This document shows positions 1 to 64,000 of a DNA stretch of 64,000 nucleotides, one piece after another. Source of the stretch: Candidatus Eiseniibacteriota bacterium (lineage in GTDB: Bacteria > Eisenbacteria > RBG-16-71-46 > CAZAMP01); the NCBI GenBank assembly GCA_965224245.1, contig OZ245046.1:224001-288000 (forward strand), in the 5' to 3' direction. The notes under the pieces are model-generated. The model was not told the DNA's origin and did no database searches. It saw nothing but the letters and a program-made list of their open reading frames with translations. Position numbers and translations under genes: made by a program. Position 1 is the stretch's first letter, and every line of letters starts with the position of its first letter.

Positions 1-2
1 TG

Positions 3-47
3 CAGCACGACCTTACGATCGCGAGCCGGTCGTTCCATACTGTCTAG
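3..47 (+). CDS. possible 3' end of an upstream gene (partial)
   Basis: Frame is open from the window edge (QHDLTIASRSFHTV) to a TAG at 45-47 and is followed by a terminator. Too short to identify. Confidence 0.3.
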   Translation, partial: QHDLTIASRSFHTV

Positions 48-80
48 CCGACTGCTCGCAACTCGAGAGAAGCTCGGATC

Positions 81-110
81 GGGGGGCGCCGCTCGGCGCC
101 CCTCTTTTTT
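81..110 (+). terminator. Rho-independent terminator
   Basis: GGGGCGCC-gctc-GGCGCCCC stem followed by a T6 tract. Confidence 0.8.
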
Positions 111-284
111 GGGATCGAGGCGGCTCGGGCTCGACCCCTGTCCTGGGTCGACCGGCCGCCACCCGGACGCGCCGCTCGCCGCGCGTCCGACGGGTGCCGT
201 TCCGGTCACACCGCCCCGGCGGTCTGCTACCATCTACGAACCGACATCCCCGCGCCCATGACGAGCGAAACCCGAGGTATCCCC

Positions 285-2828
285 ATGATCCGGCACGCCT
301 TTCGTGCGGTGACGGCCGTCGCCGTGCTGACCACCGCCGTCCTCCCGCCGTCGTTCGCGGACGAGCCCGTCGGGCTCGATCGGATGGCGCAATGGTTCCA
401 GGAGCATCCGGAGCAACGGTCCCGGCCGAGCAGCGGCTGGAAGCCCTTTCAGCGCGCGGTCTGGTTTGCGGAGACGCACGGCGCCGTCAACGGCGCCGAC
501 GCGGCGCGCCTCCGTCGCGATGCGTTCGCCGCGGCGCGCGCGCGCATCGACGCCGCACCTCGGGGCGCGGGGTGGTTCGCCGCCGGACCCGCGGAGTTCT
601 CGGGGCGGGCGCTCGCCATCGATTTCCATCCGCTGGATCCGAGCACGGTCTTCGTCGGCACCGCGTCGGGCGGGCTGTGGAAGACCACCGACGGCGGAGC
701 GACGTGGATACCCACCACCGACGATCTCCCTACGCTCGCGGTGGGTGGGGTGTGCGTTCTCGCGTCGGACCCCGACGTGGTGCTGATCGGCACCGGCGAG
801 GGAACGGGCGTCGGCTTCGTCACGGCAGGGCTGGGCATCTTCGGCATCGGCCTCCTGAAGTCGACCGACGGCGGGCTCACCTGGGGCCCGACGTCGCTCA
901 CCTATCCCCGGAGCGGACCTCACGGCTTCAACATCATCGTGGACAACCCGACCACCGGGACCGTCCTCGCCGCGGCCAACGACGGTCTGTGGCGATCCAG
1001 CGACGAGGGAGACACGTGGACGCGCGTCCTCGACGACGGCAACTTCTTCGATGTGAAGTGGAAGCCCGGCGACCCGAGCACGGTGTACGTGTCCAAGGGA
1101 CGGGACCCGTTCCTGCACTCCCAGAACGACAACGGCGTCTTCGTGTCGACCGACGACGGACTCACGTTCACGCTCGCGGGCTTCGGGCAGCCCGACGGCA
1201 GCCTCATCGGCAACACGCGCATCGCGGTGACCGTGGCCGATCCCGAGGTCATCTACGCGCACTACGTCAGCCGGACGTCTCAGCGCACGCTCGGCATCTA
1301 TCGCAGCACCGACGGCGGAGCAAGCTGGCTGCTCCGTCACGACGCCACGAACATGACCGGCGGGCAGGGCTGGTACAACTGCGTGATCGCGGCCGATCCG
1401 AACGACGCGGACCGCGTGATCACCGGGGGAGTGGCGCTGTACGTATCCGACGACGGGGGTCGCAGCTACACGGACCTCAACGGTGACGTGCCGTTCGGGG
1501 ACGACACCGCGCCGCACTGGGACAATCACGCCATCGCCTACGAGCCGGGCTCGACGAGCACGCTGTGGATCGCCACCGACGGGGGGACCTGGCGATCCAC
1601 GGACGACGGCGCGACGTGGTCGGAGGCGCGCGACGGGATCATGTCGTACCAGTTCTACGACATCTGCGTGGCGCAGTCCGATCCATTCTTCGCCATGGGC
1701 GGCACGCAGGACAACGGCATTCCCGGCCGGACCGGGCTCGACACCTGGTTCCACTCCACGCTCGTCGCCGACGGCATGGTCTGCAACGTGCACCCGACGA
1801 TCGGCACCACCGTGTACGCGGAGTGGCAGAATGGAAACCACGTCGTCTCGCACGACGGTGGGCAGACCTGGGCGCCGAACCGGAACGGCATCACCGGCGC
1901 CGGCAGCTGGATCACGCCGGTGGACATCGATCTGTCGGACGGCTCCCGGCTGTTCACGTCGACCTCCGACGGCATCTTCCGCACGACGAACGGGGGTGGA
2001 GTGTGGTCCCGCGTGGCGTCGCATCTCGCGAAGTGGATCTCGATCTCCGCGGCCGACGGCGACGTGGTGTGGACCGTACATCCCGAGAGCGGGCTCTACG
2101 TGACCACCGACGGCGGCACCACCTGGACCCCGCGCGGGTCGGTGCCCGAACCGCTCGGGCTCGTGACCAAGGTCGCCGGCCACCCCACCGAGCCCGGCAC
2201 GGCCTTCGTGACCTACAGCGGCTACGGCACCGGCGGTCCCCACGTCGTCACGACGTCGAACTTCGGCGTCACGTGGACGGACGTCACCGGCGATCTTCCC
2301 GACCAGCCGGCGAACACGTTCATCGTCGATCCCGCGCGCCCCGGCGACTGGTACGTGGGAACGGACACCGGAGTGTGGACCTCCAGCGACGCCGGAAGCT
2401 CCTGGATCCCCTACGGGGTGGGTCTGACCATGGCCGTGGTCACCGACCTCGAGGTCCGGCGTCCTGACCGCAAGCTCGTGGCCGGGACGTACGGCCGGGC
2501 CATGTGGGAGACGACGTTGCCCGAGGTCGTCGGCGTGGCCGACGCGCCGACGCTCGCAGAGCGGGTCCTTCTCCTCGACCGCCCTCATCCGCTGCCCGCA
2601 CGCGAGGGTGTGACGCTGAGGTTCGCCGCGCGGGCCGACGGCGCGGCCACGCTGGCCATCTACGACGTCCAGGGTCGGGTGGTGGACCGGGTGGTCGTGA
2701 ACGCGCGTGCCGACGGGGTGATCCGCATGACACGGTGGGATGCGTCGGCGGTGGCGCCGGGGGTCTACTTCGCCGTGCTGGAGGCGGGCGGCCATCGAAT
2801 CACCCGGCGCGTCGTCATCGATCGCTGA
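285..2828 (+). CDS. secreted Asp-box/BNR (VPS10-like) beta-propeller protein with C-terminal FlgD/T9SS-like sorting domain
   Basis: GAGGT RBS before ATG 285 (ATG 258 is an alternative). Signal peptide, many SxDGGxTW boxes, GQGWY and GGTQDNG motifs, tail YDVQGRVV...PGVYFAVL...RRVVIDR. Confidence 0.88.
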   Translation: MIRHAFRAVTAVAVLTTAVLPPSFADEPVGLDRMAQWFQEHPEQRSRPSSGWKPFQRAVWFAETHGAVNGADAARLRRDAFAAARARIDAAPRGAGWFAAGPAEFSGRALAIDFHPLDPSTVFVGTASGGLWKTTDGGATWIPTTDDLPTLAVGGVCVLASDPDVVLIGTGEGTGVGFVTAGLGIFGIGLLKSTDGGLTWGPTSLTYPRSGPHGFNIIVDNPTTGTVLAAANDGLWRSSDEGDTWTRVLDDGNFFDVKWKPGDPSTVYVSKGRDPFLHSQNDNGVFVSTDDGLTFTLAGFGQPDGSLIGNTRIAVTVADPEVIYAHYVSRTSQRTLGIYRSTDGGASWLLRHDATNMTGGQGWYNCVIAADPNDADRVITGGVALYVSDDGGRSYTDLNGDVPFGDDTAPHWDNHAIAYEPGSTSTLWIATDGGTWRSTDDGATWSEARDGIMSYQFYDICVAQSDPFFAMGGTQDNGIPGRTGLDTWFHSTLVADGMVCNVHPTIGTTVYAEWQNGNHVVSHDGGQTWAPNRNGITGAGSWITPVDIDLSDGSRLFTSTSDGIFRTTNGGGVWSRVASHLAKWISISAADGDVVWTVHPESGLYVTTDGGTTWTPRGSVPEPLGLVTKVAGHPTEPGTAFVTYSGYGTGGPHVVTTSNFGVTWTDVTGDLPDQPANTFIVDPARPGDWYVGTDTGVWTSSDAGSSWIPYGVGLTMAVVTDLEVRRPDRKLVAGTYGRAMWETTLPEVVGVADAPTLAERVLLLDRPHPLPAREGVTLRFAARADGAATLAIYDVQGRVVDRVVVNARADGVIRMTRWDASAVAPGVYFAVLEAGGHRITRRVVIDR

Positions 2829-3080
2829 TGGGACGACTCTGGTCGAGGCCTCACCCGCCGTCTTCCCGGCGCGTGGTGCCTCCAGTTCGAACGTACGGTC
2901 GGATCATGGTGGGCAAGGCGTCTGGTCTCGCGGCCGCGTCCCCCTGGCCCGGCGTGATGGTCCTGTTCGCCCGGCGCCCCCCGGTCCGCTTCAGTTCTGT
3001 TCCGGCGTGTCGATAGCCGAATGCGAGGCCAGGATGCTGGCTGGTCGCGCCGTCCACACGCACGGGGAGGCAGGAGAACC

Positions 3081-3266
3081 ATGGGACTGAAGAAGTGCCG
3101 AGACTGCGGGAGGGACGTGAGCACGCAGGCGAAGTCGTGTCCGAACTGCGGTGCACCGCCGCCGAGCAGCCGAGGCACGTTGCGCGCGTTTGGACTGATC
3201 GTCATGGCGTTCCTCGGCGTGGCGTTGGTGGTGGCGTTCGTCGCCTGGCGTCAGGTCCCTCAGTAG
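3081..3266 (+). CDS. zinc-ribbon membrane protein (61 aa)
   Basis: AGGAGA RBS. CRDCG-x9-CPNCG followed by a hydrophobic transmembrane helix. Confidence 0.75.
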   Translation: MGLKKCRDCGRDVSTQAKSCPNCGAPPPSSRGTLRAFGLIVMAFLGVALVVAFVAWRQVPQ

Positions 3267-4010
3267 TCGCAGCCCGCGACCGCGAGGCCCGGGATCCGGG
3301 AGACGTCCCAAGAGCCCACCGTCCCGCCGGGAGGAGTCCACGCGGCCACAGCGGCTTCCATCCATCATGTCGGGACACGCGGACCCGCTCGACGTGAGAA
3401 GCTGGTCCGACCCCACCGGATCAGCCGAGTCGCTCACCAACCCGCAAGCCCCCTCGTCACCACGCAACGCATGAGCCATCCCGATTCCCGTTTCCGAGGG
3501 TATGGCCCGGATCCACACTGTCCTATACTGATCGACCAATTCGGTTCATCGTATTCATAGTAGAGTAGAGATGTTCAGTGAATATCGACTCGCCGGACCT
3601 CGCGTGGTTCGCGATGGGCTGGCCGGCGCATCTCCATTGGATCGGCTTCCTCTCGGAGGCGGCGCGCTCGGCGCACCTCGCATCGACACCGTGCCCCCGG
3701 CAGCTCCTCAGCGAAGCTCACTCTCTCTCCGCTCTCGTTCGTCCGGGCTGCGGGGAGCGTGCGCGTCGCCATCGCGAGCGTCGTGGGATCTCGCGCCCGC
3801 CACCGATCGGTATCGCCGGCACCGTCCAGCGTGCGTCATGACGTGACCTGCCTCGGTGGTCGAGTCACGGACCTCGTTCAGCGGACGATCGGATCGTCCG
3901 CATCATCACTTCGATCGGGGGAGCGACAGATGACGACGGCACATCGTTCGACGCCCGCTCGACGGGAACGATCGCGTTTCGGCCGGCCGAGTCCGGGAGC
4001 CGGACGGAAG

Positions 4011-4586
4011 GTGAACCGGGTGTTACTCCTTCTGCTCGTGTGTGCGGGCGGGGAGCGTGCGCTCGCCGCCGACGGACCGGACATCCTCTCCCAGCGGGTC
4101 TATTCGCCCATCGAGCTGACGCACGGACAGTCATACGGAGTGGGAGAGCCCCGGCCCGCGACGGCCTCGGCCAGCGTGATGCCATCGATCGGCCTGGGGC
4201 CGGTCGGTCGAGTCCGGCTCGGCGTGGCCGGCAACTACTCGTGGGTCAACCCCGGGTGGCGCATCGCAGGCGGGCCCCGCCTGGCCCTTCGGATCTGGTC
4301 GCTGAGCGCTGGCTCGCTGAGCCTGGGCGAGGTGGGGCTCTACCTGGACGGCCGGATGCTGTTCGAGGAGCGAGGGGAGCAGATCATCCAGATCGGCTCC
4401 GCGTTCAGCCTCGACGATCTGCTCCATCTGGGCATTCGCTACTCGCACGTCGCCGATCGCGCTGTCGATCGATACGAGCTCACACTCGGTTTCGGCCTGC
4501 TCCGGTGGATCCACGTCCTCGATACCGAGGAGCGGGATCCGTTCGGGGACGAGGACGACACCGAGGTAATCGACCCGGTCGGATAG
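4011..4586 (+). CDS. hypothetical exported protein, possibly an outer-membrane beta-barrel
   Basis: GTG start with hydrophobic N-terminus (NRVLLLLLVCAGGERALA) and alternating beta-strand-like segments. Stops 11 nt before the patatin gene. Confidence 0.55.
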   Translation: MNRVLLLLLVCAGGERALAADGPDILSQRVYSPIELTHGQSYGVGEPRPATASASVMPSIGLGPVGRVRLGVAGNYSWVNPGWRIAGGPRLALRIWSLSAGSLSLGEVGLYLDGRMLFEERGEQIIQIGSAFSLDDLLHLGIRYSHVADRAVDRYELTLGFGLLRWIHVLDTEERDPFGDEDDTEVIDPVG

Positions 4587-4597
4587 GGGAGGTGGCG

Positions 4598-5605
4598 ATG
4601 AGCAAGACCGCACTCGTCGTGAGCGGCGGAGGATCGAAGGGGGCGTTTGCCGTCGGCGCGATCAAGCACCTCTTGAGCACCGGACTCGACTTCGACATCG
4701 TGGTCGGAACGAGCACCGGCGCACTGATCGCCCCGCTCGTCGTGAGCGGCGACATCGTGTTGCTCGAGGAGGTCTACACCTCGGTACGCACGAAGAACGT
4801 CGTGGCCAGAAAGCGCGTCGCGGACGCGCTGGCCACGACGTCGGTGTTCGACGTGGAGCCGTTGGCGACGCTCATCAGCACCCACATCGACGACGACCGC
4901 GCCAGGCGACTCGTACGTAGCGACAAGCAGCTCCTCGTGTGTACGGTCGAGCTGCAGAGCGGCGCGACCGTCTATCATCACACGCGGGAAGCGCCAGAGC
5001 CCGACGAGAACGTCCGGTATCGTCGCATGCGTTCGCGCAGCGACATCATGCGCGCCGTGCTCGCGTCGGCGTGCATCCCGGTGTTCATGCCGCCGATCTC
5101 GATCCCCAAGGACTCCGACCACCAGTTCGTGGACGGTGGGGTCCGTGAGATCGCACCGATCAAGGCGGCCATCAATGCCGGTGCAACCGACATCTACGCG
5201 ATCATCCTGAGTCCCAAGAAGCGCGAGCCGAAGCCCGGCTCATTCGAGAAGTCGACCGGCGTGTTGCTGCGCGTGATCGACCTCTTCACCCAGGAGGTCG
5301 TGCTGAACGACCTCCGTCACGCCCGCCGGTACGCCGAGACCAATCGCTACCACGACGCCGTTCGCGCTGCGTTGAAGGCCGAGGGCGTTGCCGACGACAC
5401 CATCGCGCGTGCGTTTGCGAGTGCGGCGAGTCCCGTCGAGGATACGGACGTTCGCAGCCTGCACGTCATCCGGCCGGCCAGCGAGATCGAGCTGGATACG
5501 CTCACGTTCGACCCGGTCGCCATGTCCGCGATACTCCGAGAGGGGGAGACACGTGCGGGCGCCGCCTTGCGTGACCCGGTCGAGTGGCTGGGCGACTTCG
5601 CGTGA
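4598..5605 (+). CDS. patatin-like phospholipase
   Basis: GGAGGT RBS. GGGSKG, GTSTG (catalytic Ser) and DGG motifs. Confidence 0.92.
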   Translation: MSKTALVVSGGGSKGAFAVGAIKHLLSTGLDFDIVVGTSTGALIAPLVVSGDIVLLEEVYTSVRTKNVVARKRVADALATTSVFDVEPLATLISTHIDDDRARRLVRSDKQLLVCTVELQSGATVYHHTREAPEPDENVRYRRMRSRSDIMRAVLASACIPVFMPPISIPKDSDHQFVDGGVREIAPIKAAINAGATDIYAIILSPKKREPKPGSFEKSTGVLLRVIDLFTQEVVLNDLRHARRYAETNRYHDAVRAALKAEGVADDTIARAFASAASPVEDTDVRSLHVIRPASEIELDTLTFDPVAMSAILREGETRAGAALRDPVEWLGDFA

Positions 5606-5810
5606 GAGCGGACGGCAGGTGACACGGGACGGCGCGTGTGCCATCTCGGCACGGCTCCGTGGTACGATAACCCGGTATCGTGGAGGTCCCGCCGCTGGAT
5701 GTCGGGATCGGGGTCGGTGGCATGAGCGCGGTCCCACGTCGCTCCTTCATGGGCTCGTCCCCGAGGTCGCCGGTCGCACGGCGGACCCCACATCGGTCGA
5801 GGAGCAGCCG

Positions 5811-6932
5811 GTGCAACGCTTGACACGATGCGTCGCCGCCTACACGTTTGCCGCCCTCGGGGCGATTCTGCCGTCCACGACATCGGCGGAGACCCTCTTC
5901 GCGCTGGTCGACACCGGCGAGGTCTTCGGCTCGGTGGACGGCGGTGTCACATGGAGCGTGTTCGGGACGTTACCGGTGAGCGACGCCGTCGCGCTCACCG
6001 CGGCCGAGTCGCAGAGCGATCTCCTGGTGCTGACCGAGTCCGGCTCGGTGTACCGATCCGACGACGGCGGGATCAGCTGGAGCCTCATCGGTGCGGTCAC
6101 GGCATCGGATTGTATCGGCCTCACGTTCGTGTCGAGCGGACCCGTCGCGCTCACCACATCCGGGGGCTGCTTCACGTCGTCCGATGGAGGGATGACGTTC
6201 TCGCTGGTCGGTGGATCCGTGGCCTCCGATCACGTGGCGCTGACCCGATCGGCCTCCGGATCCTCTCTCCATGCCCTCACCCGAACCGGACTCTGCATCG
6301 AGAGCCTCGACGGCGGGGTGTCCTGGAGCGTGATCGGGACCATCACCGCGCCCGATCTCGTGTCGCTGGTCGAGGACGATGCGGGCGATCTGCACGCGCT
6401 CACCCACACGGGCATGATCCACCGGAGCACGGACGGAGGGGCCACGTGGGTAGCCGTGGGCACGGTGTCACAGGTGGGCATGACCGATCTCGTGATCGAC
6501 GACGAGGGGGCATTCGTCGCGAGCGCAACGACCGGAGAGATGTACGTGTCCAGCGATGCCGCCGTCTCGTGGAGCGTCGTCGGGGCGACGGGACAGCTCC
6601 ACACCGTGGCGCTCGGGACCGACCAGCTATTGCTGGGTGTCGGGGATTCCTCCGAGCCCACTCCGGCGGTTCCCCGCGTCTGGCCGAACCCGGGTCGCCT
6701 GAGTACCCCCGTCCTTCATGTCCTGACTCCGGGGGCGGATCCGGGCAGCGTCGCGGTGGTGACCATGTACGACGTCGTCGGACGACGCGTCGGATCCGAT
6801 CGGGTGCCGGTCGATGATGGGGGGCTCCTCCGGTGGGAGCCGACCGACCGCGTGCCGCCGGGGGTGTACGTCGTCTCCATCTCGACCGACTCGGGGAGGC
6901 CGACGTCCGTGCCCTGGGTCCTCCTGCCCTGA
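5811..6932 (+). CDS. secreted Asp-box repeat beta-propeller protein with C-terminal sorting domain
   Basis: GAGGAG RBS and GTG start. Signal peptide, six ~40 aa repeats LxxxGxxxxSxDGGxxW, tail WPNP...YDVVGRRV...PPGVYVV. Confidence 0.8.
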   Translation: MQRLTRCVAAYTFAALGAILPSTTSAETLFALVDTGEVFGSVDGGVTWSVFGTLPVSDAVALTAAESQSDLLVLTESGSVYRSDDGGISWSLIGAVTASDCIGLTFVSSGPVALTTSGGCFTSSDGGMTFSLVGGSVASDHVALTRSASGSSLHALTRTGLCIESLDGGVSWSVIGTITAPDLVSLVEDDAGDLHALTHTGMIHRSTDGGATWVAVGTVSQVGMTDLVIDDEGAFVASATTGEMYVSSDAAVSWSVVGATGQLHTVALGTDQLLLGVGDSSEPTPAVPRVWPNPGRLSTPVLHVLTPGADPGSVAVVTMYDVVGRRVGSDRVPVDDGGLLRWEPTDRVPPGVYVVSISTDSGRPTSVPWVLLP

Positions 6933-6975
6933 TCGACGACGCACGATCGCCGGCGAAACCGGCAATCGCCGGACA

Positions 6976-8370
6976 TCACGGGGAAGTCGCCCGGAGCGCC
7001 ACCTTGAACTCCGTCCGGCCCGGCCGCGAATCCACGGTGATGTCACCGTGGTGACGGCGGACCAGTCGCCGCGCGATGTCCAGCCCCAGACCGGTTCCAT
7101 GACCGGGCGGCTTCGTGGTGTAGAAGGGGTCGAAGATCCAGGGTAGGACGTCGGCCGCGATTCCCGGTCCGTCGTCGATCACGCTCACCTCGACACGGTC
7201 ATGCGTGGTGCGCGCGGTGATGTCGACCCGGCCTTCCTCGGAGACGGCATCGATGGCGTTGTCGAGAAGGTTCGACCAGACCTGGTTCAGCTCGGCCCCC
7301 GACGCATGCGCCCGGGGGAGATCAGGCTCGACGTCGATGGCCAGGGTCACGTGCTTGTCCTTGGCCTTCGAGGCATAGACCCGCGCCGTATCCCTCAGAC
7401 CGACCGCCACGTCCACCGAGTCCGGGGCGGACAGGTTATCCATGTACGTGAAGCGCTTGACGGACGAGACCAGCTCGTGGATCTGGGTGGCCGCCTTCTC
7501 GATGTCCCGCGCCAGCCACTGGGTCTGACACCCGGACGCGATCCAGCGAACCGCCGCGCGCAGGGCATCGCCTTCGGTCGCCTGGGCCAGCGCGTCGAGG
7601 GATCCGGGATCGACCGCCGTCTCGGCGAGCGGATCCGCCAGCGCGGCGTCGCAGCCGTGGCGCGACAGCCAGTCCGAGAGCGCGTCCTCACGATCGGCCT
7701 GCTCGAAGGGGGAGAGCGACCGCTCCGCCGGATCCACGCGGCACGTGTTGCGTACCGACTCGATGACGCTGAGAAGATCCGTGTCCACCGAGGCCGCCAC
7801 CAGCGCCTCGACGATGGCGTCCGTCTCGGAGAGCCCGTCCAGGAGCAGCTTGGCCCCCCGCAACGTCGCCGAGGCCGGGTTGTTCAGCTCGTGGGCCAGT
7901 CCCGCCGCGAGCTTCCCGAGGGACACCATCTTCTCGTCCTGTAGATCGCTGGCCCGGAAGCCGCGTGCGCGGTCGACCATCACGTGTACGCAGTGGGTGG
8001 TCAGCTCGGGACACCGCTGGATCATCTCGGGGAAGACGCTGGAGGGGACCTGGAGGGCCTCGACGGGTTCCTCGACGTACGTCTCGCCCTGATTGATGTT
8101 CATGCGGGAGTACGGGAGCTTCCCCGTCACGCTGCCGGCGCGCCATCCCATGACCCGTCGCGGACCGGCCCCGCGATCGATCCGGATCGAGAGGACCCCG
8201 CTCAGGATGATCCAGAGATGGTGAACGCTCCCGCCCGTGCGGGTGGGCTTGTCTCCGACCGGGAAGGTGACGACCTCGCCGTGGTCGACCAGCCACTCCA
8301 GCTCGTGGCGCGGGATGTCCTGGAGTGTCGGCAGAGCGGCCAGGCGATCCACCAGAGAGGCGTCCATCAT
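6976..8370 (-). CDS. sensor histidine kinase with N-terminal cyclic-nucleotide-binding (CAP_ED) domain
   Basis: GGAG RBS before ATG 8370. cNMP-like N-terminus, H-box LAHELNNPA, N-box NLLDNAID, DDGPGI, FYTTK, GTGLGL. Confidence 0.9.
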   Translation of the reverse strand: MMDASLVDRLAALPTLQDIPRHELEWLVDHGEVVTFPVGDKPTRTGGSVHHLWIILSGVLSIRIDRGAGPRRVMGWRAGSVTGKLPYSRMNINQGETYVEEPVEALQVPSSVFPEMIQRCPELTTHCVHVMVDRARGFRASDLQDEKMVSLGKLAAGLAHELNNPASATLRGAKLLLDGLSETDAIVEALVAASVDTDLLSVIESVRNTCRVDPAERSLSPFEQADREDALSDWLSRHGCDAALADPLAETAVDPGSLDALAQATEGDALRAAVRWIASGCQTQWLARDIEKAATQIHELVSSVKRFTYMDNLSAPDSVDVAVGLRDTARVYASKAKDKHVTLAIDVEPDLPRAHASGAELNQVWSNLLDNAIDAVSEEGRVDITARTTHDRVEVSVIDDGPGIAADVLPWIFDPFYTTKPPGHGTGLGLDIARRLVRRHHGDITVDSRPGRTEFKVALRATSP

Positions 8371-8650
8371 GCAGGTCTCCCGGGAAAAGAGGGGGTCAGA
8401 GTATCCGAGACCTCGACTCGGCAGGCAATCCTCGCGGGTTCCGCAAGAGCGTCCGCGTGCTGGGCGTCGTCGTGGAGCCGCTTCGGGATTCACCGGCACG
8501 ATCGGGGTACCCGTCTCGGGGGCGTGAGATTGCAACCGCAAATCATTTTGAACCATTGGGTTATGGGCCAGGTCGTCTCGGCGATCGGGGGCGGCCCGAT
8601 CGACTCTGCCCCATCGAGTCGCACCACATCCTTCTCGGCCCAAAAAGACT

Positions 8651-8680
8651 TTGCAGGTTTCCCCGGAGGAATTCGAACTG
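8651..8680 (+). promoter_or_regulatory. conserved bipartite motif, copy 1 (putative ECF-type promoter)
   Basis: TTGCAGGTT-tccccggaggaa-TTCGAACTG, 49 nt upstream of ATG 8730. Confidence 0.7.
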
Positions 8681-8729
8681 ACGACCAGCCCAGTCGAACA
8701 CCTTTCATTCATTCGCCGAGGAGACGACG

Positions 8730-10070
8730 ATGCGATCCAAGAGCTTGCTGATGGCCATCGTGCTGCTACTGCCCCTGGCCGCGTGTACGCAGAACGAGAC
8801 CGTTGCCCCGGCGGCAACGGCGCCCCCGCCGCACCAGTCGGACCAGCCGGACCCGCCGGACTCGTCCGACGGTCCGCTCACGTTGCGCGAGATCTCGGGC
8901 CTGTGGCTCCTGGAGAGCGGCAGCATGATGTCGGACTTCGTGGCCGGCCTGGCCACGTTCACCATCACCGCCGACGTGACCGCGATCCGGATCGGCACCG
9001 ACGGCACCGGCAACGTCTGGCTGCGTGATCGGCTCACCGGGACCAAGGACTGCGTGCAGGCGTACGTGATCTTCGACGACACCGACGGCTCGCTCGTGTT
9101 CGACTTCGCGGCGGAGAAGACCTCCGACGTGATCTTCAACATTGCTTTGGATCGCTACACGTACGTGTACCCGATCGTCACGTCGGAGAACGGCTGGCTC
9201 GGTATCGGCGACCCGAACGGGCAGATCGCCATCTTCTCGAGTCAGCTGTCTCTACCGGCCGACGTGGTCTGCGACGAGTTCGACGTCACCGCACAATACA
9301 CCGTACCTGCGCCTCAGTACTTCGGCGACATCGCGTACTACCTCGGCGTGCTGGTATTCAACAGCGGACAGGGCGGCCAGATCGAGACGTTCGACCCGTT
9401 CACGGGCTTGCTCGGGACGCCGCTCGGACCCACCAGCAGCCGGCTCGTGCAGACCGCGCAGGGCCTGTACTTCTGGACCCACTGCGGCTGCGGCGGAAGC
9501 CGCGACGCCTTCAAGCGCACGATGACCTCGGTCTACGACACCGTCAGCAGCGAGGATGAGATGGGCGGTCCGATCACGTTCCGGGCCATGGCCTACGTAC
9601 CGTCGACCGATCGGCTGTGGCTGCACGGGCGTCCGTTCGACTCCCAGTACGGTCAGTTCTTCATCATGAACACCAACGGCGAGCCGGATGTCATCGAGGA
9701 CACGATCTCCTTCAACCGTGACCTCCGGGGCCTCGCGTTCGACGGAACCGATCTCTGGGGAATCGTGACCGTGGCCAGCCAGTCGGTCGTTCGCATCGAC
9801 CCGACGACCGGCGATGTGCTCCAGAGCTTCGAGGTGCCCGACGTCGACGTGTCCTGGTCCGGGATCGAGGTGGTCGGCGACACCCTCTTCATGCTGGGCA
9901 CCGACCTCGGCGGAAACGGCGTGATCTACGAGATGGGCATGACGCCGCTGCGGGTTCCGGCAACCCCCGACGCGGACGATGCGGAGCTGATCGCGGAGAT
10001 GCCGGCCGGCTTCGAGGCTCGGCTGCAGTCGCTCGTGTCCGACCTGGCGATGGTCCAGCCCGCCCCGTGA
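8730..10070 (+). CDS. acidic lipoprotein with C-terminal beta-propeller-like region, tandem copy 1 (446 aa)
   Basis: GAGGAG RBS, lipobox LAAC, propeller-blade motif LRGLAFDGTDLW, HCGC motif. Confidence 0.85.
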   Translation: MRSKSLLMAIVLLLPLAACTQNETVAPAATAPPPHQSDQPDPPDSSDGPLTLREISGLWLLESGSMMSDFVAGLATFTITADVTAIRIGTDGTGNVWLRDRLTGTKDCVQAYVIFDDTDGSLVFDFAAEKTSDVIFNIALDRYTYVYPIVTSENGWLGIGDPNGQIAIFSSQLSLPADVVCDEFDVTAQYTVPAPQYFGDIAYYLGVLVFNSGQGGQIETFDPFTGLLGTPLGPTSSRLVQTAQGLYFWTHCGCGGSRDAFKRTMTSVYDTVSSEDEMGGPITFRAMAYVPSTDRLWLHGRPFDSQYGQFFIMNTNGEPDVIEDTISFNRDLRGLAFDGTDLWGIVTVASQSVVRIDPTTGDVLQSFEVPDVDVSWSGIEVVGDTLFMLGTDLGGNGVIYEMGMTPLRVPATPDADDAELIAEMPAGFEARLQSLVSDLAMVQPAP

Positions 10071-10112
10071 GCGGAGCTCATCGCAAGCCTCTCGATCGCG
10101 CATCCCTCATCG

Positions 10113-10141
10113 GGGCGTCCAGGACTGGACGCCCGTCTTCT
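10113..10141 (+). terminator. hairpin, probable terminator after lipoprotein copy 1
   Basis: GGGCGTCCA-ggac-TGGACGCCC followed by GTCTTCT (weak U tract). Confidence 0.45.
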
Positions 10142-10289
10142 CGACGCGCCTCGGCCCCGATGGGGGCGAGGCGTTATTCGTCATGAGTCGTATATATTAT
10201 TGATGTTGAATGATTTACGGCGTTGCATGAGTGCGTCGGGGCAGCGCCCGGGGGCCGCGTTCGCGAGGACCCGCAGCCCCCGAGAAACT

Positions 10290-10319
10290 TTGCAGGTTTC
10301 GCCGCCGGATTTCGAACTG
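10290..10319 (+). promoter_or_regulatory. conserved bipartite motif, copy 2
   Basis: TTGCAGGTT-tcgccgccggat-TTCGAACTG, 50 nt upstream of ATG 10370. Confidence 0.7.
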
Positions 10320-10369
10320 ACGACCAGTTGCGCTGAACACTCTGTCGATGAACCGCCAGGAGATGACCG

Positions 10370-11710
10370 ATGCGACTCAAGAACCTCGTGACGACCCTCG
10401 TGCTGCTGCTGCCCTTGGCGGCGTGTACGCAGAACGAGACCGTTGCCCCGCCGGCCGCGGCCGTCCCGGACGCGCCCGATCAGCTCGACCAGCCGGATCC
10501 GCCGCACAGCGGGACCACGTTGCGTGAGCTCTCGGGCCTGTGGCTTCTGGAGAGCGGCAGCATGATGTCGGACTTCGTGGCCGGTCTGGCCACGTTTACC
10601 ATCACCGCCGACGTGACCGCGATCCGGATCGGCAACGACGGCACCGGCAACGTCTGGCTGCGTGATCGACTCACCGGAACGAAGGACTGCGTGCAGGCGT
10701 ACGTCATCTTCGACGACACCGACGGCTCGCTCGCGTTCGACTTCGCGGCCGAGAAGACGACCGACGTGATCTTCAACGTGGCCCTCGAGCGCTACACGTA
10801 CGTGTACCCCTTCGTCACGGTGGAGAACGGCTGGCTCGGCATCGCCGACGCGGAGGGGCAGATCGCGATCTTCTCGAACCAGGTGTCGCTGCCGGGCGAC
10901 GTGACGTGTGACCAGTTCGACATCGCGGCGACGTACGACGTGCCGTCGCCACAGTACTTCGGCGACCTCGTGTACTACGTCGACCAGCTGATCTTCAACA
11001 GCAACCAGGGACAGATCGAGGCGTTCGACCTCCTCACCGATACGCTCGGATCGCCGCTCGGACCCACCAGCAGCCGCCTCGTGCAGACCGCACAGAGCTG
11101 GTTCTTCTGGACCCACTGTGGCTGCGGGGGCAGCCGTGACGCGTTCATGCGAAACCTGGCGTCCGTCTTCGACACCGTCAGCAGCGAGGACGAGATGGGG
11201 GGTCCCATCACGTTCCGGGCCATGGCCTACCTGCCGACGACCGATCGGCTCTGGCTGCACGGGCGTCCCTTCGAGGGCCAGTACGGTCAGTTCTTCATCA
11301 TGGACACCAGCGGGGAGCCGGACGTCATCGACGACACGATCGCCTTCAACCGTGACCTCCGCGGCCTCGCGTTCGACGGAACCGATCTGTGGGGAATCGT
11401 GACGGTGGCGAGCCAGTCGGTGGTCCGCATCGATCCGCTGACGGGCGACGTCCTGCAGAGCTTCGAGGTGCCCGACGTCGACGTGTCCTGGTCGGGGATC
11501 GAGTCGGTAGGTGGCGAGCACCTCTACATGCTCGGTACGGACCTCGAGGGGAACGGCGTGCTGTACAAGCTGACGACCGACATCGCGCTGGGCGTTCCCG
11601 ATGCCCGCACCGCCGGCACCGAGGAGCAGTCGACGGAGATGCTGGCCGCGTTCGAGGCACGCTTCCAGGCCCAGGTGGCCGGGATGGCGATGGTCCAGCC
11701 CGCCGAGTGA
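10370..11710 (+). CDS. acidic lipoprotein, tandem copy 2 (446 aa)
   Basis: AGGAG RBS, lipobox LAAC, long stretches identical to 8730-10070. Confidence 0.85.
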   Translation: MRLKNLVTTLVLLLPLAACTQNETVAPPAAAVPDAPDQLDQPDPPHSGTTLRELSGLWLLESGSMMSDFVAGLATFTITADVTAIRIGNDGTGNVWLRDRLTGTKDCVQAYVIFDDTDGSLAFDFAAEKTTDVIFNVALERYTYVYPFVTVENGWLGIADAEGQIAIFSNQVSLPGDVTCDQFDIAATYDVPSPQYFGDLVYYVDQLIFNSNQGQIEAFDLLTDTLGSPLGPTSSRLVQTAQSWFFWTHCGCGGSRDAFMRNLASVFDTVSSEDEMGGPITFRAMAYLPTTDRLWLHGRPFEGQYGQFFIMDTSGEPDVIDDTIAFNRDLRGLAFDGTDLWGIVTVASQSVVRIDPLTGDVLQSFEVPDVDVSWSGIESVGGEHLYMLGTDLEGNGVLYKLTTDIALGVPDARTAGTEEQSTEMLAAFEARFQAQVAGMAMVQPAE

Positions 11711-11792
11711 TGATGGTCCCTGGTGTGGTGGATCGGGCGTCCGGTCGGCGGGACACCGACCACCCGCCTCCAGGCGGAACGACGTAGACACC

Positions 11793-11836
11793 GGCCGCCG
11801 GCGGCGATCGATCTCGGTCGCCGCCGGTGGCCTTTT
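11793..11836 (+). terminator. Rho-independent terminator between convergent genes
   Basis: 18-bp stem (11793-11810 with 11815-11832, two G-U pairs) followed by TTTT. Confidence 0.75.
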
Positions 11837-11895
11837 CTCGTCTCCGCGCGACCCACCACGACGATCAGCTCGATCGAACCGGTCGGGTCGTCGGT

Positions 11896-13386
11896 TCACC
11901 GGCGGGAACCGTCGTCGAGCGCCTCGAGCGCCTCGCGGAACGTCGGTGGCGGGGTCGTCAGCCGCATGATCCACCGAGTGGACTCGAACGGAGAGCGGAA
12001 CACCTCGGCGAGATTGACGCCGGGGTCGATGAGCGGCTGGTACGGCCGGCCGTTGAGGGTGGCGATCGCATCCACGCGAACGTCGATTCGTGTGCATCCC
12101 TGGGCCCTCAGTCGTGCGGCCTGCCAGTGACAGAGCTGCAGGATCATGTCCGGTGTCTGGGCCACCTTCCGATACTGCCAGTGGTGAACCCAGAATGATC
12201 GGTCGCTCGGCAGTGGAAGATCTCGAGACTCGTATCGCCCCTGGGGATCGAGGTACGAGACACGTACCCGACGCACATGGCCGCTCTTGGCCCGGAGCAT
12301 CATGCGCCACGCGAAGTCGTGCCCGTGATCCGTCCAGTTCGTCACGCCGGGGTACAGATGGTGGCGAAGGGGCACGAGGATCTGAACGATGACGTAGGCA
12401 CCGACGAGCGTGGCGGTGAGTCGGTGTCGGCTCGCATGTCGCGACGGCGATGGCTCGACGGGCCGTACCGGAGCACCCGGATCCGGATCCGGCGACGAGT
12501 CGTACGTCGACTCGGAGTTCGATTCTCGTGCCGCCGTCGGACCCCGGGCGGGATCATGAACCACACGCCTCGCAAACGGGAGCCGATCGGGGAAGAACAG
12601 CACGTACGTCGCCCCGATCATGAACCAGGGGAAGATGTCGATCCGGAACAGCGTCGCGTTGGTGAGGTGGAACGCGGTGGCGAACGTGAACGCGAGCACC
12701 CGGGTGCGTCTCCAGAGCAGCAGCGGCACGACCAGGAGATCCAGTAAAAGCCCCCCCCAGCTCATGAACGGTGCGATCCAGTCCGTCGCGAAGAGCGGTC
12801 CCACGATCGGACGATCGACGTTGGTCCGGAGCTCGCTCAAGAGTGCGAGACCTCGCAGCCACTCCCGGTCGATCTTGGCGATCCCGCCGAACACATAGGG
12901 CAGTGATACCTGGAAACGCAGAAGCCACAACGTCCACGTCGGTGCCGTTCCGGCCCTCGTGGTCGGACGCCGGAGGGCATCCAGCGAGCCCGCCCGGTGC
13001 GCCGGGACGAGGATCAGGAGGAACGCGATCAGCACGTTCAGGTAGTAGTGGTTGAGATAGCGGGCCTGCTCGATCAGAAACAGGTGCGCCAGTCCGACGC
13101 ACAGGAGCACGATCGCGGCCCGATGGAAGAGCCCGACGGTGACGAGCGCGGACAGGACCGCCAGTGCCGCATAGTGCCAGTACATGCCGTCTCCCGGCCA
13201 CGGGTGAACCCACCCGAAGCCCGGATACGTGAAGTGCTGGGCCGGCGAGACGTAGTAGCGCTCGATCAACCCGTGCCGGTAGTACAGCCAGATCAGTACG
13301 AGATTGAGGGCCCCAAAGATCACGCGCAGGTAGACGAGAAAGACGATGCTCGTGGGCTCCAACGCGCGGCGGACGAGACGGCTCAC
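11896..13386 (-). CDS. HTTM-domain protein, vitamin K-dependent gamma-carboxylase-like
   Basis: Motifs LRVIFG, HFTYPGFGWV, YLNHYYL, YVFGGIAKIDREWLRG, FHLTNATLFRIDIFPW, FAWRMMLRAK, LNGRPYQPLIDP. GTG start overlaps the upstream stop (GTGA). Confidence 0.88.
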   Translation of the reverse strand: MSRLVRRALEPTSIVFLVYLRVIFGALNLVLIWLYYRHGLIERYYVSPAQHFTYPGFGWVHPWPGDGMYWHYAALAVLSALVTVGLFHRAAIVLLCVGLAHLFLIEQARYLNHYYLNVLIAFLLILVPAHRAGSLDALRRPTTRAGTAPTWTLWLLRFQVSLPYVFGGIAKIDREWLRGLALLSELRTNVDRPIVGPLFATDWIAPFMSWGGLLLDLLVVPLLLWRRTRVLAFTFATAFHLTNATLFRIDIFPWFMIGATYVLFFPDRLPFARRVVHDPARGPTAARESNSESTYDSSPDPDPGAPVRPVEPSPSRHASRHRLTATLVGAYVIVQILVPLRHHLYPGVTNWTDHGHDFAWRMMLRAKSGHVRRVRVSYLDPQGRYESRDLPLPSDRSFWVHHWQYRKVAQTPDMILQLCHWQAARLRAQGCTRIDVRVDAIATLNGRPYQPLIDPGVNLAEVFRSPFESTRWIMRLTTPPPTFREALEALDDGSRR

Positions 13387-13694
13387 GAGCCGTGCCTCAC
13401 CGAGGTGCGCGCAGGCGCCGCGACGCATGCGGAGGTCTCGTGGCGACCGAGCCTCGGTCGACGGGCTCTCGGAGGTCGTGACATCGGCGGCACACCTTCT
13501 CGCTCCGATCGTGCGACCGACCGCACGACGCGCGAGTCTATCATCTCGAGATGACGATGGGTGCCACGCCGGACGGTGTCGCAATCCGGCGCGCCGACCA
13601 CCCGGGACTCGGGGACGAAGGTCGCCGGCTGTTCGGAGTCCCACGCGAGAACGAGGATACCGAGCAACAGCCCGAAGCTGAGCTGCAGACGCAT
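13383..13694 (-). CDS. small hypothetical protein with signal-peptide-like N-terminus
   Basis: GGAGG RBS before ATG 13694, N-terminus MRLQLSFGLLLGILVLAW. TGA overlaps the HTTM start. Confidence 0.45.
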   Translation of the reverse strand: MRLQLSFGLLLGILVLAWDSEQPATFVPESRVVGAPDCDTVRRGTHRHLEMIDSRVVRSVARSEREGVPPMSRPPRARRPRLGRHETSACVAAPARTSVRHGS

Positions 13695-14548
13695 GTTTGC
13701 CTCCCGGAGATGCGAGGATGCGAGGATGTGGCGGTGCACGGCTGGCGGGGGAACTCCAGCGTCCGTCACCGGCTCGGACGCCCTGGCCGGGACAGGCGAC
13801 GGCGGTCGGCTCGCAACGAGGATGCATCCTCATCCAGTACGCCGCCGGGCATCGCGTCGGCGCAGTCCCCCCAGGGTCGTCGGGGGATGGACCCGTGTGG
13901 GTTCGCTCCGGTCGTGTCGAGATTCTCGCGCTGCGGCGATGGATGCCGCGGCAGGCCGATCGAAGTGGAGAGACCCCCGGCGCCACCGCTGCAGACCGGA
14001 CGCCGGGGGCGAGTGGCGTGCTCCCCGCCGCGCGATCGATCTGCGGCTCCAGGCGCAGCTTGGGCACAGGGGAGGCACGTACCTGATATCGGGTGCGTGC
14101 GGCGACACCATGAGAAGACGCGGGGACGAACTCGTGTTGGGCGTTCCGGGTCCAGCGGGTCGTTCTCGCCGCCTCGGCGACATCCAAACGCACCACGTCC
14201 GCGTCGTGACGTCGACTCGCTGGGTGCCTTACGCACTCGACCGACGATGAGGACAGGGGATCCGGCCAATTCGGGGACCGGCCCGCCGCGGATCTTTCGC
14301 GAATCGTGTGTGCAGCCCAGGATCTGCCCGCGTCCCGACCGCCGACTCAAAATGGCGAGATCGAATCCAATGTCACGGCATTCGAGGAAGATGATGCCAT
14401 TGCATCATGGTGCCCCTCCGCCGAGCCGTCCGACGATGACACGTCACTCCGCGAGGATCGAGCCGCGCGGACCGCCAGGACGGGATCCTCATCAGGGATC
14501 GCTCCTCGACGCCGATCGAGAGCCACGTGGTCACCAAAGGAGCAGGCG

Positions 14549-16215
14549 ATGCGGGATGGCGTTGGTTACTCGCTCGACCGGGCGCTCGTCGGGATGCTGG
14601 CAGCGATAGCCGTCCTCGCGGCCGCGGAGGCCGCTGCCAGCCCGGGGGAGGTGCTCACGCACCAGAAGATCAGCTCCACCGCGGGCGACTTCGTCGGTCC
14701 TCTGGACGCCGGTGACCGGTTCGGGATCTCGACCGCATCGCCGGGAGATCTCGACGGCGACGGCATCGGGGATCTGGTGGTTGGCTCCTGCGGTGACGAC
14801 GACGGCGGCAGCATGTGTGGCGGACTCTGGATCCTGTTCCTGGACGGGCGCGGCGTCGTCAGGGCCGAACAGAAGATCAGCAACACACAGGGGGGGGCTC
14901 GGCGACGTCCTGGACAGCGGGGACCAGTTCGGCTACTCGGTCTCTTCGCTCGGCGACCACGACGGTCCCGGCCCGAGCGCGTGCACGCTGGCCGTCGGGG
15001 CACCTGGCGACGACGGAACCGGTGCGGTCTGGATCCTCTTCCTGAACCGCGACGGAACGGTGATGTCTCGACAGGTCATCGGTGGCACCGAGGGGGGGCT
15101 CGCCGGTGAGCTCGAGATCGACGACCACTTCGGAGCGGACGTCACGTCGATCGGCGATCTCGACGGCGACGGCGTGCGGGACCTGGCCGTGGGCGCGTCG
15201 TCCGACGACGACGGCGGGGTCGACCGTGGCGCCGTGTGGATCCTCTTTCTCGACTCGGATGGAACGGCCAAGGCGAGCCAGAAGATCGCCAGCGACGCCG
15301 GGGGCTTTTCCGGCACGCTCGACGACGGCGATCGGTTCGGAGCGTCGGTCTGCTCGCTCGGCGACTTCGACGCCCGGTTCGGCACCGGACTCACGCTGGC
15401 GGTCGGCGCGCCGGGCGACGACGACGGTGACCTCGACGCGGGTGCCGTGTGGTTGCTCTTCGTCGATGCCGACGGAACCGTGAAGCGTCACCAGAAGATC
15501 AGCGAGACCGAGGGCGGGTTCTCGGGTGATCTGAACGTCTCCGACGCGTTCGGCGGGCGCGGCTCGATCGCGTCACTCGGCGATCTGGACGAGGACGGCA
15601 CCGGCGACATGGCGGTGGGCGCCTGGCTCGACGACGACGGCGGACTTCGGAGCGCTGTGGATCCTCTTCCTCGAGCCCGACGGCAAGGTCGAATCTCATC
15701 AGCTGATCAGCGACACCGAGGGCAGCTTCTTCACCGCGCTGGACATCGAGGACCACTTCGGAGCGTCCGTGGCCTCGCTGGGCGATCTCGACGGCGATGG
15801 ACGCAGTACGGTGGCCCTCGCCGTGGGAGCGGACGCGGACGACGATGGCGGTGAGGATCACGGCGCGATCTACATCGTGTTCCTCTGCGGCTTCGGCGAC
15901 CCGTGCGTGGTCGCCGTGGATCCCGCGAGCGTGCCACCGCCGGCGATGCACCTCATGAGCCGACCCAATCCGTTCGGGGTCTCCACGACGCTCCGGTACA
16001 CGCTCCTCGAGGCGGGCCAGCCGCGTCTCGACATCTACGATACGGGCGGGCACCGTGTCGCCACCGTGGCGAGCGAGAAGCAGTCCGCCGGCTCACGCTT
16101 CCTGACCTGGGACGGTCGGAACGGAACGGGTGAACCAGTCGTCGCAGGTGTCTACTTCGCCAGGTTGACCACCGGCACGGCGACGATCTCGTGCAAGATC
16201 GTCCGGAGTCGCTGA
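14549..16215 (+). pseudogene. FG-GAP (integrin-alpha-like) repeat protein with C-terminal FlgD/T9SS-like domain, interrupted by two frameshifts
   Basis: AAGGAG RBS and signal peptide. GDLDGDG-x-DLAVGA repeats continue across three ORFs (14306, 14712, 15769), with breaks at the G8 tract 14890-14897 and at about 15642. The breaks may be sequencing errors. Confidence 0.8.
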
Positions 16216-16263
16216 CGTCGACGGACATCCGCGGGCCTCTGCCGTCCGGGGAATGCCGGAGGA

Positions 16264-16491
16264 TCACGCGAGCACGACGAGCTTCCGCGTCTCGGAGTAT
16301 CCTCCGATCTCCACGCGAAGCGGGTAGATCCCGGACGGAACGCGGTCTCCGTCCGTCGTGCGACACCGAAACCCCTCGACGTGCGGCCCCGTACGCCTTC
16401 GACCGGCGTTGAACGGGTCGGCGACCAACGGCCATTCCGCCTTCGTCGTCACCCGCCGATTGCTCGATCTCCGCTCGCGTACAGAGTCCAT
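16264..16491 (-). pseudogene. remnant ORF ending in a degenerate sorting-domain tail
   Basis: AGGAGG RBS. C-terminus DGDRVPSGIYPLRVEIGGYSETRKLVVLA resembles the tails of neighbouring genes. No signal peptide or cargo domain. Confidence 0.45.
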
Positions 16492-16755
16492 CGTGGCGAC
16501 CTCCTGACTCCCGCGCGTCAGCTCCATGCACGTCGACCGAGGCCCGATGATCAGGGTCCGCGAGGCTGGCTCCCGAGAGCCCTCGTGTGCCCGGCTCGGA
16601 TCCGCCGGCCACGACCCATCTGAGCCGCCGGTCGTCTTCGCCGGACCCAGGATGCAGTCCGGTTCCGCTGAACCCCGCTCGGTGGTCACGACCTCCAGCG
16701 TCTTGCCGGGAGTGCCGAAGTATGAGTGGTGGAAAACCGTCTAGCCAGGGAGCCG

Positions 16756-18489
16756 ATGATGAACGCCCTTCCATCACATCTCGTGTCGCACATGTACCGC
16801 GCGACCCCGTCGCTCGTGCTCGGCGCCGTGGTCGCCGTCTTCAGTCTCGCCGGATGCAGCAAGTCGACCGATCCGGAGCCGGTGGACCCGCATCCCTCGG
16901 GAATCGCGCCCGAGCGCGGTGGCATCGGGACCGAGGTCCAGATCTCCGGGTCGGACTTCGAGTCCGGCATCCGGGTCTGGTTCGGTGACGTCCAGACCCC
17001 CGTCGAGCGACTCTCGTCGTCCACGTTGCGGGTACACGCGCCCGAGGGGCTCGAGGCGGAGACGACCTATGACGTGACGGTCGTGAATCCCGGAGACGGC
17101 ACGGCCACGCTGGAGGCCGCGTACACGGTCGTCACCCCCGAGCTCCGGGTCGTGAACGGGGTGACGCGTCCCAGCGGTCAGGCCGGCAGCCTCGTCATCC
17201 TCGAGGGGTACGCGTTCGGTGATCTCGTCGAGCTCGGAGCGGTGTTCTTCACCGACGCCGGCGGCATGCCGATCGAGGCGAGCGTCGAGCTCGCGGAGAA
17301 CTGGACCGACGGTCTCGTTGTGGCCACCGTGCCGGGGTCGGCCGAGTCGGGGCCGGTCTGGATCGAGACGCCGTCGGGAACCTCGAACAGCGTCGAGTTC
17401 ACGATCAGCCAGTCGGCGACCTTCTCGCCGTCCGAGATCAACTGGACGGCGACCTCGGCTCTCCCCTTCTCGGTGCAGGGGCACGCCGCTGTGTTCGCGA
17501 CCCTCAGCAGCGAGACGGTCGAGGCCAACCGCATCTACGTCACCGGTGGCGCGGACGGTACCGCCGCTCCCACCACCGGCGTCGCGTTCGCGGACGTCGG
17601 TGCGACCGGCGAGGTCACGGCATGGACGACCGCCCCCGATCTCCCGGGTGGGCGAGCGTTTCACAAGTCGACCATGGCCACGCCGTTCAACGCGTTCATC
17701 AACGACACCACGTCGGCCGGGCACCTCTACGTGGTCGGTGGGCTCGACGATGCCGGGATGCCGACGACCTCGGTGCTCCACGCCACCCTCTCGACCGACG
17801 GTGAGCTCTCGGGCTGGCTCGAGGACACGCCGCTGCCGGAGCCGCTGCATTCGATGGGCGTGACGCTGTTCCGCTCGTGGGTCTACGTCGCGGGAGGAGC
17901 CGGCCCCGAGAACCTGCCGGTCTCCTCGGTGTACCGCGCGCACGTCGAGTTCGATGGTGCCCTCGGCCCGTGGGAGCCCCAGACCGCGCTCCCGACCGCT
18001 CGGGCCTACGCGCCCCTCGTCCAGTTCGCCGGCGCTCTGTATCTCGTGGGAGGTGACACCGAGGCCGTCGAGCCGAGCTCGAACGACACCGGCACTCGCC
18101 TCTCGTCCATCGTTTACTCGCGGCTCGACCTTCGCACGGCGGTTCTGTCCAGCTCGTGGACGGCGAACGCGTCGGAGCTCATCAAGCCCGTCTCGAAGCA
18201 CTCGGTCATCGTTGCGGGCTCGGCGATGCTCTCGAGCGGTGGCATCTACAACGGTGCCGGTAGCTCGGCCACGGAACATCAGTACAGCGAGTTCCGCGCC
18301 GACTACACCCTGGGCTCGTTCAGCGGTGCCACCGGCTCCCAGACCATCGCCGCAACCGGGGCGCCTCCGTTCTACAACCACTCGGCCATCACGTACGTGG
18401 ACGGCTCCGGAGCTGCACACGTGGTGATCCTCGGCGGTGCCGACGTCGACGACGCCTCCACGGTGCTCTCGGGAACGTACTACTACTGA
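16756..18489 (+). CDS. lipoprotein with two IPT/TIG domains and Kelch-like repeats
   Basis: Lipobox LAGC. IAPERGGIGTEVQISGSDF and YDVTVVNPG (IPT). IYVTGG, LYVVGG, VYVAGG, LYLVGG blades. Start uncertain (16756, 16759 or 16792). Confidence 0.85.
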   Translation: MMNALPSHLVSHMYRATPSLVLGAVVAVFSLAGCSKSTDPEPVDPHPSGIAPERGGIGTEVQISGSDFESGIRVWFGDVQTPVERLSSSTLRVHAPEGLEAETTYDVTVVNPGDGTATLEAAYTVVTPELRVVNGVTRPSGQAGSLVILEGYAFGDLVELGAVFFTDAGGMPIEASVELAENWTDGLVVATVPGSAESGPVWIETPSGTSNSVEFTISQSATFSPSEINWTATSALPFSVQGHAAVFATLSSETVEANRIYVTGGADGTAAPTTGVAFADVGATGEVTAWTTAPDLPGGRAFHKSTMATPFNAFINDTTSAGHLYVVGGLDDAGMPTTSVLHATLSTDGELSGWLEDTPLPEPLHSMGVTLFRSWVYVAGGAGPENLPVSSVYRAHVEFDGALGPWEPQTALPTARAYAPLVQFAGALYLVGGDTEAVEPSSNDTGTRLSSIVYSRLDLRTAVLSSSWTANASELIKPVSKHSVIVAGSAMLSSGGIYNGAGSSATEHQYSEFRADYTLGSFSGATGSQTIAATGAPPFYNHSAITYVDGSGAAHVVILGGADVDDASTVLSGTYYY

Positions 18490-18547
18490 TCGGATCGAGC
18501 CGGGTCACACCGCGGTCATCGACCGCGGTCGGCTCGCGGGGGGCTCG

Positions 18548-20350
18548 TCACATGCGCAGCATGCGTTGCGTCTCGACGACGCCCCCGGTGACCAGCCGGT
18601 AGAAGTAGACGCCGGGCGCGACGCGCCGCCCGGCCATGTCCCGGCCGTCCCAGGAGACTCGATGGTGTCCGGCCGCCTGGGGCCGCCCGACCAGCGCGCG
18701 CACCCGGCGTCCCGTGGCGTCGAGTACGTCCAGCTGCACGATGCCGTCTCGCGGCACCGTGTACGCGATCGTCGTGGCCGGGCCGAACGGGTTGGGTGCG
18801 TTCCTCCCCAGGAGACCGTCCTCCATCGCCGGGACGCCATCCGCCACGTCGGTGGTCGGAAGCGCGGCGAGGGCGGCATCGGGGATCCCGTAGCCGCGCA
18901 CGTAGAGCGGGTCGAAGGTCCCGTGCGCCAGGAAGTAGCTGGCCGTCTCGAAGAGACGCGCCCGCATCGTGGACGGCGTCCAGGTGGGCTGGACCTGGAG
19001 CACGCAGGCCACCATGGACGCCATCAGAGAGGTCGCGACGGACGTCCCTCCGGTATCGGTGGTGCAGTCCGTGTCCTCGTGGGCGCAGATCGTGTAGACC
19101 TCCTGGCCGCGAGCGAGGAGCTCGGGCTTGACGCGTTCATCCGCCGTGGGCCCGTCGGAGGAGAAGTCGACGATTTCGCCGGCGGGATCCACACCGCCGC
19201 AGGTGATCACCTCGAATGCGTCGCCGGGTGCCATCAGCGAGGACGTGGTCGGGTCGAGATCGTTCCCGTTGTTGCCGGCGGCGGTGATGCAGATCAGTCC
19301 GTTGGACGTGGCGGCGTTCACCGCGATCGTGGTCACGGCGGTCAGCCCGTCGAGCTGGGACTGCTCGTACCAGTCGATGTACCCGAGGGAGGACGTGGCC
19401 AGGTCGGCTCCGTTCGCCTCGATGAGCTCCAGCCCGGCGACGTAGAAGTCCTCCTCCTGCATGTACTCGTCCGTCGCGTCTTCCGTCTTGCACAGGATGA
19501 ACGATGCGTCGAACGCACCGCCGATGAGCACGCCCGGGAGGTAGGACGCGATCGTGCCCAGGACCATGGTCCCGTGGTTGTGCTGGGCCGCGGGATCGCT
19601 CGGCTCGATTCCCGTGAAGTCGTCGTCGTCGATGAAGTCGTGCTCCAGGAGCACGTCGATCACGTGGCCGGGCTGGTTGAACGCCTCGTGGCCGCGGTGA
19701 AAGCCCGTGTCCAGCATGCCGATCACGATGCCGGCGCCGGTGAACCCGAGATCGTGCAGGGCGACCAGGTTCATCTGCTCGAGCTGGCCCAGCGTGAGTC
19801 CGTAGTCGAGCGCGCCCGACGATGCCCCGGCGGACGAGCGCTCGGATCCGTGCGCGCCGGATGCCGGGTCGTCCGGTGCGCCGACCAGAACGCCACGGCG
19901 TACCGGCTCGATCCGGTCGACGTACGGGAGCTGCGCGATCGCCCGGAACTGATCGGGGGTCCCGTGAACGCTCACGGCGTTGAGCCACGAGCTCTCGATG
20001 GAGAGCGAGCAGCCCGTGGCGAGCACGGCCTGAACGTAAGGCGCGTACACGGAGACGTCCCGCTCGTCGACCAGGCCGGGGGTACGGCCGCGGAGGCTGC
20101 GACGCTCGAGGGCGCGCGGATGTAGCTCGTCACGCGCGCGTTCGAGGGCCGCGCTACGGGCTTCGGGGCTGGTGAGTCCCTTGTCGGTGAAGAACACCCA
20201 GCCCTTCGACGGGCCACGCGACTCCAGGAGACGGGTCATGTGCGGATGGAGCGTGGCCGGAGGGTCCGTGGTTACCCGTCGCGCATGCGCGGGATGGCAG
20301 AGTGCGCCCAAGAGGACGCTCCCGACGAGCCAGCATTCCAGCGCTCTCAT
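18548..20350 (-). CDS. S8 family (subtilisin-like) serine peptidase with C-terminal FlgD/T9SS-like domain
   Basis: Catalytic triad motifs LDTG, HGT and GTS, plus AAGN and KPEL. Tail NAPNPF...WDGRD...PGVYFYRL. Confidence 0.92.
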   Translation of the reverse strand: MRALECWLVGSVLLGALCHPAHARRVTTDPPATLHPHMTRLLESRGPSKGWVFFTDKGLTSPEARSAALERARDELHPRALERRSLRGRTPGLVDERDVSVYAPYVQAVLATGCSLSIESSWLNAVSVHGTPDQFRAIAQLPYVDRIEPVRRGVLVGAPDDPASGAHGSERSSAGASSGALDYGLTLGQLEQMNLVALHDLGFTGAGIVIGMLDTGFHRGHEAFNQPGHVIDVLLEHDFIDDDDFTGIEPSDPAAQHNHGTMVLGTIASYLPGVLIGGAFDASFILCKTEDATDEYMQEEDFYVAGLELIEANGADLATSSLGYIDWYEQSQLDGLTAVTTIAVNAATSNGLICITAAGNNGNDLDPTTSSLMAPGDAFEVITCGGVDPAGEIVDFSSDGPTADERVKPELLARGQEVYTICAHEDTDCTTDTGGTSVATSLMASMVACVLQVQPTWTPSTMRARLFETASYFLAHGTFDPLYVRGYGIPDAALAALPTTDVADGVPAMEDGLLGRNAPNPFGPATTIAYTVPRDGIVQLDVLDATGRRVRALVGRPQAAGHHRVSWDGRDMAGRRVAPGVYFYRLVTGGVVETQRMLRM

Positions 20351-20448
20351 CGCCCCTCCTGCCGATCAGGGTATCGGAACCGCTCTTCGTCCACCAAACC
20401 TTAGCAGCCACTCGTCAGCTGAGGAATGAGATGTTCGGGCGTCTCGAC

Positions 20449-20598
20449 ACGGCACGTGGGTGTGCCTCGTGTGCCCACCGCGCTCGGTTCAGCCGAGGGT
20501 CGATGCGCCCGGGTACGTGGAAACCACTATGGCCCTCGTGAACCGTAGCTGGTTCGATTCCTCGTTGAGTGGGCACGACGACACTGCACGCGTGCCGT
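20449..20598. ncRNA. candidate structured RNA or long imperfect inverted repeat
   Basis: Four nested helices visible in the sequence (see findings). Family and strand unknown. Confidence 0.3.
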
Positions 20599-20983
20599 CC
20601 CACTCGAGCCAGGGAGCCACGTATTGAGGGCTCGCTGCCCACGCCGGGCGCATGAACGTGTCTCTCTGAACGGGATCCTCTCCTAGGCCGCTCTGCGCAC
20701 GACGTCCGTGCGCGAGGATCCAAGGCTCGGACTCTCGACCCGATGTCAGGCGTCGAGCGTTGGAGCGATCTGGATCGATGGAGCGACCTCCCAGAGCTGT
20801 ACATGACGGTCTCCTCCCTTCGGCCACCCTCGAGCGCTCCGACGTCTGCGCGTCGCTGCCGTTCACTGGAGCCGGCAGCGTCGAACGACGGTCGAAGCGC
20901 GCCCCGCACGACGCGAGGCGTCACGTATGGCCTTCGTCGGTGATGGGTCACGTCACCGGCGTCCGAGCGACGGAGGTTGAGCG

Positions 20984-22468
20984 ATGGAGTCGCGCAGATT
21001 CACCGCGGTGCTCGTCATGCTGCTGGGCGGACTCGTTCCAGCGGCGGCCGCCGAGCTGCTCCCGATCGAGCAGCTCGGGAAGGAGCTCTTCTTCGACCAA
21101 CTCTCGAGTCCCGATCGCCAATCATGTGCATCCTGCCACGCACCACAGGTCGGCTTCACGGGACCCAACCCGGGCATCAACGGTCACGGCGGCGTGTATC
21201 GCGGCGCCGTACCGACGCGCTTCGGCGGCCGGAAGCCACCCAGCTCGGCCTACGCGACACTGAGCCCGATCTTCCAGTACGACGACGTGGAGGAGCTCTT
21301 CCTGGGGGGCAACTTCTGGGACGGTCGCGCCACGGGATGGACGCTCGGGAGCCCGGCCGCCGAACAGGCGCTCGGTCCGTTCCTGAACCCCGTCGAGCAG
21401 AACAACCCCAGCAAGCTCGCCGTGCTGGAGCAGGTGGCCGGGGAGAGCTACGCCGACCTCTGGGAGATCGTCTGGGGTGCCCCGCTCGTCTTCGGCACCG
21501 ACGACGAGGTCGACACGAACTACGTTCGTATCGGACTCGCGATCGCCGCGTACGAGGGCTCGCCCGAGGTGAACGCCTTCTCGTCGAAGTTCGATTACTT
21601 CCTGGCCGGGGAGGCCGAGCTGACCCCCGAGGAGGCGTGGGGAATGGAGCTGTTCAACGGCGAAGCGAACTGCGCCGCATGCCATCCCGCGCCGCTCTTC
21701 ACGGACTTCACCTATGACAACGTCGGCATCCCGCGCAACCCGGCGAACCCGTTCTACCGCATGAATCGCGTCTACCTCGACGATGGAACGCCCATCAATC
21801 CGCTGGGATTCGACTGGGTCGATCCGGGTCTCGGGGGCTTCCTGGAGTCGTTGCCCGAGGACTTCTTCACCGACCTGGGTCTCGTCAAGGACGCCGCGGT
21901 GGCGGAGAACCTCGGCAAGCACCGCGTGCCGACGCTTCGCAACGTGGGGCTCCGACCGGGCCTGGGCTTCCCGAAGGCGTACATGCACAACGCCGCGCTG
22001 AAGTCGCTGAAGGAAGTCGTCCACTTCTACAACACGCGAGACGTCGAGGAGTGGGCGCCGCCCGAGGTCCTCGAGAACCTGAACGACGAGGAGCTCGGTG
22101 ACCTCGGTCTCACGGACGCCGAAGAGGATGCGCTCGTCGCGTTCATGAACACGCTCTCCGATGGATACGTGCCCGGAGCTGTGGAGCGACCGCTTGCCGG
22201 ACTCGTGTCCAGTGGGGATCTTCGCGTGGTCGGGCGGCATCCCGCGCCGGCGATTCAACTGGCCTACGACGTCCCGCGCGACGGCGCGGTCCGGCTCGAC
22301 GTCTTCGACGCGTCAGGACGCCACGTCGCGACGCTGTCCGATGGATGGCAGAGCCAGGGACAGCATCGCGCATGGTGGTCGACACCGTCGTCGTCGGCCG
22401 GCGTGTACGTGGTTCGTCTCGCCCAGGCCGGCTCGACCACGACCCGGAAGGTCGTCGTGACTCGCTGA
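20984..22468 (+). CDS. di-heme cytochrome c peroxidase (CCP/MauG family) with C-terminal sorting domain
   Basis: GGAGGT RBS, signal peptide. LGKELFFD, CASCH, FWDGRA, CAACH, VPTLRNV, YMHN. Tail FDASGRHVATL...AGVYVVRL...RKVVVTR. Confidence 0.92.
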   Translation: MESRRFTAVLVMLLGGLVPAAAAELLPIEQLGKELFFDQLSSPDRQSCASCHAPQVGFTGPNPGINGHGGVYRGAVPTRFGGRKPPSSAYATLSPIFQYDDVEELFLGGNFWDGRATGWTLGSPAAEQALGPFLNPVEQNNPSKLAVLEQVAGESYADLWEIVWGAPLVFGTDDEVDTNYVRIGLAIAAYEGSPEVNAFSSKFDYFLAGEAELTPEEAWGMELFNGEANCAACHPAPLFTDFTYDNVGIPRNPANPFYRMNRVYLDDGTPINPLGFDWVDPGLGGFLESLPEDFFTDLGLVKDAAVAENLGKHRVPTLRNVGLRPGLGFPKAYMHNAALKSLKEVVHFYNTRDVEEWAPPEVLENLNDEELGDLGLTDAEEDALVAFMNTLSDGYVPGAVERPLAGLVSSGDLRVVGRHPAPAIQLAYDVPRDGAVRLDVFDASGRHVATLSDGWQSQGQHRAWWSTPSSSAGVYVVRLAQAGSTTTRKVVVTR

Positions 22469-22562
22469 TTCTCCACACTGAGCGCGGGGCGTGATCGGGG
22501 TGACCGGTCACTCCCGCGCGACCGATCTCGAGCGTTCATCGGTGATCCCGCTCGGATCCCGC

Positions 22563-25500
22563 TCAGGGCATACGGACGATCTTCAGCGTGTCGGTACCGT
22601 ACGGCGTGGCCAGCCGGATGAAGTAGATACCGCTCTGCACGCGCGCGCCGGCCGCGTCGCGACCGTCCCAGGTCGTCTCGTGATACCCCTCGGCGATGGG
22701 CTCGTCGATCAACGTGGCGACGCGACGTCCGGCCACGTCGTACACGGCGACCTCGGTCGGGGCGCCGCCGGGCGCTCCGAACGATCGGTACGTCACCACG
22801 AGCGCGTCGCCCCGCATCGGGCGAGGCCGTGCCGAGAGCACGGCGGAGGTCGGCGACCGGATCTCCGCCACGAGCAGCCGGCGTCCGAGTCCATCGACGG
22901 CGATCAGTCGATAGCGATCCGCATCCGCGTCCGGCGCCAGGACCAGCTCGACGGCACGGAGCTCCTCGGCCAGCGGGGACCACGTCCCGTGGGTCAGACG
23001 CTCGACGTCGTACCCGCGAAGGTCCTCGAGCCCGGGCTCCGTGGCCCAGCGCAACACGGGCCGTCCCGTTCCGTTCGCCAGGTCGAGCCGGAAGAACATC
23101 GCGGTGATGTCGGCCTCGATCGTGAACGTCCCCTCGGTACGCGTGATCGACCCGGTGAGCCAGGGGTCACCCGATCCCGGTGCGGGATCGAGTCGCCGCG
23201 CTTCCACCCGAGCGTAACGCGTGGGCACGTTCGGCACCGTGAACTCGACGAGGCCGGGCCCGACGCCGGCGGCCAGCGGCTGCCAGGTCGCACCGCCATC
23301 CACCGACAGCACGAGATCGACCCGCCCGGTGCCGGACACATCGAGGCTTCTCACGGCACCGACCGGCCACGCGTCACCCGGCTCGGTCGGCGCTCCGAGC
23401 TCCACCGCCGTGGTTCGATAGCGAAGTCGATCGGCCGTGTTGTCGAAGTGAACGACTCTGGGGTTGTCCTGGCCGTCGAGCGCGAGCGACGGAGCGAACC
23501 CGGCGGACTCGGGGCCGTCGTCGAGATCGAGCAGCATCCAGCCGTCCCCGGCGTTGCGGTACACCGCGAGGTCGGCGACACCCGGTAGCTGGAGCGCGAG
23601 ATACTCGGCGCCGTCGCCGGCGATCGCGAACGACATGGGCTGTATCACGTCGGCGCCGACGTTCAGGACCGTATCGAGCGACCACGAGCCATCGGGATTC
23701 TGCCGTGCGATCCGGACCTCGTCGGACGTGCGCTCCTGGTAGGTGATCCGGGGAAGTCGATCCGGACCGAGCTCGAGCTCGACCCGCCCCACGTTGCCGA
23801 CGTCCACCACCTCGGGCACCGACCAGCTCCCGTCCCAGCGTAGGTACACGAGCTCGGACGAGATCGACCGCACCCCGGCCGCGTGTGCGGTACCGGCCGG
23901 ATCCACCGCCAGTCCATTGTCGCGCGATCCGCTGAACCCCGTGCCGAGCGGAGAGACGATCCAGCCACCACCGGTGTCCAGGGCGTGGATCAGCTCGGTG
24001 TCGTCGTCGGAGAACGCGATGATGTGCGTCGTGCCCGACTCGTCCACGCCCACCGAGGGCTGGTAGTAGATGCTGGGCGCGATCGGCTCGACCGTCCAGG
24101 CGCTTCCGTCGTGGACGGCGTACCGAAGCTCCACCTCCTCCTCGGCGTACGCGGCGTGGAGCCGCCCGTCCGGTCCTCGGGTGAGGTCGGGCTCGGTGAT
24201 GGTGCCGGTGTCGATCAGCTCGGCGTCCCAGCCGGTCCGTCCGCGCCGGAGGACCTGCGCTCCGGGGGGACCGCCCGTCAGGATCACCGTGCTTCCCGCC
24301 TCGGTCACGATCAGGGCCGACTGGAGGAACGTCGCACCCACGAGGGTCTCGTCGGTCCACGCGAGCGTGCGCGTGCGCCCGATCGAGAACGGGGCGAGCT
24401 GAACCTCGCTCGTGCCCGCGGTGACGGGAACGCCGGTCGTGCTCACGCGGACGAACGCCTCGTCGGTCTCGACGTCCGGGGCATGGACGACGAGCGGGTT
24501 CTCGTCCTCTCCGCCCACGCCCGAGGCGAGCACGTCCCACGTGAGTCCGCCGTCGATCGAGAGCGCGACGTCGGCGAGATCCCGGCCCCGCCAGCGAATG
24601 GTGGCGGTCTCTCCCGCGTTCCACCGGTCGCCGGCCCCGGGAGCGAGCAGGCGATAGGGATAGGTGCGAACCAGGGTGACCGTGCCTCGTGTGCTACCGC
24701 CCGCCTGGTTGTCGCCGGCGAGTACGACGGGATCTCCGTCGTCGTGGTACGTCGGTGTGAAGCCGACCTGGAGCCCGAAGAAGTCGTCGCCGTCCCGTCC
24801 GGGGATCGCGAGATCCGCCGTTCCGTCGAGCGCGGCACCACCCCGGTACACGTAGACCAGCGCGTCGAGCGTTCCCGCGATGATGTCGGCGATGCCGTCC
24901 CCATCGGCATCTCCACACGCCAGATCGGTTCCCAGGCGTCGAGAGGGCTCGTTTCCGTCGATGGCGAGGTCCCAGGATTCGTCGAAGAGAGGACCGCCCG
25001 CGTAGACGTAGATCCGACCGGCCGAGCTGAACGCCGTGTCGTCCTCGGACGCGGCCACGACGACGTCCTGGAGTCCGTCTCCGTCGACGTCGGCCACCTC
25101 GACGCGCCATCCGAACGCCGAGGTCAGTGGCCCGACCAGTGTCCGGTCCTGGAAGCTGTCGAGCGCGGCGCCCCCGAAGAACACCTTGACCTCGTTGACC
25201 GCCTCCGCGCCGATGACCACGTCCACCCTGCCGTCGAAGTTGACGTCACCGCCCGCGAGGGAGGAGCCGAGATGCTCGTGGACGCCGGGATCCCCCGTGA
25301 ACGTCAGGTCGGGGATGCCGTCGGGCGTGCTTCCGCCGAGCACGAGCTGAACCCGTCCCCGGAAGTACACACCGTCGGTATAGTCGGGCATCGCCACGAG
25401 CACGTCGTCGTATCCGTCGCCGTTCACGTCGCCCGCTCCGCCGACGACGTCTCCGAGCGAGAAGCCCGATCCGTTCACGATCACGTCCGCGACGACGTCC

Positions 25501-25916
25501 CCGTCGGTTCCCCCGAAGAAGATGTACGCACGCCCGTCGCCGGAGGCGTACTCGGGTGCGCCCACCACGACGTCGTCATATCCGTCGCCGTTCACGTCTC
25601 CGGCCCCGTCGACGCTCGCGCCGAAGTCCTCGTTCGGATCGGAGCCGGTGAAGGTCAGGTCCGGCGTGTCGTCCGCGTCCGGTCCTCCGAAGAAGACGTG
25701 CACGTAGCCCGGCGCCGAGAGCGGGAGCGCACTGGCCACCACGTCTCCGTAGCCGTCGCCGTTGACGTCACCCGCGCCCTCGACGATCCAGCCGAAGCGG
25801 TCCAGGGCGGCGTCACCGACGAGAACGTCTCCGCGTTCCCAGGATTGGGAGAGCGCGGGCGTCGTGATCGCGGTGAGAGTGATGAGGAGCGTCGTCGGTG
25901 TGGGGTGCGGGCGCAT
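22563..25916 (-). CDS. FG-GAP repeat protein with additional propeller/Ig-like domains and C-terminal FlgD/T9SS-like domain
   Basis: Signal peptide, AGDVNGDGYDDVVVGA repeats, tail YDVAGRRVATL...WDGRD...SGIYFIRL. Confidence 0.88.
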   Translation of the reverse strand: MRPHPTPTTLLITLTAITTPALSQSWERGDVLVGDAALDRFGWIVEGAGDVNGDGYGDVVASALPLSAPGYVHVFFGGPDADDTPDLTFTGSDPNEDFGASVDGAGDVNGDGYDDVVVGAPEYASGDGRAYIFFGGTDGDVVADVIVNGSGFSLGDVVGGAGDVNGDGYDDVLVAMPDYTDGVYFRGRVQLVLGGSTPDGIPDLTFTGDPGVHEHLGSSLAGGDVNFDGRVDVVIGAEAVNEVKVFFGGAALDSFQDRTLVGPLTSAFGWRVEVADVDGDGLQDVVVAASEDDTAFSSAGRIYVYAGGPLFDESWDLAIDGNEPSRRLGTDLACGDADGDGIADIIAGTLDALVYVYRGGAALDGTADLAIPGRDGDDFFGLQVGFTPTYHDDGDPVVLAGDNQAGGSTRGTVTLVRTYPYRLLAPGAGDRWNAGETATIRWRGRDLADVALSIDGGLTWDVLASGVGGEDENPLVVHAPDVETDEAFVRVSTTGVPVTAGTSEVQLAPFSIGRTRTLAWTDETLVGATFLQSALIVTEAGSTVILTGGPPGAQVLRRGRTGWDAELIDTGTITEPDLTRGPDGRLHAAYAEEEVELRYAVHDGSAWTVEPIAPSIYYQPSVGVDESGTTHIIAFSDDDTELIHALDTGGGWIVSPLGTGFSGSRDNGLAVDPAGTAHAAGVRSISSELVYLRWDGSWSVPEVVDVGNVGRVELELGPDRLPRITYQERTSDEVRIARQNPDGSWSLDTVLNVGADVIQPMSFAIAGDGAEYLALQLPGVADLAVYRNAGDGWMLLDLDDGPESAGFAPSLALDGQDNPRVVHFDNTADRLRYRTTAVELGAPTEPGDAWPVGAVRSLDVSGTGRVDLVLSVDGGATWQPLAAGVGPGLVEFTVPNVPTRYARVEARRLDPAPGSGDPWLTGSITRTEGTFTIEADITAMFFRLDLANGTGRPVLRWATEPGLEDLRGYDVERLTHGTWSPLAEELRAVELVLAPDADADRYRLIAVDGLGRRLLVAEIRSPTSAVLSARPRPMRGDALVVTYRSFGAPGGAPTEVAVYDVAGRRVATLIDEPIAEGYHETTWDGRDAAGARVQSGIYFIRLATPYGTDTLKIVRMP

Positions 25917-26123
25917 GGGCTGTCCTTCCGGATCGGGCTAGATCGGCTTCCGGGAAAGAGAATGCGCGCACACGCGCGACATGGCCCCCGGTTCGCCCGG
26001 ACCTGCGGTCGTCGTCGCGAGATGAACGATCATAGCACGCGCGGACGTCAGAGAATGACGGGCGGGCTCGTGCGGTCGTCGTCCTGCCGAGATTCCGCGC
26101 GCAGGCCACGACGCGTGTCGCCT

Positions 26124-27479
26124 CTACCGTGTGACCGGCGGCTCCCCGCCGGCGGTGACCGAGGTGGCCGCGTCGTCGAACGCCGCGAGATGGGTCCTCA
26201 GCTCGGCCAGCGACTCAGGTCGATCGCGGGAGAGATCGCGTGTCTCCAGCGGGTCGGCGACGACGTCGAAGAGCTGTTCCCATCCCCGGTCGTCACGGAT
26301 CAGCTTCTCCGAGCCGATCCGCACGCTCCATAGCGCGTGATCGAAGCGCTCCACCTGCTCTCGTGGCGGTGGGGGACTCCAGTGCCGTTCCACCAGCGTC
26401 CTCGGACGCGCGTACTCCGCGAACACGGGGTCCGAGAGCGGTGTCACCTGGCGCCCGGAGAGGCGGCGTGCACGGCTGACCCCGGAGAGCTCCCGTGCGT
26501 CGAAGTCCAGGTGGAGCAGATCCAGGAGCGAGGGCATCAGGTCGACCAGGCCGAAGGGCTCGGAGATGCGCGTGTTCGGCGGGCATGCCGATGGAAACCG
26601 GATCGCCATCGGAATCCGCAGCACCGGTTCGTACAGGGAGAACTCGTGTCCCACCAGGGCGTGCTCCCCGAGATGCTCACCGTGATCCGAGACGAGCACG
26701 ATCATGACGTCGTCGAGCGGCGTGATCTCGGACAGCCCGTCGACGAGCCGTCCGACGAGCTCGTCCACGTACGCCACCTCCGCCAGATAGAGGCGCCGGG
26801 CCTCATCGAGATCCAGCGCGGATCCGTCGGGATCGAGGTTGAAGCGCTTCGCGTCGTCCACGGAGACGGACGAGCCGTCGGTCGCCACCTCGAAGCGCTC
26901 CATGACGTCGAGCGGCGGCTCGTACGGCAGGTGCGCCTCGAGGTAGTTCACGAAGAGGAAGAACGGCCGATCGGAGTCGACGACCGTCTCGACCCACGTC
27001 AGCGCCTGACGGGTGGCTTCCGCGCCACCCTTCTCGCGCTCGTGGACGCCCCACTTGTAGACCTCCTTGAAGACCTGGAAGCCCTGCGAGAACCCGGTCT
27101 GCGCGTTGATCCACGGATTGCAGCTGAACCCACCGGTCGCGTGCCCGGTCTCGGCGAGCCGCTCGGCCAGCGTCGTGAACCCGAGCTCGAGCGCGAACCG
27201 CTCGTGCTGGGCTCGGTGCTCGTGAGGGTGAAGCCCCGTGAACAACGTTGCGTGGGACGGCACCGTCCACGGCGCGGGCGCGTAGGCCTGCTCGACGGAC
27301 ACGCTCTCGCTCCACAGCCGGTCGAGCTCGGGGGTGACGGGGCGCCCGTTCAGCTCGGCTCCGAGGGCGTCGGCGCGCACGGTGTCCAGCACGATGACGA
27401 CGAGGCTCGGAGGGGGCGGCTCGCTGCAGCCCGCGATGAGTAACGTCAGGCTCAGGGCAGGGGTCAGTGTCCGCCGCAC
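26124..27479 (-). CDS. sulfatase-like lipoprotein (alkaline phosphatase superfamily)
   Basis: GGAGG RBS, GTG start, lipobox IAGC. LDTVRAD, WTVPSHATLFTG, NYLEAHLPY, SDHGE, LFDVVADPLE. Confidence 0.88.
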   Translation of the reverse strand: MRRTLTPALSLTLLIAGCSEPPPPSLVVIVLDTVRADALGAELNGRPVTPELDRLWSESVSVEQAYAPAPWTVPSHATLFTGLHPHEHRAQHERFALELGFTTLAERLAETGHATGGFSCNPWINAQTGFSQGFQVFKEVYKWGVHEREKGGAEATRQALTWVETVVDSDRPFFLFVNYLEAHLPYEPPLDVMERFEVATDGSSVSVDDAKRFNLDPDGSALDLDEARRLYLAEVAYVDELVGRLVDGLSEITPLDDVMIVLVSDHGEHLGEHALVGHEFSLYEPVLRIPMAIRFPSACPPNTRISEPFGLVDLMPSLLDLLHLDFDARELSGVSRARRLSGRQVTPLSDPVFAEYARPRTLVERHWSPPPPREQVERFDHALWSVRIGSEKLIRDDRGWEQLFDVVADPLETRDLSRDRPESLAELRTHLAAFDDAATSVTAGGEPPVTR

Positions 27480-27495
27480 GTGCCGGCCTCCATCT

Positions 27496-28155
27496 TCAGT
27501 CGGATCCGGGAGCGCCGAGGCTCGCGACCATTCGCGCCTGGAGGGCGGCCGCCTCCTCGTCGCCGAGCCCTTCATCGGTGAGTGTGCGCCAGGTCCAGAA
27601 GTCCACCGCGAGGCGGAGTGCCGCGCGGACCTCGCTCATCACCGGGGCCGGTCCACGCGTGCCCGCGGAGCCGCCTTCGCCCGTCGAGGACGCTCCTCGT
27701 CCCACCATCAGCGAGTCCACGACGCGCTCGATCACCGGCCACCACTTGCGATCCAGGATCTCGTCCAGCGCGGGTACGAGCGCACCGTCCCTCAGCGTGT
27801 GCTCCAGCATCTCGCCCGAGCGCCGGTAGTACGCGTACATCTCCGCGATCGCCCGGTAGGTCCGGACGTCGGGATCCTCGATCCCGGCCCACGACGCGGG
27901 ATCGGGCGGCAGGTTCCGCGACACCCAGTGGGAGCTGCACGCATCGAGCAGCTCGGCGTCGGTGGGGAAGTGGTTGTACACGGTCATGCGGCGCACGCCG
28001 GCCCGCTTGGCGATCTCGCTCACCGTGGTCCGGGCCGGCCCCACCGAGCCGTGTAGCTCGACCGCCGCCTCGGTGATGCGGCGGCGGGTGTCCTCGAGGC
28101 GGCGGGCTCGCTCTTTGAGCTCGTAGCGCCGTGTCTTTTTTTCGTTTGACGTCAT
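27496..28155 (-). CDS. TetR/AcrR family transcriptional regulator
   Basis: N-terminal HTH TTVSEIAKRAGVRRMTVYNHFP. Confidence 0.9.
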   Translation of the reverse strand: MTSNEKKTRRYELKERARRLEDTRRRITEAAVELHGSVGPARTTVSEIAKRAGVRRMTVYNHFPTDAELLDACSSHWVSRNLPPDPASWAGIEDPDVRTYRAIAEMYAYYRRSGEMLEHTLRDGALVPALDEILDRKWWPVIERVVDSLMVGRGASSTGEGGSAGTRGPAPVMSEVRAALRLAVDFWTWRTLTDEGLGDEEAAALQARMVASLGAPGSD

Positions 28156-28230
28156 GTCAAATCAATCTTGACAGATCTCTGCAACCTCGTCTACTCTCCG
28201 CTCGTCAATTCGATTGACAGATAGTATAAT
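28155..28230. promoter_or_regulatory. divergent promoter region with putative TetR operators
   Basis: Palindromes TGTCAA-N7-TTGACA (28155-28173) and GTCAAT-N3-ATTGAC (28204-28218). TTGACAGAT occurs twice. TATAAT at 28225-28230. Confidence 0.65.
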
Positions 28231-28244
28231 GAAAGGAGTCACCG

Positions 28245-28787
28245 ATGTCACCCCAGACGCTCACGGACCACGGGCCGGCCACCCGCGCCGGTAATGTCCA
28301 GTCATCAAACGGATTGGAGGATCACGAGCTACTCTACCGGTTCGAGGGTCGCCTCCTGGATCAGCGTCCGCTGGGGCACTTCTCCGAGGGGCTGCGCTTC
28401 GAGAACCCGTTCGAGGGGGCCATCACCGGCGGCCTCCTCTCCGGCGCCAGGATGTCGGGTCTGGACTACCTCCTGGTTCGCCCCGACGGGGTGGCCGTCA
28501 TCGACGCACCGGAGACGATCCAGCACCCCGACGGTCCCGTGATCGCCCACGCCCGCGGCTACGTCATGCCGTCGGTGGGTCTGGCGGTCCCGCCGCTGGA
28601 GACGATCGCGTCGCCGGAGTTCGCCTGGCCCTCGGTCCCGTTCGCGATCACCGGCTTCGTGCTCTACCGCACGGCCGTCACCCGCTTCGAGGAGCTGAAC
28701 CGGGTCGCGGGCGCGCTCGTGGGCGAGGTGGACATGTCGAACGGACGACTCGTCGTGGAGGCTCGCGTGAGCTCGCGACGCCCGTGA
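28245..28787 (+). CDS. hypothetical protein, DUF3237-like beta-barrel
   Basis: AAGGAG RBS. Patterns GxDYLLVRPDGVAVIDA and RFEELNR resemble DUF3237 proteins. Confidence 0.65.
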   Translation: MSPQTLTDHGPATRAGNVQSSNGLEDHELLYRFEGRLLDQRPLGHFSEGLRFENPFEGAITGGLLSGARMSGLDYLLVRPDGVAVIDAPETIQHPDGPVIAHARGYVMPSVGLAVPPLETIASPEFAWPSVPFAITGFVLYRTAVTRFEELNRVAGALVGEVDMSNGRLVVEARVSSRRP

Positions 28788-28870
28788 AACCGGTCGCGAA
28801 CCGCTGCCCGCCGATCGCACCGGGAGCTACCGATGAACAGATGTCGTTTGCACGAAACGAGGAGGACGCC

Positions 28871-29335
28871 ATGTTGACCGTACAGACGCAAGAGCTCGAG
28901 CTCGCCCGCTTCGCGAGATCGAAGGACCCGGCCCGGACCATCGACGCGACCTGGCCGATCTACCGTGACCTCGGCACCGCCAGCACCGCGGTCGTCTACT
29001 TCGAGCTCGAGCCCGGCATGCACCTCGGCATGCACACCGACAGCGCCGAGGAGCTCCTGGTTGTGCTCGAGGGCGAGGTGGAGGCGGTGGTCGGCGACGA
29101 GCGCGGCCGGATCCGGGCCGGAGGGATGGCCGTGGTTCCGGCTCGGGTCCCGCACGACGTGATCAGCGTGGGCTCGACACGCGCGCGCGTGGTCGGCGTG
29201 TTCCCGAGCAACTCCATCGTGAGCGTGTTCGAGGAGGGCTTCGCGCCGAGCGGAAGCCGTGTGGTGGGCACGCCGATGCCGCCCGAGGCGAGCGAGGCCG
29301 AGGGGGCTCCGGGTCGCGCGCACGCGGTCGGTTGA
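28871..29335 (+). CDS. cupin domain protein
   Basis: GAGGAGG RBS. FELEPG-x4-MHTDSAEELLVVLEG and VVPARVPH motifs. Confidence 0.88.
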   Translation: MLTVQTQELELARFARSKDPARTIDATWPIYRDLGTASTAVVYFELEPGMHLGMHTDSAEELLVVLEGEVEAVVGDERGRIRAGGMAVVPARVPHDVISVGSTRARVVGVFPSNSIVSVFEEGFAPSGSRVVGTPMPPEASEAEGAPGRAHAVG

Positions 29336-29338
29336 GGG

Positions 29339-32300
29339 TCAGTCCGTTCGCTCGCGGTCGTCGCGCCACTCGGCCGCGAGCGCCGGCTTCCCCCAGCGCT
29401 CGTAGAGATCCTCGAGCGCCTGTGAGATCTCGCCGACGTAGAACGACCTCGGGCCGCCCCACTCCAGGGCGCGGGCGTACCCGGCGAGCAGGTGCTTCTC
29501 GGCTTCCTCGTACTTGCCGTTCCGCGCCAGGCACCGGCCGTAGTAGGCCTCACTTCGGGCGAGGAGAGCCGGCCACTCCCGGTGGCCTCCCGCGCGAACG
29601 TCGGCGTCGTGTTGGCGGCGGTACTCCTCCTCCGCCGCGGTCGGGTCTCCGCGACGCCACAGGATCCGGGCCATCGTCCCGTGGCTGGCGTCGGGACGCG
29701 AGCAGCGAATCTGTCGGACGAGCTCCTCCGCCTCGTCCAGTCGCCCAGCGTGCGCGAGGGCGTTCGCGTGCTTCCGCTTCGCGAGCACACCGGCTCGCGA
29801 GCGTTCGCCCTCCTCGGCGAAACCCATGTCCGGCCGCCAGTCGACGGCGTCCGAGACGTAGAGGTCTGCATAGAGTGCCGACGCCTCGTCGAGAAGTGCA
29901 TGGGCTTCCTCCAACGCACCCGCCTCGGCGCACAACGAGGCGAGACGATCCAGCACGTCGAGGAGTTGGGGCTCATCCCCGGCTTGGCGGGCCAGGGCGA
30001 GTGCTCGACGCCGTGCGCGTTCGGCGACATCGAAGAGGCCGCGTTCACGGAGTTCTCCTGCGAGTTCGTTGATGGCGCGGGAAGCCGCGGCCGGTGACAG
30101 GAGTCGCTCCATCTCCGCAACGGTCCGGTCGATCAGCTCGTGTGCCTTCTCGTCCTCACGGAGCTCGCTCGCGTACCGGATGGCCTGAATGGTCCAGTAG
30201 CGGAGGTTCCGGACCTCGGATCTCTTCGCGCCGTCGGAGAGCGCGAACCAGAGCTCCAGCGCTTCGAGCTCCGCGTCGAACGCATCCCCGACACGTCCTG
30301 TCAGCTCGAGCGCCTTGGCCTTCGTGTCGAGGTGGCCCGCCACGCTGGAGTGATCGGCTGACTCGCGCGCGGCTTTCACTGCACGCGTCGCGTACCGAAG
30401 CGCGGCCGGCGGATCGCGGAGATCCTCCGGCTCGGCGGTGACCAGGAGCCAGGCGCAGGCCTCGAGATGCGCGGGGTCGGCGTCCGGCGCATCGGCGTGG
30501 AGTCGAAGGCGCCGTATCCAGGACGCCGTGAGACGGTCCGCGTCCTCGGCTCTGCCCGCACGTTTCAGACACCGATGGTAGTTCCGGTAGGCCTGTGTCT
30601 GGACCTGCGACAGGCGGGCCTGGTCGATCTCCTCGCTGTGGTCGAGCGGGCTCCAGTACTCGTACTGCTCGGCGAAGACCTCGAGGGCATCGTCGACCCG
30701 GCCGTTCAGGAGGAAGAAGTTCCCGAAGTCCCGCCGGGCGACCCAGTTGATCGACCCCAGGGTCTCGGCGCGGAAGAGGGCCTCGACCTCGTCGGCATCT
30801 GTGGTCCAGTCGAGAGCTCGGATCAGCGCGAACCGGAGGTTTTGTGCCATCGGATGATCGTCGCCGTACGTCTCCACGACCTTGGCGAGCAGGGGGCGCG
30901 AGAGGGCCTCCGCCTCCTCGTCCTTCCCCTGGAACGTCAGGCTCAGCGCGTACTGGGTGCCGGCGGCAATGGTCTGGGCGTCGTCCGCACCGTAGGTAGC
31001 GAGCGACCGTTCGTAGGCCTCCGATGACAGCTTGGCGGCCTCGAAGCCGTTGCCGCGCCAGCACCAGAGCCCGGACCACGAGATGAGCGACTGGATCGTG
31101 TCGCGGTGGTCCGATCCGAGAACGCGTCGCTGCCGCTCCAGGACGTCGGCGAACAGGGAGTCGCCCTGGGACGCCCGACCCTGGTTACCGACCGCGGCGG
31201 CGTAGAGCGCGGCGGTGCCCAGCGTCATCGGATCATCGGGGCCGAGTTCCCGCTGCATGTCCTCGAGCAGCGGTTGGCTGATCCTCTCCGCGAGAGCCGG
31301 GACGCGAGCCACCGCCGCCCCGACCCCGACCAGGAGCCGCGCACGCAGCACGTCTCGACTCATCGCCGGCTGCACCTCCCGGCGCAGTGCGAGTGCGGCC
31401 TCGAGCTGCTCGATCGCCACGCGGTTCGCGCCGAGCCCGAGCAGCGTCGTGCCGATCGTCTCCCTCGCCTCCGCTTCCAGCAGTGGCTTGCCGGGGAATG
31501 CGTCGTCGATTCGCTCGAGGCCGTTGAGCAGCATCTGCTGCACCGAGATGTCGTCCGACGCGCTCGCGGCGTCGGGCACCGAGCCGGTCGGCGAGAGGCT
31601 CGAGCGGAGGCGGATCTGAAAGGGATCCACCGACGCGAGCATTTCGGCGAAGAACGTGTTGATCTGCTCGGCCGACTCGGCCTCCTGGCGGGCGATCGCG
31701 CGTTCACGGTCGGCCTGGATGAAGCCGTACGTCGCGAGACCGAGTCCGGCCAGGAGTGCGACGGCGACGACTACCGCCACCGACACGGCCGTCCGGTTCC
31801 GGCTCACGAACTTCCGGAACCGGTAGGCGGGCGTGGGTGGGCTGGCCAGCACGGGCTCGTCGTCGAGATGGCGCCGGATGTCGAGCATGAACCCGTTCGC
31901 CGTCTCGTATCGGCGCGTCCGATCCTTCTCGAGCGCCTTCATGACGATCCAGTCCAGATCACCGGAGAGGGAGCGGCGCAGGGTCCGCGCGTCGGTCGAA
32001 CGGTGACGGGCCGTATCCGTCGCGGCGTCGCCCAGGGTGCTCACCCGCGTCGACGGCCGCTGGGGATCGGTGTCCCGGATCAGCTGATGAATCTCGGAGT
32101 ACGCGATGGAGCGAAGCTTGACCGGATCGACGGGAGTCGTACCCGTCAGGAGCTCGTAGAGCAGCACCCCCAGAGAGTAGATGTCGGTTCGGGTATCGAC
32201 GTCCAGGCCGGACATCTCGGCCTGCTCGGGGCTCATGTACTCCGGCGTGCCGATGAACTGGTGATACTGGGTGAAGAGCGTCTTCTCGGTGAGCCGGTGA

Positions 32301-32992
32301 CTGGTCGCCTTGGCGATCCCGAAATCGATGACCTTGGGGACCGGGGTCCCGTCGTGAAGCGTGATCATCACGTTCGAGGGCTTGATGTCCCGGTGAATGA
32401 TCCCCTTCTGGTGCGCGTGCTGGACGGCGCCGCAGACCCCGAGGAAGAGCTCCAGCCGATCCCGGGTGGAGAGGTTGTTCTCGTCGCAGTACTTCGTGAT
32501 CGGGACCCCGCGGACGAGCTCCATCACGAAGAAGGGACGCCCGGTGCTGGTGGCGCCGGCATCCAGGACGCGCGCGATGTTGGGGTGGTCCATCAGGGCG
32601 AGGGCCTGTCGCTCGGCCTCGAAGCGCGCGATGACCTGCTTTGTGTCCATCCCGAGCTTGATGATCTTCAGCGCCACCTTGCGTCGCACCGGCTCTTCCT
32701 GCTCGGCCATGTAGACGCTGCCGAAGCCGCCCTCGCCGATCTTCTGCAGCAGCTTGTAGCGGCCCACCCGCGTGCCGGGACCCTCGGAGGGAGAAGAGGC
32801 GGGAGTGGTCACGGTTTCGACGTCGAGGAAGCTTCCGGCGTCGCGCTGTGCGTCGAGCAACGTGGCGACCTCGGCTCGGAGCTCGGCATCGTCGCCGCAC
32901 GCGGCCTCGAGAAAGGCGGCCCGATCGGCGGGGGAGACCTCTGAGGCCGCGTGAAAGATCGCCTTCGCTCGTTCCCATCGGTCCATCATCAT
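29339..32992 (-). CDS. Hanks-type Ser/Thr protein kinase with transmembrane helix and TPR repeats
   Basis: GEGGFG, VALK, HRDIKPSN, DFG, GTPEYMSPEQ. TM segment AVSVAVVVAVALLAGLGLATYGF. LGxDHxxT-type TPRs. Confidence 0.95.
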   Translation of the reverse strand: MMMDRWERAKAIFHAASEVSPADRAAFLEAACGDDAELRAEVATLLDAQRDAGSFLDVETVTTPASSPSEGPGTRVGRYKLLQKIGEGGFGSVYMAEQEEPVRRKVALKIIKLGMDTKQVIARFEAERQALALMDHPNIARVLDAGATSTGRPFFVMELVRGVPITKYCDENNLSTRDRLELFLGVCGAVQHAHQKGIIHRDIKPSNVMITLHDGTPVPKVIDFGIAKATSHRLTEKTLFTQYHQFIGTPEYMSPEQAEMSGLDVDTRTDIYSLGVLLYELLTGTTPVDPVKLRSIAYSEIHQLIRDTDPQRPSTRVSTLGDAATDTARHRSTDARTLRRSLSGDLDWIVMKALEKDRTRRYETANGFMLDIRRHLDDEPVLASPPTPAYRFRKFVSRNRTAVSVAVVVAVALLAGLGLATYGFIQADRERAIARQEAESAEQINTFFAEMLASVDPFQIRLRSSLSPTGSVPDAASASDDISVQQMLLNGLERIDDAFPGKPLLEAEARETIGTTLLGLGANRVAIEQLEAALALRREVQPAMSRDVLRARLLVGVGAAVARVPALAERISQPLLEDMQRELGPDDPMTLGTAALYAAAVGNQGRASQGDSLFADVLERQRRVLGSDHRDTIQSLISWSGLWCWRGNGFEAAKLSSEAYERSLATYGADDAQTIAAGTQYALSLTFQGKDEEAEALSRPLLAKVVETYGDDHPMAQNLRFALIRALDWTTDADEVEALFRAETLGSINWVARRDFGNFFLLNGRVDDALEVFAEQYEYWSPLDHSEEIDQARLSQVQTQAYRNYHRCLKRAGRAEDADRLTASWIRRLRLHADAPDADPAHLEACAWLLVTAEPEDLRDPPAALRYATRAVKAARESADHSSVAGHLDTKAKALELTGRVGDAFDAELEALELWFALSDGAKRSEVRNLRYWTIQAIRYASELREDEKAHELIDRTVAEMERLLSPAAASRAINELAGELRERGLFDVAERARRRALALARQAGDEPQLLDVLDRLASLCAEAGALEEAHALLDEASALYADLYVSDAVDWRPDMGFAEEGERSRAGVLAKRKHANALAHAGRLDEAEELVRQIRCSRPDASHGTMARILWRRGDPTAAEEEYRRQHDADVRAGGHREWPALLARSEAYYGRCLARNGKYEEAEKHLLAGYARALEWGGPRSFYVGEISQALEDLYERWGKPALAAEWRDDRERTD

Positions 32993-33339
32993 CGGTCTCC
33001 CGGGGCCTGGGCGGTCGACATCGCGGCGACGGCCTCGTCACACGTCTCGTAGCACGGAATGATCGGAACGAGGCCGACCACGCGCAGCAGCGACTGGAGT
33101 CTCGGGCCGAGCCCCACCAGCGCCATCGCGCGCCCGGCGTTCAGCGCCGAGCCGTACGCGGCCGCGAGGATTCCGACACCGCAGCTCGTCATGTGCGTCA
33201 CCTGGGTCAGATCGACGATCACCGGCCCGGCATCGAGACCGACCTCGCGGCGGAAGCGCTCCAGGAACCCGTAGGCGTCCTTGTGATCCGAGACGAGGCC
33301 GCTGAGCGCGTACACGCGGCACTCTCGTGGGTCCATCAT
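32989..33339 (-). CDS. STAS domain protein (anti-sigma factor antagonist-like)
   Basis: VIVDLTQVTHMTSCGVGIL and LLRVVGL patterns. Stop overlaps the kinase start (ATGA). Confidence 0.85.
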   Translation of the reverse strand: MMDPRECRVYALSGLVSDHKDAYGFLERFRREVGLDAGPVIVDLTQVTHMTSCGVGILAAAYGSALNAGRAMALVGLGPRLQSLLRVVGLVPIIPCYETCDEAVAAMSTAQAPGDR

Positions 33340-33363
33340 GGCAGCCGCTCCTGTTCGTGGCGG

Positions 33364-33981
33364 TCAGTTTCCTTCGGATCGTGGGGTCTCCGAGGCGTCC
33401 GGCTCCGACAGCTCCCGGAACAGCCAGGCGCGGGCCACGGCCCACTCTCGCCGGACGGTGCGGTCGGTCACGCTCAGGGCCTCCGCAATCTCCTGCATGC
33501 TCAGGCCGGCGAAGAACCGCAGCCGGACGATCTCGGCCATTCTCGGGTCTCGATCCTCCATGCGACGGATCGCCCGATCGACGGACATGATGTCCTCGAG
33601 GGGGGGAGGCTCCTGTCCCAGATCGAGGGAGTCGACGGTGAGGCGCTGCCAGCCGCCACCCCGCTTCACCCGGCCCCGGGCCCTGGCGTGCTCGATCAGG
33701 ATCCGGCGCATGGCCTCGGCGGCCGCGGCGTAGAAGTGCCCACGTCCCTCCCAGGTGACGGCCGAGTCGCCGACGAGCCGCATGTACGCCTCGTGAACGA
33801 GCGCGGTGGGCTGAAGCGTGTGGTCGGGTCGCTCGCGCGCCATCCTCTTCGCCGCCGAGCCGCGAAGCTGGTCGTAGACGAGCGGGAGCAGCTCGTCGAT
33901 GGCCCCGGCCTCGCCGCGGGCCGCCCGGTCGAGAATCCTCGTCACGTCTTCGGCGTGGGGGCCGGTCTCGGAGTCCGCCAC
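33364..33981 (-). CDS. ECF RNA polymerase sigma factor, TIGR02999/ECF43-like
   Basis: GGAG RBS, GTG start. ELLPLVYDQLR, HTLQPTALVHEAYMRL, AAEAMRRILIEHAR, KRGG, LRFFAGL, TVRREWAVARAWL. Confidence 0.93.
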   Translation of the reverse strand: MADSETGPHAEDVTRILDRAARGEAGAIDELLPLVYDQLRGSAAKRMARERPDHTLQPTALVHEAYMRLVGDSAVTWEGRGHFYAAAAEAMRRILIEHARARGRVKRGGGWQRLTVDSLDLGQEPPPLEDIMSVDRAIRRMEDRDPRMAEIVRLRFFAGLSMQEIAEALSVTDRTVRREWAVARAWLFRELSEPDASETPRSEGN

Positions 33982-34229
33982 GAGCTCTCCAGGGTAGGGG
34001 ACGCGAAGCAGGGACATGGTCGACCATGGTATCGCGCCGGATGTCGGAAGCCGACCACGTGACGTCCGGAGTCCCGGCCTCATCTCCAGATGGTAGCGCA
34101 CGAGCGCCCATGCCCGCTCTTCGTGACGGGCGCGCGGTCCCGTCCGACCTCGCGGGCGACGCCTGCGCCCACCCTGCTCGTCCGGCACCGGCCTATCACC
34201 GGCCTGAGGTCGCTCTCCCCGCGAGCCCG

Positions 34230-34575
34230 TACTCGTCGGGTACACTGGCTTCAACCATCAACCTCACTTCACGGAGCCCATCATGATCCGATCTCGGCCG
34301 AGTCCTTTCCGGAGCCGGGAAGCACCGGAAGCTATGCCGCGGATGCCACGTTCACCAACGGGACGTTGACGTGGGCGGCCGGATCGATGGACGACGACCA
34401 CCAGGGCGTCACGCTGGACATCCAGGAGCTGACCACGACCATACTGGTCGGGCGCCTCTTCGGTACGCTCGTGCGGCGCGACCCCATGGACCCGGACGTC
34501 ATCCTCGACTCGATCGGCTTGAACATGACGTTCCGGTCGGGACTGTTCGACGGGAGCTGGCCGTGCGCGGAATAG
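34230..34575 (+). pseudogene. probable fragment of a hypothetical gene
   Basis: From about 34290 the frame reads as a credible protein C-terminus (GVTLDIQELTTTILVGRLFGTL...FRSGLFDG). There is no good start, and there may be a frameshift near 34290. Confidence 0.3.
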
Positions 34576-34695
34576 GGTGACGGGTCGCGAGAACCCGGTG
34601 CCACCGCGGGCGCCGGGGCGGCATCGCCGGGACCCTCTCGCTCGACGGGTCCCGGCGTTCAGGCAACGGCGTCGTCGTTCACGTGGAGGCGCGAG

Positions 34696-35274
34696 TCAAC
34701 CCTCCTTCGCCTCGGCGAGCTTCGCGCGCTCGGGGATCTCATCCGGAGGCAGCCCCGAGCTCGCTTCGAGGCGCCCGCTGAAGTTGAAGAACGAGATCAG
34801 TGCCGTGGCCTCCCAGATCGTCTTCTCGCTCCACCCGCTCGCCTTCAGCTCGGCGACGTCGTCGGCGCCCACGAGGCTCGGCGTCTCGGTCAGCTTGCTC
34901 GCGTATCGGAGAAGGGCTCGCGTGTCGGGCTCCAGCTGGTATTCGGGCCAGGTCGTCGCGAACTCGGGCCCCATGTGCTCATCCCGCGTGAGGCGGCGAA
35001 CTGCCGCCGTGTGAAGCCCGAGTCAGGGGGCGCCGCCCACCTTTCCGTTGACCACCGTCGCCAGCATCTCTCGCTGGAGTCGGCTCATGCCGGACGACTT
35101 GCCGAGGTGCAGGTAGTTGTAGAGCATGCCGGCCGGTCCGGCGACTCGGAGATCGACCGCGAGGATCTGGAAGATCCCCGGAACGACGCCGCCATACTGG
35201 CCCCTGACCCAGCGAAAGAAGAGTGTTCGCAGCCCGCGTGCGCGATCGGGCGCGATCGTCCGGATGTTCGCCAT
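34696..35274 (-). CDS. AhpD/carboxymuconolactone decarboxylase-like peroxidase-related protein, probable selenoprotein (192 aa, Sec at codon 84)
   Basis: ORFs 35023-35283 and 34696-34974 are in one frame, separated only by the TGA at 35025-35023. SRLQREMLATVV...GAP(U)LGLH...ALLRYASKLTETP...FNFSGRL matches the AhpD-like layout. Confidence 0.85.
34992..35008 (-). promoter_or_regulatory. putative bacterial SECIS element
   Basis: GGCGGC-AGUUC-GCCGCC hairpin starting 14 nt after the in-frame UGA, with G at loop position 2. Confidence 0.7.
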
Positions 35275-35890
35275 CGTCACCATCCCTTCTCGAGAGAGCT
35301 CGTGCGCGCGACATCAGGCATCGCGTTCGGGTCGAGTTCGAGCGCTGGCCGCGCTCGAGGACGACCGGGCCGTCACGGCAGCCGTGACGCAAAGGAGGCG
35401 AGAGGGTGCTGGATGCGCTGGCAGCCGTCCAGGAGAACCCACCCCGTCATCGCCGTGGGGAGAGGAGCGGAGAGAGGATGTGGGCGGTCGAGAGCGGACC
35501 CCGCTCGCATCACCGGGTGGCTCGGGACGACCGATCCCGCGGCCGACGTTTCGAGCCAGGTTGGTCACCAGAGGCCTCTCCAGCCCCGAGCGGCGCCCGG
35601 TGAGCTCATCGGTGGGTACCGGCGTGGGCACGGATATCGCCGTATCTCCGGCCACCCGGATCCGAACCGTACGATTGTTCAACACCGAAAGGGCCCCGAC
35701 GGCGTACAATTGTGCGTGGCCACATACAGCGACCTCGCTGGATGTCCTCGGTCTATTCAGATTCTTGCATGATGTGAGAGTCAAAAAACGTGACCAGGAT
35801 CGCCCTCCCGCACGCCCGTGCGAGGCTGGTCCGTTCGACACCGCGGTAAGGATGCGCGATGCCGAAAATCTGCACCGCTGGAGGACTCAC

Positions 35891-38800
35891 GTGAGAATCA
35901 CGAGTCGAACTCTGAGCGTTGCGGGCGCGGAGGCATTTGCGGCGGGTCTGTTCGTGATGCTCGTCGCCGCGCTTCCCGCGAACGCGGCCGTCGATGACGT
36001 GGAGCTGGACGGCAACGGATACGACGAGGTCGATCCGGCCGACGACTGGGACGTCATCACGAGCACTGGCGGAAGCTCCGTCATCGCCACACCCGTGATC
36101 CCGGACCCGGCGGGGAACAACATCTTCACCACCGGCGGCTCCAAGGACATCGAGGATGTCTCGTCGTGGGCCTGGACCGAAGGAAGCGTTCCCGACAAGG
36201 ACGAGATCACCAACGCGATGGCCGCGCTCTACACCGGCAACAAGCTCTACTTCGCCGCGGATCGCTTCGCGAACAACGGCGATGCGTCTCTCGGGTTCTG
36301 GCTGTTCCAGAATCCGATCGGTCTCGAGCCGGATGGATCGTTCAGCGGTGTGCACGCCGTCGGGGACATCCTCATCCTGGCCGACTTCGTCCAGGGCGGT
36401 GCGACCACGATCGTGCCCCGCGTGTTCCGGTGGGTAGGCGACGGCTCGGGCTCGGAAGGGAACATCGACGAGATCATCGTGGGCGTCGAGACGGCGAGCG
36501 CCATCACGAACGCGCTCGTCGAGTGCGCACCGTGGCCGTACGAGCCCAAGTTCCCCGAGGAGTGTCCTCCCGGATGTGACGACCCGAACTGCCACCCGCC
36601 GAGCTCGTTCTTCGAGGGCGGTCTCGACCTCGGATTGCTCGGCGTGAACCCCTGCTTCAGCTCCTTCCTGGTCGAGACCCGCTCTTCACAGTCGGTGTCG
36701 GCTCAGCTCAAGGACTTCGTCCTCGGCGACTTCACCACGAACCCGACCTGCGAGATCACCGGTGCGCCCGAACTCTGCGAGGGTGAGACGGCCGAGTACT
36801 GCTCGAGCTGCGATCTTTCCATCGGCACGTACCTGTGGGAGGTCGTGAGCGGTGACGCGACGATCGTGGGCGCCGATGACGGATCCTGCGTCGACGTCCA
36901 GGCGGGCACGACGAACTTCACGCTGAAGCTCAGCGTGGTCGGGGTCGACGGCTGCCCCGGCGAGTTCTTCAAGGAGGTCGTGGTCAATCCGCTCCCGGTC
37001 TGCGACATCGGAGGACCGGACGAGGTCTGCGAGGACTCCGAGAACGAGCACTGTGCATCGTGCGGAACCGGCGACTTCGACTACGCGTGGAGCATCGCGG
37101 GAGACGGCGAGATCACGACGCCCCTCGACGGCTCGTGCGTCACGGTCCTGGCGGGTGCCGACGCGATCCTCACCGGCGTGTCCTCCTACACGCTCACGCT
37201 CACCGTCACCTCGGCGGATGGGTGCGTGGACACGTTCGAGAAGACGGTGAACGTCAACCCCAACCCCGTCGTGACCGTCGCGGACAACGAGGCGTGCGAT
37301 GGCGACACGGCCGAGCTGTGCGCCGAGGTGGCGCTCGGGGAGTATCCCTTCACGTTCTCGTGGACGGGCCCCGGTGGCTTCGTCTCGGCCGACTCGTGCA
37401 TCACGGTCGGCGTGGAGGGGACGTACTCGGTCACCGTCACCGACGCCAACGGCTGCGAGGGCTCCGGCTCCGGTGACCTCACGATCCACGACAACCCCGT
37501 GGTCACGGTCGACGACAACGAAGCATGCGACGGCGACACGGCCGAGCTGTGTGCGGAGGTGTCCGTGGGTCAGTATCCCTTCTCGTTCGCGTGGACGGGC
37601 CCCGGTGGGTTCGTCTCGGCCGACTCGTGCATCACGGTCGGCGTGGAGGGAACGTACTCGGTCACCGTCACCGACGCCAACGGCTGCGAGGGCTCCGGCT
37701 CCGGGGACCTCACGATCCACGACAACCCCGTGGTCACGGTGGACGACAACGAGGCGTGCGACGGCGACACGGCCGAGCTGTGTGCCGGGGTATCGGTGGG
37801 TCAGTACCCGTTCTCGTTCGCGTGGACGGGCCCCGGTGGATTCGTCTCGGCCGACTCGTGCATCACGGTCGGCGTGGAGGGGACGTACTCGGTCACCGTC
37901 ACCGATGCCAACGGCTGCGAAGGCACCGGCTCAGGGGATCTCACGATCCACGACAACCCTGTGGTGACCGTCGACGATCGGGATGCCTGCGAGGGCTTCA
38001 GTGCCGAGCTGTGTGCCGAGGTGTCGGTGGGCCAGTATCCGTTCACGTTCGCGTGGACGGGCCCCGGTGGGTTCGTCTCGGCCGACTCGTGCATCACGGT
38101 CGGCGTCGCGGGCACCTACGAGGTCACGGTGACCGACGACAACGGATGCGTCGGGACGGGATCCGGTGATCTGACGATCAACCCGGGTCTGGTGATCAAG
38201 ATCGACGACCAGGAAGCGTGTGACGGCGATACGGCCGAGCTCTGCGCCCAGGTCAACGGTGGCGAGTATCCGTTCTCGTTCTCGTGGACGGGCCCCGGTG
38301 GGTTCGTCTCGGCCGACTCGTGCATCACGGTCGGCGTCGACGGGACGTACTCGGTCACCGTGGTCGACGTGAACGGGTGCGAGGGCTCCGGCTCCGGAGA
38401 CCTCACGGTTCACGACAACCCGGTGGTCACGGTGGACGACGACGAGGCGTGCGACGGTGACACGGCCGAGCTGTGCGCCGTGGTATCCGGCGGCCAGTAT
38501 CCGTTCACGTTCTCGTGGACGGGCCCCGGTGGGTTCGTCTCGGCCGACTCGTGCATCACCGTCGGCGTGGAGGGTGAGTACTCCGTCATGGTGACGGACG
38601 ACAACGGCTGCGAAGGCACCGGCTCCGGGGATCTCACGATCCACGACAACCCCGTGGTGACCGTCGATGATCGGGAGGCCTGCGAGGGCTTCACGGCCGA
38701 GTTGTGTGCCGAGGTGTCGGTGGGCCAGTATCCGTTCACGTTCGCGTGGACCGGCCCCGGTGGGTTCGTCTCGGCCGACTCGTGCATCACGGTCGGCGAC

Positions 38801-40729
38801 GCGGGCACCTACGAGGTCACGGTGACCGACGACAACGGATGCGTCGGGACGGGATCCGGTGATCTGACGATCAACCCGGGTCTGGTGATCAAGATCGACG
38901 ACCAGGAAGCGTGTGACGGCGATACAGCCGAGCTCTGCGCCCAGGTCAACGGTGGCGAGTATCCGTTCTCGTTCTCGTGGACGGGCCCCGGTGGGTTCGT
39001 CTCGGCCGACTCGTGCATCACGGTCGGCGTCGACGGGACGTACTCGGTCACCGTGGTCGACGTGAACGGGTGCGAGGGCTCCGGCTCCGGAGACCTCACG
39101 GTTCACGACAACCCGGTGGTCACGGTGGACGACGACGAGGCGTGCGACGGTGACACGGCCGAGCTGTGCGCCGTGGTATCCGGCGGCCAGTATCCGTTCA
39201 CGTTCTCGTGGACGGGCCCCGGTGGGTTCGTCTCGGCCGACTCGTGCATCGCGGTCGGCGTCGGGGGCACGTACGAGGTCACGGTGACCGACGACAACGG
39301 GTGCGAAGGCTCCGGGTCGGGTGACGCGACCATCCACGACAACCCGACGTGCTCGCTCGATCCCCCCGATCCGCTGCCCGAGTGCGGCTCCACGGGGAAC
39401 ACGCTGAGCGGTCCGGACGGGATGACCACGTACCTGTGGGAGCTCACGTCCGCTCCCGCCGGCTGGATGATCACCGGCGGTGCCGACCAGCAGACCGTCA
39501 CGTACACGGCCGGCGATGAAGGGGATGCGACGTTCCAGCTGACCATCACCGACGGCAACGGCTGCGTGGGCATGTGTGACGTCATGTTCTCGTGCACGCC
39601 GCCGCCTCCGGTCGACAAGTTCTGCACGTTCACGCAGGGCTTCTACGGCAACCCGGGTGGTCGCTTCAACGGGATCCCCACGCTGGATCTGATCAAGGCG
39701 TTGATCACGCCGGGGAACCCCCTCGTGGTCGGCGTGCCCGGCATGGCCCGTTCGCTCGAAGGCCTGCTCGGTGGCGGTGGTCGCTCCGTGACCTGGGAGG
39801 GAGGAGCGTCCGGCGGATACGTGTTCGAGGACTGCCCGGAGGAGCCCAACGGGGATCCCGGCGTCGCCGAACACTGCGTGATCGAGCGTCTGCCGGCCGG
39901 TGGTCCCGCGGAGGAGCTTCCGCTGGGGCTCGGTGACGTGACCGTCGATCCCTCGGACTGCGACACCGATCCGCCGCTGCCGATGCGGAACGGCAAGTAT
40001 CGGAACGTGCTGCTCGGTCAGACGATCACGCTGTCGCTGAACGTCCGGGTCGACGAGAACCTGAGCGATCTCGGGGTCTGCCGCGTGATGAAGACCGCGT
40101 CGGTGAACCCGGGACCGGACGGATGCTACGGGACCGAAGACGACCTGCTGCATCATCCGGGCGGAGACACGACGAGCGTGTACATTCCCGAGTCGGTCCT
40201 CCAGAAGCTGGACGACGACCCGGGTCTCGACACGACCGTCGGGGGCATTCTCGAGCTCGCGAACTGGGCGCTCGCCGGCCTGCTGGATCCGGATACGGAC
40301 CCGAGTCCGAGCGAGATCAGCGACGCGGCGGCGGCCATCAACGAAGGCTTCGACGAGTGCCGCTTCCTGATCTACTGCGGTGAAGGCGATGCCTCCGATC
40401 CAATGCTGGTGACGTCGCCGACCCGCGAGGACCACGTCCCGATCCCGTTCTCGCTGGGGGGCAACTACCCGAACCCGGTCCGCAGTGCCACGACGATTCA
40501 CTTCACGCTCGCGGAGCGGAGTGAGATCCGACTCGCCGTCTACGACGTCTCGGGTCGGCAGGTCGCCCTCCTCCTGGAGGGGTCGCTGAGGGCCGGAAGC
40601 CACCGTGCGGTGTGGGACATGGTCGATCGAGGGGACTTCTCGGCCGGAATCTACTTCTACCGGCTCGATGCTGCCGGTGCCAGCGGCTCGGCGTTCACCG
40701 AGACCCGCAGGATGCTGGTCCTGAGGTAA
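35891..40729 (+). CDS. large secreted Cys-rich repeat protein (SprB/PKD-like Ig repeats) with C-terminal FlgD/T9SS-like domain, ~1612 aa
   Basis: GGAGGA RBS before GTG 35891, signal peptide ending ANA. Repeats GTYSVTVTDANGC, CTFTQGFYGN domain, tail NYPNP...YDVSGRQV...AGIYFYRL...TRRMLVLR. Confidence 0.9.
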   Translation: MRITSRTLSVAGAEAFAAGLFVMLVAALPANAAVDDVELDGNGYDEVDPADDWDVITSTGGSSVIATPVIPDPAGNNIFTTGGSKDIEDVSSWAWTEGSVPDKDEITNAMAALYTGNKLYFAADRFANNGDASLGFWLFQNPIGLEPDGSFSGVHAVGDILILADFVQGGATTIVPRVFRWVGDGSGSEGNIDEIIVGVETASAITNALVECAPWPYEPKFPEECPPGCDDPNCHPPSSFFEGGLDLGLLGVNPCFSSFLVETRSSQSVSAQLKDFVLGDFTTNPTCEITGAPELCEGETAEYCSSCDLSIGTYLWEVVSGDATIVGADDGSCVDVQAGTTNFTLKLSVVGVDGCPGEFFKEVVVNPLPVCDIGGPDEVCEDSENEHCASCGTGDFDYAWSIAGDGEITTPLDGSCVTVLAGADAILTGVSSYTLTLTVTSADGCVDTFEKTVNVNPNPVVTVADNEACDGDTAELCAEVALGEYPFTFSWTGPGGFVSADSCITVGVEGTYSVTVTDANGCEGSGSGDLTIHDNPVVTVDDNEACDGDTAELCAEVSVGQYPFSFAWTGPGGFVSADSCITVGVEGTYSVTVTDANGCEGSGSGDLTIHDNPVVTVDDNEACDGDTAELCAGVSVGQYPFSFAWTGPGGFVSADSCITVGVEGTYSVTVTDANGCEGTGSGDLTIHDNPVVTVDDRDACEGFSAELCAEVSVGQYPFTFAWTGPGGFVSADSCITVGVAGTYEVTVTDDNGCVGTGSGDLTINPGLVIKIDDQEACDGDTAELCAQVNGGEYPFSFSWTGPGGFVSADSCITVGVDGTYSVTVVDVNGCEGSGSGDLTVHDNPVVTVDDDEACDGDTAELCAVVSGGQYPFTFSWTGPGGFVSADSCITVGVEGEYSVMVTDDNGCEGTGSGDLTIHDNPVVTVDDREACEGFTAELCAEVSVGQYPFTFAWTGPGGFVSADSCITVGDAGTYEVTVTDDNGCVGTGSGDLTINPGLVIKIDDQEACDGDTAELCAQVNGGEYPFSFSWTGPGGFVSADSCITVGVDGTYSVTVVDVNGCEGSGSGDLTVHDNPVVTVDDDEACDGDTAELCAVVSGGQYPFTFSWTGPGGFVSADSCIAVGVGGTYEVTVTDDNGCEGSGSGDATIHDNPTCSLDPPDPLPECGSTGNTLSGPDGMTTYLWELTSAPAGWMITGGADQQTVTYTAGDEGDATFQLTITDGNGCVGMCDVMFSCTPPPPVDKFCTFTQGFYGNPGGRFNGIPTLDLIKALITPGNPLVVGVPGMARSLEGLLGGGGRSVTWEGGASGGYVFEDCPEEPNGDPGVAEHCVIERLPAGGPAEELPLGLGDVTVDPSDCDTDPPLPMRNGKYRNVLLGQTITLSLNVRVDENLSDLGVCRVMKTASVNPGPDGCYGTEDDLLHHPGGDTTSVYIPESVLQKLDDDPGLDTTVGGILELANWALAGLLDPDTDPSPSEISDAAAAINEGFDECRFLIYCGEGDASDPMLVTSPTREDHVPIPFSLGGNYPNPVRSATTIHFTLAERSEIRLAVYDVSGRQVALLLEGSLRAGSHRAVWDMVDRGDFSAGIYFYRLDAAGASGSAFTETRRMLVLR
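37262..39340 (+). repeat. intragenic tandem array, 9 x 231 bp (77 aa)
   Basis: Units begin at 37262, 37493, 37724, 37955, 38186, 38417, 38648, 38879 and 39110. All share WTGPGGFVSADSCI. Confidence 0.95.
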
Positions 40730-40744
40730 CCAAGCTCCACTCTG

Positions 40745-40775
40745 ACGCGACCCCGGGGACTCCCCGGGGTCGCGT
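40745..40775 (+). terminator. perfect 14-bp hairpin after the repeat protein gene
   Basis: ACGCGACCCCGGGG-act-CCCCGGGGTCGCGT, with no clear U tract. Confidence 0.6.
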
Positions 40776-41008
40776 TCGTCCAGCCGAGCCCACAATCGCT
40801 TTCACCGCCACGAGTTGAAGGACCCGGCTCGCATCCCGGGCACGGGGCCATCTGCCCGACCGGGTCGGTGATCCGCGGACCGGTTTCACCGGGACCCTGA
40901 CGACCCCGACCGTTCAACGACCCACCTCCTCCCCGTTCGCTTCGACGGACGCCGGCATTACCTCGTTGAGGGCCATCCATGAGCGCCGGCGATCAGCAGG
41001 AGGGAACG

Positions 41009-44000
41009 ATGACTGTCGGAGCCCGTTACGCCAGACACATCCTGATCTGGAGCATGAGCGTGATCCCGGCCCTGCCGGCAGGGGCCCGAGCCCAATGCCC
41101 CGAGCCGCTTCTGGTGCTCGAGACGCTGCTGGGCAACGTCGACTTCGGCAGCGAGGTCACGACGCTCGACTTCAACGCCGACGGCTACGACGACATTGCC
41201 GTGGGTGGCCCCGTGACCTGCCTCGAGTGCCCGGACGCGGGCTACGTTCGCCTGTTCTACGGTGGACCCTCGTCCGATGCCCTCGAGGACTTCGCACTGG
41301 CCGGGCAGTATCCCGACGAGGACTTCGGCATCGCGGTCGACGCGGCCGGGGACGTCAACGGCGACGGGTACGACGATCTCGTCGTCGGCGCCCGCAAGGC
41401 ATCGGAAGGCGGGATCAAGGCAGGAAAGGCGTATGTGTTCTTCGGAGGCCCCGATCCCGATCCCACCCCGGACATGGTCCTCATCGGCCCCTGGGCATAC
41501 GCCTTCTTCGGAGACGACGTGGCCGGACTGGGTGACGTCAACGGGGACGGCTACGACGACATCATCGTGGGAGCCCCCGCCGACGACCAGATCATCGACG
41601 ACAATGGGTGGGCGTTCATCTTCTACGGGGGGTCGACTCCGGACACGATCGCCGACATCGAGATCGAGGGCGTGGCGATCGACGACAACTTCGGGACGGC
41701 GGTCGCCTCGGCGGGAGACATCAACGGCGACGGACGTCCCGACGTCATCGTGGGCGCTCCGGGGAACGACGCGTTCGGTGACGAGAACCGCGGCCGTGCG
41801 TACGTCCTCTTCATGGGCAGCCTCGCCGACGAGTTCATCGACGTTCCGTACACCGGGGAGGCCGCGGGCGATCTCTTCGGAGCACGCGTGGAGACGATCG
41901 GTGACCTGAACGACGACGGGTACGACGACGTGATGGTCGGCGCGGCCCGCAACGGATCGCTGATGGAGCTGGCCGGCGCGGTCTACGTGTTCGAGGGCGG
42001 GCCGGGCATTCCCGATGGCGACGTCGACCTCGTCTTGCGCGGGACGGAACCTCAGGAGACCTTCGGCGTCACGCTGGCGAATGTCGGGGATCTCACCGGG
42101 GACGGCTTCGACGAGATCGCTGTCGGATCCCTCTGGGGGACGTACGCGGGGCGCGTGTATCTCTTTCGCGGCGGGCCGGACGCGGATGCGACCGCTGACC
42201 TCGTGCTCGACGGGGGCGGCCAGTTCGACTACTTCGGCAACGACCTCGGGCGATCCGCGGACTTCGACGACGACGGGAAGCTCGAGCTCGTCGTGGGCGC
42301 GTCCGGGGAGAACCGGGTCTACGTCTACGACGACGGCCTGCTCACGGACTGCAACGAGAACCTCGTTCCCGATCGGTGCGACATCGCGGGAGGAACCTCT
42401 CTCGACTGCAACGACAACGACGTTCCGGACGAGTGTGAGACCGACTGCAACGAGAACGGCGTGCCCGACGACTGCGACATCGCCGATGGCACCTCCGAGG
42501 ACTGCAACCTCGATGCGGTTCCCGACGAGTGTCAGGCCGACTGCGACGGCAACGGGATTCCCGACGACTGCGACATCGCCGGCGGTGCGCCCGATTGCGA
42601 CGCCAATGGCGTGCTCGATGCGTGCGACATTCTGGACGGCGCCCCCGACTGCAACGCGAACGGCGTGCCGGACCTCTGTGACGTGCACCCGAGCATCACG
42701 GTGACCGCGGATGCTCCAGACGAGGAGCTGGGGACATCGGTGGCGTTTGCCGGCGATCTCGACGGAGATGGCTCGACGACGTCGCCATCGGCGTTCCGGG
42801 AGCCGACGGCGCCGGTGTGGACGCCGGCGAGGTGCTCGTGCTCTTCGGCGGCCCGGGCGCGGATGGCATCGCCGATCTCGTGCTTCCGGGAGCCGCTTCG
42901 GGCGACGCGTTCGGTGCGGCGGTCGCCGGTGCCGGAGACGTGAACGCGGACGGGTTCGACGATCTCGTCGTCGGCGCGCCGGGCTCCAGTGCGAGTGGGC
43001 TCGACAGCGGCGTTGCCTACCTGTTTCTCGGCGGCGATCCGATGGATCCGGTTGCGGACCGGAGCTTCGTGAGAGCGAGCGGCGACCGGCTGGGCAGCGC
43101 CGTCGCCGGTGCCGACGTCGACGACGACGGCTTCTCCGACCTGATCGTCGGCGCGCCGGCCGACGATCCCGTACGCCGCGGCCGGGTCCTCCTGTACCGC
43201 GGCGGCCCGGGCGTACCGGACGGCACGCACGATCAGATGCTCGAGGGAACGATGGATGGTGACCGTTTCGGCGCGGCCGTCGCCGCGGTCGGTGACGCCG
43301 ATGGGGACGGCTACGTGGATGTCCTCGTGGGCGCGCCGGGCTGGAACGGCATGGGCTTCGAGACCGGACGGGCGTCGCTCTACGTCGGGCGACCGTCCGG
43401 CCAACTCGTGCTGGCGGGGCACTTCAACGGACAGCTGGCGGGGGATCGCTTCGGGGCCACGGTGGCCGGGGCAGGGGACGTGAACGCCGACGGCTTCGAC
43501 GATCTCCTGGTCGGTGCACCGGACAGGTCGACGTTTCAGCCGCGCTCCGGGCGCGTGTACCTGTACCACGGCGCGCCGTTCGTGGACGGCGGCATCGACG
43601 CGCAGTTCACCGGACAGGCCGCGCACGCGCGCCTGGGGGTGGCGGCGACCGGGGCGGGGGACCTCGATGGCGACGGGTTCGGCGACGTCGTGATCGGCGC
43701 AGAGCGGTCCTCTTCGCTCGAGGGGGCCGTGTTCGTCTACTTCGGCGAAGCGTGGACCGACGAGAGTCCCGACCGCGTGGTCCTCGGGACCACCGCCGAC
43801 GACCGACTGGGGGCGGCGCTCGGTGCCGGCGCCGACTTCGACGCGGACGGCGTGATGGACATCCTCCTCGGCGCACCCGGACAGGGGCTCGGAGGGGAGG
43901 TCATCATCGCCGACGTGACCAGTGCGTTCGAGGATTGCAACGACAACGGTGTCGGTGATGCCTGCGACATTGCCGACGGGACGTCTCTGGACGAGAACGG

Positions 44001-44331
44001 CAACGGCATTCCCGACGAGTGCGAGCCCCTCGGCGCCCCGGTCGTATCGCCGACCGCCATCACCCTGTCCGCCGTGACTCCGAGCCCCACGATCGGCGAG
44101 GCTCGACTCGAGCTTCGTCTCTCTCGCACGGCACCGGTCGAGCTGACCATCTTCGACGCCCGAGGGCGGTCGGTGGCGGTGCTCCACGACGGGGTCCTGG
44201 TCGCGGGCAGCCACACCTTCCGCTGGTCAGGTCGGTCGCGCTCCGGAGCCCCGGTCGGTCCCGGCGTGTATTACTTCCGGTTGACCGCGGCGGACCGCAC
44301 GTGGACGCGCCAGCTGCTCCGGATCCGCTGA
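41009..44331 (+). pseudogene. double FG-GAP domain protein with DCNxNGVPDxC repeats and C-terminal FlgD/T9SS-like domain, one frameshift
   Basis: AGGAGG RBS before ATG 41009. FG-GAP repeats continue from ORF 40979 into ORF 42817 across a 1-nt deletion at 42773-42774 (GDLDGDG-tc-DDVAIG). May be a sequencing error. Confidence 0.82.
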
Positions 44332-44538
44332 TTCGCGAACGCCCGACGGAACGAAACGAAGCGGGGTTCGATGGTGGCGTTTCGCGATTGAAACCGATGA
44401 CGTGATGCCGAAGCGGGGCGAACCGTCGTTCAGGCAACGCCGAGTTGACTCCGCGAGTCCCCACGCCACACACTGCATCGCGCCTCGAGCCTTTCCGTGA
44501 TCACGCTCACGCGATCTGGATGTGCCATTGGAGGAGTG

Positions 44539-45084
44539 ATGAAGCCGTACGTTGCGCCGGGTGTCGTCGTCGTCCTGTCACTGATGAGCGGCATCGTGCT
44601 CGCGAAGCCGCAAGGCGATCTGATCGCCGAGGGAGAGCGTCTCGTTCACGTTCTCGACTGCAACATCTGCCACTCACCGAAGGTCTTCACCGAGCAAGGC
44701 CCGGTGCCGGACACGAGCCGGCTTCTGTCCGGTCATCCGGCCGGGGATCCGATGCCGGAGATCCCCTCGGGACTGGTCGGTCCGGAGGGCTGGGGTGGCC
44801 TCTTCAACAATCACATGACGGCATGGGCCGGGCCCTGGGGTGTGAGCTTCGCGTTCAATCTCACCCCCGACGAGGAGACCGGCATCGGAGTCTGGACCGA
44901 GGAGATGTTCGTCGGGTCCATTCGCAACGGAAAGCACATGAGCGTCGGACGTCCCGTGTTGCCGCCGATGCCGTGGCCCGCCTACTCGCGACTCACCGAC
45001 GAGGAGCTCAGGGCCATCTTCGCGTACCTGAAGTCGGTCCCGCCGATCAAGAACAAGGTGCCGGACCCCGTCGCGCCGCAGTGA
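44539..45084 (+). CDS. periplasmic c-type cytochrome (single CxxCH)
   Basis: GGAGGAG RBS, signal peptide. GERLV-x3-DCNICHSP, NLTPDEETGIG-W, LPPMPW, AIFAYLKS. Confidence 0.88.
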   Translation: MKPYVAPGVVVVLSLMSGIVLAKPQGDLIAEGERLVHVLDCNICHSPKVFTEQGPVPDTSRLLSGHPAGDPMPEIPSGLVGPEGWGGLFNNHMTAWAGPWGVSFAFNLTPDEETGIGVWTEEMFVGSIRNGKHMSVGRPVLPPMPWPAYSRLTDEELRAIFAYLKSVPPIKNKVPDPVAPQ

Positions 45085-45117
45085 GCCCCTCGACCACGAT
45101 CCCCATCCGATAAACGA

Positions 45118-45150
45118 GGAGGCCGAGCGCAGGCGCTGCGCTCGGCCTCC
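45118..45150. terminator. perfect 15-bp hairpin between convergent genes
   Basis: GGAGGCCGAGCGCAG-gcg-CTGCGCTCGGCCTCC. Confidence 0.65.
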
Positions 45151-45182
45151 CCGCAGGTTTGGACCGCTTCGTCCGACGTCGC

Positions 45183-47660
45183 TTATCGCGTCACGACGAG
45201 CTGCTTCGAGAGCGACGCGCCGTTGGCCTCGAGCCGTGCGTAGTACACGCCCGGCGTGAGGTCCGTCACGTCGACCTGCACGTTGTCCACGATCTTGTCG
45301 GCATGGCGATCGGCCAGCATGCGAACCAGACGCCCCGACACGTCGTAGAGGCCGAGACGGATGTGACCCTCCTTGCGAAGCGCGAAGCGGATCGTGGCCT
45401 GCTGCGCGACGGGATTGCCGAGAACCCGCATGGTCAACGGCTGGATCACCGGGTTCGCCGAGCCTACCGCCACCGGATCCAGGCCCGAGATGTCGAGCTC
45501 CCACATGCCGCGACCGTGCGTGGCCACGCGAAGGAAGCGGCCGGTTTCGTGGAGCCGGATGTCGTCCACGACCACGTGCGGCAGTCCCACGTTCAGCGGG
45601 ATCCACGAGCTTCCGGCGCCGAACGACACGTATACCGCGAGGTCGCTACCGACGAAGTACCAGTTCGGATTGGACGGGTCGATCGCGATCGAGTTCATGG
45701 GCTCGTCCGGGAGACCGGCATCGATCGGGGTCCACGTCATGGCCTGATCGGTCGTCTTCTGCATCTGGGGGATGCCGGGGTTGTACGTGGAGAGCGTCAC
45801 CACGAACGTGTTCGGATCGGTCGGATGACAGTAGACGTCGCTGATCGAGCCACCAGAGGCGAGCCCGTTCGTGCGGTCTTCCCAGGTCGCGCCACCGTCT
45901 GTGGAGACGTACACGCGTGTCGAGGTCGTCACCACCAGGACCTGCGGGTTGTCGCGACACTGGTGAATGGACCTCGCCGACCCGGAGATGGTTCCGATGG
46001 AGCTCCACGACGTCCCACGGTTGGTGGTCTTGTAGATGTTCGTGTTGTGGACGGCGTAGAGCGTCTGGGGATTGGCGAAGTCCATGTGGGTCGGGGTCTC
46101 CCACGGACCGGCCTCGGTGATCCCGCTCATGATCTGATTCATCCCGGGGCCGCCGGTGAGGCTTCGGTAGTGCTCGCCGAACTGGATCTCGGCGTACACG
46201 ACATCCGCGTCGTTGTAGTCGATCTCGCACTGGAAGCCGTCGGCGCCGAGGATGCGCGTGTGGTTGAGCGTGCCACTGTAGCGCCAGGTCCCGTTGTCCT
46301 GGGTGCCACCGACCGCACGCGTCGGCAGCGTGACCGAGTGGTTCATCGCGTAGTACTGCAGCGTGGTGAGCCCGCTGTTCCGGCTGCCGAACGTCTCGCC
46401 CGAGTTGATGCTGCGGTAGACGCCGCCGTCGGTTCCGACCCACATGATGTCCGGGTTCACCGGATCCCAGAACGTCGCGTGATGATCCACGTGAACGTTG
46501 CCCGCGATCGTGCTGAACGAGGACCCGCCGTTGGTCGAGCGATGGAGCTCGATGCCGCCCGACCACACGCGGTTGGCGTTCTGGGGATCCACGGAGATCG
46601 TGAGGTTGTACCAGCCCTGCGGGCCGTAGTGGCTGCCCCCGAAGACCTGCGAGAAGCTCGTGCCACCGTTGGTGGACTTCCAGATCCCCAGCATCGAGCC
46701 GTTGCCGTCGATGGCCCAGTAGATGACCTCGGGATTGGCGTCGGTGAGCGCGAAGCGCATGTTGCCGAGGTTCGTGGTGGGGGTTCCAAGGGTCACGAGC
46801 GACCACGTGGCGCCGTCGTCGTTCGAGACGTGGAAGCCGACGCCGCGTCGACACGCGAACATCGTGGAGCTCGAGCCCCGCTTCAGCTCGACGTCCCGCC
46901 AGGAGCCCGGCTCGATCAGGTCCCAGTTGTCGCCACCGTCGGTGGAGCGGTAGAGACCGTTCTCCTGGGCCACCACGAGCGTTCCCGTCGTCGGGTTGTG
47001 CTCGATCTCGAACTGGTCGCGGCCCTGGGACATGTCGTAGCTGAGGCCCGTCATCGACCAGGTCGCGCCCGCGTCCTCGGAGACGAGCAGGCCCACCCCG
47101 TGCACGGCGTCGATGTTGTTCCAGCCCTCGCCGGTCGCGATCCAGATGCGGTCGGGATTGTTGACGTCGATCTCAATAGCGCTGATCGCCAGCGTGGGCA
47201 GGAAGTCGTCGAGCGGCGCCCACGTGACCCCGGTATCGGTCGACTTCCAGATGCCACCGCTGGCGAAGCCGGCGTACACGACGTCAGAGTTGGACGGATC
47301 GACCTCGATCGCCAGGCAGCGACCGGCGACGTTGGTGGGACCGAGCGTGAACCACGTCGCACCGACCCGTCCCGTCTCCCGGACCATGTCCTGGAGCTGC
47401 TGGAAGGCCTCCCAGCGGGCTCCCGGCCTCATGTTGCCGTCGGCATCCAGACGCGGCTCGGTGAACCACTTGTAGCGCATGTAGGGCTTGAAGCCCGTGC
47501 CCGAGGTCTGGACCTCCGAGGGGAACTTCCCGATGAACTCCGCGTACTTGGCGTCCATCCGATCGAAGTACTCTCGGATCGTTTCCTGGGCGGCGAGCCT
47601 CCCGGGCGCGAGTGCAAGTGCGAACCCGATGAGTGTGATCGCGGTGGCGCTACGGAGCAT
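45183..47660 (-). CDS. secreted Asp-box/BNR (VPS10-like) propeller protein with sorting domain, paralog of 285-2828
   Basis: GGAGG RBS, signal peptide. GFKPYMR, ASGGIWKSTD, QGWY, HVDHH, GGTQDNG, THGRGMW. Tail YDVSGRLV...PGVYYARL. Confidence 0.9.
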   Translation of the reverse strand: MLRSATAITLIGFALALAPGRLAAQETIREYFDRMDAKYAEFIGKFPSEVQTSGTGFKPYMRYKWFTEPRLDADGNMRPGARWEAFQQLQDMVRETGRVGATWFTLGPTNVAGRCLAIEVDPSNSDVVYAGFASGGIWKSTDTGVTWAPLDDFLPTLAISAIEIDVNNPDRIWIATGEGWNNIDAVHGVGLLVSEDAGATWSMTGLSYDMSQGRDQFEIEHNPTTGTLVVAQENGLYRSTDGGDNWDLIEPGSWRDVELKRGSSSTMFACRRGVGFHVSNDDGATWSLVTLGTPTTNLGNMRFALTDANPEVIYWAIDGNGSMLGIWKSTNGGTSFSQVFGGSHYGPQGWYNLTISVDPQNANRVWSGGIELHRSTNGGSSFSTIAGNVHVDHHATFWDPVNPDIMWVGTDGGVYRSINSGETFGSRNSGLTTLQYYAMNHSVTLPTRAVGGTQDNGTWRYSGTLNHTRILGADGFQCEIDYNDADVVYAEIQFGEHYRSLTGGPGMNQIMSGITEAGPWETPTHMDFANPQTLYAVHNTNIYKTTNRGTSWSSIGTISGSARSIHQCRDNPQVLVVTTSTRVYVSTDGGATWEDRTNGLASGGSISDVYCHPTDPNTFVVTLSTYNPGIPQMQKTTDQAMTWTPIDAGLPDEPMNSIAIDPSNPNWYFVGSDLAVYVSFGAGSSWIPLNVGLPHVVVDDIRLHETGRFLRVATHGRGMWELDISGLDPVAVGSANPVIQPLTMRVLGNPVAQQATIRFALRKEGHIRLGLYDVSGRLVRMLADRHADKIVDNVQVDVTDLTPGVYYARLEANGASLSKQLVVTR

Positions 47661-47992
47661 AGATTGCCTCCATCCTTCGAGAGCTGGAAGTGGCCCGATG
47701 AGGGGTCCCTCCCGAAGGACGGCCGGCTAACCCCGTATACGAGCTCGGATCGAAAGTGATTGACGATCGAAGCATTGTATCAGAGATACCCTCGATGTGA
47801 GAGGCCACGTTGGGGGATGGTGGAGAACGCCACCTGCATAGAAACCGTTTGTCCAGGTTTTGCGCCGCTGGTTCACTTCTCACGCGATGCGCGCCGCGCT
47901 CGATCGAGATTTGGGGTGCATGCAAGGACGCCGCTCCGCCGGGGCACGTAGCCGCCCTGAGTGCGACGCGTTCGGGAGGGTCCTCGGCTCGC

Positions 47993-49654
47993 CTACACGG
48001 TCTCGAGGTACCGGTGGATCATGCTGATCGACGCGGAGCCCTGTCCCACCGCCGTGGCCACGCGCCGGACCGCGCCGTGACACACGTCGCCCGCCGCGAA
48101 GATGCCGGGGACGCTGGACTCCAGGAGGAACGGGTCACGCCCCAGCCTCCAGCCGCGGGGGCGCCGGCCGTCTCGAAACAGATCGGGCCCCGTGAGGACG
48201 AAGCCGTCCGGGTCCTGCTCGACCAGGTCCGCGACGAAGCCGGCGTTCGGAACGGCTCCGACGAAGATGAACACGGCGTCCGCCGACATCGTCTCTTCCT
48301 CGGAGGTCGCCGCACACCGGACCGTGATCGATTCCAGCCGATCGGTTCCCTCGACCGCGACGACCTCGCTCTGCACGAGGACGTCGATGTTCCCCGTCCC
48401 GCCGATCTGATCGATCAGGTAGCGCGCCATGCTCTTCTCGAGCGACTCTCCCCGGACCACCATCGTGACCCTGGACGCGAATCGCGAGAGGAAGAGGGCT
48501 CCCTGTCCGGCCGAGTTGGCGCCCCCGACGACGAACACATGGCCGCCTCGGTAGTGCGCGGCCTCGGTGTTCGTGGCACCGTAGTACACCGATGCGCCGG
48601 TGAGACGATCGATGCCGGTCGCATCCAGCCTTCGGACGCGAACGCCAGTCGCGATCAGCAGCGCGTGGCAGCTCACGTCGGAGCCGTCGGCGAGCGTGAC
48701 GATTCGATAGGAGTCTTCCACTCGCACCCCGGTGACCTCCTGGGCCGTCACGATCTCCGCCCCCAGTCGCTTGGCCTGCGCGGTGGCCCGGCGTGCCAGG
48801 TCGGCGCCGCTGAGCCCGCGGGGAAAGCCGAGGTAGTTCTCGATGCGCGCGCTCGTGCCTGCCTGCCCCCCGGTCGCATCCTTCTCGATCACCAGCGTCC
48901 GCAGACCTTCAGACGCGCCGTAGACGGCGGCCGCCAGGCCGGCCGGTCCGGCGCCGGCGATGATCAGGTCGTAGAACGGGAGCTTCCCCCGGGTCTGTAG
49001 CCCCAGTCTCTCGGCCAGGACCCGGGAGTCGGGGTCGACGAGCGAGCTTCCGTCGGGGAAGAACACGATCGGGAACGTGGGGCGGTCCAGGCCGAGGGTG
49101 GCGAGCAGCTCCTTCGCCTCGGGGTTCTTCTCTACGTCCAGCCACTGGTAGGGGATCTGATTGCGGGCCAGAAAGTCCTTCGCGTTGTGACAACGGGCCG
49201 ACCACTGGGTGCCGGCCACCCGGATCCCGTCGTAGGGGACCGGGACCGAGGCCTGCCAGTCGCTCAGCAGATCGTCCAGCACCGGATAGAGATGCTCCTC
49301 GGGCGGGTCCCACGGCTTCATCAGGTAGTGATCGAGGCCGACCCGGTTGATGCTGGCGATCGCGGCGTCGGTGTCCGCGTACGCCGTGAGAAGCACCTTG
49401 CGCGCGTCCGGATACAGCTTGGAGGCGTGCTCCAGGAACTGGGTCCCCGTCATCTCGGGCATGCGCTGATCGACCAGGAACAGCGCGATCGGGGTGTTTC
49501 GCTGCTTGAGCTTGCGGACCACCTCCAGCGCTTCCGGCGCGGAGCCGGCCTTGGCGATCCGGTATCCGGCACGGTAGTGCGCGCGCAGGTCCCGCTCGAC
49601 CGCGTTCAGGACCTGTGGCTCGTCATCCACGAGCAGCAAGACGGGTTTCGTCAC
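47993..49654 (-). CDS. response regulator receiver fused to a thioredoxin reductase-like FAD/NAD(P) oxidoreductase
   Basis: REC domain LLVDD...VDQRMP...LLTAY...MKPW. GAGPAG, GGQAGTSARIENYLGFP, VGGANSAGQ, FAAGD. GTG start overlaps the kinase stop. Confidence 0.92.
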   Translation of the reverse strand: MTKPVLLLVDDEPQVLNAVERDLRAHYRAGYRIAKAGSAPEALEVVRKLKQRNTPIALFLVDQRMPEMTGTQFLEHASKLYPDARKVLLTAYADTDAAIASINRVGLDHYLMKPWDPPEEHLYPVLDDLLSDWQASVPVPYDGIRVAGTQWSARCHNAKDFLARNQIPYQWLDVEKNPEAKELLATLGLDRPTFPIVFFPDGSSLVDPDSRVLAERLGLQTRGKLPFYDLIIAGAGPAGLAAAVYGASEGLRTLVIEKDATGGQAGTSARIENYLGFPRGLSGADLARRATAQAKRLGAEIVTAQEVTGVRVEDSYRIVTLADGSDVSCHALLIATGVRVRRLDATGIDRLTGASVYYGATNTEAAHYRGGHVFVVGGANSAGQGALFLSRFASRVTMVVRGESLEKSMARYLIDQIGGTGNIDVLVQSEVVAVEGTDRLESITVRCAATSEEETMSADAVFIFVGAVPNAGFVADLVEQDPDGFVLTGPDLFRDGRRPRGWRLGRDPFLLESSVPGIFAAGDVCHGAVRRVATAVGQGSASISMIHRYLETV

Positions 49655-51903
49655 GACTGGTTGTCCCCTCCGGCCGCCGGCTCCTCCACGGAGAGCTGCA
49701 GCGGCAGACGAATCGAGAAGCAGGTTCTCCCGGGCGCCGACGACACCGAGATCTCGCCCCGGTGTCGGTGCACGACGAGGTTGCGGCTGATGTTGAGCCC
49801 CAGACCGGTACCTTCGCCCGGAGGCTTGGTGGTGAAGAAGGGATCGAAGATGTCGCTCTGGATCTCCTCGGGGATTCCGTTCCCATCGTCCTCGATCTCG
49901 ACCACGACCCACGAGGCTTCCGTACGTGTCCGAAGGACGAGAGTTCCCCGGCCTCCCATGGCGTCGATCGCGTTGTCGATGATGTTGGTCCAAACCTGGT
50001 TCAGCTCGCTTCCGTGGGCCTCGATGGCCGGTAGATCCTCCGCGTACTCCCGCCTGACCGTGATCCCGCCCCTCAGCTTGCTCCGGAGAATGACCAGCGT
50101 GTTGTCGAGGCCCTCGTGCACGTCCACCGACTGGATCGGCGCCTGGTCCATGTAGCTGTATGCCTTGAGCGCCTTGACGATCTCGGTGATGCGCCCCGTG
50201 CCCAGACCGATCGCGCCGAGCAGACTGTAGATCGTGTGGGTGCAGCCGACCCACTCGAGCAGCACGGGGAGCTGATCCGGCGTGCACTGCTTCTCGAGCT
50301 CCGAGAGCTCCTGCACGTCGTAGCCGAGGCTCACCAGGGCGGGTGCCAGGGTCCAGGCATCATCGACGTTGCGCTGTTCCAGCCACGTCTCCAGCGCCGA
50401 CTCGTCGTCGGCCCGGGTCAGAGCGTCCTGCGTGAGGGTGCTCTCGGCGCGCTCACGGGCTCGACGGTCCAGGGCCGTGAAGGTGCCGACCGGATCTCCA
50501 CCGATCTTAGACGGATCCAGTCTCAGGTGTGCGTCCTGGAGCTGCCTGAACACCGTTTGGAGCTGAACGGCTCCTCGCTGGGCGGCCGCCGCCGGGTTGT
50601 TCAGCTCGTGGGCCATTCCCGCGCTGAGCCTTCCCAGCGAGACCAGCTTCTCTTGCAGGATCAGCTGGTTCTGAGTCTCCCCGAGCTGCCGCAGCGTGCT
50701 CTCGAGGGCTTCGTTCTTCCGCCGCAGCTCCCTGGCGCTCTCGCGGAGCGCCTGCTCGCTCTTGCGCAAGGCCTCCTCGGCCTGCTTGCGCTCGCGGATG
50801 TCGCGGATGATTCCGGTGTAGTAGCGGTCGTCCTTCACCGTCCACGTCGAGAGCGACAGCTCGATCGGGAGCTCTTCTCCGCTGGCCGCGCGCGCGAACA
50901 GCTCCACGGTGGTGCCGATGACCCGGCTCTCTCCACCGGCCGTGACACGGTCCATTCCGGTGCGGTGCGCGTCGTGGAATCGGTGAGGAATGATCAGCTC
51001 GAGCGGCTGGCCGATCGCGTCCTCGGCGGAGTATCCGAGTATCCGGGTCGCCGCGTTGTTCCAGCTGACGATGACTCCCCGTTGATCCGCCGAGATGATG
51101 GCGTCGATCGCCGCCTCGGTGACCGATCTGAACTTCTGCTCCGCCTGCTTGCGCTCGCTGATGTCGCGGATGATTCCGGTGTAGTAGCGCTCGTCGTGCA
51201 GAAACCAGGTCGCCAGCGACAGCTCCACCGGGAACTCGCTTCCGTCCTTCCTCACCGCGGCGAGCTCGACGGTCTTTCCGATCACGTTGCTCGCCCCTCC
51301 CGAGCTCACCCGGCGCACGCCGGCGCGGTGCTGCTCCCGGAACCGGTCGGGGATGATCAGGTCGATCGGCTTACCGATCACCTCGTCCTCGGTGAAGCCG
51401 AACAGCGCCACGGCCGCGCTGTTCCACGATCGAATGTTGCCACGGGAGTCACCGGAGATGATGGCATCGATCGCGGATTCCATCACCGATCGGAACTTCG
51501 CCTCCGATTCGCTGAGCGCCGCCCGCACCTTGGAGACCGTGACCTGACGCTCGACCCGGGCCAGCACCTCTCTGGCCTCGAAGGGCTTGGTGATGAGGTC
51601 GTCGCCCAGCTCGACGCACTTCACCCTCGACTCGGGATCGTCGGCGAGCGGCATCAGGATGACCGGGATGTACTGGGTCCTCGGATCTCGCTTGAGCCGC
51701 TCGCACAGGGCGAACGAGTCGAGGTCGGGAAGGTCGACACCCTGGAGCACGACGTTGGGGTTCACGTCGATGATGCGCTCGAACGCGCCGTCTCCACCGG
51801 TGGCCGTGTCCACGTGGTAGGCGCTGTCGCGCAGGAGCGTCCCGAGCACGCTCACGCTCTCCGGATCGGAATCCAGGATGTAGACGTGTCCTCGGTCAGG
51901 CAC
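49651..51903 (-). CDS. hybrid histidine kinase: degenerate REC, two PAS domains, HisKA, HATPase
   Basis: REC-like N-terminus. Two PAS domains (WNSAAVALFG, WNNAATRILG, FPVELSL, YTGIIRDI). MAHELNNPA, NIIDNAID, FFTTK, GTGLGL. Confidence 0.92.
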   Translation of the reverse strand: MPDRGHVYILDSDPESVSVLGTLLRDSAYHVDTATGGDGAFERIIDVNPNVVLQGVDLPDLDSFALCERLKRDPRTQYIPVILMPLADDPESRVKCVELGDDLITKPFEAREVLARVERQVTVSKVRAALSESEAKFRSVMESAIDAIISGDSRGNIRSWNSAAVALFGFTEDEVIGKPIDLIIPDRFREQHRAGVRRVSSGGASNVIGKTVELAAVRKDGSEFPVELSLATWFLHDERYYTGIIRDISERKQAEQKFRSVTEAAIDAIISADQRGVIVSWNNAATRILGYSAEDAIGQPLELIIPHRFHDAHRTGMDRVTAGGESRVIGTTVELFARAASGEELPIELSLSTWTVKDDRYYTGIIRDIRERKQAEEALRKSEQALRESARELRRKNEALESTLRQLGETQNQLILQEKLVSLGRLSAGMAHELNNPAAAAQRGAVQLQTVFRQLQDAHLRLDPSKIGGDPVGTFTALDRRARERAESTLTQDALTRADDESALETWLEQRNVDDAWTLAPALVSLGYDVQELSELEKQCTPDQLPVLLEWVGCTHTIYSLLGAIGLGTGRITEIVKALKAYSYMDQAPIQSVDVHEGLDNTLVILRSKLRGGITVRREYAEDLPAIEAHGSELNQVWTNIIDNAIDAMGGRGTLVLRTRTEASWVVVEIEDDGNGIPEEIQSDIFDPFFTTKPPGEGTGLGLNISRNLVVHRHRGEISVSSAPGRTCFSIRLPLQLSVEEPAAGGDNQS

Positions 51904-51923
51904 CCGAGTCGCCTCCCTGCCCG

Positions 51924-52730
51924 TCAGTCGCGGTGCGCAACGAACGAGATGGACTGCATCGGAGCGGCCACCGGCCCGGGACCGAGCTTCCGGGTGAGCG
52001 CGGCCTCGACGGCGCGAGTCGCCTCTTCCGCCACGCCCCGCTCCGCGAGGGCGGCGCCCAGCGGAGATCCCGAGACCAGGCCCTGGACCACCGCGCGAAC
52101 GGATGGCGCACGGCTGACCCCGGGATTGACCGACACGTTGATCCGGCCAAAGCCGGCCTCCTCCAGCTCTCCGCGTATCACGCGCAGATCATGATACCCG
52201 AAGGGCACGCTGAGGAAGACCGGAGGATCGGCGGGGAACAGATTCACGACCGTTTCGTGCACGAGCCGGGCCAGCCGGTTGCGGGCGAGAGAGTCCCACA
52301 CGTTGAAGACGAACGTTCCTCCGTCTCGTAGCACACGCAACGCCTCGCGGTAGCCGCGGACGTGATCCTCGAAGAACATGACCCCGAACTGGCAGGCAAC
52401 CGCATCGAAGGACTCGTCGTCGAACGGCAGATCCAGTCCGTCGGCAATCCGGAAGGACACGTTCTCCGATCCGGACAGGCGCGTCTCCGCCTGTCGGAGC
52501 ATGGCCGGGTTCACGTCGGATGCCACCACGGTCGCCGCGCCGCCGAGGGCGTGCGCCAGATGGCGGGTGAGCACTCCGGTTCCGGCCGCGGTCTCCAGAA
52601 CCGCCCCCCCGGCCGGAACCGACACGAGGCCGGCGAGGTCGCGGGCGAAGTCCTCGAAGATCAGAGGGACGAGGTGGTCGTCGTACGACTGCACGATCGA
52701 CTCGGCGAAGCTGGCGGTGGTCGTGGTCAC
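51924..52730 (-). CDS. class I SAM-dependent methyltransferase (UbiE-like)
   Basis: VLETAAGTG, LPFDDESFDAVACQFGVMFF, RVLRDGG. GTG start chosen from the AAAGGA RBS. Confidence 0.9.
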   Translation of the reverse strand: MTTTTASFAESIVQSYDDHLVPLIFEDFARDLAGLVSVPAGGAVLETAAGTGVLTRHLAHALGGAATVVASDVNPAMLRQAETRLSGSENVSFRIADGLDLPFDDESFDAVACQFGVMFFEDHVRGYREALRVLRDGGTFVFNVWDSLARNRLARLVHETVVNLFPADPPVFLSVPFGYHDLRVIRGELEEAGFGRINVSVNPGVSRAPSVRAVVQGLVSGSPLGAALAERGVAEEATRAVEAALTRKLGPGPVAAPMQSISFVAHRD

Positions 52731-52762
52731 GGCGTACATCCTTTCCATATGGGGTTCGCCCA

Positions 52763-52792
52763 CAGTTCGAAAACCGGCGCGAGAACCTGCAA
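52763..52792 (-). promoter_or_regulatory. conserved bipartite motif, copy 3
   Basis: Minus strand TTGCAGGTT-ctcgcgccggtt-TTCGAACTG, 32 nt upstream of the methyltransferase. Confidence 0.7.
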
Positions 52793-52935
52793 GACGACCC
52801 GCCGTTCGACGCGGCTGGTGGATCCGGAGGGTGACTCGGTGGCTGGCTGGAGCTTATGATCAGTCGCTTGAACGCGTGTTCAACAAGCGCTGCGAGCATC
52901 CCCGGTGCCCGCGGGACCCTCACCGTGGAGTCGAC

Positions 52936-54492
52936 ATGACCGACGAGTCGCGAAAGCCCGCCGCCGACGGCGACGCCGTGGAGATCTTCCCCACAAAGGG
53001 GGCGACGACCCGCCACGAGCTGGATCTCCCGGGCGGGAAGATCCGATACCGCGCGATCGCCGACTGGATCACCCTCCGCAAGATACAGAAGCCGGTCGCC
53101 AAGGTCTTTCACACCGCGTACCTGGCGGACCTGCCCGAGGGCACGCCGCGTCCGCTGACCTTCGTGTTCAACGGGGGACCCGGCGCCGCGTCGGCGTACC
53201 TCCACATGGGCGCGCTCGGCCCCAAGCGCATCGCGTTCGGCAAGGTGGGAACGCTACCGCAGCCTCCCACCGAGGTCGTCGACAACGAGCAGAGCTGGCT
53301 GGGCTTCACGGACCTCGTGTTCATCGATCCCATCGGGACCGGTTTCAGCCGCGCACTCGAGGACGAGAAGGGCGAGAAGGAGGCGAAGAAGAACGACGGG
53401 GCGAAGTCCTCCGGTAGTCCCCAGGACCCGAAGGAGAATCCGGAGTTCTGGGAGATCGAGAAGGACCTCGACGCCCTCGGCGAGTTCATCCGACGGTTCC
53501 TGTCGCAGCACCACCGATGGATGTCGCCGCTGTTCGTCGCCGGCGAGAGCTACGGCGGCTTCCGGGTGGCCAAGATGGCCCGACGCCTCCAGCAGACACA
53601 CGGCGTCGGTCTCAACGGAGCGATCCTGATCTCCCCGGCCATCGAGACCGAGTCGCTCAGCGGGACCGACTACGACCTCACGTACTGGGTGGAGCTCTTT
53701 CCGTCCCTCGCCGCCGCCGCACACCACCACGGCCGCGCCCGTCATCACCCCGAGGGCGCCACGCTGGAGACGGTGCTCGAGGATGCACAGGCGTTCGCGC
53801 GCAACGACCTCTCGCGCTGGCTCGCACAAGGAGATGCCCTCGGCGACGACGAGCGGTCCCTGCTGATCAAGACGATGGCCGATCTGATCGGCCTGCCCGA
53901 GTCCACGGTGACCCGCAGCGGCGGCCGCATCGCGTCGACCGTGTTCTGCCGGCAGCTTCTCCGCGAGGAGCGCCGACTGTGCGGCCACTACGACGCCTCG
54001 ATCACCAGCGTCGATCCCTTCCCGGACCGCGACCAGTACGAGGGACCCGACCCGACGCTGTTCTCGATCGATCGTCTCTACGCGAGCGCCGTCAACCACC
54101 ACCTCCGGAGCAACCTCGAGCTCGACACCGAGCTCGACTACCGGCTCCTGAGCATGGAGGTGAACGCGGCCTGGAAGGATCGCTCACGCGATCACGTGTT
54201 CCGGAAGCTGACCGGCGCCATGGACGACCTTCGATACGGCATGAGCCTGAACGAGCACATGAAGGTCTTGATCGCGCACGGCTACTACGATCTCGTCACT
54301 CCGTTCTTCGGGAGCGAGCGACTGATCGCGCACATGAAGCTGACGCCGTCGCAGCGGAGGAACCTCGTGACTCGACACTTCAGAGGCGGGCACATGTTCT
54401 ACAGCTGGGACGAGTCACGCCAGGCATTCCTCAGAGAGACGGAGCGCTTCTACGCGTCGGCCCTGCCGGGCGGCGGAGCCGCGATCGCGTGA
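52936..54492 (+). CDS. S10 family serine carboxypeptidase
   Basis: GGAG RBS. FNGGPG, FIDPIGTGFS, GESYGG, GYYDL, GGHM. Confidence 0.92.
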   Translation: MTDESRKPAADGDAVEIFPTKGATTRHELDLPGGKIRYRAIADWITLRKIQKPVAKVFHTAYLADLPEGTPRPLTFVFNGGPGAASAYLHMGALGPKRIAFGKVGTLPQPPTEVVDNEQSWLGFTDLVFIDPIGTGFSRALEDEKGEKEAKKNDGAKSSGSPQDPKENPEFWEIEKDLDALGEFIRRFLSQHHRWMSPLFVAGESYGGFRVAKMARRLQQTHGVGLNGAILISPAIETESLSGTDYDLTYWVELFPSLAAAAHHHGRARHHPEGATLETVLEDAQAFARNDLSRWLAQGDALGDDERSLLIKTMADLIGLPESTVTRSGGRIASTVFCRQLLREERRLCGHYDASITSVDPFPDRDQYEGPDPTLFSIDRLYASAVNHHLRSNLELDTELDYRLLSMEVNAAWKDRSRDHVFRKLTGAMDDLRYGMSLNEHMKVLIAHGYYDLVTPFFGSERLIAHMKLTPSQRRNLVTRHFRGGHMFYSWDESRQAFLRETERFYASALPGGGAAIA

Positions 54493-54501
54493 GGGTGGCG
54501 C

Positions 54502-54798
54502 CTACGCGGATCGCGCGCTCGGCGCCTCGAGCTCGTCCACGTAGGCCCGGATCTCCTCTCGCGTGAACTTGTTGAGCTCGACGATCCTGGCCTGGTGACG
54601 AAACTGAGGCGGCACGATCTGGATCGCCTCCTCGCGGCTCTCCAGCTCGGCGACCAGCCATCCGACGTGGACACCGTCCCGGCAGCCCCAGTCGGCGTGC
54701 GTCATGAAGTGCGAGCCGTATTGCTCGATCGAGGCGAGAGCGGTGACGCACGAGGCATGGTCGCTTCCGTGCGTGAGCTCGATCATGTATCGGGGCAT
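54502..54798 (-). CDS. small conserved hypothetical protein (98 aa)
   Basis: AGGAGAGAGG RBS. His/Cys-containing GSHFMTHADWGCRDGVH. Confidence 0.75.
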   Translation of the reverse strand: MPRYMIELTHGSDHASCVTALASIEQYGSHFMTHADWGCRDGVHVGWLVAELESREEAIQIVPPQFRHQARIVELNKFTREEIRAYVDELEAPSARSA

Positions 54799-54891
54799 GG
54801 CTCGAAACCTCTCTCCTGGGCGATGGATGATCGGCACGGCGCCGCGATGCCCGCCACGTCGCCGCCTTCGCCGCTCGGCGAACTCAGATGA

Positions 54892-54921
54892 CAGTTCGAA
54901 ACCCGGGGCACGACCCTGCAA
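54892..54921 (-). promoter_or_regulatory. conserved bipartite motif, copy 4
   Basis: Minus strand TTGCAGGGT-cgtgccccgggt-TTCGAACTG, 93 nt upstream of ATG 54798. Confidence 0.7.
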
Positions 54922-55023
54922 CGCCATCTCGCACGCCGCCCGGAGAGGTGGCCGCTTCGGCCATAACACGTTGCCATCATTTGAGTTGATGCCTCGACCC
55001 GACGCGTGCCCCGTGCCGGCCGG

Positions 55024-56355
55024 TCAGCTCGCCACGCGGAGCCGCACGACCTTGGGATGGAGCCCCGGCGAGTGGGAGTAGGCGGCGTAGACGTCGCCGG
55101 ACTCCTGGTCCACGTCGAGGTGCCGGATGAACGCGTCCGGGGTCGTGAGCGCGTACTCGACGATCTTCCCGCTGCGAGCGTCGATGCAAGCGATGGCATC
55201 GTTGGCGCACTGGGAGACCCACACGCGGCCCCGCGCGTGATCGATCCGCGCGCAGTACGGGAGGCTGTTCCCGGTGGGAAACTCGAGCTCGGCGAACGTC
55301 TCGGTGTCCGGATCGAAGCGAGCGATCTTGCCGTTGGCGAACTCCGGGACCCAGACGCTCCCATCGGAGGCCACGTCGAGCCGGCGTGGCCCGCTGAACG
55401 AGGTCGGGAGGTAGTAGGAGCGGAACGCGCCGGCATCCGGGTCGTAAGCGAGCAGTCGGTTGCCGCCGAGCTCGGTGCACCAGACGGTGCCGTCGGGCCC
55501 CACCCGCAGACCGTAGGGAATGGGGGTGGCGATCGTGAACTGCTCGTTGGGCGGGACCTCGATGAGCACGGTGCGTCCCGTCGTGCCGTCGACGTACCCC
55601 ATGCGGATCGGGTCGAACGTGAAGTGGCCGTTGAACCAGACACGCTCCCGGGAGTCGAGCATCGTGCTGTGCGGGTACATCTCGATGTCGTAGTGATCCC
55701 AGGCCCCATCCGCCGCACGATATCGGGACATCTTCCGCGTCATGCCGCCGGCCACCCACCAGTCTCCGGACGGTCCCACGTCCAGCGCGCGCGGGTTGCC
55801 ACCGGGTCCCGGGATCGGCTCCTCGTGCCACGTCCCCGCGTCCGGGTCGAGCACGTACATCCGATTGGTCTGCATGCCGGTCACCAGGATCCGGCCGTCT
55901 CCGAGCACCCGGAGGTCGTGGGGGAGGTCGCGGGGCTCGGGCAGATCCCACTCGGTGATCGAGACGCCGTCGGTCACGCGCACGTCCACCGCCGAGCGCG
56001 CCGCCGCCTTCGCGACGGTCTGCTCGGTCAGGTGCTCGGCGAGAAAGCGAGCCGTCGCGGCGGCATCGCGCTCTGGCGACATCACCGGGAACGGCGTGTG
56101 GGCGCCGGAGAACATGAGCATCTTCCGGACCGAGGCCTCGAAGCCCGCGGAATCGGGCAGCGCACCGTCGGCATACAGGATGCGATCGTTCAGGGAGTGA
56201 CAGCCCATGCAGTCGAGGATGAGCTTTCGCTTCTCCTCGCCGTCGGGGAAGAGTGCGAGAAGATCGGACGCCCGCGCGCCGCCGGCGGCGGCGTCCGGCG
56301 CCCCGATCGAGGCGAGCACACACGCGAGCGATGCGGCGATCGTCGAACGAGTCAA
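55024..56355 (-). CDS. exported Vgb (virginiamycin B lyase)-like beta-propeller with N-terminal c-type heme motif
   Basis: Signal peptide, CMGCH. Blades PYGLRVGPDGTVWCTELGGN and GPRRLDVASDGSVWVPEF. TTG start. Confidence 0.8.
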   Translation of the reverse strand: MTRSTIAASLACVLASIGAPDAAAGGARASDLLALFPDGEEKRKLILDCMGCHSLNDRILYADGALPDSAGFEASVRKMLMFSGAHTPFPVMSPERDAAATARFLAEHLTEQTVAKAAARSAVDVRVTDGVSITEWDLPEPRDLPHDLRVLGDGRILVTGMQTNRMYVLDPDAGTWHEEPIPGPGGNPRALDVGPSGDWWVAGGMTRKMSRYRAADGAWDHYDIEMYPHSTMLDSRERVWFNGHFTFDPIRMGYVDGTTGRTVLIEVPPNEQFTIATPIPYGLRVGPDGTVWCTELGGNRLLAYDPDAGAFRSYYLPTSFSGPRRLDVASDGSVWVPEFANGKIARFDPDTETFAELEFPTGNSLPYCARIDHARGRVWVSQCANDAIACIDARSGKIVEYALTTPDAFIRHLDVDQESGDVYAAYSHSPGLHPKVVRLRVAS

Positions 56356-56505
56356 GGCACGCTCCCGTGGATGGGGTGGGTTGCCCGGTGGCCACCCCCA
56401 TGGGAACGCGCCGGAGCCGTGCGAGGTTGCAGAGAGCGCGGGGACGGCGGAGCACGTGGGGATCGTGCCCGCGCCCGTCCGACCGCGCCCGGGAGGATTC
56501 GATCC

Positions 56506-57558
56506 TCACCGCACATCCAGGAGTCTGGAGAAGTACGGCAGAACCTCGGTGTACAGTCGGCCCTCGCGTCCCCACAACCGGCTCCGATGATCCCCGTTGT
56601 ACATCTCGAACGTGTGCTCGACCCCGAGCTCCGTCAGGACGCGCGAGAGCTCCCGCGACGTCAGCGGGATGTGCGTGAAGCTCTCCTCGAAGGCGGAGTC
56701 GAACCGCAGACTCCGCAGTCGGGACAGCGATTCCACGTAGTCGGGCACCATGTAGATGAGCATCTGTGACTGCCACCGCTCGAAGCCGGGATGAGCCGGC
56801 GCGAGCCCCTCGTCGCTCACCGCGAACGGGAGGTCGGTCATCAGCGGGACGTCGGGGTTCGGCGCGAAGGACTGGCTGACCGCCACCAGCGCGTGGACGT
56901 AGAAGCCGGTGCCGTCGAGGTCCTCCGGGCGCTTCACTCCATCGAGCTCGAGGAAGGCCCGGTTCTCGGTGGATACGTCTCCACCCCAGCCGAGGAGGGA
57001 AGGGTTCAGCCCGTAGGCCACGCTGAAGACCGTCGGGTGCTTCATGGCCAGCTTGATCGCCCCGTGCCCGCCCATGGAGTGGCCGGTGATCCCGCGTCCC
57101 TCCGCCGTGGGGACCGTCCGGTAGTGCGCATCCACGAACGAGACCAGATCGTCCGCCACGAAGTCCTCCCAGTCACCCCGGGTCGGGGAGTTCGTGTAGT
57201 GCGAGGCCTCGTCGCAGTGCGGGACGACCACGATCATCTCCCGGACCGAGCCGCCATCGATGCCCGTGTCCATCAACGCCTGGATCGTGTCGTAGCCCGG
57301 GTGCTCGTCGTTCCACGGCCGCGTCCAGGTCGTGTTGGAGTCGTATATCCCGTGAAGAATATATAGCGTCGGGTAGCGACGGTCGGGCGCTGCCTCGTAG
57401 CTGGGCGGCAGGTAGACCGACACCTCGCGCGTGGTCGGGATGTCGAGCAGGTTTCCCTCGAGGGAGGGGCCGGGCACGGTCGTGTTCGTGAGCGTGCCGC
57501 CCGCGAGCACCGGCGAGACCGCGATCAGCGTGGCGAGCGAGATGGCGAGTGTCCGCAT
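56506..57558 (-). CDS. secreted alpha/beta-hydrolase esterase
   Basis: GAGGAG RBS, signal peptide. VYLPPSY, YPTLYILHG, GHSMGG. Confidence 0.9.
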   Translation of the reverse strand: MRTLAISLATLIAVSPVLAGGTLTNTTVPGPSLEGNLLDIPTTREVSVYLPPSYEAAPDRRYPTLYILHGIYDSNTTWTRPWNDEHPGYDTIQALMDTGIDGGSVREMIVVVPHCDEASHYTNSPTRGDWEDFVADDLVSFVDAHYRTVPTAEGRGITGHSMGGHGAIKLAMKHPTVFSVAYGLNPSLLGWGGDVSTENRAFLELDGVKRPEDLDGTGFYVHALVAVSQSFAPNPDVPLMTDLPFAVSDEGLAPAHPGFERWQSQMLIYMVPDYVESLSRLRSLRFDSAFEESFTHIPLTSRELSRVLTELGVEHTFEMYNGDHRSRLWGREGRLYTEVLPYFSRLLDVR

Positions 57559-57620
57559 GCGTTTCTCCTCAGGTTGGGGTGAGTACGTCGCGGAGAATGT
57601 GCGAGTCGGACGTGTCGCGT

Positions 57621-57651
57621 CGTCTCGCTGAGCCCAGCGAGACGCTTTTTC
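57621..57651. promoter_or_regulatory. 10-bp inverted repeat: terminator or operator between the AraC and esterase genes
   Basis: CGTCTCGCTG-agcc-CAGCGAGACG. The T tract lies on the strand opposite to local transcription. Confidence 0.45.
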
Positions 57652-57676
57652 TCGGATTTCCTCGGGGGAGGCGGGG

Positions 57677-58750
57677 CTAGACGGCAGCCGCCCGAAACTC
57701 GGAGGGCGTCATCCCGTGCGACTCGCGGAAGACCCGGTAGAAGGCGGCCTTGCTGTTGAACCCGGACTCGTACACCAGCTCGAGAACGGAGCGGTGCCGC
57801 TGTGCGGGGTCGCGCGCCAGGCGCTCGAACTCGGCCAGGCGGTAGCGGTTGATGAGCGCGTAGAAGTTCGTGTCGAGGCCCTCCCGGATCACCGCCGACA
57901 GGTGGCTCTCCTTCGACCGGAGCGCGGCCGCGAGATCCCCGAGACTCAGGTCCGGCTGGAGCCAGGGACGCTCGGTCTCGAGGTAGACCGTCAGACGCGA
58001 GACCTCGTCCGGCAGGTCGAGGCCGGGTGCCGGCCGCGGTCGGAGCGCCAGCACCCAGGGGCGCTGCAGGACCATCCACGAGGCCAGATAGATCACCACG
58101 GTGAGAACGAGGCTCGCGAAGGGATCGGACTCGAACGGCAGCGAGATTCCGAGCCGCTCGGCGAACGCCGCGGCGTAGATCGCGCCGGCCAGCCCCATGA
58201 TCGCGAGCACGCCGTGGCGCAGCCAGGCGAGCCCCGCCGCGCGGCGTCCCGACGCGCGGGCCTCCAGGGCCTGGTCGGACAGCGTCCGGAACGTGGCCGC
58301 CGCATAGCCGATCAGGAAGCCCAGCTTGAGCAGCATGTAGACCGGGACGGTGGGACCGCCGGCCAGGAATGCGAGGCGGTGGTCGGCGTCGCTCAGAACG
58401 AGCCACGCGGTTCCCCACAGCATCATGCCCGCGGCCAGTGGCACGAAGTGTCGCGCATCGCGGGCACGAACCCCGCGTGCCGGCTCGACGAGTGAGCGGG
58501 CGAACAGCAGCATCAGCGGTCCGATCGCCAGCTCGGTGTTGATGTTGAGGAACACCAGGAGACTGGAGGCCGAGAACGGAAGTCGGCCGATGACGGCCCC
58601 GGCCGCGATCATCGTCACGGCGACGCCGATCAGCGCCGCCAGGAGCCGCGCCGCGGTGCGATCGGAGCTTCGACGCAGCAGAAGGGCGCCGCACAGGAAG
58701 AGCCCCTGAACGCCTCCGATCGCGAACACCGTGGTCCAGAGTTCGGTCAT
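57677..58750 (-). CDS. membrane-embedded AraC family transcriptional regulator
   Basis: Multiple N-terminal TM helices. PWLQPDLSLGDLA, NFYALINRYRL, SGFNSKAAFYRVFR, GMTPSEFR. ATG overlaps the kinase stop. Confidence 0.9.
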   Translation of the reverse strand: MTELWTTVFAIGGVQGLFLCGALLLRRSSDRTAARLLAALIGVAVTMIAAGAVIGRLPFSASSLLVFLNINTELAIGPLMLLFARSLVEPARGVRARDARHFVPLAAGMMLWGTAWLVLSDADHRLAFLAGGPTVPVYMLLKLGFLIGYAAATFRTLSDQALEARASGRRAAGLAWLRHGVLAIMGLAGAIYAAAFAERLGISLPFESDPFASLVLTVVIYLASWMVLQRPWVLALRPRPAPGLDLPDEVSRLTVYLETERPWLQPDLSLGDLAAALRSKESHLSAVIREGLDTNFYALINRYRLAEFERLARDPAQRHRSVLELVYESGFNSKAAFYRVFRESHGMTPSEFRAAAV

Positions 58751-61092
58751 GGCGACAGAGTACGACGGGCGATCGGGAGTGTTCCAGCGGTGCCACGGTC
58801 GCCCCGCCCGTCCGGCTCGCCCGGCGCCGCCACCACGAACGGTATCTCCGCCAGCTGCTCGGGTGCCTTGCCGACCTCGCGCAGGAAGGGAACCCACCGC
58901 GGATCAACGTGGAGGCTGGCGAACAGGGGGTCCGACACGATCTCGGCGAACGTGCCGGCGTTCCGCCGCTCCGTCTCGAGCCACTCGAAGGCGAGGTCGG
59001 GCTCGTTCCGGAAGGCGTGCACGCCGGCGATGTTGTAGGCCGCATCCTTCCGGTGCGCCGTCACGAGACGGGAGAGTGCGGCGTCGGACTCGGCCTTCCT
59101 CCCGAGCGCATGGTAGGCCATGGGCAGACCGATCATGCGGAAGACCTCCACGGCCTCCTGGTCGAACTCCGTGAGCGCTCCGTGCGCGTCCCCGCCGAGC
59201 AGCCTGGCAACGCCGATCTGGTAGTGCGCGACACCGTTGCCGGGGCTGAGGCTGAGCACGATCCGGTAGGACGCGATGGCGTCGTCGAGGCGTCCGGCGT
59301 TGAGCTGGCTGGTGCCCTGGTTGAACAGGCTGCTCACGTTCACGGCATCCCGAACGGTGATGGCCTCCCACAGCGTGACCGCCTCGTCACACCGGCCGAG
59401 CAGGTTGAGCAGCGTGGCGGCGTTTCCGAGCGCGCGCGGATTGGCCGGATCGAGTGTCGTCGCCCGCTCCAGGTACTGCGCCGCGGCGGCGAAGTCGCCC
59501 TCGCCGTACATCGCGTCGAAGGCGAGCCCGGCGTACGCGGGTGCGTACTGCGGATCGATCCGGAGTGCCTCGGTGTTGGCCTCGCGAGCCCGGGCAAACC
59601 CCTCCTCGGGAGGCATCAGGCCCGCCACCGCCTTGTTGCCGAAGTTCGTGGCCAGTGTGGCCCAGGCCGGCGCGTACTCCGGATCGATCTCGAGTACCCG
59701 CCGGAGGAGCGCGTCGGACTTCTCGAAGCCGTCCTTCACCGTCTGCCGGGCGAGCTGAATGCTCCGGAGGTAGAGCGCGTAGGCCTCGGGGTCCGTCTTG
59801 CGCGTCGTGGGCGTGTCGCCGAGCATGCTGATCCGGAGCTGCTTGACGACATCGGCCGCGATCTCATCCTGTATGGTGAAGATGTCGTCGAGCTTGCGAT
59901 CCCAGGTCTGGGACCAGACATGGAAGCCGCCCACGGCGCGAACGAGCTGCGCTCCGATCCGTACCCGGTCGCCCGATTTGCGCACCGACCCCTCGAGCAC
60001 GTGCGCCACCCGGAGCTGCCGCGCGATCTCCGGGATCCCGACGTCCTTGCCCTTGTACGAGAACGACGACGTCCGCGCGGTCACCCTGAGCTCCGGGATC
60101 CGGGTCAACAGGTTCAGGAGCTCCTCCGAGATGCCGTCGGCGAAGTACTCCTGACTCCGGTCGGGGGACATGTCCGCGAACGGCAGCACCGCGATCGAGT
60201 GGCGCTCCGCGGAGACGGCGGGACCGGTCTCGGTGATGCCCGACTCCACCTCTTTCTGAAGGGCGCGTAGCTCGTTGCGGACGTCGAGCGCGGCCTGATG
60301 GCGATCGGACGGCTCCTTGGACAGACAGAGAGAGATGATGCGACCGAGCTGCCGCGGTAGCTCCGGCCTCAGCTGCGTGACGGACGGCGGCGTGTCGCGC
60401 AGAATCGCCGACGCGACGTCCAGGTTGCTGGCGCCACCGAAGGGCCGCTCACCGACGGTCATCTCGTACAGCACGATGCCCAGCGAGAAGATGTCGCCAC
60501 GAGCGTCGATCTCCCGACCCCGCAGCTGTTCGGGCGACATGTAGGGCACGGTACCCATCACCATGCCCTCCTCGGTGAGGGTGGGGAGCGTGTCGGCGTC
60601 CTCCGTCGGGGCCGCCATGGTCCCGACGCGCTTGGCCAGTCCGAAGTCCAGCACCTTCACGCGTCCGTCCACTGTGATCATGACGTTGGCAGGCTTGAGG
60701 TCCCGGTGGATCACGCCCTTCGCGTGCGCCGCGGCGAGCGCATCCGCCAGCGTGGTGCCGATGTCGAAGACGCGGGCCAGCGGGAGACCCCCGGGCGGGA
60801 TCATCGCGTCGAGGCGCTGGCCCTCGACGAGCTCCATGACCAGGAAGTGCACACCTGCGTCTTCCTCGACGGAGTGGAGGGTCACGATGGAGGGGTGGGA
60901 GACTCCGGCCAGCGTCCGCGCCTCGCGCTCGAAGCGCTCCCGCCAGGCCCGGTCCGATGCCATGGCCGCCGGCAGCACCTTGAGGGCCACGTCGCGATCG
61001 AGCCTGGAATCGTGGGCGCGGTACACCTCGCCCATGCCGCCCTTGCCGACGAGGCTCGTGATCACGTAGTGCCCGAGGGCTCCACCGACCAT
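58747..61092 (-). CDS. Ser/Thr protein kinase with TolB-like and TPR domains
   Basis: GKGGMG, HRDLKPAN, DFG, GTVPYMSPEQ. SIAVLPFADMS...YFADGISEELLN...LEGSVR. TPRs. Confidence 0.95.
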   Translation of the reverse strand: MVGGALGHYVITSLVGKGGMGEVYRAHDSRLDRDVALKVLPAAMASDRAWRERFEREARTLAGVSHPSIVTLHSVEEDAGVHFLVMELVEGQRLDAMIPPGGLPLARVFDIGTTLADALAAAHAKGVIHRDLKPANVMITVDGRVKVLDFGLAKRVGTMAAPTEDADTLPTLTEEGMVMGTVPYMSPEQLRGREIDARGDIFSLGIVLYEMTVGERPFGGASNLDVASAILRDTPPSVTQLRPELPRQLGRIISLCLSKEPSDRHQAALDVRNELRALQKEVESGITETGPAVSAERHSIAVLPFADMSPDRSQEYFADGISEELLNLLTRIPELRVTARTSSFSYKGKDVGIPEIARQLRVAHVLEGSVRKSGDRVRIGAQLVRAVGGFHVWSQTWDRKLDDIFTIQDEIAADVVKQLRISMLGDTPTTRKTDPEAYALYLRSIQLARQTVKDGFEKSDALLRRVLEIDPEYAPAWATLATNFGNKAVAGLMPPEEGFARAREANTEALRIDPQYAPAYAGLAFDAMYGEGDFAAAAQYLERATTLDPANPRALGNAATLLNLLGRCDEAVTLWEAITVRDAVNVSSLFNQGTSQLNAGRLDDAIASYRIVLSLSPGNGVAHYQIGVARLLGGDAHGALTEFDQEAVEVFRMIGLPMAYHALGRKAESDAALSRLVTAHRKDAAYNIAGVHAFRNEPDLAFEWLETERRNAGTFAEIVSDPLFASLHVDPRWVPFLREVGKAPEQLAEIPFVVAAPGEPDGRGDRGTAGTLPIARRTLSP

Positions 61093-61241
61093 GCAGAACC
61101 TCCCAAGTTGTTGACTCGGAAAAGGCTATGGGAACTCATGGGGGCTGGTCAAGAGGGTCCCTTCCGGTGCGAGGGCGACGACGCTCGATCAACGGATCCG
61201 GCAGACGCGCACCGACTCGCGGCCGCGGCAGGTTCTCGGGC

Positions 61242-61271
61242 TTGACAAATAAGTAAATAGTTACTTACAAT
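61242..61271 (+). promoter_or_regulatory. sigma70 promoter overlapped by a palindromic operator
   Basis: TTGACA (61242-61247), 18-nt spacer, TACAAT (61266-61271). TAAGTAA-atag-TTACTTA at 61250-61267. ATG follows 7 nt later (leaderless). Confidence 0.8.
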
Positions 61272-61278
61272 AAGATCC

Positions 61279-61938
61279 ATGAAGCTGACCGCCCGCAAGC
61301 CGTCGATGGAGCGGCGAGAGGAAATCGCCCGCGCGGTCCTCCACATCATCGGCAGACAGGGGCTCCGGTCGTTGACCACGAGCACGCTGGCCGCCGAGGT
61401 GGGCGTGACCACGGGCGCGCTCTATCGCCACTTCGCCTCGCTGGACGAGATCCTCACCGAGACCGTCCGCCACGGTGTCGACCGGATTCAGGCCACGTTC
61501 CCCGACGAGGGGCTTCCTCCCCTGGAGCGACTCTTGACGCTGGCCGGAAACCGCGTCCGGCTGCTTCGCGGCGAGCCCGGACTCGCGTGGCTGCTCCGGT
61601 CGGAGCAAGCGTACCTGGCGCTCCCCGAGGAAGCGGGAAGGAGTCTCCGCCAGGCCGCCCGGCGCAGCCGGCAGTTCCTGCGGCGTGCACTGGCCGATGG
61701 CGCCGCGGACGGGACGATTCGGAGCGACATCGAGCCGGACGTCCTGCTCGTGACCGTTCTCGGCACGATCCATGGGCTCGTCGGACACGGCGGCCCGTCG
61801 GCGTCGCGGTCGGGGTACCGGCGGCCCGGTCCCGACCGTGTCCTCTCGGGTCTCGCCCGGTTGCTCGAGCCGCATCCCGAGTCGGCACGAACGCCGGCTT
61901 CCAGACCGTTTGATGACGATCGTCGAACAAGGAGATGA
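61279..61938 (+). CDS. TetR/AcrR family transcriptional regulator
   Basis: LTTSTLAAEVGVTTGALYRHF HTH. Confidence 0.9.
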   Translation: MKLTARKPSMERREEIARAVLHIIGRQGLRSLTTSTLAAEVGVTTGALYRHFASLDEILTETVRHGVDRIQATFPDEGLPPLERLLTLAGNRVRLLRGEPGLAWLLRSEQAYLALPEEAGRSLRQAARRSRQFLRRALADGAADGTIRSDIEPDVLLVTVLGTIHGLVGHGGPSASRSGYRRPGPDRVLSGLARLLEPHPESARTPASRPFDDDRRTRR

Positions 61939-61941
61939 GTC

Positions 61942-62616
61942 ATGACCATCGGACTCGACAGTCGAGTCGGACAGATCGCCGCGGAGCATCCGTCCGCCAC
62001 GCGGGTCTTTGCCCGGCACCACATCGACTTCTGCTGTGGAGGCGGCAAGGCGCTGGGAGAGGTATGCGAGCAGAATGGCCTGGACGGCTCGGCGGTCCTG
62101 GCGGAGATCGAGCGTGAGCTCGCGTCGCCATCGCCCGGAGAGATCTCGTGGGAGGACGCTCCCCTCGACGAGCTGATCGAGCACATCCTCGTCACGTACC
62201 ACGCACCTCTTCGGGAAGAGCTGCCTCGCCTGGAGGGGATGGCGCGTAAGGTCGCCGACGTCCACCGGGACAAGCGACCCGACATGCTTCCCGAGCTGGT
62301 GGCGGTGTTCACCGGTCTCCGGGAAGAGCTCGAGCAGCACATGGAGAAGGAGGAGCAGATCCTGTTCCCGATGATCCGGCGAGGGGAGGGTGAGATGGCG
62401 ATGGGCCCGATCTCGGTCATGGAGCACGAGCACGAGAGCGCGGGACGGGCGCTCACCCGGTTGCGCGAGCTGACCGGAGACTATCGGGTGCCCGAGGAAG
62501 CCTGCACGACGTGGCGTGCATTGTGGCACGGACTCGAGACTCTCGAGAGCGCCATGCACCAGCACATTCACCTCGAGAACAACATCCTCTTTCCGCGTTC
62601 CCTCGGGGCTCGTTGA
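61942..62616 (+). CDS. ric: iron-sulfur cluster repair di-iron protein (RIC/YtfE)
   Basis: IDFCCGG, HMEKEEQILFP, MEHEH, ACTTWRAL, HIHLENNILFP. Confidence 0.95.
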   Translation: MTIGLDSRVGQIAAEHPSATRVFARHHIDFCCGGGKALGEVCEQNGLDGSAVLAEIERELASPSPGEISWEDAPLDELIEHILVTYHAPLREELPRLEGMARKVADVHRDKRPDMLPELVAVFTGLREELEQHMEKEEQILFPMIRRGEGEMAMGPISVMEHEHESAGRALTRLRELTGDYRVPEEACTTWRALWHGLETLESAMHQHIHLENNILFPRSLGAR

Positions 62617-62840
62617 GCGTCGGGCGAATCGGTACGTGACGGGGACCCGTCCGGGGCGCGAGCCCGCCGAGGCGGACAATGGCCATCATCCGCGCCGGCG
62701 CTCTGTCCCTCGGCGCGTCCCGACGTGCTGCGCCCAGGGTGTTGCAGCGGGGGTGATGGGCGAGGATACTGTCGTTCACCGCCGAGACGTGGCCACGATG
62801 CGGATCGGTGGCGTCAGTCGTGCCGGACCGGGAGTGAGCG

Positions 62841-63305
62841 ATGTTTCGACCTGCAGTGCTGATCATGCTTGTGCTCGTTCCGTTCACGAGCCTGGCCGGC
62901 GAGCCCACGGTCGCCGATCTGGGCTGGCTGGCGGGCTGCTGGTCGAGCGACGGGCGAGAGGCCGAGTCGGGTGAGCAGTGGATGGCGCCGGCCGGCGGGA
63001 CGATGCTAGGGGTCGCCCGCACCGTCCGCGACTCGAAGACGGTCGCCTACGAGTTCCTCCGCATCCAGGAGAAGGACGGGACCCTCGTCTACGTCGCCTC
63101 GCCGTCGGGTCAGAGCACGACGGAGTTCCCGCTGGAGCGCATCACCGAGGACGAGGTGGTCTTCGCGAACCCGGAGCACGACTTCCCGCAACGCATCGCG
63201 TACCGGCGTGCGTCGGACACGTCGCTGCTCGCTCGCATAGAAGGAACGGTGGACGGAGAGCTGCGTGGCATCGACTTTCCGATGACGCGAGTCGCGTGTC
63301 CGTAG
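62841..63305 (+). CDS. exported hypothetical protein, DUF6265-like
   Basis: Signal peptide. LGWLAGCW, EQWMAPAGGTMLG, FANPEHDFPQRIAY. Confidence 0.8.
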   Translation: MFRPAVLIMLVLVPFTSLAGEPTVADLGWLAGCWSSDGREAESGEQWMAPAGGTMLGVARTVRDSKTVAYEFLRIQEKDGTLVYVASPSGQSTTEFPLERITEDEVVFANPEHDFPQRIAYRRASDTSLLARIEGTVDGELRGIDFPMTRVACP

Positions 63306-63438
63306 GTCGGCGCAGGATCTGAGCCGGGGCGGAGCGTTGGCGACGTCGTCACGGGGTGCGCGGCGTGGCAGGAACGGGCATGCGGGGAGAGCCGGGATGC
63401 CGACTCCCGCCACGTGCCGATGAGCTCGCGCGGTCGAG

Positions 63439-64000
63439 CTACGGCAACTCGATCCGCTCGACGGTCCCGCCTCCGGCGCATACGCTGCAGTTGCTGACAT
63501 AGGCGGCCCCATCCGGGCCGACGGCCACGCCACCCGGCATGATCAGCCCCTCGGACGCGAGGACGTCGCGACCGCCGTCGTGAACGCGCACGAGAGCGCC
63601 GGCCGGGTCCCCGCTCAGAAGCGAGTGGGTGGCGATCTCGAGCACGAGCAGCGAGCCGTCCGGAGCGAACGCGATCCCGATCACGTTCGTGAAGCCGTCG
63701 GCATACACAGACACCGATCCCGACTCGTCGACGCGATAAACGCGGGCCCCGCCCACCGGGAACGGGAAGCCCGTCAGCTCGCCGACGTAGCAGGCGCCGT
63801 CGGGTCCGATCGCGACGGACGTGGGCACCGACTGCATCGGAATCGTCCCTTCGCCGAAGTCGGGCGGCAGCGGGACCAGGCGGGATGGAAACACCGCGAG
63901 CGTCGTCGTGTACCCGCTGGGGCTCACCGCCACCAGCGCGTTCCCACCGGCGTCGGTCACCAGCCGGTCGCTCGCTCTGGCCACGAGCCCGAAGGGGTTG
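63439..64000 (-). CDS. ScyD/ScyE family beta-propeller protein (5' partial)
   Basis: Frame is open from the window edge. NPFGL...VTDAGGN, QSVPTSVAIGPDGACYVGELTGFPF. Confidence 0.85.
   Translation of the reverse strand, partial: NPFGLVARASDRLVTDAGGNALVAVSPSGYTTTLAVFPSRLVPLPPDFGEGTIPMQSVPTSVAIGPDGACYVGELTGFPFPVGGARVYRVDESGSVSVYADGFTNVIGIAFAPDGSLLVLEIATHSLLSGDPAGALVRVHDGGRDVLASEGLIMPGGVAVGPDGAAYVSNCSVCAGGGTVERIELP

Follow-up and report, generated by a model that had tools for sequence, protein, structure and literature searches.

What does the TGA codon at positions 35025-35023 of the minus strand mean: the end of a short gene, or a selenocysteine within a longer one? And if it is selenocysteine, what could a protein do with one selenium atom and no cysteine? 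By the window we mean the whole stretch of DNA analysed, 64,000 nucleotides in length. From the ATG at position 35274 to the terminal TGA at 34698-34696, the minus strand holds one frame, and the TGA at 35025-35023 is its sole internal stop, as the initial annotation had described it. The read-through product comprises 192 residues (...VNGKVGGAP-U-LGLHTAAVRRL...) with zero cysteines, again as first described. Under translation table 11 the same frame is divided into open reading frames of 86 amino acids (35283-35023) and 92 amino acids (34974-34696). The upstream open reading frame of the ORF list opens at 35283 (MVTMANI...), whereas orthologues open with MANI or MASI, so position 35274 is the better start. 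A Shine-Dalgarno-like GAAGGGA (35283-35289, minus strand), read from the sequence, lies 8 nt upstream of this ATG. Past the stop codon, folding predicts a strong GC-rich hairpin (34625-34657, minus strand), a possible terminator without a U-tract; the 91-nt stretch that contains it folds at -46.7 kcal/mol (z -3.18), and 1 of 200 shuffles did as well. A scan of 34300-35900 for consensus promoters and terminators found none. Two contig sets of one sample, possibly that from which the window came, are identical over positions 34600-35400; they do not count as independent support, and an assembly slip is ruled out for this one record only.

We consider it highly probable that positions 34696-35274 (minus strand; 192 codons plus the terminal TGA) form one complete selenoprotein gene of the AhpD-like "peroxidase-related" branch (TIGR01926, COG2128/YciW) of the AhpD/CMD superfamily, whose product would carry a single selenocysteine and be recycled by an outside thiol. 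The first line of evidence is the codon itself. A protein search returned 315 relatives, and the details given here come from the 120 matches listed. At the DNA level, 162 loci were aligned (80 from species genomes, 80 from metagenomes, the window's own locus, and one relative), and a later fetch added 11 more, 3 of them on contigs already counted, for 170 distinct loci. The aligned codon 84 is TGA in 159 of the 162 loci and TTA in the other 3, and it is TGA in all 11 loci of the later fetch. Combined over distinct loci, TGA occurs in 167 of 170, TTA in 3, and TGG in none; about 15 phyla are named in the titles of the records. This TGA persists in relatives whose proteins are as little as 55% identical, and GGAP precedes the stop codon in 162 of 162 loci. 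Cysteine takes the place of the TGA in several relatives: in protein P0005, which is 72% identical (GGAP-C); in P0022-P0033, which are 45 to 53% identical; and, encoded at the DNA level, at locus L196. The initial annotation had looked to homologues with cysteine or UGA at this codon, and both kinds exist. Based on the conservation of TGA and on the cysteine homologues, the in-frame UGA at 35023-35025 (minus strand) is very likely a selenocysteine codon (U84).

The simplest competing account is that the UGA is a true stop, which would leave a pseudogene or two small genes of 86 and 92 amino acids and would explain the hairpin downstream as a by-product of Ala and Arg codons rich in G and C. 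Table 11 does split the frame, and gene callers report the halves separately. Among the 120 matches listed, many are C-terminal pieces of 106 to 108 amino acids that start just after residue 84, one of which NCBI calls a "hypothetical protein". A separate profile search adds at least 8 N-terminal pieces, among its 150 listed hits, that end in the proline before the TGA (7 in ...GAP and 1 in ...GKP). The gene, present in at least 167 loci and about 15 phyla by record titles, is thus routinely cut into two "hypothetical" pieces or given a tryptophan; that standard annotation would split it had been foreseen from the window's sequence. Against a true stop stands the behavior of the two halves. 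The differences at codon positions 1, 2, and 3 are 0.21, 0.11, and 0.57 in the upstream half and 0.20, 0.15, and 0.50 in the downstream half, and a further in-frame stop occurs in 1 of 148 distinct sequences. As judged from these substitution patterns, both halves are under purifying selection as coding sequence in the same frame. In addition, no start codon is conserved in the downstream half; in the window the next ATG lies 16 codons on, within the conserved helix. Given this pattern, together with a TGA retained in 167 of 170 loci, some of them as little as 55% identical in protein, we regard a true stop as exceedingly unlikely, and the hairpin and the machinery described below also argue against it.

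Could the UGA instead specify one of the standard amino acids (Trp, Cys, or Arg), either through a near-cognate tRNA or under an altered code? Database proteins seem to say so: among the matches listed, the full-length entries nearest to the window protein have a W at residue 84, as do about 19 proteins in all, and the fragment P0151 prints Arg at the site. However, every W entry lies on a contig of at most 2.7 kb, and none of the proteins P0002-P0020 is encoded exactly by any fetched locus. A genome scan with P0011 found only relatives that are 54 to 65% identical, all with a stop at the site. Most likely, the printed W reflects code 4 translation of a TGA on these short contigs, and a code 4 artefact is at least a plausible source for entries of this kind, although some of them may carry a genuine Trp. 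The initial annotation had named homologues with tryptophan at this position as evidence that would count against selenocysteine. In the DNA of the 170 loci there is no such codon, but the roughly 19 protein entries do print the residue. The same genes end with TGA in 117 of the 162 orthologues, the window gene included, and TGA is therefore an ordinary stop in these organisms. A genome with the full selenocysteine machinery and a conserved SECIS-type hairpin behind the codon is likewise at odds with a standard amino acid, a reading that we rate as very improbable. Leucine is a separate case. It is encoded by TTA in three loci and printed at residue 84 of P0008, and TTA in three loci, together with the Arg of P0151, implies that in some lineages the position tolerates losing its redox residue.

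In the available text of the Sargasso Sea paper (PMC1088965), the bacterial SECIS, the hairpin that directs selenocysteine decoding, has a small G-containing apical loop and follows closely after the UGA. A candidate lies at 34992-35008 (minus strand), with one strand of the stem at 35008-35003 (GGCGGC), the loop at 35002-34998 (AGUUC), and the other strand at 34997-34992 (GCCGCC). The perfect stem of the first description was found where it had been placed, starting 14 nt after the A of the UGA (17 nt after the U), and the 6-bp hairpin is present in the minimum free energy structure. Taken alone, the hairpin is unexceptional in such GC-rich sequence (z -0.67 and -0.66; 49 and 52 of 200 shuffles match it), and this speaks for the by-product that a true stop would imply. 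The picture changes in the alignment. Across 141 distinct orthologous segments, 98.7% of the 846 cells of the six base pairs are paired, a level reached by 0 of 500 shuffles; shifting the stem partner lowers pairing to 33 to 78%; 7 cells of the stem show a compensatory change from G-C to A-U; and RNAalifold independently returns 5 of the 6 stem pairs.

Since the stem overlaps the coding sequence of T89-A-A-V-R-R-L95, its conservation can be checked directly at synonymous sites. The 3 least variable of 40 conserved fourfold-degenerate sites are those of Ala90, Arg94, and Arg93, all in the stem. The third base is G in 138 of 138 sequences at Ala90, C in 133 and T in 13 at Arg94, and C in 104 and T in 40 at Arg93, whereas Arg codons outside the stem (R65, R68, and R119) use all four bases. 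This freezing of synonymous sites beyond codon bias is not what a by-product of Ala and Arg codons would leave. The loop is 5 nt long and reads N-G-U-U/N-C; a G is kept at its second position, which is the first base of a Val codon, in agreement with the G early in the loop that had been pointed out at the outset. The significance of this putative SECIS, as far as aligned sequences can tell, comes from its conservation, not from the stability of any single sequence. An Rfam scan of 34850-35150 matched no family; its one hit, which resembles a snoRNA and is due to chance, reaches 20.5 bits where the gathering score is 60.

The initial annotation had tied its reading to the presence of selA, selB, selC, and selD, and all four were found in the window's own 6.9-Mb genome. 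SelB (324 bits), selA (516 bits), and selD (378 bits) all score above their cut-offs, and selC, the tRNA-Sec, scores 71.9 bits, with the anticodon TCA according to ARAGORN. The selD gene of this genome itself has one in-frame TGA. Among the other carriers of the TGA form, 37 genomes were searched for SelA, and in 36 of these it exceeds the cut-off, a co-occurrence that a true stop does not account for. The lone carrier without a SelA hit (G059) is a metagenome-assembled genome (MAG), as is the genome of L196, the sole genome with a Cys form that was tested, in which SelA was not found; in a MAG such absence is weak evidence.

If the product is a selenoprotein, to which family does it belong? 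Among NCBIfam models, the read-through protein matches TIGR01926, peroxidase-related enzyme, by a narrow margin (89.1 bits against a cut-off of 81.8, over residues 29-178). Pfam returned no family at an E value of ≤0.1, CMD (PF02627) included; the AhpD core-domain model TIGR00778 gave no match at the same threshold; the model for AhpD of the Mycobacterium tuberculosis type, TIGR00777, gave no match; and no dedicated model in NCBIfam release 20.0 matches the protein. A profile of the family was set against the Protein Data Bank. It finds 3c1l (Mlr4105) at 1.3e-32, followed by 2pfx, 2oyo, 6k40 (Deinococcus radiodurans DR1765), and 2prr, down to 7.4e-15. The AlphaFold model (pLDDT 95.2) has the all-helical AhpD-like fold, with TM scores of 0.77 to 0.84 to 6k40, 3c1l, 2pfx, 2prr, and 2oyo (0.79 to 0.84 to 6k40 and 3c1l).

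In the profile alignment to 3c1l, 2pfx, 2oyo, and 6k40, U84 falls on the second cysteine of the CxxC motif and G81 on the first, which bears out the original proposal that the UGA sits at the second position and that the first cysteine has become glycine. The active-site counterparts are E69, G81, P83, U84, and H88. The Glu69 codon (35068-35070, minus strand) occupies the position of the relay glutamate, 15 residues before U84, and most relatives have Glu there. The Gly81 codon (35032-35034, minus strand) marks the place of the first cysteine, and the His88 codon (35011-35013, minus strand), four residues after U84, encodes the relay histidine, which is nearly invariant in relatives. The Cys-X-X-Cys/Sec pair that defines AhpD proteins is therefore absent, with G81-A-P-U84 in its stead. 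Selenocysteine would be the only thiol or selenol residue of the protein, as had been proposed from the window alone, and 140 of the 162 orthologues have no cysteine at all. In the remaining 22, one cysteine occurs, at sites that are not conserved (146 in 18, 165 in 3, and 193 in 1). By contrast, a second cysteine is present in every one of the 12 Cys-form homologues examined that are more distant, either two residues before the active one (C-S-C) or five residues after it (C-x4-C). P0005, which is nested within the selenocysteine clade, has a single cysteine.

An exhaustive profile search places these forms within the wider family. Of its 92 full-length representatives, 59 have E..CxxC..H, 4 have CxxW, and 13 have the second cysteine without the first. 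Clusters at an E value of ≤1e-30 number only 16 and are mostly split pieces. Classical CxxU members also occur in related genomes, with the motifs NHCHY-U (P0132, L034) and NRCVY-U (P0133, L024); P0132 and P0133 share only about 30% identity with the window protein, score 143 bits against TIGR01926, and also match TIGR00778. A quick tree was built from 62 chosen rows, including 31 of the 162 orthologous loci and 12 CxxC representatives; the tree search had many open forks and long outgroup branches, and the root is not fixed. In this tree, forms without the first cysteine make up one separate clade of 48 rows (SH-aLRT 99), and most selenocysteine forms fall in a subclade of 33 rows (97) that also holds P0005 (Cys) and L186 (Leu). 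Within the selenocysteine clade, then, the residue has changed in a single step to Cys (in P0005) and to Leu (encoded by TTA). As to whether cysteine gave way to selenocysteine or the reverse at the base of the clade, the quick tree supports neither direction. Phyla are mixed throughout the gene tree, and this suggests gene transfer or, alternatively, errors in the binning of MAGs.

What the protein does is a further question, and its genomic setting gives little purchase on it. The window gene stands alone, with an ECF sigma factor downstream (33364-34254, minus strand) and a huge repeat protein upstream on the opposite strand. In 82 genome loci, certain neighbours recur: 41 loci have a divergent TetR regulator, 23 have an unnamed protein of about 294 amino acids, predicted to be secreted, directly upstream on the same strand, 13 have a cupin, and 6 have an ODP/metallo-beta-lactamase protein. 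AhpC or another peroxiredoxin is not found among the recurrent neighbours of the 82 loci, and nothing that is conserved around the gene suggests a role against peroxides or a partnership with AhpC. None of the recurrent neighbours (TetR, cupin, ODP/metallo-beta-lactamase, or the secreted protein of about 294 residues) is present at the window's own locus. We considered the neighbourhood as a functional clue and rejected it, as the recurrent neighbours are unspecific and are missing at the window locus.

These same neighbours are part of the basis for a minority reading, in which a TetR-controlled selenoprotein would have a small organic molecule as its substrate and would, for example, dehalogenate it reductively, as Bmp8 does, or detoxify an electrophile. 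Selenocysteine enzymes, namely the deiodinases, carry out dehalogenation. The CMD-family debrominase Bmp8 (6ohj and 6ohi) matches the window protein with an E value of 0.0018 and TM scores of 0.65 to 0.68, and both the recurrent TetR, cupin, ODP/metallo-beta-lactamase, and secreted neighbours and the lack of a recurrent AhpC would fit. Yet the resemblance to Bmp8 is weak, TetR genes are common and unspecific as neighbours, and the locus studied here has none of the genes in question. Moreover, the closest solved relatives are CxxC proteins of antioxidant defence or AhpD-like type; according to the available text of a review, the D. radiodurans DR1765 mutant is H2O2 sensitive, and its rescue needs the CxxC motif (PMC8945050). 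Action on a small organic molecule is thus unlikely in our view.

We return to the reading that we favor, a selenoprotein of the peroxidase-related branch. SelB and the tRNA-Sec would decode UGA84 as selenocysteine, under the direction of the 6-bp hairpin inside the coding sequence. In the predicted active site, E69, Sec84, and H88 would be kept, with Gly81 in place of the first cysteine. The selenolate would attack an oxidised substrate, perhaps a hydroperoxide or else a partner's sulfenic acid or disulfide, and the phenotype of the DR1765 mutant, with its CxxC-dependent rescue, is what suggests a peroxide or disulfide substrate. Reduction of the resulting Se-OH, or of an intermolecular Se-S bond, would fall to an outside thiol, possibly a low-molecular-weight thiol or a thioredoxin-type protein. 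Because the protein has no thiol of its own, an intramolecular selenenylsulfide could not close, and an outside thiol would be needed. Such a cycle would broadly resemble those of the glutathione peroxidases and the 1-Cys peroxiredoxins. We infer the substrate and the outside reductant from these comparisons.

A bolder proposal is that these proteins form a distinct class of the AhpD fold with one selenium as the only redox atom, in which selenocysteine allowed the resolving cysteine to be lost. That selenocysteine permitted the loss is suggested by the distant Cys forms examined, which keep a second cysteine, whereas the selenocysteine forms keep none. Such a class might act on a small molecule sensed by the TetR regulator, with chemistry like that of glutathione peroxidases or deiodinases but on a new scaffold, and not on peroxides through AhpC. 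We find this doubtful as a whole, if conceivable. The branch that has only selenocysteine offers a natural test of which position of the CxxC motif does the chemistry and of whether selenium can replace a resolving cysteine.

How do these features compare with known systems? The AhpD-like selenoprotein family is already known, and the unlisted part is the loss of the partner cysteine. In print since 2005, the family is given as a selenoprotein in the available text of four papers (PMC1088965, PMC2398784, PMC9312934, and PMC13188914). The Sargasso Sea survey counts 27 AhpD-like (COG2128) sequences, with CxxU (PMC1088965), and the GOS survey counts 299, also with CxxU, in the text available from each. 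Reviews of 2022 and 2026, so far as their accessible portions go, list an "AhpD-like protein, COG2128/TIGR01926, CxxU" and give further AhpD-type entries likewise as CxxU; in the accessible portion of the 2026 review, differing selenocysteine motifs define separate subfamilies. The family described there (COG2128/YciW, TIGR01926; "AhpD-like 1" of the Sargasso Sea and GOS surveys) and the protein of the window share the same NCBIfam model, the same fold, selenocysteine at the second residue of the motif, and a SECIS just downstream. In contrast to the CxxU of the published listings, as far as these are available, the motif here is G-A-P-U, and there is no cysteine. We found no GxxU form of an AhpD-like protein in the available published literature, in which supplements (the BSepDB family table and the GOS alignments) may hold one.

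The solved CxxC proteins (3c1l, 2pfx, 2oyo, 6k40, and 2prr) share with the window protein a Glu...x15...Cys...x3...His spacing. They differ from it in having both cysteines and no selenocysteine, and they are 20 to 32% identical to it over the structural alignment. A relay of Glu118, Cys130, His132, Cys133, and His137 has been described for M. tuberculosis AhpD and one of Glu36, Cys48, Tyr50, Cys51, and His55 for Pseudomonas aeruginosa PA0269, and both cysteines are called invariant in the AhpD family, in the available text of that report (PMC3141380). Set against M. tuberculosis AhpD (1knc and 1gu9) and PA0269 (2o4d), so far as that text defines their relays, the Glu, Cys, and His correspond to E69, U84, and H88 with identical spacings, while Cys130 and Cys48 correspond to Gly81, and His132 and Tyr50 correspond to Pro83. 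In M. tuberculosis AhpD the second cysteine, Cys133, acts as the nucleophile, and its position is the one at which selenocysteine is predicted here. As a whole, M. tuberculosis AhpD is a poor fold match (TM 0.39 to 0.48), and, unlike a protein of that type, the one studied here has no TIGR00777 match and no recurrent ahpC.

Selenoproteins whose motifs have no resolving residue are on record in the glutathione peroxidases (GPx; UxxT) and in Prx (TxxU), in the available text of PMC1088965 and PMC13188914. We do not claim membership in these families, which have an unrelated thioredoxin fold, in contrast to the all-helical AhpD fold of the protein described here. The likeness is one of chemistry: glutathione peroxidases and 1-Cys peroxiredoxins work with a single redox-active chalcogen that is recycled by an outside thiol, and the GPx, the Prx, and the 1-Cys peroxiredoxins would thus share with this AhpD-like protein a reliance on one redox chalcogen and on a thiol supplied from outside.

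The predicted selenocysteine is not the only residue found at codon 84 among relatives of the window's AhpD-like protein. At three metagenome loci (L186, L188, and L191), the codon aligned with U84 is TTA (Leu) instead of TGA, and these three loci encode exactly the database protein P0008. Their GC content is ~58 to 61%, and in the tree they are nested within the Sec clade, the branch that holds most of the Sec forms, where they adjoin a Rubrobacteraceae sequence. The hairpin downstream of the codon is still intact in all three, with an A-U pair in place of G-U. The TTA codon seems to reflect a single-base change by which an otherwise conserved gene lost its redox residue. An Arg is printed at the same position in P0151, a database fragment of 95 aa (EGAP-R-LGMH); its codon, if CGA, would be one base off TGA, and the Arg could represent either variation or an error.

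One in-frame TGA also occurs in selD of the genome itself (G000:C1:4218184-4219107, locus L010), so its selenophosphate synthetase is probably a selenoprotein, too.

In the window, the stop codon of the selenoprotein gene is followed by a strong GC hairpin (34625-34657, minus strand), and a 91-nt stretch here folds with a z score of -3.18. The hairpin is without a U-tract and was not called by the consensus terminator scan. Farther downstream, at a distance of 444 nt from the selenoprotein gene and in the same orientation, lies an ECF sigma factor gene (33364-34254, minus strand; PF07638, 202.7 bits). On the plus strand, the ORF listing gives a very large frame of up to 1867 aa (35126-40729), the true start of which is probably later than the ORF start. 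It includes some twelve almost identical copies of a repeat ~90 aa long (…DNPVVTVDD.EACDGDTAELCA…), weak PKD/Ig-like Pfam matches, and a C-terminal Por_Secre_tail sorting domain at 26.9 bits, just below the cutoff of 27.

At 23 of the 82 genome loci compared, the gene for an unnamed protein of ~294 aa precedes the selenoprotein gene in the same orientation, at a median gap of 41 nt (e.g., L043:1599-2483), and the two genes may be cotranscribed. The N terminus of this protein is lipoprotein-like; the NCBIfam search gave no match, and the sole Pfam match, TTHB210-like, is subthreshold.

The window protein has no match at E ≤ 0.1 in the NCBIfam search to NF053654 (GroundWater_YciW) or NF041238 (AhpD_rel_CFYUT). 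With these two models, which are among the NCBIfam matches of the database proteins P0135 and P0132/P0133, NCBIfam already covers other branches of AhpD/YciW specifically as "(seleno)protein" families. Genomes of the same class also carry classical CxxU AhpD-like selenoprotein genes (L034 in G014:C22 and L024 in G021:C1), and these too are split by an in-frame TGA (NHCHY-TGA and NRCVY-TGA, respectively).
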